DNA of 40,520 nucleotides from Paraglomus brasilianum (lineage: Eukaryota). Location: positions 1-40,520 of the forward strand of contig CAJVPI010000235.1 in the NCBI GenBank assembly GCA_910592345.1. The letters run 5' to 3'. The translations under genes were made by a program, and so were the position numbers. Positions 1 through 40,520 of the stretch are shown here, in pieces. Every line of letters starts with the position of its first letter. Within the stretch, counting starts at the first letter, position 1. Below the pieces are notes generated by a model. That model saw only the letters and a program-made list of their open reading frames with translations. It did not search any database and had not been told where the DNA came from.

Positions 1-2395
1 ATTTGCTTGTTTTCAGGTATTATCGCTATTTTCGCAAAAAAAAATTTTTTTTATTTTGTGATGATCGCACCATTTTGCAGTTTCAAGTAATTTCCACGTG
101 ACACAGACAGAGCAGATGCCGAGAGAAGATTCATTGTTCATGAAGTCTTTGCACCGGTGATTTTACAGACAGCGATCTAAAGTATATAAAAAATAATAGA
201 TTTTTGTATGCATTAAATAATTGTTTTTGGATCCATCAAACCACAGAAAACGTATATTCGATTCTATTTCCCGTGGAAGAAAAGCAGATTTTTCTGTTTA
301 CACACATCTATTGGCATCCGAAATAGATACATTTCTTCAAAGAAATTAATTTTATGGATTGCGATTTTAGTAAAAGTTGAAAATGAAATGAAGGTGCGTG
401 ATTTCGATGGATGGTGTCACGGAAATTATTAATGATTTGATCGGACACTGAACGAGTAACACAAGCAGGCACGGGAACAAGAGCATGGGAGGCAAGAGCA
501 GACATAGTTAATACTGATAATAATAATAGAATAATTAGTAAGCGTTACTAAAAATAGATTAATTAGTCCGTTCAAAAGATATAAAAGCAGCGCAAGTATC
601 AGCTAGTGTCGTGTGTTTTGCAATGTTTAATTCATCTTTATTCCTTATATGGATTGTTAATAAACGAGTATCGCATTTACTCTGTGCATAAACATTTGAT
701 ACCTTATTCTCTGACTTTCATTAAACCACTAATCCCTATATTAATATCGGATAAGAATAATGGCTACTTATTCAGTGATTATTCCCTGAAACATGTTTTT
801 TACAGTAAAAACCCATTATACCCCAATCCGATAGATTGCCATTTAATCCACGGTAAGCTCACTCGAGGACGAATTAATTATCGAGGATTAATGTCTACAC
901 ATCGACATTGAAGTCGCAAGTAGAAAGCCTGTATTAAAGGTTAACTAAAAGTAGGAGAATCACACTCGGATCGAATTAGCTAAATCCTTACGAGTTAATA
1001 GTCAACCGCTCTCCCGTGATTGTTGACTCGACAATACGGTTGACATATTGTCGGGCCAGTATGTCTGAGAGAGCAATACTAGCTGATGTGAACAGTAAGT
1101 CTGTCCTAGTAAGTTAGTTTTCTTCCTCAGTTAATGCGTTTACCCACTCACTTGCATTTACGCACTTGCTTAGATTGCACACACGTTGTCTCAATTATTC
1201 TCAAATCGACCGTTAGATTTAGAATAGCTATTCCGCAGTAATAATTCAGATGTACAGTATAAACAACAAATATTTTTCTGTATAGGATTTGGTCGAACGA
1301 TGGAATGATACCTATGGATCGAATAAATACGATGGAAAACAACTAATAAACTTACGATTGGAAAATATTTCAACTGGCGTTCACTGTGATCTCTAATGGC
1401 AGTCTGGTAATCTCTAGCTTTTGGCATATACAGAACTTACAGCGCCAAGAGCTTAATCAGTTGTACGAACGTTCTCAGTAATACGATTATAGCCCTAACA
1501 ACTACAACAATAATTCCCACCAATGCTCACTTGAAGATATGAAGCTACCAATTCCAATTACTTGTTTATTTAAAAGTAATAATCACAACCATTGTGTTTA
1601 CGAGGACAAGTTACAAGGTGTCTGACATATTAACATTTATTCATAGTATAAATACTTAGTTGTGTCATACTCTGTCTGAATATGTATCATGCTCACACTT
1701 TCAAACATCAACGATGAACTTGATATGCAAAGAGAATCAAACTAATATCTGACATGTGCTGATTCGGAATAGACATCTGACATATGTCAGTTATGCCATA
1801 GCAATATTCAGTATTAGTATGCAGTGATTCCGTATGTTGATCAGATTGCTATTTCGGGAATATTACAAAAGCATTTAAATCTTAAAGCATAACAATAAAC
1901 GAATTATATATGATGCAGTGCTTTTGGCATTATTTTACGGAATGAGCACTCTTACTTTTTAAATAGGCAATCGAAAATAATCACGCGCTTTTTTGTTCAC
2001 CATATTAATATGATATTAAATTTCGATCTGCAAGATCGACACTTGCATCAAACAAGCGGTTTTATTACTATACAGGTATTATATTCTCTATACAAATAAC
2101 TAATTCGGTATTAATTGTAAGAACAGATTTCATTGTTTTTGGAATGGATCTCGGAGATAACGCGCTGCCAGCGTGTGTACCAATAGCGTTGGTTTTCGCA
2201 TTTTACTTGTGGAAACAAACTATATTACAAAATTAATTGATTATAAATATTATAATAATAAAGATAAAGTTTAACGGAACGGGTATTAGTATACTTTTTA
2301 AAGACATAAATGGTATAGAAATTGTGAGGTAAGCCATATTATAAAGCGGATTAAAATATCATAAATTCTAGTTATAAATAAATATTGCAATAGTC

Positions 2396-2890
2396 TTAGT
2401 CTTTAAACGTGAAAAAAGCAGGAACAGCATCAGGCGTCACATCACGTGGCATAACACCGATGGTCGTATCCGCACAGGCCATCAAGTTGTCTCGATCCAC
2501 TATGCCAACTGCAATAGTGTATGTCGTAGGCGAATAGATCAGCTCTTTTGTTATTTTGAATGTGGTTCCAGCTGGCATTGGACATGCAATTCCAGGTATG
2601 GCGCAAAAACTCACATCATAAATTATGCGATTGTTATTATATTCCCTCAATCGAGTACTAAGCTCAGAACCTGGGGGAATAATTCGTGTCGATGTTCCGA
2701 ATATAGTCAAGGTGGCAGGGCTCCCAGGCACAAGCGGGTCAGGTGAAAGTGTTACATTGAGTGAATCTGGACTGGAATTATAATACGAACATGGCCGAAA
2801 CTCTGTTCTTTTACGAGTCTTATGTGGAATGGCATTAACCATGGAAATTGTAGCCAATAAAATGATTACAAAAATAAATGTCTGCTTCAT
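2396..2890 (-). CDS. Secreted MD-2-related lipid-recognition (ML/NPC2-like) domain protein, intronless
   Basis: ATG at 2890 gives MKQTFIFVIILLATISMVNA (signal peptide), then IPHKTRKR (Kex2-like dibasic site) and FRPC...LNVTLSPDPLVPG...SFCAIPGIACPMPAG...MACA, the ML-family Cys/Pro pattern. The track start at 2914 is a TTG. Confidence 0.85.
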   Translation of the reverse strand: MKQTFIFVIILLATISMVNAIPHKTRKRTEFRPCSYYNSSPDSLNVTLSPDPLVPGSPATLTIFGTSTRIIPPGSELSTRLREYNNNRIIYDVSFCAIPGIACPMPAGTTFKITKELIYSPTTYTIAVGIVDRDNLMACADTTIGVMPRDVTPDAVPAFFTFKD

Positions 2891-3829
2891 ATTTTTGTAT
2901 TTAGTTTTTGACAAATTGCTGCTGGTGTTGCCTTTTTATACTATTCGAACCGACAATCGTTTCGCCTTTCATGATTGGAGAGAGTGTTTGCAATTTTAAT
3001 ACACAATGCGTTCGGATGTGTTCAAGTTTAGATCATCGGCGATTGAGAAACTGGGGAAATTACTTCGTACTACGGCTTATATTTGCGGAGAACACATTAA
3101 ACAATGTCTTTCGAGTATGTTACAGTAATGGTAATTCTGACACTATTTGTTGACGATTGTGTTACATATTTCGCCGAGATCTTTACCACATTTGCGTGCT
3201 CCGCCATGCATTTCATGTGAATTTATACAAATTTGTAATCCATGCAAAGGAAAGCGCATGGACTTTTCTTGTGACAATGCAAATTAACCATGAAGCCTAT
3301 TTTACTATCCGTACAACCACATCTCTTTGCATCAAGTCTACCGTTGAGCTGTTTCCAGCAATGGTAATGCTAAATAGAGACTTATTGACCTGATCGATTG
3401 CACAGGCTCCAGATTAACCATTTTAGCAAGTACTTATGTAGAGGTGTATCATTTATTGTTTACACCTGTTCATGCAGATGGTGCGTTTACAATTCATTCG
3501 CTCAGACGCTCGACAGATACAAAGTACAAGTGAATTATTAAATAGGTTATCAAACAAAGGGGCAAAAGGCGAACATATGGATATAGTATACTAACAAGAT
3601 CTTTTGTTCTGCACACGCTGTCCCATGTGTTATAGAACATTGTCAGTCGAGCCCATCATTAGATCGATGCGAAACGAGCACGAGGTATCGTTATCCAAGT
3701 AATTTAGAGTCTATTCTTCCAAGATCCAAAGTTGTAAATATTTAACATACAGTATCTCCGAAACCATAAATATAAGGGAAAAACAATTGATATTTTTGTA
3801 CGACGAATGCTATTGGATGACGAATTTAT

Positions 3830-3843
3830 AAAAAAAATTTTGA
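3830..3843 (+). promoter_or_regulatory. RRPE-like (AAAAATTTT) motif upstream of a ribosome-biogenesis gene
   Basis: AAAAAAATTTTGA lies ~40 bp before the NOL8-like ATG. The background is AT-rich, so a chance match is plausible. Confidence 0.25.
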
Positions 3844-3883
3844 ATCACACCTTTTATTTTTACCACGACTGATACGAATCAAC

Positions 3884-6321
3884 ATGAATCAAGAAAGTAA
3901 GGAACAGAATTGACCGCGTTTGTTGGATCATCACAAAAACTTTGTCTTTAAATGGTTATTGTGCATTTTTCCATATTCGACAGTAAAACGTGTATACATT
4001 GGCGGACTATCCAAGAATGTGAATGAGCAAGATATCGCTAATCGATTACGTCCATTTGGATCGATAAGTAATGTGAACATAATCTATCAACAGGAGACTG
4101 GTAACTATGTTAACTAATTGTACTGATTTTTATTAATATCTTATTGTTTTTCCCAATCTTTGTAACAATTCCTATCGTTAAAGGTGAAAGTCGCGGCTTT
4201 GCATATGCTACAGTAAAAACGACTCCAACTCTGTGGAAAAAATGTAATTGAACGGACAAGCAAGTTTGTATTCTGTTCAGATTATCTTGTAATTTCGAAA
4301 AAAAGATCATAACAATAAACTCAATTTCACATCAGGCGTGTCGACACTCAATGGTACAATTTGGAAGGGTATGAAATTACGGATAGAGGATGCCAAGCCC
4401 GATTACAAAAAACGGTATCTTTATCGAGAAAATATTATAGTTGGGGGAATCTGCATTGACGCTGTCATTTTATTTACCCGTTTGTTTACTAACTAAAGTT
4501 TGCAGGATCAACGGGAGCAGGAACATAAACCGGCCGAGCCTCAGGTATCAGGCACACACACATCAAAGAAGAGAAAGCAAGATACGGTTACTTTGGCAGA
4601 TGACATGAATTTGGTCACTGACAAGAACGCCGATGGACGTAAGGTTAGGACTCGAGCGTGAAAATGGGTTTACCGTCATTCATCTTGTCACCTGCGATCT
4701 AATATTATCATACCATTCAAGGGATGGAAAAAAGCACGATACGGAAGAGCAGTTGCTGTTATGCGGCTTCGCAAGGATGATGGAACAAAGGTGTTATGGG
4801 GGTGGTCACAATAATTCAATACGCGTGTGAAGATCCGTTATTTAGGTATCCGTTCTTACGTTTAGATCTCTTGTCTAGGTTGTGTTTAACCCGCAGCATT
4901 ATCAAAATAATCTCAAACGGTTTACCGAACGCGATTTGGAACTATTAGAACAGATGCCGTCTGACGCATTGTCGTCTGAATCGCGTGCAGTCAATAATAA
5001 GAGTGACGGTAAGCGAACAATAATCAAAGCATATTTTATGCCAACACTTTTAACCGCTGATAGGTCATACCAATTATGCAGAAGTCAAAGATAATTCAAC
5101 AATCAAAAATAACGTAATACAGAAGACTATATCTGCTATTCCTACTGTCACTCCCACTGTCACTCCCACTGTCACTCCTACGGCTACTGTTACTCCCGCT
5201 GCTGCGCCTGCTACTCCTACTGCCACTCCTACTGCCACTTCATCTGCCTCTGCGATTCCGCCAACGATAATAGATGGATTACAGAAATTGAAACTTATGA
5301 AGGAGAATAAAGACAACATGGCAAATCTAAAGATGGTCTCATCGCAATCACCATCAATAATAGACGGACTGAAACAATTGTCATTGGGTAAAGATAAAGA
5401 AAAAGATCAAAATACAAAGGCTAAGCAGGTAATGGAAACGGACGACCTTATCGCGAAGAATCTAGCCTCCACGCCTATGCCGGCTGTATCAAAAGACGTG
5501 CGGGCCGAGATAAATACGGATCTAAAGCAATTGTTTGGTCCGGCTGCGGTGAAACGTATGTTGGTCAAATATTTCTATTGATATTTATTTGTGTGGTTGT
5601 ATTGAGTGTCTTATTTACGATCTCGTTGTGTTATAATAGCTAGTTCTGGATTCTCACTATTCAGAAATGACGATGAAAGCTCAGAAGACGATGACGAGGA
5701 TGAGGATGGAGAAGAAGAGTATGAGAATATGGGTGAATCTACGGACCAGGATGATGATTCTGAAGATGAGAGTCCGATTAACGCGGTATCAAGTACCCAC
5801 AAACAACCGGTATGTGTACATTATGTTACGAGAAATCGCTCTTTTCAAGAGCAGCCGCGTTAATAATATTCTACTACTTGTGACAGCAGAACCCGAAAAA
5901 TAAAGCGATAGAAAGTCAGAGCATGATACCGGCAATGTCTGAATCGGCGCCGTTGTTCTTCTTTCATTTTGGAGACAAGTCACTGGAAAAGAGGTTGGTC
6001 AATTATGCCTAATACAGAAATTTTTGCCCTTTGTGATTCCAAGTCATTGAATTTTACTTCTTTGTCTAGATCCCATTACAGAGAGTCGAAGACATTTATG
6101 CGCACTGAATCCATGCAAGTATTACAAGCAAAAATTGTCATATTTCAGATGTACCTATACTAAAATTAGTCTTTGTGAACAGAGACGAAATAACAGCACA
6201 GTGGGAGGAATCACGGAAAGAATTGACAGCCGAGTTTAAGAGGAAACACAAGTCTGTGACAAAAAAGCTTTCTAAACTGAAGAAAAAAGGATGGTACACG
6301 GAAGGCAAGATACAGGATTAG
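3884..6321 (+). CDS. NOL8: Nucleolar RRM protein, NOL8/Nop8-like (multi-exon)
   Basis: Spliced reading MNQEIKRVYIGGLSKNVNEQDIANRLRPFGSISNVNII...GESRGFAYATV...CVSTLNGTIWKGMKLRIEDAKPDYKKR (RRM with RNP1/RNP2). It continues through an acidic tract and a C-terminal FMRTES...WEESRKELTAEFKRKHK; stop TAG at 6319-6321. Some internal exon borders are approximate. Confidence 0.75.
5141..5240 (+). repeat. Coding 12-nt tandem repeat (CCYACTGYCACT; PTVT/PTAT) inside the NOL8-like gene
   Basis: cctactgtcact cccactgtcact cccactgtcact cctacggctact ... cctactgccact cctactgccact. Confidence 0.85.
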
Positions 6322-6505
6322 TTCGAGGCGAAAGATGAGTGAAGAATTGCGACAAGTTGACAAAGGATTGCTGAACGAGATAATAGTCTAATTTCATGTT
6401 AATTACATGTTAATTATTAATATTCTATTTGCACGTCATTTCATTGTACATGATATGTCGCACATCAAGAGTCCGCGAGCTCTTTTACTAAGTAGTAGTT
6501 GTTTG

Positions 6506-7304
6506 TTATGCATCAATCACAGCCATTGTGTTAATCGCTTGTATTAATGTGTCCTCATCAGAAGTAGTAAATAATGTAGCAGGATATACTTTGCTGCCCC
6601 ATTTGGGATGGAGAAGAATCTTGCAACAGTTGGCGTTTTGTGATTGATACTTGAGAAGCTGTTCTGCCCCGACTATTTCTGGATACCCCGAGGGACCGGG
6701 TGATGAATACATCTAACGGGGAGGGGGAGGTAAAGAATCATATAATACGTTATATACTGTGGAAGGACTTTGTACACACAATTGGATGAGCTGTACGTTA
6801 TTGTAGTAGAATAGAATTACCGGATATCCTGATGCTGGGTCAACCAGATCGGCCCAATGACCACGAGCTTTCAAGTATTCGCAGATTGCCTTGCCCCATT
6901 CAATGAACTTGTGGGGGAAAAAGAAATGATGATGAATGCAGTGAAACTTTGGATCGGATAACTGGCAACGCAAATTAGATTCAACAGTCTATAATCAGGC
7001 AACATACATTTTCAAGTTTTTCATCCCTTTCTTTATCAACAACTTCACCAAAAGCTGCCAGATCATTGACACAGTTTTGAAATGTGGGGATAACCAGACA
7101 TTTATCTAAATCTTTTACTTCGGGAAATACACTCTTCAAGTCTCTGGCATATCGACTCGATGCTATCGAGTGGATCGAATATTGAATGCTGAATTTTCTG
7201 TTCGATGAAAGTAGAAATGTCCCTTCTGTTGATGGCAAGAGTATCGTTGGTCGATTGTAGCGAGATTTCTTTTTTAATGTTTGAGTGGCTGTTAATTCGA
7301 CCAT
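6506..7304 (-). CDS. MMADHC: MMADHC/CblD-like cobalamin trafficking protein (3 exons)
   Basis: Exon 1 is 7304-7008, exon 2 starts at 6907, exon 3 is 6712-6506. Motifs: RDLKSVFPE, LVIPTFQ, ERDEKLENFIEWGKAICEYLKARGHWADLVDPASGYP, CCKILLHPKWGSKVYPATLFT, all typical of the MMADHC family. Confidence 0.88.
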
Positions 7305-8036
7305 TTTTTTTTTCATAAAAAAATATGTACACCATCGCGGAATATTTGCTTTTTATAAGGGATGTTTAATCACGTGGTAAACATGTGAGTAATACTGCTA
7401 CGCTGATTTCTTCACAAAGAAAGTCTAGGCTGTCATGTCAGATTGTAAAAGTCTCGATCAAAATAATGTGTATCTGGAATGACGTTACGCGAATTACATA
7501 ATTACGATTATAAATCTTAATCTGTCGTTCGCATGCTAATACTGTAATACGCATAATTGCTAAACTCACGTGATGTGAATTATGCAAGACAGTTTACGGT
7601 TTACAAACATGCAGGTCGTGCGTCTCATGCTTTGACTAAACAATACGTCACTGTCAAAGACAATGTCGTGTTACCGTAGGAAGAGATAATGCATGTCTTT
7701 AAATCGGATGTTGTCCGTGCTAACATTTCAGTAAGTAGCTAGTTCACAATACGGCCATGTCCAAATTCAGGTAGATCAAGAAGTACACATTCTCTGGACA
7801 TGGATTCGTGGACCCGCAAACAGTAAGCATCACAACAACCAAATAATTCATCATAACGTAGCATAAATATTTTAATATAATAAACATGCATTTTCAACGA
7901 TATCCTTTAGAAAAGAATATCAATGCTAAGAAATTTGATAATTCAAATATACAAATCTGCAAGACTAATGATAATTTATACATTTGTGAAGTTTACAAAT
8001 TAAGTAATACTTAACAATCAATGATATCATAGTAAT

Positions 8037-11000
8037 CTACCACTGATACTCTTCTGGAGGGATCCAACCATCTTCGTCTCTAATAACTATCTCACCCTTT
8101 TTGTTCTCGTCGCCTCCACTTTTCTCGCCGTCTTCTTCAGTTTGCTGACTTTTCTGATTTTCAGAAAAATCTTTCATAAGAGCCAGCGCATCTTCGACTT
8201 CCATACTTCCCCAATCAATAAAGCTCTCTTCGATCGCCAACTGCACCCCGGTATCCTCTTCTCGCTCATCGTCTTTTTCATCAGCATTCGACTTGGGATC
8301 TTTTCCGTTGCCGAGGCCACTCTCACTGTCACTGCAAGCAGTACTTGTACTTTTGTTGCTTTTCATGCCTTTCTGAATCTCTTGAAAGGCCATCATCAAA
8401 TCTTTGTAATTTTTGCTGCTGTCATCGTTTTCGTCGTCGTTATCCCTTTCTGTTTGCTTATTCGCATTTGGCGGTTTCTGCTTTTGACGTTTAGATTTCT
8501 TGTGCGCTTGAGAACTTGACCCCGAAAACGAGTTTTGGCCCTGCTTATTGCTTGCAGTATTTTTTTCACCCTGTGAATCTGGAAGATCTGGTGAAGACGT
8601 CTCTTTTAGAGGAAATTGACTTAATTGCCATCCAAAGACTCTTTCCTGACGAGAGGACGCCTGAGACGAATGAGACGATGATCTGCTTTTGTGGACTTTA
8701 TCCGATTCTCGTTGATGCGAACGAGAACGGTCATTGTCGAAATCTCCACTATGTTGTTCCTGAGAGGGTCTATGTTGTTCCTGAGAGGGTCTATATTTCG
8801 GGCCATTTGGGCCATTTGGGCCATTTTTATTATTATTATTGTTGTTATTCTTGAGGGTCTCGCAGTCTCTAATATGGTGACCTGGCTTTTTGCAGTAGTT
8901 ACTAATAAACCACAAAATAGAAATAAGCTGGTGTCAATGCGATTATCTAATAAACCAAACAAACACGGTATTTCTATTGTATGTTGTATATGTGCGCACC
9001 AGCGTTTATTCGGACAGTCTTTTGCCACGTGTCCGGTTTTGGAACAATAGTGGCTGAAAAAGCAACAGAGCACGAGTGAGCGATCACACTTCTTATTAAA
9101 TCATAAAGCATTTTAACGAGTATCATATAACAGGGTAATTGTTTCAATTTTGATCTAAGAGTTCTTACCAGGTTATTTCGTTTGACTTATTAGGACAGTC
9201 TTTGGATATATGACCGGGTTTCTTACAATAATAACTAATAGACATTGGAGTTAGTCAACATAACTCTAGTAATGGACTATTCTGAATTACAACGTGCCAA
9301 CGTTACATACCATATCCGCTCGGAAGGCTCTTTCGGGGGGGCATTCTCATTTTTTTTACTAATGAAAGTTTAAAGACGCACATCAGCAAATAAGTCAAAT
9401 AAATACTAATAATCGACGCGTAGTATCCATACCGATAACCATCCTGCCTATTATTGTTGCCACGTTTTTCTAATGGAGCGATACAACTCACGTCAATCAG
9501 TAACTTTCCATCAAAACGATTAAACATTTCAATATTTGCAGCAACTTAAGATATCTCACCCCCGGCCCAATCTTCGCTCATAACATTGTCCGTCCATATA
9601 TTGTTTTTGTTACGTTCGTTTGGTTTGGAAGTAGAATTCCGACCAAAATTTGTCCGATTTCGGCCACCCAAATCTGGAGTCCCCCAATTATCAGCGTCTG
9701 GAGCTGGCCGGTTCGCTGGACCACGACTGTCACCAGTATCTGAAGTTGACCAGTTCGGAGGGCTCCAATTCACCGTCTCGTCGATTGACCAATTTGGGGG
9801 GCTCCAACCACCAACGCCCGGAGCCGGCCGATTATTTGTCGAGCCCCAACCATCAGCGTTTGGAGCTGACTTATTCGTAGATTTCCAATCATCAGAGACT
9901 GAAATTGACTGGCTGTTACTAGAACTACTATCAGCATTCGGAGCTGACTTGTTAGTCTTCTGCTGACTCCAACCATGAGTAGCTGAAGACGCTTTATTCG
10001 TAGATTGAGCTGAATTATCGTTATTTGGAGCTATTGGCGTAAAAGTAATGTCTGGAATATCGCTCTTGATAAGGTCCCCAGCTTCTCGTTTTTCTTTGAC
10101 ATTTGTTTTCGAATCATTTCTTGCCTAAAAAATCCCCCAAATTGATTAACATTCTGATAAACAAGTGAGAACTTTCTTGAACACACCAACTTTTATCGAC
10201 ATACTTCAGCTCCATTCGCCTCCGCCTGATCTGCCGTACGTGAATCTTCATCAAACGATATATCCTCCTGATGAGTAAATTCCGTCTCTTGTTTATATGC
10301 AGAGTTCATCTTGCCGGGTTTAACGACCAAATCCGGTGACACGTCATCAGGAGATTTCTGTTCATGACAACGACAACAGTATGTACTTATGTGGATATGC
10401 ATGTCTGTTACACATCCTTGACACAGTCTGTAATATAGTTCATTACGAACAGTTTTAATTATATAATACTTTTTTATATTTGGATCAAATGTAAATCCAA
10501 TAGTGATCCAAACGTTGGTGTTAAGAATGTCCGGATAGTCGACACATAACTAGCGTAATTAATTGATCGATTAATAACGCGCACCCAGGTATAAATATCC
10601 CATACGTCTTCGTATCTCACCTTGTAATAAAATAAACCATCTGCTTTATCCGGCACCTCGAACGGAATCAGTTCCACCCTCTCGTGGATAACTGCATCGC
10701 CATATAATTTTTCGTCAAAGCGCTCAAGCTTGCTATCAAATTCTATCCAGGTGAATGGGATCCATTCCAAGTAGGCTTCATTTGCAGACTTTGTTTGCTT
10801 TTGTGATTTTTTAAGAAATTTGTCAAGTCTCTTATCATTGGCGGCCAATCCTCTTAACTCTTTCTGGCCACATATACACCATACTGCGCTACACCTGAGT
10901 ATCTTACACACGGTACAGTATCCATAAACCCAAAAAGACTTTTGAGCTACTAGATAGTAAGTGTTCTCGTGTTTTGTAAACCCTGTTATCCATTTATTGC

Positions 11001-11352
11001 GATTCTTGAGTAATGATGGATATCTTCGGAACTTGTTGATGTTGGGCAGATTTATATGCTTAGACGTCGGTATTGAATGGATCTTGGAAAATGTTGCCAT
11101 AAACTCTGGAGTCAACTTGTCCTGCGTTCCAAGTGGAAACAAGGCTTCCGTCACTTTCTTGTCGTTCACATTTCGTGTGGCATATAGGACGCTTTTAGAC
11201 GCTTGTGGTGTGACTGTAAATTCTGACCCATCGATCCATTGAATGTGTGCTGTCGATGGTTCTTCTTTACTATCATTGATCAATTGGTCGATTACAGAAC
11301 ACCCTGAGAGGGACTTTGTAAACACTTTAGAAAGTTTTTGGAAGAATGCCAT
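8037..11352 (-). CDS. ~903-aa, 8-exon protein: degenerate kinase-derived Cys modules, GW/WG-rich disordered region and three CCHC zinc knuckles
   Basis: Exons 11352-10621, 10549-10205, 10124-9560, 9469-9433, 9358-9311, 9234-9169, 9053-9000 and 8901-8037 join at GT-AG sites with matching phases (2712 nt, divisible by 3). Knuckles: CYYCKKPGHISKDC, CHYCSKTGHVAKDC, CNYCKKPGHHIRDC. The N-terminus has YGYCTVC...WCICG...LDKFLKKSQ...YLEWIPF. The 5' start is uncertain. Confidence 0.65.
8749..8850 (-). repeat. Short coding tandem repeats (21-nt x2 = RPSQEQH; 9-nt x3 = NGP; poly-Asn)
   Basis: On +: ctatgttgttcctgagagggt twice, gggccattt three times, then (tta/ttg)n. Confidence 0.85.
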
Positions 11353-12202
11353 CAATGTATCCAAAAATTATCATCGTTTGCAAATATAAGGGTTTTGGCG
11401 TAACGTTGAACGATCCAATAACCATTGACATCCAAAATTGGTCTGAGAAATAAGTGGAATTGACGGATTTGGGTGTTGCGATAATCTAAAGCTGAACATT
11501 CAAACTTGTAATGGATGTGCCATAAACTGTAATCCACATTTTGTTTCGCAACATTTGGTTGTTTGACTGGGGATTATTGTAAAGAAGCACACAATTTTGA
11601 GCACGACAATGGTAGGCGTTACCATCACGGTTGTTGTTATTATTATTATGTCTTTTTGAGTCGAGATTGGCTCACCTTGATGGCAATACTTATGATACAG
11701 ACCTTAAATTTGCACTGCTGGGCATTGGAAGCATCATGATTCGGCGAAAGATTCATCTCAAAACATAATGCTGCTTAGATTGTAATCAACCAATTTTATA
11801 GATTTCATATTGTCTCAACCATGAGTTTAATCAGTGAAAAATTCTTTTAAAAATGTCGAATCTTTAACTTTATTAAAATTTACAATTGTGTTGTTATACA
11901 GTATAAAAGTTTGCTTTTTGACATCACGTGTTATTTACAGATAATCTTTGGTTCCGCCTAAGATGATTGGAGGAGTTCCATCTAGTCTTATTTCACATCA
12001 ATTTCTTCACAAGTTTTCCCAGAGTGATACGGATACATGTCGGTTCGTTAAAAAAATTGTGTACTTCCATAGCCGAGGACCTGTTTGGCGTTGTGTTTTT
12101 TCTTTTGGTGAAAATTTGGCCCATGTTATTGCCAAGTCATTTCGAAAATGTTGCCGCCCCGTATGGAAACTTTATGGATGCCGTTACGTTCACGCTTCTT
12201 TT

Positions 12203-12250
12203 GAACTCGGCAACGAGCATGTTTTGGCATCGTATTTTGTTGCCGAGTTC
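12203..12250. repeat. 12-bp perfect inverted repeat followed by a long T tract/A tract
   Basis: GAACTCGGCAAC (12203-12214) and GTTGCCGAGTTC (12239-12250), 24-nt loop; T run then A run at ~12257-12280. Confidence 0.8.
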
Positions 12251-12790
12251 TGCGTGTTTTTTTTTTTTTTAAAAAAAAAATAAAATTGTGTTTATAAATT
12301 TAAATATTTTTGTACAATTTTACGTCGAGGATTAAAAAAAATTTTTTTTTGATAATATTAGAAAGCTTGATAAACATGATAATAATAATTGTTTTGGAGG
12401 TCAAGTAAATACTTGTAACTTGACCTCAGTCATGTTGAAAGTTGAAAATTTTGAAGAAACCCCTTGGGGTTGATATGCTATATATATATAAAAGATTTCT
12501 CGGCGTAACCCATGTGTGTTTATTATTATTTACATTGTGTCGTTATCAACGGATCAGAATGCTATTGTTTGCTGCATCTTATTTACCTTTCTAATGAATC
12601 TTGCATTAATACTTTGTCAAAGAACACGAAATGTGGCTGGCTGAAAGTTCTTTGTATTGCTGGCGATCAATTGTTATTTGCTCTTTGCTCCGAATGAGTT
12701 CATTATGTAAAAATGAGCAACAAGAAAAAGAACAACAAGAAAAAAAACGTGCATATCACTGATGAAAACGATATGCTGGTGGTAAATTAA

Positions 12791-12918
12791 ATGCATTCCC
12801 ACTCGGAGTTTACTTGGGAGTTTGCATTCATCGTTAGTTGCACGCACAAATGAATGCTAAAGGTGCATCGGAGTTTACCTGGGTGCATTCCGTATTGCAT
12901 TCCGTATTGCATTCCGAG
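12791..12918. repeat. Local direct/tandem repeats (TCGGAGTTTACYTGGG x2; TGCATTCCGTAT x2.5), probable TE-derived
   Basis: tcggagtttacttggg and tcggagtttacctggg, followed by tgcattccgtat tgcattccgtat tgcattccg. Confidence 0.6.
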
Positions 12919-15900
12919 ATTCTGTGTTCGAATTCCCTCATCTAGAAAGAGCGACAGAAACGCATATAATTGTATAATTGCTATTATAAAAATCGAAAGC
13001 GTTTACTATCGGAGAGATCTTGTATTTGCAATGATTGATATTCTTCTCTTATCTTGCATGAAGAATTCTCTTTTCAATGCTCACACGCCAATATTCCTTT
13101 GTGAAACAATTATATATTGTCCCGATAAACAAACAGGAGAGTCCTTCAATGCAATTCATAGTAGCTGAGTGTATTGTTGAGAACTAAACTCCGAAATACA
13201 TTTTTTATTATGCCAAGAGATTATTTCTAGTAACCCGTATTGATGACTTAATAGTTGGTTGAACCAATTCGCAGGTTGCGTTTGCTTGCGTGTTTTACAA
13301 TGTGCCTAATCTGTACTAGTTCTTCGTTTGTATTTGTCTTAGCCATTATACAAGGAATGAGTTCTCTCTATGCACGTTTCCAAGTTTGTAACCAAGGTAA
13401 CCTCTTGTGCTTACTGTATAATTCTGATAAGACTCTTTATACAACGTTTGCACAAATACAGCAAAGGTTTCAATGCCAATGCTCGTTGTTTATGATATTA
13501 TTATTTATGCATGTCGTGTAATCACATAAGAAATTTTTCTAGGGAATCGGATGCCTACTCTTTTGGGTCATTTGACAGATATTTGACATAATAGGGGTTC
13601 TCCATCTAATTCAGCGCCAACACTCTATCCGAAAAAGCTTGTGCATCATGCATCGCATTACCAGAACAGGGTAACAAGACAACAGGGGCACTCTCGCTTC
13701 AATTAATAATGTATTAGCATGTAACGGTTGCACCTAACCCGATTGCTATTCGTTTTATTTTCTATCACCATTTAGTGAATAGTTCCCAAGTAACTCAAGT
13801 CTCTTGCTCTAATGACCATATTATATTGATGTATCTCAATCCTGGCCTTGTTAATATCTTCTTTTTTCTAATATCAGTTTTCTCCATCGGTGATGTATAG
13901 TCCACGACCTGCAATTATCCTAGTCTCTTTATTCTACACGATAACAATACATCGGACATTTGTATTATTAATTTCTGCAACCTCCTTCACTCATGCGTCT
14001 ACAGTAAGACTTAATACAACTCGCGAATATGGCATATTAATCAATGAGGTATTACACTTGTGGAAGCAAGGACTGAATGAAACTCCTCTTTCTACTGCAA
14101 TATCAATACTCAGACGGAGCATGCTGCAACAAACAAGACAAAATGAGCATTTTCGGGTTTCGAAACTGCTGAATTGTCGGCATCATATTTTGTTCTTTAT
14201 CGCCTCCATTCTCGGTTTATTTAGGGGTCATCATTTGAAAAATAGACATAACCAAGCCGTAGCTTATGAGTCTTAACTTTGCCGATTAATCAACAACTTG
14301 AACTACAGATATCAATGAGTCAAAGAATGCACCATTATACGAGTTTTTGCATGAGGTGAAGAAATACTCGGATTCAAAGCCCATTAGTAAGTCAAAAACA
14401 TGTCTGGTTGCTGTGATATAAATCGTTATACCACGTAGCGTAGTGATAATGGTCTCTAATGCAGTACACGTATCAGATATGTAGATAGAATTAATAAATT
14501 TATTTTATAATTTGAAATGTAGTTCTGATTACAGGGATATCTGCTAAGACTAATTTCAATATACATTTATAATCTGCATGGAAAGGCGAAAATAGGACGG
14601 AATTTAATTTATCGCTTAATTCGCGCGCTAGTCTGTTTTCGATGTGATGTCAATGAACCCTAACATTAGACCAGTATTAGAACGCATACTTGGTTATTAG
14701 ACTTATAGGGCAACATTCAGTCGATGGTCCAACAATGGACTTACTAATTAATAGTTGACTTACGAATTTGTTTATTGGTAGAAGAATAATTTACGTTGAG
14801 AATTTGAGTGGGTGTGCTAATTCAAGCCATAAAAGCAGACTGGCTACGTCAATTCAACCAGACATTCTCGTATTAATTATTAAGTAACGATAGTCCAGAA
14901 ATGACAAATAATGCGGAGTAACGGATAGTACTCGAATATCCAAAGTGACGCGACTTATTGATAAGAAAAATGGTGTAAGAACGCTTAAGCAGACATACCA
15001 AACTAATAAATTTGTATATCGCCTTTAATATTCAGCGAGTTGAGGAATAGATTATTGTCTGAAAAAGCAGATAAAAGATAGTTTTTTGTTAAGAAGACAA
15101 AGATTCATAAGCTGTCACGTTCTAAAAAATATTGTCAATCTATAACGTAAAATCTTCGTATGAAACCTGGAAGATAGACATCAGGATCGATTGCAATAAA
15201 TATTGTGCTACAGCAACACAGCATTTACATTTTTACTAATAAGAAACATACCAAGCGCGAACTGATTCAATGTCCGAGAGATTTCCAAATTTGGAGATTA
15301 CTGTTCAAATTTCTTATGACAATCATCACGTGTTAAACTACAGCGAATTCACTTCGTATGATGCTGCTGAATCACAAATGTGCTACCGCAGTTATGATTA
15401 ACGAAATAATAATTTCCCCTTTTACAATATCAATGGTTATCCATCGCGGCACTTTTTATACACTACTGTAAACACGCGATATTATACCATTCGTTGCTAG
15501 GTGATTTCTGACATTTTCAAGTAAGTGCGACCAGTTCCTAACATATTGAGATACACTGACAAAGTGGCATATTGTGATCTCAGTAATAATAGTAAAACTT
15601 ATTTCTCCATCGTCCATTGCTTTCTGTAAACTTTTTTCAACAACCACAATTTCAAAAAGTGAATTCTTTTTTGTATTCAATGGAATAATTATAATTATTT
15701 TTATATACACTTGGTTCTATATGGGCAGACTGAACATTTGACTATGTGAGCTAAAAATGGCAAGTGATTGATGATATTTTAACAAGACTTCGACATAGAG
15801 GACAGCTTTTTTATTGTAGTAAACATCTTCTGTAGCTGCCAACAAAGATCTTATAAAATCGAAATGTTTGGTGACTATTATTGATACTTTTTTACGGACA

Positions 15901-15962
15901 TAGCTTGCATGTACTATCTATTATGAGTTTGTTGCTGCGGTAGACGAAAATGAGGAACAATG

Positions 15963-16000
15963 GATGTACTACATCAAAAATTTTTTTGATGTAGTACATC
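15963..16000. repeat. Perfect 18-bp inverted repeat with self-palindromic arms
   Basis: GATGTACTACATCAAAAA-TT-TTTTTGATGTAGTACATC. Confidence 0.9.
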
Positions 16001-16078
16001 ATGCTTAAAATGTTTATTTTGTTCTATATCAAGTGAATTAACTTCTATTGCGTTGTAGGTGTAGTTGTCCTGCAGGCA

Positions 16079-18703
16079 CTATTCATCGGTGTTTTCCTTA
16101 CGCGGCTTTTTGATCGGTGTTGCTGGAGCCTTTCCAAAACATCCGCCAATTGCATTTTTATCCACAAGATTTTTTCTTTTTCGATATGTTCGAGAATGTG
16201 CAAGGGCAACATTATTTACATGCTCGCATATAGATTTGAGAGTCGCCTAAAATTAAATAATAAAATATATCTAACGAGAAACAGGATACCTTTAAAAGCA
16301 TAACTGTTATAGTTAAAGTACCTTGGTATCTAACATAGTTATTATGAACCTTTCTAAACATGGTAGTGTCGCTGTTGTGTTTGGGAGTATGGTTTGGCGG
16401 AGTCTCCCAAATCGCATTATATTTGTGGCCTTGCAGTCCATGCCGTACATCTCGTGGGTCCACCTTAGTCATACAAAATTAAACAAACTAAATAGTTAGA
16501 CACATGCTTGCAAACTCATCACCGCATTTATCACAATTGTACTTACCCCCATGACTGCATACCAATCACGTAAGTCTTGTGAAGCTCATCATCCGGCGCA
16601 TTCGAATTAGAGCGAAAAAACTGGAAGACGATATCACGAAGGGCCACCGCCAGATCCATGCGATCCATGAAGATCTTTTTTCTATGTGTTTCGGGAAGCC
16701 CGCCACTCCTAAGACCAATCAGAGCTTCGACGCTATTAATGCTATTTTTTAGTGTCCCTCGAAAGTCACATTTTTGCCCTACACGGGCACGGAGAACAAC
16801 AGACCGGCCAACGTTACGCCGTTGAGCTGAAGCCCAACAAGCAATTTCGCCGCTATAATCATAAAGGATTATAATGAATACGATAGAAATGGAACATCGA
16901 CTATGTTTGTACATACACGTCCATCTTGAGTTCCTTTAAGTCAAGGAGTTTCCTTATGAGCATGTTTGTAAACATATTATCGAACGACGCTTCAGAGACT
17001 GGAACATCAACACCACGTAAATTTTCGGCACTGCGGAGAAATGTGGTTATTAGCATGGGCAATGTAAAACAAAATTTAATTGAACAATTCCTATAACACT
17101 GCACATACTATGCCGTGATAGCGCGTCGAATAACAACTATATTTTCTCGGTCTTCAGAACTAAGCACAATATTGTATGTTTTTTCGATTGCCTTTGGAGA
17201 TATCTGCTCGATTGCTGTGACAATATCACTCGCTTGAGCCTTGACAACCTGAAAGTATGGGTCTGACATTAAGTTTGACTGCGATCTACTCTTATTAAGC
17301 AAATTATAATCTCCTACCTTCTCAAGCTCGTCAAAGAAGTATAGTGTGCCATCTGAGATTTCTGACTCTACTAGCTGAACTTCTTGTTCAAAGCTGCTCA
17401 ACATTTCTGTCCAATCCTCAGTTGAAAATAGGCACCTTATTGCAGAATTATCACCCGTGAGGTCCAGGATATTCCAGTATGCTGGACTGCAAACAATTTG
17501 CAATCAATAAATAACCATAAGAAATTATTGCAAGGATGCATGCAAATGATAATGAACAACTTACTCAAAACACTTCTGAGAATTTGGGATGGTCTTCACA
17601 TACTCTGCAAGGACAGAGCTGACATTTGTCCCACTTTGCAAGATCCACAGCCTTTGAGGGCTTGATTTTGGCTCATCTTCAACACGCTCTATGTATCCAT
17701 TATCAATGTGGTCACTGACTTTGTCATAATCATTACTATATTCAATCTCATCAGCATTGAGTTTGCTATTATATTCAGTGCCACTGCTGCCAGTGTTGCC
17801 ACCTTCACGATCATGATCCAGGGAAGAAACACATTTAGTATCTGGTGTGTCTGATTGTTTGCTCAGAGATTTTGACATCTGGTTGACAAGTATGTCTCCT
17901 TGTTGGTCAGTTGCAGCATCAATTACTACCAATGCAGTGAGCTGTGCATTTGCCTGAACATCTGACTGTTGTGATAATAGGTTAGCATGAAACCGACTTT
18001 AGGTAGAAGTATCCATTATACCTGTTTTGCTTTAATTCTTTTGTTCTTTTCATAAGAGTTCCAAAATTCCGTGACGTCAAGCGTGGGTTTCTTCGACAGA
18101 ATAAAAGTGAATTAATAACATTATTAAAAACTTTTTTGGTGTGTTGCTTGGTGCAGTTCGCCGGAGCTCACTATCTTTTTTTTTGCACCAGGACGGCACC
18201 CATACTGAGTTGAGGGACGGTACCTCCCCTCAGCGGTGCAATAAGATGTATGAGCCCACAAAAATTATGCGAGGACGACACCCACACTCCTGTTAGGGAC
18301 GGAACCTCCCAGGAGTTGCATAGATTTTGCTGTCAACGATGCAGAGATTCACGTGTGCTGTACAGTGTATGGGTTTACAAACCTTTGAGATTAGATCTGA
18401 GGCAACTCTACGTCGTTCTTCGTCCACATCGTGCGCTTTGATATCTTTGAGGTAATTTAGGAAACGCTTTCGCCAAGTTGCTCTTAATACAGCGACCGAA
18501 GCGTTTAAATTGAAGTCACACCGCACGGCAGTTAAAAAACCATGATACGCCCATTCGTCGATAGGGGCCGTATCGAAGTACTGAGTAACTGAGGCTAAAC
18601 GCGATAATTCATACGTGTAAGACCGAGTTTATCGCGCGCTTTGAGAGGGACCAAACGTACCATGGTGATGCACCCTTTTATCGTTGATTTTACCCCGAGC
18701 CAT
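16079..18703 (-). CDS. Crinkler-type restriction-endonuclease-fold (PD-(D/E)xK-like) protein of the expanded Mucoromycota/Glomeromycota family, multi-exon
   Basis: Spliced in phase: MARGKINDKRVHHH|ASVTQYFDTAPIDEWAYHGFL...|KPTLDVTEFWNSYE...WILQSGTNVSSVL...PAYWNILDL...SEASF...GEIACWASAQRRN...RARVGQKCDF...EALIGLRSGG...KIFMDRMDLAVALRD...VIGMQSWG|WTHEMYGMD...TPIKKPRKENTDE*. The family call is from motif recognition only. Confidence 0.65.
18164..18329 (-). ncRNA. Putative intronic tandem structured RNA element (two covarying units)
   Basis: Two ~57-nt units (18184-18240, 18266-18322) have different but complementary stems and conserved loop/junction sequences. They sit in a 292-nt intron (18091-18382). 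Strand is taken from the host gene. Confidence 0.55.
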
Positions 18704-19489
18704 AGGCGAGACACAGTTAATATATTAGACACAGTAATATGACGTAGACAATAGAAGCAACCGTTCGCGTTATCTACAATTTTCGATCTGCGAAAGACTA
18801 GTCATCCCTCCTTTAAAACATGCAATTTTATTGGTTAATAAATCCGGTTAACGTTTATATTTAGTATTAGCCTTTCCTACGGGTTAAAATAACCTTTGAT
18901 TGAATTCTCTCATTACCTTTTAGCCAATAATAAGCTGATTTCCAAAACAGATTGGATCGATGACGGTGAGAACACACATAATAAATCACTCGCATTCCAT
19001 TTACCAGATAGCTATTTAATGTGTATAATAAATAGTTTTCACACTCTATTACATGCTTTGTACTCTTAAATAAAGTAAACTGAATATACTATACATACTG
19101 ACATAAGTTACATAATAAATAAAGGTGGTGCGCCAGCATATCGTTTTGATCTTGACCCGCAATCTGCCACGCGTCAGCGAATGACTGTCTCGATGACGGA
19201 CGAGTAATACAATTAGTAACACGAATAATATGAGCAACAACGCTAGTATGTCGTTTGAATTGCATAACAGACAGTAGGCTATGCAAATGGTCTAGCGGCC
19301 TTGCTGAGCATTACTTCTTATTATTTACCTTTGAACATGACATCAAGAGCTTTCTTATCCAAATTTTAGAATTATGACGACTACAAAAGCGAGTCACTTT
19401 TTCCCCTTGACAATTATGTTTGCCTCACCCAACAACAAAACGTCTTATCGCAACTCTAATGGCCCCTTTCTATACGCTATCTTCCATTT

Positions 19490-20600
19490 AATGCGATGTA
19501 AAAAATACAAAGAACATCTGGTCAAGGCCAAGTTAGAGAGAAACTCTGTTTATACCGGAAATGTATATACCGGAATCTCACGGACAGATTCTTGCGCACT
19601 GTTTGTTTCATATGAAAATTCTTTGTTTATACCGAAGTCTCTTATAAACTTTCCATATACGGGATCCGGAAGGACACAGAGAGCTATGCCAACCCGTTCG
19701 GTATAAACAGAGTTGACTGTATTACAACAAAAATACGAATTATCTTGTGACGGGAGGTAAAGCTGATTATTGTAGCATAGACGCTACTGCTCATTACAGT
19801 TATGATTGAGCACAAAATGTTCACGTTCTGTATTCCGATCAGCAGGTAAGTAAGATTTATTATCTCAGTCCGCGCAAAGTACATTTATTTGGTATTCAAA
19901 ATAATGCAGTACGCGAACAAATTAATTACGTTCTCGATGAAGACGAAATTATCGGCAAAGGCACTGAGCATATTTGATGGAATTAAGAGACTGAATAAAG
20001 GTGAAAAATATTTAAAGATTACTTGTGATAATGCAGGAGATCAGAATAAAAATAATGCTACCATTTAATTTTATCTGTATTTAGAATTACAAAAGTATTG
20101 AATTGAATTTTATTTTTGGATTAATTAAAAAACTCTATAGAAAAACAGTGGTAGATTGTGTGAATCATATTGTTGAAGTTGTGAAAAAATTGAGCACTGC
20201 TGGATTAAACAAAGCCCAGTGTTATGACAATGGGAAAGGCTTCCAATACTTAGATCTTACTTCTGTGTTGGGAATTTTCTTCAATATCAATAAATTAAAT
20301 GGTTTGCAAAAATATCAGCATTTTCTTTTTGAAGCAGCTAACCCTGGAGTTGTCAAAGTCCAACTGGTTGCTAATGGCACTTATACAGAATATAATTTAT
20401 TGAAAACCAGAAAAGTAAGTGTTTCTGAAATTACCAAAGAAATCAAATTCTTTTCCATTCTAGTACTAATACTAATCCCACCTCCTTTGGATTACAAAAG
20501 GCAAAAATACCTTTATCATAATATTCGTCCATTTGTTAGACAATTCAAATATATTACTTGTCCACGACAAATTTATACTGGAATGAATAAATTCTCTCCA
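19490..20600 (+). mobile_element. Decayed DDE transposase, Sola-like (DNxxxQNKN type), pseudogenised
   Basis: YKEHLVKAKLER/[MITE]/YYNKNT...HYSYD*AQNVHVLYSDQQVSKIYYLSPRKVHLFGIQ...QINYVLDEDEIIGKG...KITCDNAGDQNKNNATI*F...FGLIKKLYRKT...LQKYQHFLF, with stops and deletions. Confidence 0.75.
19542..19721. mobile_element. pogo/Tc1-mariner-like MITE inserted in the transposase relic
   Basis: 16-bp inverted repeat AACTCTGTTTATACCG (19542-19557) / CGGTATAAACAGAGTT (19699-19714). The right end is GACTG-TA; internal TATACCG(G)A repeats; the outer left end is eroded. Confidence 0.7.
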
Positions 20601-22842
20601 TTACTTCATCACTGTCATTAAGTTCTCCATCTAATTTTTCAATGAATTTCGCTAGCTTTTCCTGCTTTTAATTTTAAAGCTTAAAATAATTATATACTGT
20701 ACTTCATATACCTCATAAAAAAATAAGTATATAAACAGAATAAAAGAAAAGCATGGTAAACATAATAATAATATCAGTGCTCGAACAGAGAAATAAAAAA
20801 TTTTTAGAAGAAAACGAAACAATTAGCAGATAAAAAGAGAACTTTAAATAAAAGCGGCTCACTGCCTTACTGAAAACTTAGAATATACTGGTACTGCTTA
20901 GAAAGGTTGATAATTGTTGAGTAATCGTTCAAGAAAAAGACGGAGTTAAGTACTCCGGAAATATTGTTAAAAGTTTTGCTAAGGAAGCATAAAATTATGA
21001 AAAATTTTTTAGTTTTACTTACTGAGAAAAAAAGAATTAGAAGCAAGGATAGAAGAGTTAGAGGATAAAGTTGGAGCAAGAAAAGGCTGAAAAGGTACTG
21101 AATGCAGCTATGAGGTTGTCAACGCCGGAAGACCACACGAACGCTCTCTCACGTGTGGCGATCCGACAAGGTGAAGAAAGTGCCAAATGTCTGAAGCACA
21201 ATGCTGCAATGGGTAAACTTATAGATCGAATAAGTGATTGAAAAATAGTTTGTTAAATAAAGATCAAGAAATAAGCAGAAGAGATTATTTAGCAACCAAA
21301 GAATCACCAGTTTTACCTAAAAAATTAGCAAGTAAAGCCAAAGAAAGCTAAGGAGAAATCCGAAATTTTATTATTCAAAAGAATAAGTAAATCATATGAG
21401 ATTAGAATATAGAATTCTGGGATAGTAAGCATCGAAAGGAACATTTACTAACACAGTGATTGATAAACCAATACCCACAGGAGTCATGCAATGAATTTCT
21501 TTGCATTAATGTCCATAGTAATAGTTGGCATTAGAGCAATGCATAGTATCAATGGATCCATCACTGGTGTTCAAGAAAAATGGCACCAGGAATCATCATC
21601 CATGGTCTAGCAACTAATATAATAATAAAGCTTGGACAACAACATCTTGCGTTATAAACTTGATTAATTAAAACCCCCCCTCTTTGGTGGGTAGAAAAAA
21701 AAATTAATTATTCTTTTAAAACATTATTGGTTAGATACAGAGCGCCTGCGCTAGTGATACCACAAAAATTATTGGGGAACTAGAAAAACTAATATGGCAA
21801 ATTGGGGTACAATGGAATTTCTCTAAATCAAATGCGTTCCAGCAATTTTCAGCGAAATGCGTACTGGAAAGACCCCGAGTCGGGTTCCGTCACTTGTCTC
21901 AAACCAATTAAACAATTTTCGGTTCAATAAATAATTATTGGCTCTCGTTCCTCAATTATAATTAAGAGTAATAGATCAACGGATAATTTATACAGCTTAA
22001 TTGAGCTGTTTTTGCAACTTGAGTGAGCCGTTTATTAATATCTGGTCAAATAAATAATATTTCAACAATGAAAGAAAGTAAAGTTTCGATTTCAAAGGGA
22101 ATCGTTTATTTGATTATTATTCCATGGAGTGGGAATTATTGTTCTAATACTAATAACCCGAACAATAATTTACAACATGAACAATATTTACCACATATAC
22201 AACATTAACAACATGAGAATATAAGGGCCGCTTATATAACTAGCGATTACCAAAAATTGAAACAAAAGGTATCAGCACAGAAAATTTCCAAGAACCAATA
22301 GATTCTAAGTTACTAGTGGCGCTACTGACGCTCAAAATATGTAACATACTAATACTAATACCTGCATTTGCATATGTATTCGTTGGTAGATGATAAACGA
22401 GATCTGCTATCCTCCTTTTGACCTCTTCAATTTCAATTTATGACGAAGTCTATCGAACAGGTAACCAGGTAGTATGTAGCACAAACTTCCGCTTATATAA
22501 TTTAGATCACATCTGTACATTATTATTATGTGAAGTAAAGTGATAATATTTGGGTAAAAACCGTTACCAATTCTCTTATCCGAATTTTACAGTATTAGTA
22601 TATACAGGGACTCGCAGTCGCAGAAAATAGATCTACTAAGTCCCATGCTCGGGACCGCTCAAAAGAGGTTCGACTGTATTATTATGTGACATCATGATAA
22701 GAACGTGTGCTATGAACGCCCAATCATAGTTAATCAAGTTTGGTTTGAGAATACATGACGTGATTGATTAACAAAGTTAACATCGAAATACCACCAATAA
22801 TTACTCGAGTTGTGTGATCCGCTAGCGACCGCTTCTCACATA

Positions 22843-23498
22843 ATGGCAACGGTAGAGTCCCCGCAAGTAACTTTCAGACAGACTTTAAACTATGTTAGCA
22901 TTATTTACCACATACCAAATATCGAAAAGGATGATATTCACGTAGAGTTTCAAGCTGAATCAGTTGAGTAAAATGTGTAAGTAATAATCATGCTTTGCTC
23001 TCTTTGTTATTAACAAAAATCTGCTTTATCATCGTCACCCCTCATTTATCAGACGACTATCACACTTTCCAGTACGTCAACTTCGTATACAATACATCAT
23101 AATAAGATCGATGTATCTGCAAATTCATACTCGGTCTCACCATCAAACGTGGTCGTTGTACTCAAGAAATCAGACAAAATAGAATGGCAATCTCTTAAAT
23201 TCATACATAATGATATAGAAGAAGAGAAATACTTTCTGACTGTAGATAATATACAAAAATGTAAACAGAAGACTGAGAATGAATCAACCTGGGTAATAAT
23301 ATCATTAATGACAGTACTACTGCAATGTTGAGTCCGTAATATGACTCACATATAGTATGATCACTATTCTATCTCCAGACACAACATGGTACTCTCCCTC
23401 AGATTACCTCTATGCAAGCCTTCAAAAACCAGGATGGGATTATCATACAAATGACGACCAAACCAACGCCAGAGAAACCTCCAATGCACACCCAATAA
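22843..23498 (+). CDS. Small CS (p23/HSP20-like) domain protein resembling the kintoun/DNAAF2 C-terminal CS domain (3 exons)
   Basis: MATVESPQVTFRQTLNYVSIIYHIPNIEKDDIHVEFQAES|TTITL...NKIDVSANSYSVSPSNVVVVLKKSDKIEWQSLKF...EEKYFLTVDNIQK...W|TQHGTLPQITSMQAF...*. Both introns are phase 0; the first donor (GTTGAG) is atypical. Confidence 0.6.
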
Positions 23499-23509
23499 GT
23501 AGAGACCGT

Positions 23510-24309
23510 TTATATTCTATAAGGTGTTATAATATCATTGATCTGTTGTGGAGTCAATTCTGTCTTGAACTGCTCGGCCTTAACATCAGTATCGACATCG
23601 ACTACGCTATCTAATTCTTTCCGTATTATCTTAACTGCACTTATCCATGTTTCGTATTCTTTAGATTCACCATATGTAACTACTCGAAATGGAATGTCGC
23701 CGGTTGTAATTCCTAACAACCGCATTGCACGGAACTGTTCACGCAGTCGTGATTGAATTGTCTGCGTCAATCAGGAGTAGATTTATGTTGGGTAAAAAGT
23801 TAGTATGATTGATTGAAATAAGAAACGGAAATAAAATGGATCAAACACATTAAAGATGTCAAGTACGTTCGAGTACATATATATGGCGTACGCTACGCTT
23901 TACCAACTCAACGTACATCAAGCAAATCTCTCAATTTTGCAACCAATTCTTCAAAAGCTTTAAGCTGCTGCTTTTCAGTTGCCTTGCCGTCTGCTGCGGT
24001 TGAAGTAGAAGAAGATGCCGCATTTTCATTGGTTTCTCCTTGCCCCTTTAATGCTAAACCCATGATGGCTTGTCCAGCAGTGCGCAGTACTTCAACTATC
24101 ATCTACAAGTAATTCGAATTCAATAACCGTTCCGGATCGCGGTCTATTGAAATGCAGCCACAACAAGACAATAATTGAAACATTACTTTCTCAGTCTCTT
24201 CTATTTCTCGTATCCTTCTCGCACTTTCAGATTCAAGACTCTCATTGCGTGGTACCGTCTCGTTATCAGTATCCATTGGAGAACCTGTCTTAACAACTAG
24301 GGGCATCAT
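23510..24309 (-). CDS. MED11: Mediator complex subunit 11 (3 exons)
   Basis: RRIREIEETEK|MIVEVLRTAGQAIMGL...QLKAFEELVAKLRDLLD|TIQSRLREQFRAM matches the Med11 helical pattern. The start Met is ambiguous among nearby ATGs. Confidence 0.7.
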
Positions 24310-25669
24310 CCGTTATCGCTTCATACTTAATTCATTAAATCACTTTGCAATGTCGAAAATCAGTGAAATTAGTCACTCACTCTCTCCTTCCATATTAATG
24401 TAAAAGGAAATGAAGGAAATTTAAATTTATGGACTTGTAAATGCAACCATGGGCCAACTTTTCAGTAACGTGATTTTTGTATGACCACAGATTGTTCTCC
24501 CACCAGTTATAAGTTAGATTTTAATCTATCACATTTCATATTTTCAAGAAAATATTCTTTGTCTATGTCCCAGATTTGTATTACTTCAGAACCATAAAGA
24601 TTCACATCGACTTCTGACCTAGAATGCTAAAGATACAAATTTATTAAAAATACTTACTTTTATAAAATTTCCAAGACATACCTCGAACTTATATTATTAT
24701 TCGCTGGCTGCAATCTCCTCATTACTATAATCAGGAGTCAGCTTTCTTTCCATATTTAATACTTTAAAGGCTTTCAGGCCTTAAATGTTAATAATGATGA
24801 TTATAACATCGTTTTTGGCCGGACAAGTCACATGGTAAAATCTTCCTAATTATTGTTTAATTAGTTTTATTAGAGACAAGTGACGTTTACCGACTAGTCG
24901 AAATACCAAATCGGTTAGCCCTGTTTAATTTGTAAAAGAATTTCCCTTCGATTCTGCGATAGAATAATAATTGTTGTTATTCTGATCGTAGGCACCCTAG
25001 CGCGCATATTAATTATTAGAGAGAAATTTACAAAACAAAACAATTGCTAAAAGGGGCAGGTCTAATGAAAGTCGGCCACCGCTCGACCATAACTGGCTTC
25101 CGGCAGATCTCGACAATAAACTAATAAAGGAACGCAAAACTCCTACAATAATTCTGAAGTAATGACTAACTGACTTTCGATAGGTCTAAGCATGACTTAT
25201 CAACATATTAACGAAAATTTTATAAAAACTTACAAATTCTGCGACCAATAATATTAATATATCGTCCACATACATAATAATAATAATACTATATTGAGCA
25301 TCTGCTTCGCGATTGATTACACTGTGCATTCGCTTAATCAAACACAACTTGTTTTTAATTATATCCTCTGTACTTTAAACGACTGATCTGCTTGAGCAAA
25401 AAAGCAACGTGTTAAGTCGTATATTAGAAATTATTTGCAGCGCGGTTAATGACATGCGTCTTTTCTATTCACCTTTTACAAGGCGCGTTTTTATTTTTCG
25501 GTTCAAGTTTTAATATATTACATTACATTGTTGCTCTGATTAAATTGACAATTAGAACTTGCTGCATTTTCAGAGCCGTGAGAAAGCTATTAATATGTAC
25601 TTCTACTCTTATTAGTTTATTGACGATATAATGTAGACTTAATACTTTTTAAATTGCTGAGTCTATGTT

Positions 25670-28600
25670 CTATATTATTTTGTATTTTCCAGCAAGAGTC
25701 AAATAAGTTGGAATTATTTCCTTTCCGACTAATAGCCGAGTCATCGAATATAGCAGGATAATAAATAGAACAAATAGTGAACTAATGCAGAAATGACTTA
25801 TCGAAGTGCCAATCTCTAACCAACTCCCATCATCTCTAACTAAATAAAAGAAATTTAACGTCATCACATCCGAAGTCGATATCACCAGCAAACATAAACT
25901 AAATGAAGGTAAGCCCAATGCTTTGTTGATGATGTAGACCGCAGATGTGACAATAAAGAATGGAATCAATAGCTTAAGTAGCAACAATGCACCCATGAGA
26001 AATGGGTCAAACACTGTTGTCAATCTATATACACTCTGTAAAGAAAAGCTACTCAAACTAGCTACATTACCAGTGCCAAAGAATGCTACCAGCATGAAAA
26101 AGAGAAACATTAACGAAATGCGAAGATCTTCCAGTGTCAATGTTCTCTCTTTTCGTAATTCCCATGTTGGTTGTCGCTCCAGATGCAGATGTCGTTCCAA
26201 GGCAAGCCATATCCAAAGAGTTATTGAGAATATACAATAGAAGAGTACTTCGTATGAGATGCTCAATATTACAAACAACGGAGCGAACGACAAGTATATC
26301 GATATGAGACGATATGCGTAATGTTTAGGGTTAGTTCGTTCGTGAACAAATGGTGTAAGTATCGATATCACTAAAGAAATGATGTTTATAGTAGAGTGTC
26401 AGATGGGATACACACTTGGTTTGAATCCATGACAAAATTTCTTCTTGATAGTTTTAAAACTCACCTAGGATAGCCCAGCCGAGATACTTGTTCAAAGTAG
26501 GCAATCCGGTCTTTGCACGTAAACTGCTGGCGGTACCATACACAGTTATCATACTCAGTATAACCAGTATTAGCTATTATGCGGACAGTAGTCATCGAAT
26601 ATGTTAAAGTTTGAGCAAGGAACAATATTTCCAATTAATTTAAAAAAAGCATCTGAAGGAACATTACTAACCTGAAAGAGAAAAGTCATGCCAATAACAT
26701 TTGCGTCTCCTTGCGTTGCCAGACTATGCTTCTGATAATATGCATAGAGGCCAGTTATCATGATAAACAATCCACCAATGAGTCTATGAAAATGTAGTAA
26801 GACGAATATCAGTAAAGGCTAATATTATCGTTGAGATCAAGTGTGTTCATACACAATACTCACACCAATGTTATGTCTTCTCCTTTCTCAACAGGTAGCA
26901 GCGTGAATACACTACAACACAGGCAGCATAAAACCCATTGGAAAATCCTCTCAGGAACTTCGGTCCACAATGATTTCGGCATTGCCAATGGCCATATGGC
27001 AGCGAGTAAGAAACAAATGTTCAAGACGCTCCGATAGAAGTAAGCAAGAACCTATCGTACAACAATTGAAGAGGTGAATTTTATTATTTTATTTTATTTT
27101 TTTAAAAAAAGAATAAACAGATACCTCCTTACCAGCATTTGCAAAATCGCTAAATATCCGATAATACATCCAACAATAATCACAGGACTACGTTTTTCAA
27201 TCGCCAGCTTCCAAACATCAAAAAAAGTTCTACGATCCTTTAAGACTTTGTTCCAAAAGAATATTGGAAATACAACATATGCATAATACGTCGCGGGCAT
27301 TTCTTGTATATATATTATAGAGAAGAGCAGGAAGAATGCAACACTCGAAACAATGTTTATCTAGTAGTCAGCAATTGGTTAGTCGATTTGCATATTGTAA
27401 TTTTATAATAAATCACATACAGGCAGACCAGCTGTCAATATACTTACAAGATTTTCATATTGATCCTTTTTAGCGTGTGAGATGCAGAGTACGTATTCTC
27501 TGAATACAAAACTTAAACTGTACATTATCCATCCGATATATCCAGCATTGACAATTGATCTTAGGAAAAGCCAATCGTACCTATAAAAACAAAAAGCTTA
27601 AATTAGATGGGTATATTAAAGCGTTAAGAACATGATGGTCGATATTCATATTCCACATTGATGTATGTCTTACGTTTGTAAATATCGCAGTCCTTGTAGA
27701 GAGAGTTCAATCAGATCTAAGCACAACGCTTCCGCTTCTCCATATTCACCAATATCGATTAGTTCTTCGATGCGAGATATTAGTATTTCTGGTTTGTGAG
27801 TAGCATTATTCAAAGGCGCATACGGCTTAAACATTAGTTCTGTCTGTTTCTTGCGTGCTAGTAAATATGATACAAATTAGATTTCTGAATGATAGCTTGT
27901 TAAGGTAAGCGCGTCAAAGTCAAACATACCATTTTTGACATTATATTGTTCCAATATTTCCAACGCATTCACATAAATGCTCTTTGCTTTGAAATAGGGC
28001 GTGTTGTTTAGATATGCTAACGGTAACTCGCCTACAGAGTTAACAGGATAATTAATACCGATCAACGATGCCTAATGAGTTAAACAAGGTTAACTGTCAA
28101 CACGAAATTTTCTATAATTACCAAAAAAGGAAGAAAAAGAAAGAAAAAGAAAACAAAAGGAAAATAATTTCTGCAAACATACCATCAAAGGCGCAATGCC
28201 CGCTTGAAGAACATCGTTACGCTGAACAGAATTGAGACCCCATGGAGCAGAATAGTCATCGTGACCAGTCGGATGAGAGTAGTTTGGTTTATTGACGCCA
28301 GCTCCCCAGGAAATCAGAGGAGTGCGTGTATTATCAGGATGTCCATCGCCATGGTTACCTATAGAAAAGAATAATAAAGTCAGCTTTGATCAATCAAGGG
28401 TCAAAATACCCAAGGTCTTTCAACCATACATCATTTTTTACCTCTATTACTCATTCCATGGTCAGCCGTAAAGACATAAGCAGTCTTTTCGTCGTGTTCG
28501 TAAAACTCATCCATAAGATTTACAACTTTGCTAACTATATCGTCCACTACTTTGATATTATCCAGATATTCTTGAGAAGATGGGAGATGCGCATGACCAT

Positions 28601-29509
28601 TTGTATCCAGACCCAACAAGTGTAGAAAGAAGACTATACGGTCCTTATGCAATTGGGAGAAGAGAATATCATCGTATTTCGCACGATCAAACAATTTCGT
28701 AAACTTCTCAAGAACCCAAAGGTCTAATTCCACGGCATCTAATAAAGGTTAACGAGTCAGAACTTGCTGCAATGACTAGCATAGATACAAAAACAGCCAT
28801 TTGAAGTTCTGCTTACCTTCAGCAAAGTCTTCGCTCTCGGATGCATACATGAACGTGTCGACACGATTCGGATCTGATGCTCCCTCAGCAAACATAGGCA
28901 ATATATCTGGAGATCCGAATGACCATGTATGTTCACTCTGATTGAATACAGAGTCGAATTCAACTGGATTCATTTTCCATCCTAAACGAACGTTGTTTTT
29001 ATATTAGTCGATAAAATCTTTTTGATTTTGATTCGTTATAGACTAACCTTTTGTCACTGCACTAACGTCCTCGTAAAATCCTGCAATAAGAGCTACATGT
29101 CCCGGTCTTGATTCTGTAGGTACACGTGTATGAGATATGCCCCATGTTCCATGATTAAGTACAAGATCCCTTAGATATGGTGCGTTTGATTTCATCGTAG
29201 CGTCCCTTTGCGGATATAATTGAAACAATTTGTCTGCTCTCAATCCATCAGCTTGCGTAAATCAGACAGAATGACAGTATAATTAGCGCAATCACAAGAT
29301 TTTGTTATTCGTGGGACTGTTAAGCAATACGTACCAACAACTAGTACAAGCCTCTTAGCGGGTGGTGGTGGCTCTTCCACTCTATGGGGGGCCATCCCAT
29401 GCACTAAGGGTGATGTGAAATATATGTCGAATATACTCCATATATATACTACATGAAATAACGTTCCTATGAGTAATAGTATGTTCAACTTTGCGGTTAT
29501 AGCCGTCAT
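25670..29509 (-). CDS. MCD4: GPI ethanolamine phosphate transferase 1 (MCD4/PIG-N), multi-exon
   Basis: [116 protein letters not shown]. Confidence 0.95.
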
Positions 29510-29588
29510 CAGCTTGGAAGATGTTTGATCTTTGAACGGAATGTATGAATCGAAACGAAGAAATTGAACTTGGCATATTTAACCTGTT

Positions 29589-29596
29589 TCACGTGA
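29589..29596. promoter_or_regulatory. E-box TCACGTGA (bHLH site) ~80 bp upstream of MCD4
   Basis: Palindromic TCACGTGA, with an ATTGG (CCAAT box) at ~29661. CACGTG also occurs upstream of MMADHC (7371, 7568). Confidence 0.3.
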
Positions 29597-30322
29597 TTAG
29601 GATTACCGAATATTAATATTAATATATGTACCCCGGTACTATTCAAGGGGGAGTGATGTGATTGGTCAATTTTACCATATTAAAGCTCATCAGAATTTCT
29701 TAGTTAACACAATGGCGCCTCGTAAAAAGAGATACTATAACTGAGAAAAAGCGCCCGAAGTTGGAATGCTTTAGAAAAACTTGCAATCATTTTATATCTG
29801 ATGAATAATAAATGTTCATACTACTACTAATATATATGTGTAACATGTGACGTACGATGACAAAAATTCTTGAATTGTAATTATACGGTAATGTTTAATA
29901 GTACTGTAGTAATAATACGTCTGTGGTTTCCAATTAGGCAACAAGTAATGATGATACAGGTAAACCGTTACAAGAAAGCTATTTCAATCAGACAAGCAAT
30001 TTCAATGATATACAGTCGACACCTTCCATACAGGAATGCGTGTCAATCGGACAGTTGTAGATCACGTGTCGTAGGACTCGCTGAGATAGATTGACATTGC
30101 TGCTGTTTATTATAAGTAAAATGCCGGCTGCTTCACCGTTAGTTCACGTCTGAATTGCTATAGATCAATTCTCCCAAATTTTTTATTATATTATAGAAAT
30201 TTAAGTTGTCAATACCAATAACCTTCACATATCGCCATCAATTATATGACATAGTGTTAAAATCTGATGAGAATAAACGCATCTCCTTTCCCTTCCAGGT
30301 AGTGTCTGAATTCTCGCTTCCA

Positions 30323-33300
30323 TTATCTTTGTTGAAATTGATTTATTCGCGTTTGTCGAGAGACATCCAAAGATTGTGTGTAACCCCATAATTCTGTTGT
30401 CAGCATTGTTTCGTTAAAGCTCAGGGTAACCAATCTATAGAACAGCATAGAATTCCATCAGCACAAAAAACGGATGGCAATATATACATGACGCGATTTC
30501 TTATCTTTGATATAATGTATTTTAAACGTCACCTTGCTAAGGTCATTCGGAAATTTAAATCATCTTGAGTCATCAATGCATTTCCCGACTTTGCCGCTTC
30601 TCGGCGTTGATTCACATAGTGATTTTGAATATGCTGTTAATGATACGATAGTAAAGTAAGTAGTTTGATTATATGTTCTTCATTTTAATTAAATTCGTAT
30701 CTTACACCGAATACGTCATTATAACTCACCAGTGAGACTTCCTCTGGTATATTGTAATCGGCATATCGCAATACGCTCAAGTACGACCTAAAACTATTAA
30801 TTAACTCTTCATTCAGTTGGTAAGACTGAGATTGATCTGTGGGAGACAAAGGAATGGTACAATCACACTGATAGTATAAGCAACAAAATGTCAGAATGTC
30901 AGTATGTCAGTGACGGAACATAATCGTAGCGTAAATATATACACCGAATACTCACCGGAAGTAATGACCTGGCATTCGACAGAACTATAACTCCAATGTC
31001 TGTTTCGTATTGAAAATTGTGAAACGGAAAGGCATAACCTAACTTTTGCTGAGTTAAAATTCCTTCAATAGCCTGAACATTGCGCACACCTAGAATCAAT
31101 CGTTCAAAAGCAATGTGTCACTGATGACTTTAATTATCATATCAGTGTCTTAAATATCCATTTGCATAACATCCCACATGATTACAGCTTCACAAAGACC
31201 CATTCATTTGCCTTACCACCTTCGTACTTACCACTTTCCCCAAGTTTTCCTTCCTGTAACACGGTCTCATCAATCAACAGCCGCGTCCCTTCAGCCACTT
31301 GCAATACACCACTCTCCAAAAAGCCATCATCAGCATCGAGATTTCGAGGATACATGAACACGTTATTCAGTATTTCCAAAGTCAAAGGAAGATCATGGTA
31401 AAGAGGAAGGAGGGAAGAAAGCAATGCGGAGACGGTTGAGGAGAAGTATGGTTTGTGGGTTAGAATGATTGGAGTAGATGAAGGAGAGTTTGAAGAGAGC
31501 TGAGTGTGCGATGACATCGGTGAGTTCGTCGCCGATGAGCTAATGTTAGTTATGTTTAAAGAAAATTTTCCAAGTATCAAACCACTTCTTCGAGAATGAC
31601 TGTTCAATAAGAATTCAGTTACATGTATTAGTGGATTATATTTCATAATAATTGATACAACTAAACTTTCGATCTAGTTGGTATCACCAAATTAAATGGG
31701 TTACTACTTACACTCTAGATAATAACTGGAGTAATAGAAATTCAGCAACCAACTCATCACCACAAAATACACTGGCAATATATCGAATTAATTCTCTTCG
31801 TATTTCGCGCGCGTTTTCCCTGACAATTCGTTCAACTAAGGAAAAAGGTTTTCGTCAAGTACTTCTTTCAGCAATTCATATGCGAAATCCATCCTTCTTG
31901 ATTGACACTTACTACTGGGATTACGCAACAATGGATTTCCACTTGGATGAATCTTACGGAAAAATATTGAATGGATGCATGGCACGGAAAGTAATGCTAG
32001 CGGGTCGACGAAGCCATCTCCGTCAGCATCGGCATTTGGAGGTGGTCTGTATGAAGATGGCGTGAGAGCAAATAATTGAGCAATATCAAAAATGAATGGA
32101 CAGAATTATGTAATACCTGTGTTCTTCAAGTACTCCGACGAATTCTACCACGTCAGTAACTTTTATTGACACATCTTTTTCGTAAATCTGCAGTCATATA
32201 TCGTGAGAGTCGACCGGATTACCGGCAAAATCAATTAATGCATCATGTGTTCGTCTCGACTGACCTTGACAACAACGCCAATATGCTTCTCATTGGGAAA
32301 TGGATATTTTGAATCGATGCGCTTTTTTCTTTTGTCAATGTCAGTATTGTTAATAGATAAAGAAGCTGTTTGCCATGTCAATCCTACAGTAATTAGACGT
32401 TTGTCATGAATTGAGTAAATTCAAACAATTAACTTCAATAAAGATACTGCCTAATATCACCTTCTATGGAATCTTGTGTGCCTGTGCCTTGGTGATATTC
32501 AGATCTGAAACCGTGCTATACACAATAACGTGCAGTTAAGAATAACGATCATCAAGAAGACACCTAATAGTAACCATCACTTCAATAGAAAAGGATATTT
32601 TTCTTGCCCATTCTGTCTCACCGGGTACGGAGGTAACGTAAAAGGAACATTTCTCGTCAAAATGGCTGTTCTGTTGTTCCAGGTTTGGGTCTAGTCTCTG
32701 TTCCTATACATAGTAGATGATAAATATACGTTAAACCAGAGCATTGACTAAAGGCAAAAGTGTAACAATTGATATCGGTTGACCACAAATATGAGAATGA
32801 CGTCGTCCTAATGGTATACATATTTCTTAACCTCCGCCCTGACAACCTGATTCTATCACTTGTGATAACTTACTTCATCGTTATAATCCTGGTACCGATG
32901 CAATTTCCAAGTCTGCAAAAGCAAATTACAAATACAAATCATTAACTAACACTTGACTATCGCGATCGCCTATTACTATTCTAACTTGTTTTTCACGCTT
33001 CAAGTATACGTGGCAATAACGGATAGATAGATCTCCACTAACACCTGATCACCATTCCGGTCGAGCGATTCATGTACAGGAGCATATAATTCAACGGCGA
33101 GAAAAGTATTTTGTATCATTCCTCTAAAGCGAACGAGAGTATTGGGCTGAATTTGGTCGACGGGAATATCATTTAGAGAAGGTATCTGTGGGATAAACAC
33201 GATGTAATTTGCCGCGAGAGTAAAGAAGGAGTTGAGAAAGGGAAAAGAGAGCAGCTGTTAAAATCTTATGCATTAACAATATTCCCTTGTTATAGATGGT

Positions 33301-33600
33301 AGTGTATCAATGTGTTCTCAATTATCTAATACTTGTCATTACGTAAACGTACATACTTTGTAAATATCATTTTCATTCTCAAAAACACTTTGGAAATACT
33401 CGGGAATCCCGAACTGGTTCTCACAATTTTCTCGATTCGGATTCCAGTTCTGCTCTATAACGCGTATTCCATAAAACAAGATGTCAGTATATGACTTTGT
33501 ATGTAAGCTTTATTTCTCAATAATGTTGTGTATTTCAGATACCAAAGATGAGCTGAGCTATATCCAGTGGACGTTCTATGCAGTCTCCTAGAGAGAACAT
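30323..33600 (-). CDS. MCMBP: Mini-chromosome maintenance complex-binding protein, multi-exon
   Basis: MFSLGDCIERPLD..., IPSLNDIPVDQIQPNTLVRFRGMIQN, VTSVPGETEW, GVVVK|IY...TDVVEFVGVL, LESGVLQVAEGTRLLIDETVLQEGKLGESGVRNVQAI, FRMTLAR|LVTLS; stop at 30325-30323. Confidence 0.92.
32513..32598 (-). other. U12-type (minor spliceosome) AT-AC intron in MCMBP
   Basis: 5' end ATATCCTTTT, branch-like TTCTTAAC (32542-32535), 3' end TAGCAC. Removal joins ...ETEWARK|GFRSEYHQ in frame; read-through hits a stop. Confidence 0.8.
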
Positions 33601-35875
33601 TTTTTTTTGGTATCGGGAACAGGGTAAGAAACGCGTAAATTTGAGTTGGACATTCAGTATGTCGATCCTCAGGTGATAAATGGCATTCTATTGGCGCAAG
33701 GTAGAATATTGCGTTACTTGGCGTATGAGAGAACTTCTACAATCATCATTGTATCATTCGACAATCCGGAACAAGATGTGAATATTAATGTGGTGAAATG
33801 AAACTAAGTACGCCTCAAAGGTGATATAATGGAACAAAAACAAACTACCATAGTTGTTTGAATATGAAGAAAATTTGTTAATCAAAATAAAAATTCTCAT
33901 TCTTCCTGATTATAATAATAAGACCATTTTGACAGGTTGCCAACATTTACCATTGATTTAAAAGATAAGATTGTCAAAAGTGCTCAAGAATATCAACAAG
34001 CACATGCCAAGCAACTACGCAATTAGATAAAAACCGTAAGACGGATGGGCAAGGTACGTGGCTTATGAATAGTAAGGTTATTAGATTTCTCGAGCAATAA
34101 ACTGGACGCCATAACCTAATAGGAAAGGGCAAACATAAAAGGCCACCTTTTATCAATTTTGGAGGCTTTGCGATATATAGCAGATTGTTGTCCTCATTGG
34201 ATTACCTTCCAGAGAATTGTTCTTTCACTAAGGTAAAAAAGATTCACTTTCCTTGTAACCTTTTCTCCCAAAAAGTGTTATCTCTTGTAGAAAGTGTTAC
34301 TTGGCATAAAAATCACCCAGTACACTATTAGCCAACGGTTAGCTAGACGACATTATAATAAATGTGGTAATAAAAACTCGTAAATTCCGATCAACCTACA
34401 GATATAAATAGGTACCATTACTGATTATTAATATTATATGCCGTGTGTTACAACCATTTTCATTCTACCGTCTTGTATCACTTATTATTATGTAATGTTT
34501 ACTTTAGATGAAGTTATCTTTGGTAATAAAGTCGTACAAATATCGAAGTTATCTTTATACTTGGCTACTGTTCGTCTTAAGGAACTGCGCGAAACTGTTC
34601 TGGAAATAATAACATATCATTTCCACCTTCATCCATTGATACCAAACGATGCAAACCAATAGCTTTCGGGCGATGAAATTTGCAAACGAAATGTATCGAT
34701 TCTGTGTCGAAAATGACCTAAAAAATTTATGGGCCTATATGTGGACGAATTGGTACCAAAAAAATCGCTATGGGCTCGAGCAGCAAATTCCGGAAAAAAT
34801 ATGTTAAAACAACCATGTTAATTGAGGCACACTGGGAAGTTGGAAAGAGAGATTTCTTGCCAAGATTTTTCCATCCTCGACTCGATTTGGTAATATGTTA
34901 TTATAATGCGGCTTCTCCCACACTACCGACGACGACATTATCAAATAACATCTGGTCGAGAGACAGTTGCATGGCGAAAAGACTTCAAGATAGGCATAAG
35001 GTGAACACACACATAACTGATGTCAGTAGTTCGTCAAGAAGTTTGTCCATTTTTAAACATCCAAGTTTACAACCTGAAGATGATATAAATAACAATACTG
35101 AAGGGAATTTTTACTTGTTTTATTAAAGTAAATTACCCCGCATATATATTTCAAGTAGATTCCTCTCCGCATATTTTCGATATTTTGGATGAAAGTAATC
35201 TAGAGGTAGAAGGTGAACGACCCTTTGATGAACAGCATACTGCAAGAAATTATCAATGGGTTAGAATGTTAATGGCAAATAGTGGGTTTAATGGATCGTA
35301 GAAGACATAAATAGATAGTCGGCATAACACCAATGCTCGAACGTGGAGGGATCATAATCAAAACACTTTATATCATTAGTTTGCACAGTATTGTAACTAT
35401 TGCTATCATGCTGAATTGTGATTTCCAAAATAGTGTTAGGAAATGAGAGCGTTCCCAAATTTGGATTCTTGTAAAATTTGTCCCAATATGGATATACAAA
35501 CTGCATTTTCGTTGGTCAGCATTGATCGAAAATCACGTTACTGTACGATTAGTCTGGTGCCCTAGGGTAGTTCTCTGCTTTTTAAAAGTCCTTCGCGATA
35601 ATAGTTCTCTGCTTTGTCAGTATACAAGATTTTCCATGTCAAAAGATCTTTGCAATACCCCTTTGGCCGGCGAGGATTTGACATGTGATTTCATCCCTTC
35701 ATGGTAATTCATATTATCCGGACCAGTCGGAGAATTTCTGATGACAAAATCATGTCCAGATGTTTATGGTGATAGTAATGCTGGGTTTCGGCTATGGATA
35801 AACGGTTAGGAATAAGTAAATATTTTAATATAAATAAACATCGAGAATTGTATTGAAAGGCCTAAAATTTTCACA

Positions 35876-36734
35876 ATGTCTCACGCTCAACAATCCCTCG
35901 CTTCTCTTCCTTTGGCTTCTCTAAACTATATCCTTCCAAAGCCATTAGCATTTCTTGTCATAGCGGCGACATTATCGTTGTTAACAAATGTTGTGACTAG
36001 ACAACCGTCTTCGAAATCGTCTTCTCAATTAGAATCAGCACTCCAATCCCTTCAAATTGTTCAAACACTCCGCTCAAACTCATCTTATACAGAACTTAAA
36101 CGGGGATATTCTATGCTTAGTGACGAGGAAAGGAAAAGTCATCTTACCGCCGGATCGTTGTCAGGGAATGGTAAATTAGCGATTGAGCCTCTGGTATTTA
36201 AAAGGAAGGAAGGACTTCAAGATGAAGTGGGTGAAGAGATTATTGTTATCTATCATTTGGGAAAAAAGTTATGTGGCCATCAGGACATTGTACATGGTAA
36301 GCTGACATTGATTGCTGCTTAGCAGACGATTTGGAAAACTGAAACTGTTTATATTAATCTTTAGGTGGAATGCTAGCAACAGTAATGGATGAGTGTCTCG
36401 CTTTTACAGTAAGTTGGTTTTTAATTTAACCAGTGAAAATTCTTATGCTGTTCATTCTACGTTACCTCATCTGATTAATATTAAATATTTCCATTCCCTA
36501 ACCTGCTAGACAATTCCCAATCTTCCAGATAAGAATGGTGCGACTGCTTACTTACATATCAACTACCGTCAACCGTGTGTATCCGGTCAGTTTGTTGTGA
36601 TCAAATGTGCAGTCACTAAGCTTGAAAGACGAAAGGGATTCGTTGAAGGAAAGATGGAAACCATCAATGGCAACACTATCGTAGATGCGAATGCACTGTT
36701 CATTAGTATAAAAAAGTTGAATGGTGATAAATAG
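35876..36734 (+). CDS. HotDog-fold acyl-CoA thioesterase (THEM4/PaaI-like), 3 exons
   Basis: HLTAGSLSGNGKL...YHLGKKLCGHQDIVHG|GMLATVMDECLAFT|TIPNLP...TAYLHINYRQP...ANALFI; HGG...DE catalytic motif; TAG at 36732-36734. Confidence 0.88.
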
Positions 36735-37736
36735 AGGGAGTCGACAGATTTGGACGAATTGAATTGTAACAATATTTTATGTAACCCTTAATAATTTACG
36801 CATTAGTATTAGTATGCAATGTAATTTTTATAATAATGGAATCGATGTTTTTAACAGTTTCTTGTTTTGCAATTCCGTGGTTTATAGAAAACGTCGCTTG
36901 GCCGAGCAAAGCATGATGGCTTTAGTTCTCAATTTGTACATCTGAAACACGCTTGTTTCATGGCGTTTATCAATCTAAAATTACTACCGCGAGGTATTGC
37001 GCAATTGTGAAAATAAGGATAGCTCACATTACATAATTAGACAAACAAATCCATGGAATCAACCCGGTATTTGTTTATTAAAGATGACGATCCAACTGGT
37101 ATATACTATAGGATGTCTAGTAGTAAAGCTGGTTAAAAAGTCCCTCGCGATAGTAAAGCCGGTTATCGTGACGCTTTTACTCCTTCTTGCCAAGAAAATG
37201 GTCTAAACAGACGTTGCAGTAAACGATGCTTAGACTTGTAAAGCGACAATCTACGGCATTTAATTCTTTGTTATGCATATTATGATTAGCAGGGTATTCG
37301 CATGTGAATATCTGCATTCTTATCTCTAAATGAGACATTTTATAGCCATTATCGTTGCCTAACAAACAATGGGTTTACATCAGATATTAATATTAATGTC
37401 CACTAGTCTCATCCACAATCCAAAGCATGCATGCGGTTTGCAGAACAAGGTCTTGTTGCTAGATTGTCCATGGATTGTCAGTGTGACGTTGGTATTAACA
37501 CGTGGGTTTCAGATGAGTTATAATAACCATTTTAGCATTTACAACTGCACATCCAACTCTGACTTTAGCCTTTCGCCCCCCCAACAAATATTGTTTGTTG
37601 GGGCAAAGATGAATCCCTATAAGTACTAAATAAAAATATACATGCGTATTTACTATAGCATTATATAAACATCGCTTCTAAAGAGGGATTACTAGAATAC
37701 CTCGTCGTTCCATCCAAACAATACACAGGATCAACG

Positions 37737-38858
37737 ATGTCGCTTCAATCTCGAATCGATGCTTTGCTCGAGTCTTTCGGCCCTCCACCTCCTCCTCCGC
37801 GAGGCATACCCTTCCCTCAGCTCTACCCTATTGTGATGGACTGGCGATTTCCTCTTTCTGTTGCTGTTGCATATATTCTCTCCATTCTCGCTCTCAATCC
37901 AAAATCATCCGCTGTTTCACGTGTGGTAGCCAAATCAAAAGGATTAAACACAGCATACACAAGCAAGCAAAGTGGAAAACGAATGACTGCATTCGTTTTC
38001 GTACACAATGCATTCTTGTTTTTGTATTCTGGGATCACGTTTTATAATTCCTTTGGTGCGCTTTCCAAACGACATAGAACGGCCGAAAGCTGGACTGAGG
38101 CATTCTGCGATCACGGAAAGGTTTGCTGGAACGAAGCATTTGGCTATTGGGCATATTTGTTCTATCTTTCAAAATGTGAGTGTAGAGTACATTAAAGAGA
38201 AACGTACTGACATCACGCTTGTAATAACGAATGTCTACTTTGCCCATTTGTTGCATTCTCATTTATTTGTCCAGATTACGAGATAGTCGATACAATCATA
38301 ATCCTCGCTAAGGGTCGTCGTTCTTCCTTCCTTCAGTCATACCACCACGCGGGAGCCATAATCACAATGTGGATAGCTACAAAATATGCAACGCCTGCAG
38401 TTTGGATTTTCGTTCTATTCAACTCGTTTATCCACACAATCATGTACTTTTACTACGCACTCACCTCAGTTGGATTCTCTCCACCTGGGAAACAGTACTT
38501 GACAACGGCTCAGATTCTGCAATTCGCAGTTGGAAGTACGATTTCGTTTCTGTATTTTGTCATACCTGGATGTATGAGTGCTGGTCAAAGGTTCAGTGCG
38601 GTCGTGACCCTACTTTATATCGGTCCGTTGCTTTATCTGTTCTTTGATTTTGCACTTAGAACTTACGGAAAGGGTAAGAGATTCAGTAAAGCAGATGCCA
38701 AGACAGCTGTTAATGGAAAGGTTATGAGCAATGGCATGAGCAATGGCATGAGTAATGGCAAGAGCAATGGCATGAGTAATGGCAAGAGCAATGGCATGAG
38801 TAATGGCATGACTAATAGAAGAAGTATTTTTAATGCTAATCGTATGTTTAGTTGGTAA
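37737..38858 (+). CDS. GNS1/SUR4 (ELO) family fatty acid elongase, QxxHH type, 2 exons
   Basis: FVFVHN...YLFYLSK|YYEIVDTIII...SSFLQSYHHAG...FNSFIHTIMYFYY...KQYLTTAQILQF; intron 38176-38274. Confidence 0.92.
38724..38816 (+). repeat. Coding 12-nt tandem repeat (SNGM/SNGK x7) in the elongase tail
   Basis: (AWGAGYAATGGC)n encoding MSNGMSNGMSNGKSNGMSNGKSNGMSNGMTN. Confidence 0.9.
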
Positions 38859-40016
38859 TGATAATAGATGGTTGTTGATGTAATTTGAAGGTACACCCTT
38901 TTTCATGAATAATAATAAAAGTACTAAATTATGATGCTTGTCCTTGTAATTAGACTGGATCAATTTGACTGAATCGACCGTTGTTTCCAAAATAGTTTGT
39001 GTGTAGCGTAATGCGCCTTTCCCGACAACTCAAATTTAAACTTTAAGGTTTAAAATCAACGACGTTGTTGATATTTATTTGAATGATTCCACCTGTTTGA
39101 TGTTATCGATGACAGCCTTTGCTGACATTCCCAAATGAAAGTAGGCCAAAGTAAAAGTGTGTGCATAGAGTAGGTTTAAAATTAGAAGACTCATGAAATA
39201 TATAATTTTAATGTGGTATTCCCTCCGCAGAAGTAATAGGTAGAGACAACTCAAAACAGAATAAAGAACACAATTTAATTGGTCTTGAACGACAGTCGCT
39301 CCGAACACATTTTCGGTTAAAAAATCCATTTAAACATAATTCCTCGTCGCCAAAAGTTCGGCATTTGGCTTTTACGCACCACGTATCACAGAGATGCTGT
39401 GGTCTTTTGGCTTGTACATTACTGATTACGGTAAGACGTTGAAATAATATTATTCAAAAAGGGAGATAAGTTATTTTCCGTTAGCATTCATGAGCGGATA
39501 ACATGAGAAGTAATCCGGGTAAGAAAGTCAAAAAGTTTGTAAATTTACGACGCATCTCACATCTCGTTCGCGCTATCTAACAAGGGAAATCATATACAGC
39601 TAATCGTATCATCAACAGAACTAAGTAACACCCTCAAATAGTACCCTTACGTTCACAGCACCTCGCGTACAAATCGTTATTCGTGCTTGCTTTTAGCAGC
39701 CGTTTCAGATGCTCTCTCGATTATTCAGACAATAGTTGATTAGAGTAAAATGTAATGTAAACGAAGATAAGAAGCATATTGTAGTAATGTTAGAAGATAT
39801 TAGTGGAAGCAAGGGAAACAAAAGCAAGTTAAATATCGATTGAATTATATGGACGTTTATTATTATTTTATTTGTAATAAAAAATTACCCCTGATGTCAT
39901 AGTAACGGGGATTAGGGAAGGTGACTGTAAGGGAGGTCAACTGTAGTAAATAATAAAACCCTTTGTAAACGCTTGTCAGAACCATGTTCCAGATCAGGTC
40001 CACGGTGAGTTATACA

Positions 40017-40511
40017 CAGTGAAAGTCGATATAACGGACCGTCGATATAACGGATTTTGCCTTATACGGACTTTTTTGCTGGAACGGAATTTTTACTAAG
40101 TACTATAGCGGGCTTTTATATTAAACAGTGATATAACGGATTTGCCCGAACACATTTAATTTAGCTTAACGGATTTTGTGTAACGAAGTCCATTATATTC
40201 ATACTGAAGTCCGCTATATTATAGCGGAGTCCGTTATACACACTTAATATTAAGTATAAGAATAAGATTCTTCGCTACAAATATCTAGCAAATTTACAAA
40301 TTTAACATAATGTCGACTTATGACCCTATCACGCATTGAACAAAAGAGGCAGACAAATATTGACAAGTTTTTTACATTCGAGTCTTAACTTGAATTTATC
40401 GTTAGGTTTTATGCCACATAACCGTGAATAATAAAAGATATGAATATTAAAGACCGTCGTTATAACGGATTTTTTGCAAGTTTAGTTAAGAGTCCGGTAT
40501 AAAACTCACTG
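40017..40511. mobile_element. Non-autonomous pogo/Tc1-like DNA transposon (MITE) with TATAACGGA subterminal repeats
   Basis: Ends CAGTGA.../...TCACTG. TATAACGGA at 40030, 40046, 40132 and 40461, inverted TCCGTTATA at 40230; no ORF. TIRs are imperfect and a TA target duplication is not preserved. Confidence 0.6.
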
Positions 40512-40520
40512 TTCGATGTA

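Follow-up and report, generated by a model that had tools for sequence, protein, structure and literature searches.

The Tetrahymena protein CnjBp, a partner of the Argonaute Twi1p, carries tryptophan-repeat, low-complexity sequence beside zinc fingers and, in the available text of the reports on it, no enzyme domain (PMC5737661, PMC5666084); the combination of GW repeats with zinc fingers is found in NERD as well (PMC5737661, PMC5666084, PMC6562869). Spaced tryptophans in G/S/N/D/T-rich sequence are common to NERD, GW182/TNRC6, Tas3, NRPE1, SPT5L and SDE3. Sites in TNRC6 consist of two tryptophans at least 10 residues apart (PMC9262622). On a published scale for WG/GW domains, scores above 6.99 count as positive and those from 25 to 150 as "medium", SDE3 having 74.5; its authors add a second filter, an internal composition score below 2.14, and report false positives for their score (PMC2910046).

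Here we report a gene of the arbuscular mycorrhizal fungus Paraglomus brasilianum, on a stretch of 40,520 nucleotides (contig CAJVPI010000235.1, assembly GCA_910592345.1; hereafter the window), whose product joins spaced tryptophans to zinc knuckles and kinase-derived repeats. The parts are of known kinds, and their combination would be what is new. In CnjBp the zinc fingers, which we take to be CCHC knuckles, are flanked by GW domains on both sides, whereas the present protein has far fewer GW/WG motifs and kinase-derived repeats at its N-terminus; homology between the two is neither shown nor expected. The likeness to GW182/TNRC6, Tas3, NRPE1, SPT5L, SDE3 and NERD is one of sequence, extending to a medium-class score and to some spacings of at least 10 residues, but the domains that accompany the hooks in those proteins were not detected here and only four of the ten tryptophans in the central region adjoin glycine.

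A spliced and transcribed gene

Eight exons between 11352 and 8037 on the minus strand join at GT..AG introns into a frame of 903 codons without an internal stop. In RNA contigs six of the seven introns are bridged, each at the predicted bases and with GT..AG boundaries, and no single contig from the eight RNA runs searched, out of 13 listed, spans the whole gene. A sequence-only reading of this DNA had proposed that open reading frame fragments that look separate belong to one frame; this is borne out, with correct coordinates, and the locus is one spliced, transcribed minus-strand gene. The join that reading most wanted checked, 10205/10124, is present in run X1, a rhizosphere metatranscriptome (the short side of the joint is 90 letters), and the orthologue described below is continuous across it. 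Joints 8901/9000, 9053/9169, 9234/9311, 9358/9433 and 9469/9560 are present in runs X2 and X3.

Exon 1 (10621-11352, minus strand as for all parts of the gene; aa 1-244) holds the start codon, the first kinase-derived repeat and the first half of the second, and is covered by RNA contigs in pieces from 10641 to 11319. The mRNA of a relative, read by hand from a loose contig end, begins with the identical Met-Ala-Phe. Exon 2 (10205-10549, aa 245-359) completes the second repeat and adds an acidic linker, and exon 3 (9560-10124, aa 360-547) is the tryptophan region. Two short linkers follow, exon 4 (9433-9469, 37 nt) and exon 5 (9311-9358, 48 nt, its last codon that of the first knuckle cysteine), both joints of each being present in X2. 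Exon 8 (8037-8901) is mostly covered by RNA contigs, which reach into a 3' untranslated region at 7881-8036 (X2, 7881-8038; X4, from 7906).

Intron 1 (10550-10620, 71 nt) is supported indirectly. The eight RNA runs searched yielded no contig of this gene that bridges it. It is the best frame-keeping splice pair, and we prefer it because its donor resembles that of intron 3 and because it matches a junction in a paralogous mRNA, where acceptor 10550 is joined to an exon-1-like end (loose contig ends, read by hand). The frames of metagenomic relatives also diverge at this place, directly behind a shared YYxK/V site. Other splice pairs that keep the frame, among them a 35-nt intron at 10584-10550, were dropped in favour of the 71-nt one.

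The same parts occur in the same order in P0001, a 648-aa protein of Paraglomus occultum that is about 70% identical and, out of 697 candidates, the only longer protein related to exon 1. Identity ranges from 64 to 79% across the aligned regions and is highest over aa 287-359 (79%); the tryptophan region, at 69%, does not stand above the others.

The downstream neighbour of the gene (6506-7352, minus strand) matches Pfam MMADHC, of cobalamin trafficking (E 5e-8). Elsewhere in the window lie genes for an ML-domain protein (2399-2935, minus), the GPI ethanolamine phosphate transferase PIG-N (25673-29578, minus), an MCM-binding protein (31185-31673, minus) and an ELO fatty-acid elongase (37659-38855, plus). 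Several open frames of 110-180 aa without a Pfam match, at 16546-18628 (minus) and 19341-20618 (plus), are possibly mobile-element remains or orphan genes. No RNAi gene was recognised among the 22 neighbouring frames scanned.

The tryptophan region and its possible partners

Exon 3 is rich in S, N, D, G, T and P and contains the ten spaced tryptophans listed in the sequence-only reading, W411 to W545 (9971-9567, minus strand), two phenylalanines and no tyrosine, tryptophan being the only enriched aromatic. Successive spacings are 28, 13, 14, 5, 8, 5, 22, 30 and 9 residues, the net charge is -3 over 189 aa, and internal repeats are visible. The series W439-W452-W466 (13 and 14 apart) fits a spacing of at least 10; the two W-x4-W pairs fall short of it.

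We scored this region with a re-implementation of Table 1 of PMC2910046, which is plant-trained, applying only the first of its two filters. Residues 393-558 reach 75.5 when trimmed to the peak and 49.2 with decay tails, and P0001 reaches 25.6, barely inside the medium class; hook scoring, which had been proposed as a check, thus places both species above 6.99. None of 202 other proteins exceeded that cut-off, nor did any of the remaining segments among the window's 282 in six frames, a background that is small and is not a fungal proteome. The value of 49.2 lies above chance: in 1000 shuffles of each kind it was never attained with the whole protein, never with the pooled low-complexity parts and seven times when the tryptophan exon was shuffled in place.

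The GW/WG character claimed for the exon calls for a correction. Glycine adjoins four of the ten tryptophans against 1.4 expected in shuffles (p 0.04) and five of ten in P0001 (p 0.004), and the score passes the cut-off; still, GW/WG dipeptides account for a minority (4/10) or half (5/10, P0001) of these residues, most of which are flanked by N/D and S/T instead of G. Eight of the ten fall in [GND]W[GSTA], classes picked after inspection of the sequence. The whole protein has five GW, three WG and a single GWG, which is GWN in P0001.

Both species have ten tryptophans. Nine of those in P. brasilianum are kept in P0001, where the first GW is lost and another gained. Statistically this conservation is weak: against a background of 68% identity, nine of ten gives p 0.12 (counting the tail, 13 of 14 and p 0.034), from one orthologue. 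Several tryptophan-free islands are fully conserved between the species.

On the Argonaute side, a metagenome-locus Argonaute exon used as query gave 260 matches, of which 120 were listed, 24 of them Glomeromycota-named. At the equivalents of F653, K660, C691, L694, Y698 and P700 these 24 listed sequences show no variation; at that of R688, 19 have R and 5 have K. Y698 we take to be a residue of the tryptophan pocket, and we presume that residue numbers can be carried over relative to the catalytic Asp. The equivalents of F587 and V591, presumably also pocket positions, differ in the Glomeromycota Argonautes examined. Residues were located by their offset from the catalytic Asp, a procedure that recovered seven of eight motif occurrences as expected in a fish Argonaute control, and the pocket itself was taken from bioRxiv 10.1101/2025.10.18.683247 and PMC9262622. 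Retention of these residues may be structural and is no more than a necessary condition for hook binding.

None of the 120 matches listed, out of 260, bears a Paraglomus name. The sequence-only reading had also appealed to expanded Argonaute families in arbuscular mycorrhizal fungi. Such an expansion is documented for Rhizophagus irregularis, with 40 AGO-like proteins (PMC6399891, PMC8647823), but not for Paraglomus; the genome of P. occultum is small, poor in transposons and repeats and has fewer kinases, and the available text of its description gives no Argonaute count (PMC9453076). The argument from context is therefore weaker than claimed. The fungal Argonaute partners named in PMC8647823 are ARB1/ARB2-like, HRR1 and STC1 homologues, and searches of the open-access literature brought up no Argonaute hook described from Glomeromycota.

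Scans of a viral-contig collection returned one intronless frame of 891 aa for a eukaryotic, insect-like Argonaute, on a 51-kb contig (L001:946-3621, plus strand), either host contamination or a captured gene. Two other Argonaute-motif matches in these scans were set aside as chance.

Taken with the pocket residues, the score leads us to rate a multivalent Argonaute-hook adaptor that holds RNA through its knuckles as a credible candidate and the likeliest of the readings considered, its role predicted from composition and its fusion to kinase fragments apparently restricted to Paraglomus; we put its probability at roughly 0.45. The main rival, since GW/WG repeats of Drosophila GW182 can repress mRNA without AGO1 (PMC2965232), is that the tryptophans dock in an aromatic pocket of some protein other than Argonaute, or serve as stickers in condensates, in an RNA-bound repressor or decay adaptor working without small RNAs. 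The N/D and S/T flanks of most tryptophans and the two W-x4-W pairs below the 10-residue spacing are consistent with it. CCR4-NOT would, we assume, be a possible partner for such a repressor. Glycine adjacency, on the other hand, is enriched in both species, the composition resembles that of Argonaute-binding domains, and a generic sticker would not be expected to need tryptophan almost to the exclusion of tyrosine and phenylalanine. We regard this rival as rather unlikely.

Zinc knuckles and kinase-derived repeats

As the sequence-only reading had stated, three CCHC knuckles follow the tryptophan exon. They are of the form CX2CX4HX4C and lie at aa 576, 598 and 616, the first encoded by exon 6 (9169-9234; Pfam zf-CCHC, E 6.7e-7), the second by exon 7 (9000-9053) and the third by the start of exon 8. 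Exons 6 and 7 are both phase 2-2 with joints seen in RNA. In each knuckle a phase-2 intron falls within the first cysteine codon, a sign of exon duplication, and the number of knuckles differs between the species (three here, about four in P0001). An X1 contig over 9169-9234 (minus) has a backward joint and different linker letters, as might come from a related transcript whose tandem knuckles are arranged differently.

The knuckles match the RNA-binding knuckles of nucleocapsids (Gag) and Air2, and tandem CX2CX4HX4C knuckles are shared with Air1/2, Gis2/CNBP and retroviral nucleocapsid proteins. There the likeness stops, each knuckle here being interrupted by an intron, with neither capsid nor polymerase present. 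An LTR-retrotransposon Gag was rejected as an identity for the protein, which has no capsid or other retroelement domain and whose gene, unlike an intronless element, has seven introns, of which three interrupt knuckles. A cellular protein with several knuckles, acting as an RNA chaperone or a cofactor of RNA surveillance like Air1/2, Gis2/CNBP or a nucleocapsid, would account for the knuckle matches and for their varying number, which fits duplication of phase 2-2 exons; the tryptophan region would then be a local repeat expansion with no dedicated partner, as its internal repeats and its unexceptional 69% identity might indicate. Yet a search with P0001 of 5165 candidates of 356-1134 aa recovered, besides P0001 itself, a single PAP-associated knuckle protein, matching over 11% of the query, and no Air, Gis2 or Gag protein. 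The lack of a capsid or retroelement domain and the count of ten tryptophans in both species likewise tell against such a chaperone, which we consider improbable.

Beyond the knuckles, exon 8 encodes an N/S/Q-rich stretch, a basic patch (aa 750-758), an acidic end, a terminal tryptophan and the stop codon. The tail had been called acidic: its motifs and terminal W are present, but it is clearly acidic only in the last ~110 aa and includes the basic patch. The acidic end with two tryptophans is conserved in P0001. As hook motifs, FGWQ, DWGS and DGWI find no support: they score 4.7-6.2 when trimmed and negative with decay tails, and the three form no scoring domain; DWGS is RWRN in P0001. Two islands, aa 664-684 (21 residues) and 779-796 (18 residues), are identical between the species amid variable low-complexity sequence and may matter as much as the tryptophans.

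At the N-terminus a pattern of about 150 aa, SGN..EWIP..YGIT..Cys4, occurs twice. Repeat 1 (10873-11307, aa 16-160) is a degenerate kinase N-lobe with a Cys4 ribbon behind it (12.9 bits); repeat 2 (10364-10833, aa 174-306) is more diverged, is split by intron 1 and matches in two stretches (11.5 and 2.9 bits). Against a profile built from 15 repeat units of six Glomeromycota kinase proteins, the two copies total 26.1 bits, compared with a maximum of 6.9 in 300 shuffles, so the kinase-derived modules proposed earlier are indeed there. The catalytic motifs HxD..N (HRD), DFG and APE and the glycine loop are absent from the protein; none of the five exon pieces scanned has a Pfam kinase match, and the N-terminus has no Pfam match of any kind. 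An AlphaFold2 model of exon 1 (pLDDT 77) has only kinases as its top Foldseek matches, the best being EGFR over ~115 columns (E 3.5e-3), a resemblance that would be weak alone and agrees with the repeat profile. From the profile matches, the missing catalytic motifs and this agreement we conclude that the N-terminus consists of a pair of N-lobe/Cys4 repeats without catalytic function, such as precede Glomeromycota kinase domains. Tyrosine-kinase-like proteins of Acaulospora morrowiae (CAG8529826.1, CAG8444192.1) and Gigaspora rosea (RIB27635.1) have the same tandem pre-kinase repeat, with a kinase domain after it; here none follows.

An unfiltered HMMER search found 78 relatives of the N-terminus, the named ones from Acaulospora, Gigaspora and Rhizophagus. 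Nine are at least 300 aa long, five of which reach the PK_Tyr_Ser-Thr cut-off. Neither a true knuckle nor a scoring tryptophan domain occurs in any of the 78, the single knuckle-pattern match being the repeat's own Cys ribbon. As the other 69 are fragments below 300 aa, the fusion is best called unusual and not unique. The closest relatives of the repeat (P0003-P0027, 33-55% identity) are metagenomic fragments. A tree of repeat units groups repeat 1 with 13 metagenomic relatives (96/89) and has repeat 2 on a long branch; it places neither repeat 2 nor the order of events. Short stretches of several diverged transcripts in the RNA runs match exon 1 or exon 2 (10205-11352), so the repeat is one of a family present in multiple, expressed copies.

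The full set of parts was found outside this gene only in P. occultum, in keeping with the lineage-specific origin first proposed. A metagenome scan with the tail alignment gave no relative among 599 pattern matches, and ESM Atlas gave no usable match for exon 3 or exon 1. In these searches, which low-complexity sequence escapes, the combination turned up in two Paraglomus-type genomes only.

That di-tryptophan and acidic tryptophan motifs bind a vesicle coat, as in ArfGAPs and SCY1-like proteins, with the kinase fragments a decoy for tyrosine-kinase-like kinases, we think very improbable: those families are among the ones that such a score picks up (PMC2910046) and the acidic end with its two tryptophans is conserved, but the tryptophan exon is near neutral, the N-lobe repeats are no SCY1-type pseudokinase, and the three knuckles with the basic patch point to nucleic acid.

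Removal of 677 nt as a GT..AG intron, 11104-10428 (minus), would keep the frame, delete most of both kinase-derived repeats and give the annotated P. occultum model, from which aa 85-286 are missing; such an mRNA is a possible alternative isoform. No splicing of this kind was seen in the RNA contigs. We give very little credence to an artefactual fusion, a two-gene read-through or an mRNA that skips most of the kinase-derived part as in that annotation, for although intron 1 is unbridged, no contig covers the whole gene and the 677-nt intron keeps the frame, the 10205/10124 joint is found in RNA with the orthologue continuous there, and the alternative donor (X3, 11028-11255; X10, 11068-11319; two studies) and acceptor (X3, 10331-10490; one study) are crossed by RNA contigs with no splice there.

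A candidate adaptor and what it would mean

If the protein is an Argonaute-hook adaptor, pairs of tryptophans in a presumably disordered region would dock in PIWI-domain pockets of Argonaute, while the knuckles would hold single-stranded RNA. The spacing of W439, W452 and W466 might allow several RISCs to be bound at once. The kinase-derived repeats would have been captured from an expanded kinase family and could now serve as a protein-contact module or be a passenger. A fuller version, which we offer tentatively and think doubtful as a whole, is a CnjB-like scaffold built in the Paraglomus lineage, which captured two kinase N-lobe repeats, gathers RISCs on knuckle-held RNA and links silencing to the kinase network, and which would be the first Argonaute-hook adaptor of arbuscular mycorrhizal fungi.

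Should the partner not be Argonaute, the protein would be an RNA-binding scaffold, an orphan confined to a single genus and of modest interest. Either way, fragments that this group repeats before its kinases have been reused outside kinases. If the adaptor reading is true, the tryptophan repeat would be a first handle on RISC recruitment in mycorrhizal fungi and, in an intractable group, a ready pull-down bait that needs no genetics.

Follow-up and report, generated by a model that had tools for sequence, protein, structure and literature searches.

An uncatalogued, structurally selected tandem RNA motif in an intron of a predicted Crinkler-like nuclease-fold gene of Paraglomus brasilianum

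The second intron of a predicted restriction-endonuclease-fold gene of Paraglomus brasilianum contains a real, uncatalogued and structurally selected RNA motif, which consists of two tandem units, each predicted to form a three-way junction, and which is known essentially from one locus. The gene lies on the minus strand of the window, the whole stretch of 40,520 nt analysed here (contig CAJVPI010000235.1, positions 1 to 40,520). The element is most probably a new form of a familiar kind of system, the intronic cis-regulatory structure. The features concerned are as follows.

16079..18703, minus strand: host gene, with 10 predicted exons encoding about 570-590 aa (header, acidic linker and predicted PD-(D/E)XK-fold domain)
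18383..18594, minus strand: exon 2, the α-helical header (5' end at 18594 in public model P0002 and at 18580 in the model built here)
18091..18382, minus strand: host intron 2, 292 nt, GT-AG, phase 0, with a splice joint in X8
18022..18090, minus strand: exon 3, 69 nt
17966..18021, minus strand: intron 3, 56 nt, kept in contigs of both RNA-like runs
18260..18328, minus strand: unit A including its AU-rich outer stem, with the Sm-site-like AAUUUUUG in the 3' arm
18266..18322, minus strand: unit A core, a predicted three-way junction (P1 of 5 bp, P2 of 7 bp, GG/AA loop, 3-bp stem bearing loop 1, and loop 2 on a short P3)
18297..18306, minus strand: loop motif A1, GG-UUCCGU-CC
18273..18282, minus strand: loop motif A2, GG-UGUCGU-CC
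18164..18257, minus strand: unit B including its long outer stem (folding z -3.67; 0 of 200 shuffles fold equally well)
18184..18240, minus strand: unit B core, of the same predicted 57-nt geometry (P1 of 6 bp, P2 of 6 bp, GG/AA loop, 4-bp stem bearing loop 1, and loop 2 on a short P3)
18215..18224, minus strand: loop motif B1, GG-UACCGU-CC
18191..18200, minus strand: loop motif B2, GG-UGCCGU-CC

Two tandem units in an oversized intron

Intron 2 (46% GC) is 3.5-5.2 times longer than the eight other predicted introns of the gene, which measure 56-83 nt, as had been claimed in an earlier note on this DNA. It lies where the N-terminal header exon meets the remainder of the gene. The start of the gene is placed at 18663 in the model built here and at 18703 in the public model, and the translation of the queried exon is identical to the public P. 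brasilianum protein P0002. The public model additionally places a 39-aa exon inside the RNA element; this exon finds no support in the X8 splice joint, which runs across intron 2.

Both units were found on the minus (sense) strand as first quoted, and the outer stems reported with them are also present: in unit A, AAAAU (18328-18324) faces AUUUU (from 18265), and in unit B, GGGCUCA (18257-18251) faces UGAGCUC (18170-18164). The two cores form a gapless alignment of 57 columns, 20 of which differ. Despite these differences all 17 base pairs common to A and B are intact, six of them via double changes and one via a change from A-U to G-U, and the description of stems that differ in sequence and yet keep their pairing is therefore correct. 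When 20 substitutions were placed at random, all 17 pairs survived in 1 of 300,000 trials for each unit, and when the changed columns were fixed and only the letters randomised they survived in 768 of 300,000, values that are optimistic because the structure was derived from the same two sequences. Sliding the pairing partners by 1-3 columns reduced pairing from 97% to 36-50%. The pair-preserving changes thus support structural selection rather than simple duplication, as originally proposed. The double changes are confined to P1 and P2, and covariation support is limited to these helices because the short loop-closing stems never vary. Just three differences between A and B fall in loop or junction columns. 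The GG/AA internal loop, which had been described as conserved, is indeed present in both units, but its position is offset by one pair between them.

The sequence GGTNYCGTCC was observed four times in the window, always within intron 2, against an expectation of 0.10, and none of 100 shuffles reached four copies; this agrees with the four GG-UNYCGU-CC loops reported earlier. Among themselves the four loops can form at most 2 bp. A fourfold loop with so little mutual pairing fits repeated docking sites better than it fits one catalytic or ligand pocket. It is highly improbable that the stems merely shorten the effective length of the intron for splicing and that the loops are functionless: the two hairpins do enclose ~160 of the 292 nt, in a gene with otherwise short introns, but the four conserved 10-nt motifs and the equal 57-nt geometry would be left unexplained.

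The folding energy of the cores is moderately unusual (z -1.6 to -2.0), and that of extended unit B reaches a z of -3.7. In the pre-mRNA context, ViennaRNA assigns P1 and P2 of unit B probabilities of 0.87-0.96; for unit A the corresponding values are ~0.05 for P1 and P3 and ~0.5 for P2. The presence of G-U pairs and the lower RNA energies favour the sense strand, and a function as a single-stranded DNA hairpin is disfavoured (DNA folding z -0.9 to -1.9). The Sm-like AAUUUUUG is without a counterpart in unit B and is read as part of the AU-rich stem.

Comparison with known RNA families

A search of both strands of the window against Rfam 15 returned no family at the gathering threshold, and a sub-threshold search (E up to 10) gave best E-values of 0.16-2.5 with nothing credible. 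The TPP UGAGA motif is absent from the element; there is no B box, and ARAGORN predicts no tRNA, which argues against a tRNA or tRNA-derived SINE. UGUGG/UAUGG at the junction is reminiscent of the SRP Alu domain, but the loops pair by no more than 2 bp and Rfam gives no SRP match. The absence of Rfam matches and the failure of the snoRNA, ribozyme, TPP, SRP and tRNA motif checks bear out the first impression that the element falls in no known family. Moreover, literature searches listed no paper on a comparable element; of two fungal RNA-motif screens, PMC5640933 describes different motifs in the sections consulted, and in PMC8216456 the terms 'three-way', 'tandem', 'Mucoromycota' and 'Glomero' occur 0 times.

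The units could be an independent small non-coding RNA that merely resides in the intron and, like a snoRNA, is released from the lariat. The likeness is greatest to SNORA74 (U19), which is intronic and has two long hairpins, and to the 3' hairpin of which unit B aligns weakly (E 0.16); this best snoRNA match, however, scores 12.5 bits against a gathering threshold of 71, and the element is without an H box in the hinge, an ACA after the second hairpin or a bipartite guide pocket. The C box (RUGAUGA) is absent and a lone CUGA sits inside P2 of unit B. Likewise, there is no H box (ANANNA) in the hinge (intron nt 123-125), and the next ACA lies ~20 nt past the outer stem. In favour of an independent RNA, one 202-nt contig of X7 (18146-18345) covers just the structured part of intron 2, but this is a single record with a depth of 2.1, and contigs cannot show RNA ends. 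Overall, an independent RNA is unlikely.

Tandem glycine riboswitches consist of two three-way junctions in tandem, and fungal TPP riboswitches sit in introns. The element, as two diverged tandem three-way junctions in a fungal intron, recalls both, and the units might accordingly be tandem small-molecule aptamers that control splicing, which would constitute a new eukaryotic riboswitch class. Two perfect complements of unit B, of 8 nt at intron +9..+16 and of 7 nt just downstream, would suit such a switch. The 5' flank is able to invade unit A with a gain of 1.3 kcal/mol, but 38 of 60 shuffled flanks do equally well, and neither of the near-equal folds of unit A leaves the donor site unpaired. 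The 8-nt complement was therefore rejected as a switch, since the competing fold is not special and the donor is neither freed nor hidden; in addition, the stems of unit B stay formed at the high probabilities given above. No riboswitch family is matched, no expression platform was found, and the host is a non-metabolic gene. The riboswitch-like splicing switch suggested in the earlier note is thus unsupported so far, and the aptamer explanation is improbable.

A further likeness is to riboswitches of the guanidine-II type (mini-ykkC) and their kissing loops: the element is also composed of repeated hairpins with near-identical, paired CG-containing loops, and all four loops read ACGR at their start in the antisense direction. 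They differ from ACGR tetraloops in being 6-7 nt long (sense UNYCGU(C), antisense ACGRNA), and the element sits in a eukaryotic intron, in a host unrelated to guanidine, without an Rfam match.

Because the loop-closing stems are without covariation support, the invariant core may adopt a different fold, such as one in which the two similar hairpins exchange strands. Indeed, invariant segments are able to pair crosswise in both units (columns 23-26/58-61 and 32-36/50-54). Each unit could on this basis be a self-cleaving ribozyme of an undescribed class, with a pseudoknot as its core instead of two hairpins, and the loops resemble HDV L3 in sequence. The hammerhead core (CUGAnGA and GAAA) is absent from the element and no Rfam ribozyme is matched. 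A loose HDV-type descriptor gave five sense hits, all in unit A with mismatched helices and none in unit B, and 26 antisense hits, which is the background level. According to the sections of PMC5640933 available, HDV-like ribozymes are common in fungi; the element shares with them its small size, a short G-C stem and a pyrimidine-rich, CG-containing loop, but no consistent drawing of their nested double pseudoknot, with P1' directly after P3 and C..A in J4/2, is possible for A and B alike. A ribozyme is thus quite improbable.

Distribution of the element

The homologous intron is readable in 5 of 18 related metagenome loci (L021, L024, L025, L026 and L027), which represent three distinct genes. 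It is 57-85 nt long and motif-free in these genes, all of which carry other header types, and the two-unit covariance model found no match in any of the 18 loci. The element had been proposed as an autoregulatory binding site or an RNA partner of the host protein. As a general role within the gene family this is weakened: the element is absent from all three genes with other headers and present in one same-species duplicate. Family-wide feedback is excluded for the three other-header genes, though the nuclease-fold domain is well conserved there.

This duplicate, P0069, is the only further copy found when the translated frame of the element was used as query. This 93-aa protein model is encoded on a different P. 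brasilianum contig, and the copy is inferred from a mis-called protein, hence only amino-acid-visible changes are recorded. P0069 shares exon 2 with three changes in 50 codons, and in the 17 codons that span most of its unit A no change is visible. The sequence implied for the next 25 codons has six substitutions, a lengthened A-run and a deletion of 8 nt at P3; amid this damage to unit B, loop B1 is altered and P1 is broken. The difference between the two stretches (0 of 17 codons against six and a deletion in 25) gives a Fisher p of 0.02-0.03 with a boundary that was chosen post hoc. Within 18453-18679, contigs of X5 and X6 lack 8 and 11 nt, and the similarity of X5 stops at 18679. The 8-nt loss in these soil-run contigs matches the start of P0069, and since X5/X6 contigs whose header region has suffered frameshifting losses match the duplicate, it is likely a pseudogene. 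The motif is thus known from one intact locus and one decaying duplicate. Other X5, X6 and X7 contigs carry units without substitution, at a divergence that is too low to count (9 in 1,818 nt over seven X5 records). The persistence of unit A beside decayed codons, together with the lack of the element from the homologous intron of other family members, speaks for the independent RNA discussed above; with unit B damaged and unit A without visible change, P0069 fits a host-independent RNA equally well.

Alternatively, the units may be a fragment captured from a mobile, viral or viroid-like element, with a structure that was under selection in the past but is neutral in its present place. Approximately 200 GC-rich nt were gained in this lineage, since the intron position is ancestral and the intron is short elsewhere. 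The divergence of A from B (20/57) is far above that of the gene's alleles from the window, the duplicate has a decayed unit B, and Crinkler-type genes are tied to transposons according to PMC5289972. Against such an origin, no terminal repeats or target duplication are listed around the insert and, as weaker points among the matches listed, the depth of the soil runs X5/X6 at the element is at gene level (compared with 75 and 38 at 18782-18888) and these runs have no loose-ended contigs there. Furthermore, searches of viral contigs, prokaryote genomes, metagenomes, phages and plasmids, collections that hold little DNA of such fungi, yielded nothing credible. A mobile relic is distinctly unlikely.

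Those searches gave the following. Pattern scans of viral contigs returned 7, 8 and 26 hits, and prokaryote genomes gave 8, which is chance level: the 49 loci score at most 18.9 bits with the two-unit model, as against 88-92 for the source units, and the best of them lies within an ORF. The strict consensus pattern had 0 hits in metagenome contigs, Paraglomus copies included; as even these copies were missed, metagenome coverage of such fungi is thin. No match to phages or plasmids was obtained with blastn, the two-unit model matched none of three prokaryote or virus records (too few to inform), and none of 55 candidates for the host family in viral contigs was confirmed. No dispersed extra copies lie elsewhere in the window. 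An 18-nt match between the 3' end of intron 2 and L030-L032, where it falls within coding sequence, was judged fortuitous, and P0070-P0073 are unrelated repeat proteins.

Host protein, splicing and a candidate function

The AlphaFold model of the host protein (mean pLDDT 67.7) matches restriction endonuclease structures, in line with the nuclease fold assigned earlier. Matches to type IIG and type I restriction enzymes have Z scores of 9.1, 7.8 and 7.1; they include BpuSI (Z 9.1, rmsd 3.6, 147 residues aligned) and DrdV (Z 7.8). The closest solved structures are two mitoribosome chains, 3j7y_5 (Z 10.7, rmsd 4.7, 208 residues aligned) and 7a5f_s3 (Z 10.6, rmsd 5.4, 213 residues aligned), which we take to be mL37 and mL65. 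Foldseek of the model against the PDB gave no match at E 0.001. Structure neighbours in the Atlas comprise PDDEXK_12 (TM 0.58, under the naming bar) and Crinkler-bearing clusters. As modelled, the host is a Crinkler-like restriction-endonuclease-fold protein. It shares with the Crinkler-related proteins, in the parts of PMC5289972 and PMC6131194 consulted, an exchangeable α-helical header, a PD-(D/E)XK-fold C-terminus and multiple copies in Glomeromycota. It differs from them in that a Pfam scan of four exons gave no hit, no LFLAK-type header was seen and the second acidic residue is replaced. In the alignment, from which the roles of these residues are assigned, one Asp is invariant, the second acidic catalytic position is Leu in 44 of 44 aligned proteins where the distant relative L030 has Glu, and the adjoining Arg is invariant, so that the complete acidic catalytic motif is lacking. 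Because Leu replaces Glu beside invariant Arg residues, the host protein is likely a catalytically dead, nucleic-acid-binding fold. The distant relative itself (L030 2520-4640, also L031 and L032) has 33% identity over 107 aa and an intact-looking catalytic motif, and is preceded by a tandem repeat of ~240 nt with 95% identity.

One search recovered 68 relatives of the host, the named ones being from Glomeromycota and Endogonales. The header type of P0002 is also found in P0004, P0013, P0028 and P0038, which fall in different C-terminal clades of a tree built from a quick, unfinished search. At the sequence level this suggests header exchange near the element-bearing intron, a process described for Crinklers in portions of PMC5289972. 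The P0038 model seems to read into the homologous intron, giving VLSCEKP, loosely like the VCKP read-through of the element intron, and there is a weak hint that same-header introns may share a 5' end.

RNA-derived contigs of X7 and X8, which show presence only and not splicing rates or RNA ends, confirm seven of the nine predicted introns; intron 1 is without a joint and intron 3 is kept. A contig of X8 skips exactly 18091-18382 at GT-AG, the intron 2 joint being found in X8 only. This contig, with intron 2 spliced, retains intron 3, as does the X7 contig, and an intron 3 joint occurs in no contig of X7 or X8, while introns 2 and 4-9 all have joints. Retention of intron 3 introduces an in-frame stop immediately past exon 3, and only the header would then be produced.

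The explanation ranked first, tentatively and at rather less than even confidence, is that the four G-C-closed UNYCGU loops of the two tandem junctions form a multivalent protein-binding site that throttles splicing at the 5' end of the gene. It is preferred because the stems vary and the fourfold loops are invariant, and because the competing fold of the 5' flank is not unusual. The three-way-junction fold would form in the pre-mRNA, with the variable stems as a scaffold and the invariant loops and GG/AA mismatch as the recognised surface, and an oligomeric protein could bind two loops per unit. Binding would favour the transcript that retains intron 3 and contains the stop, which would then be removed by nonsense-mediated decay. 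The likeliest binder would be the host protein, Arg-rich and with a probably inactive nuclease fold, and would exert feedback control; another candidate is an RNA-binding protein of general function, for instance eL22. It counts against this binding model that intron 2 itself is spliced in X8 and that the retained intron is its neighbour, intron 3.

A precedent is the S. cerevisiae RPL22B gene, for which the sections of PMC4838235 available describe binding of Rpl22p to a stem-loop in its own intron, which blocks splicing. The present element is comparable as an intronic structure proposed to bind a protein and to divert pre-mRNA to decay, but its host is not a ribosomal protein and it has two predicted three-way junctions with four loops. 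All four loops conform in a 6-nt register to the loose eL22 loop rule (G-C closure, 5-9 nt, 3' U), a rule too degenerate to serve as evidence.

It is doubtful, on the other hand, that the tandem junction is something more novel: either the dedicated RNA ligand of a disarmed Crinkler-type nuclease fold, which would travel with one exchangeable header exon as a protein-RNA feedback module akin to bacterial type III toxin-antitoxin systems, or the founding eukaryotic member of a new riboswitch or ribozyme class. At 57 nt, and with a covariation model built in, the unit is of a size that lends itself to probing, mutation and searches. Should the host protein bind the element, a large conserved family of nuclease folds of mycorrhizal fungi, likely inactive as enzymes, would gain a function, and it would become apparent how Crinkler-type genes are restrained; should the element sense a ligand or self-cleave, it would represent a new eukaryotic RNA class.

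Upstream of the gene, 18782-18888 and 19098-19178 are shared with other contigs at a depth of up to 75, with loose ends on both sides where the similarity stops, and are likely a small repeat. A 178-aa open frame at 20085-20621 (plus strand), without a Pfam hit, adjoins an AT-rich stretch and gives the impression, and only that, of a transposon remnant. The neighbours at 2396-2935, 25670-29578, 31182-33257 and 37659-38858 are ordinary fungal genes for an ML-domain protein, PIG-N, an MCM-binding protein and a fatty-acid elongase, respectively. Coding tandem repeats are present at 38683-38826 (12-nt, SNGM-type) and 5133-5243 (6/12-nt, PT/PA-rich).
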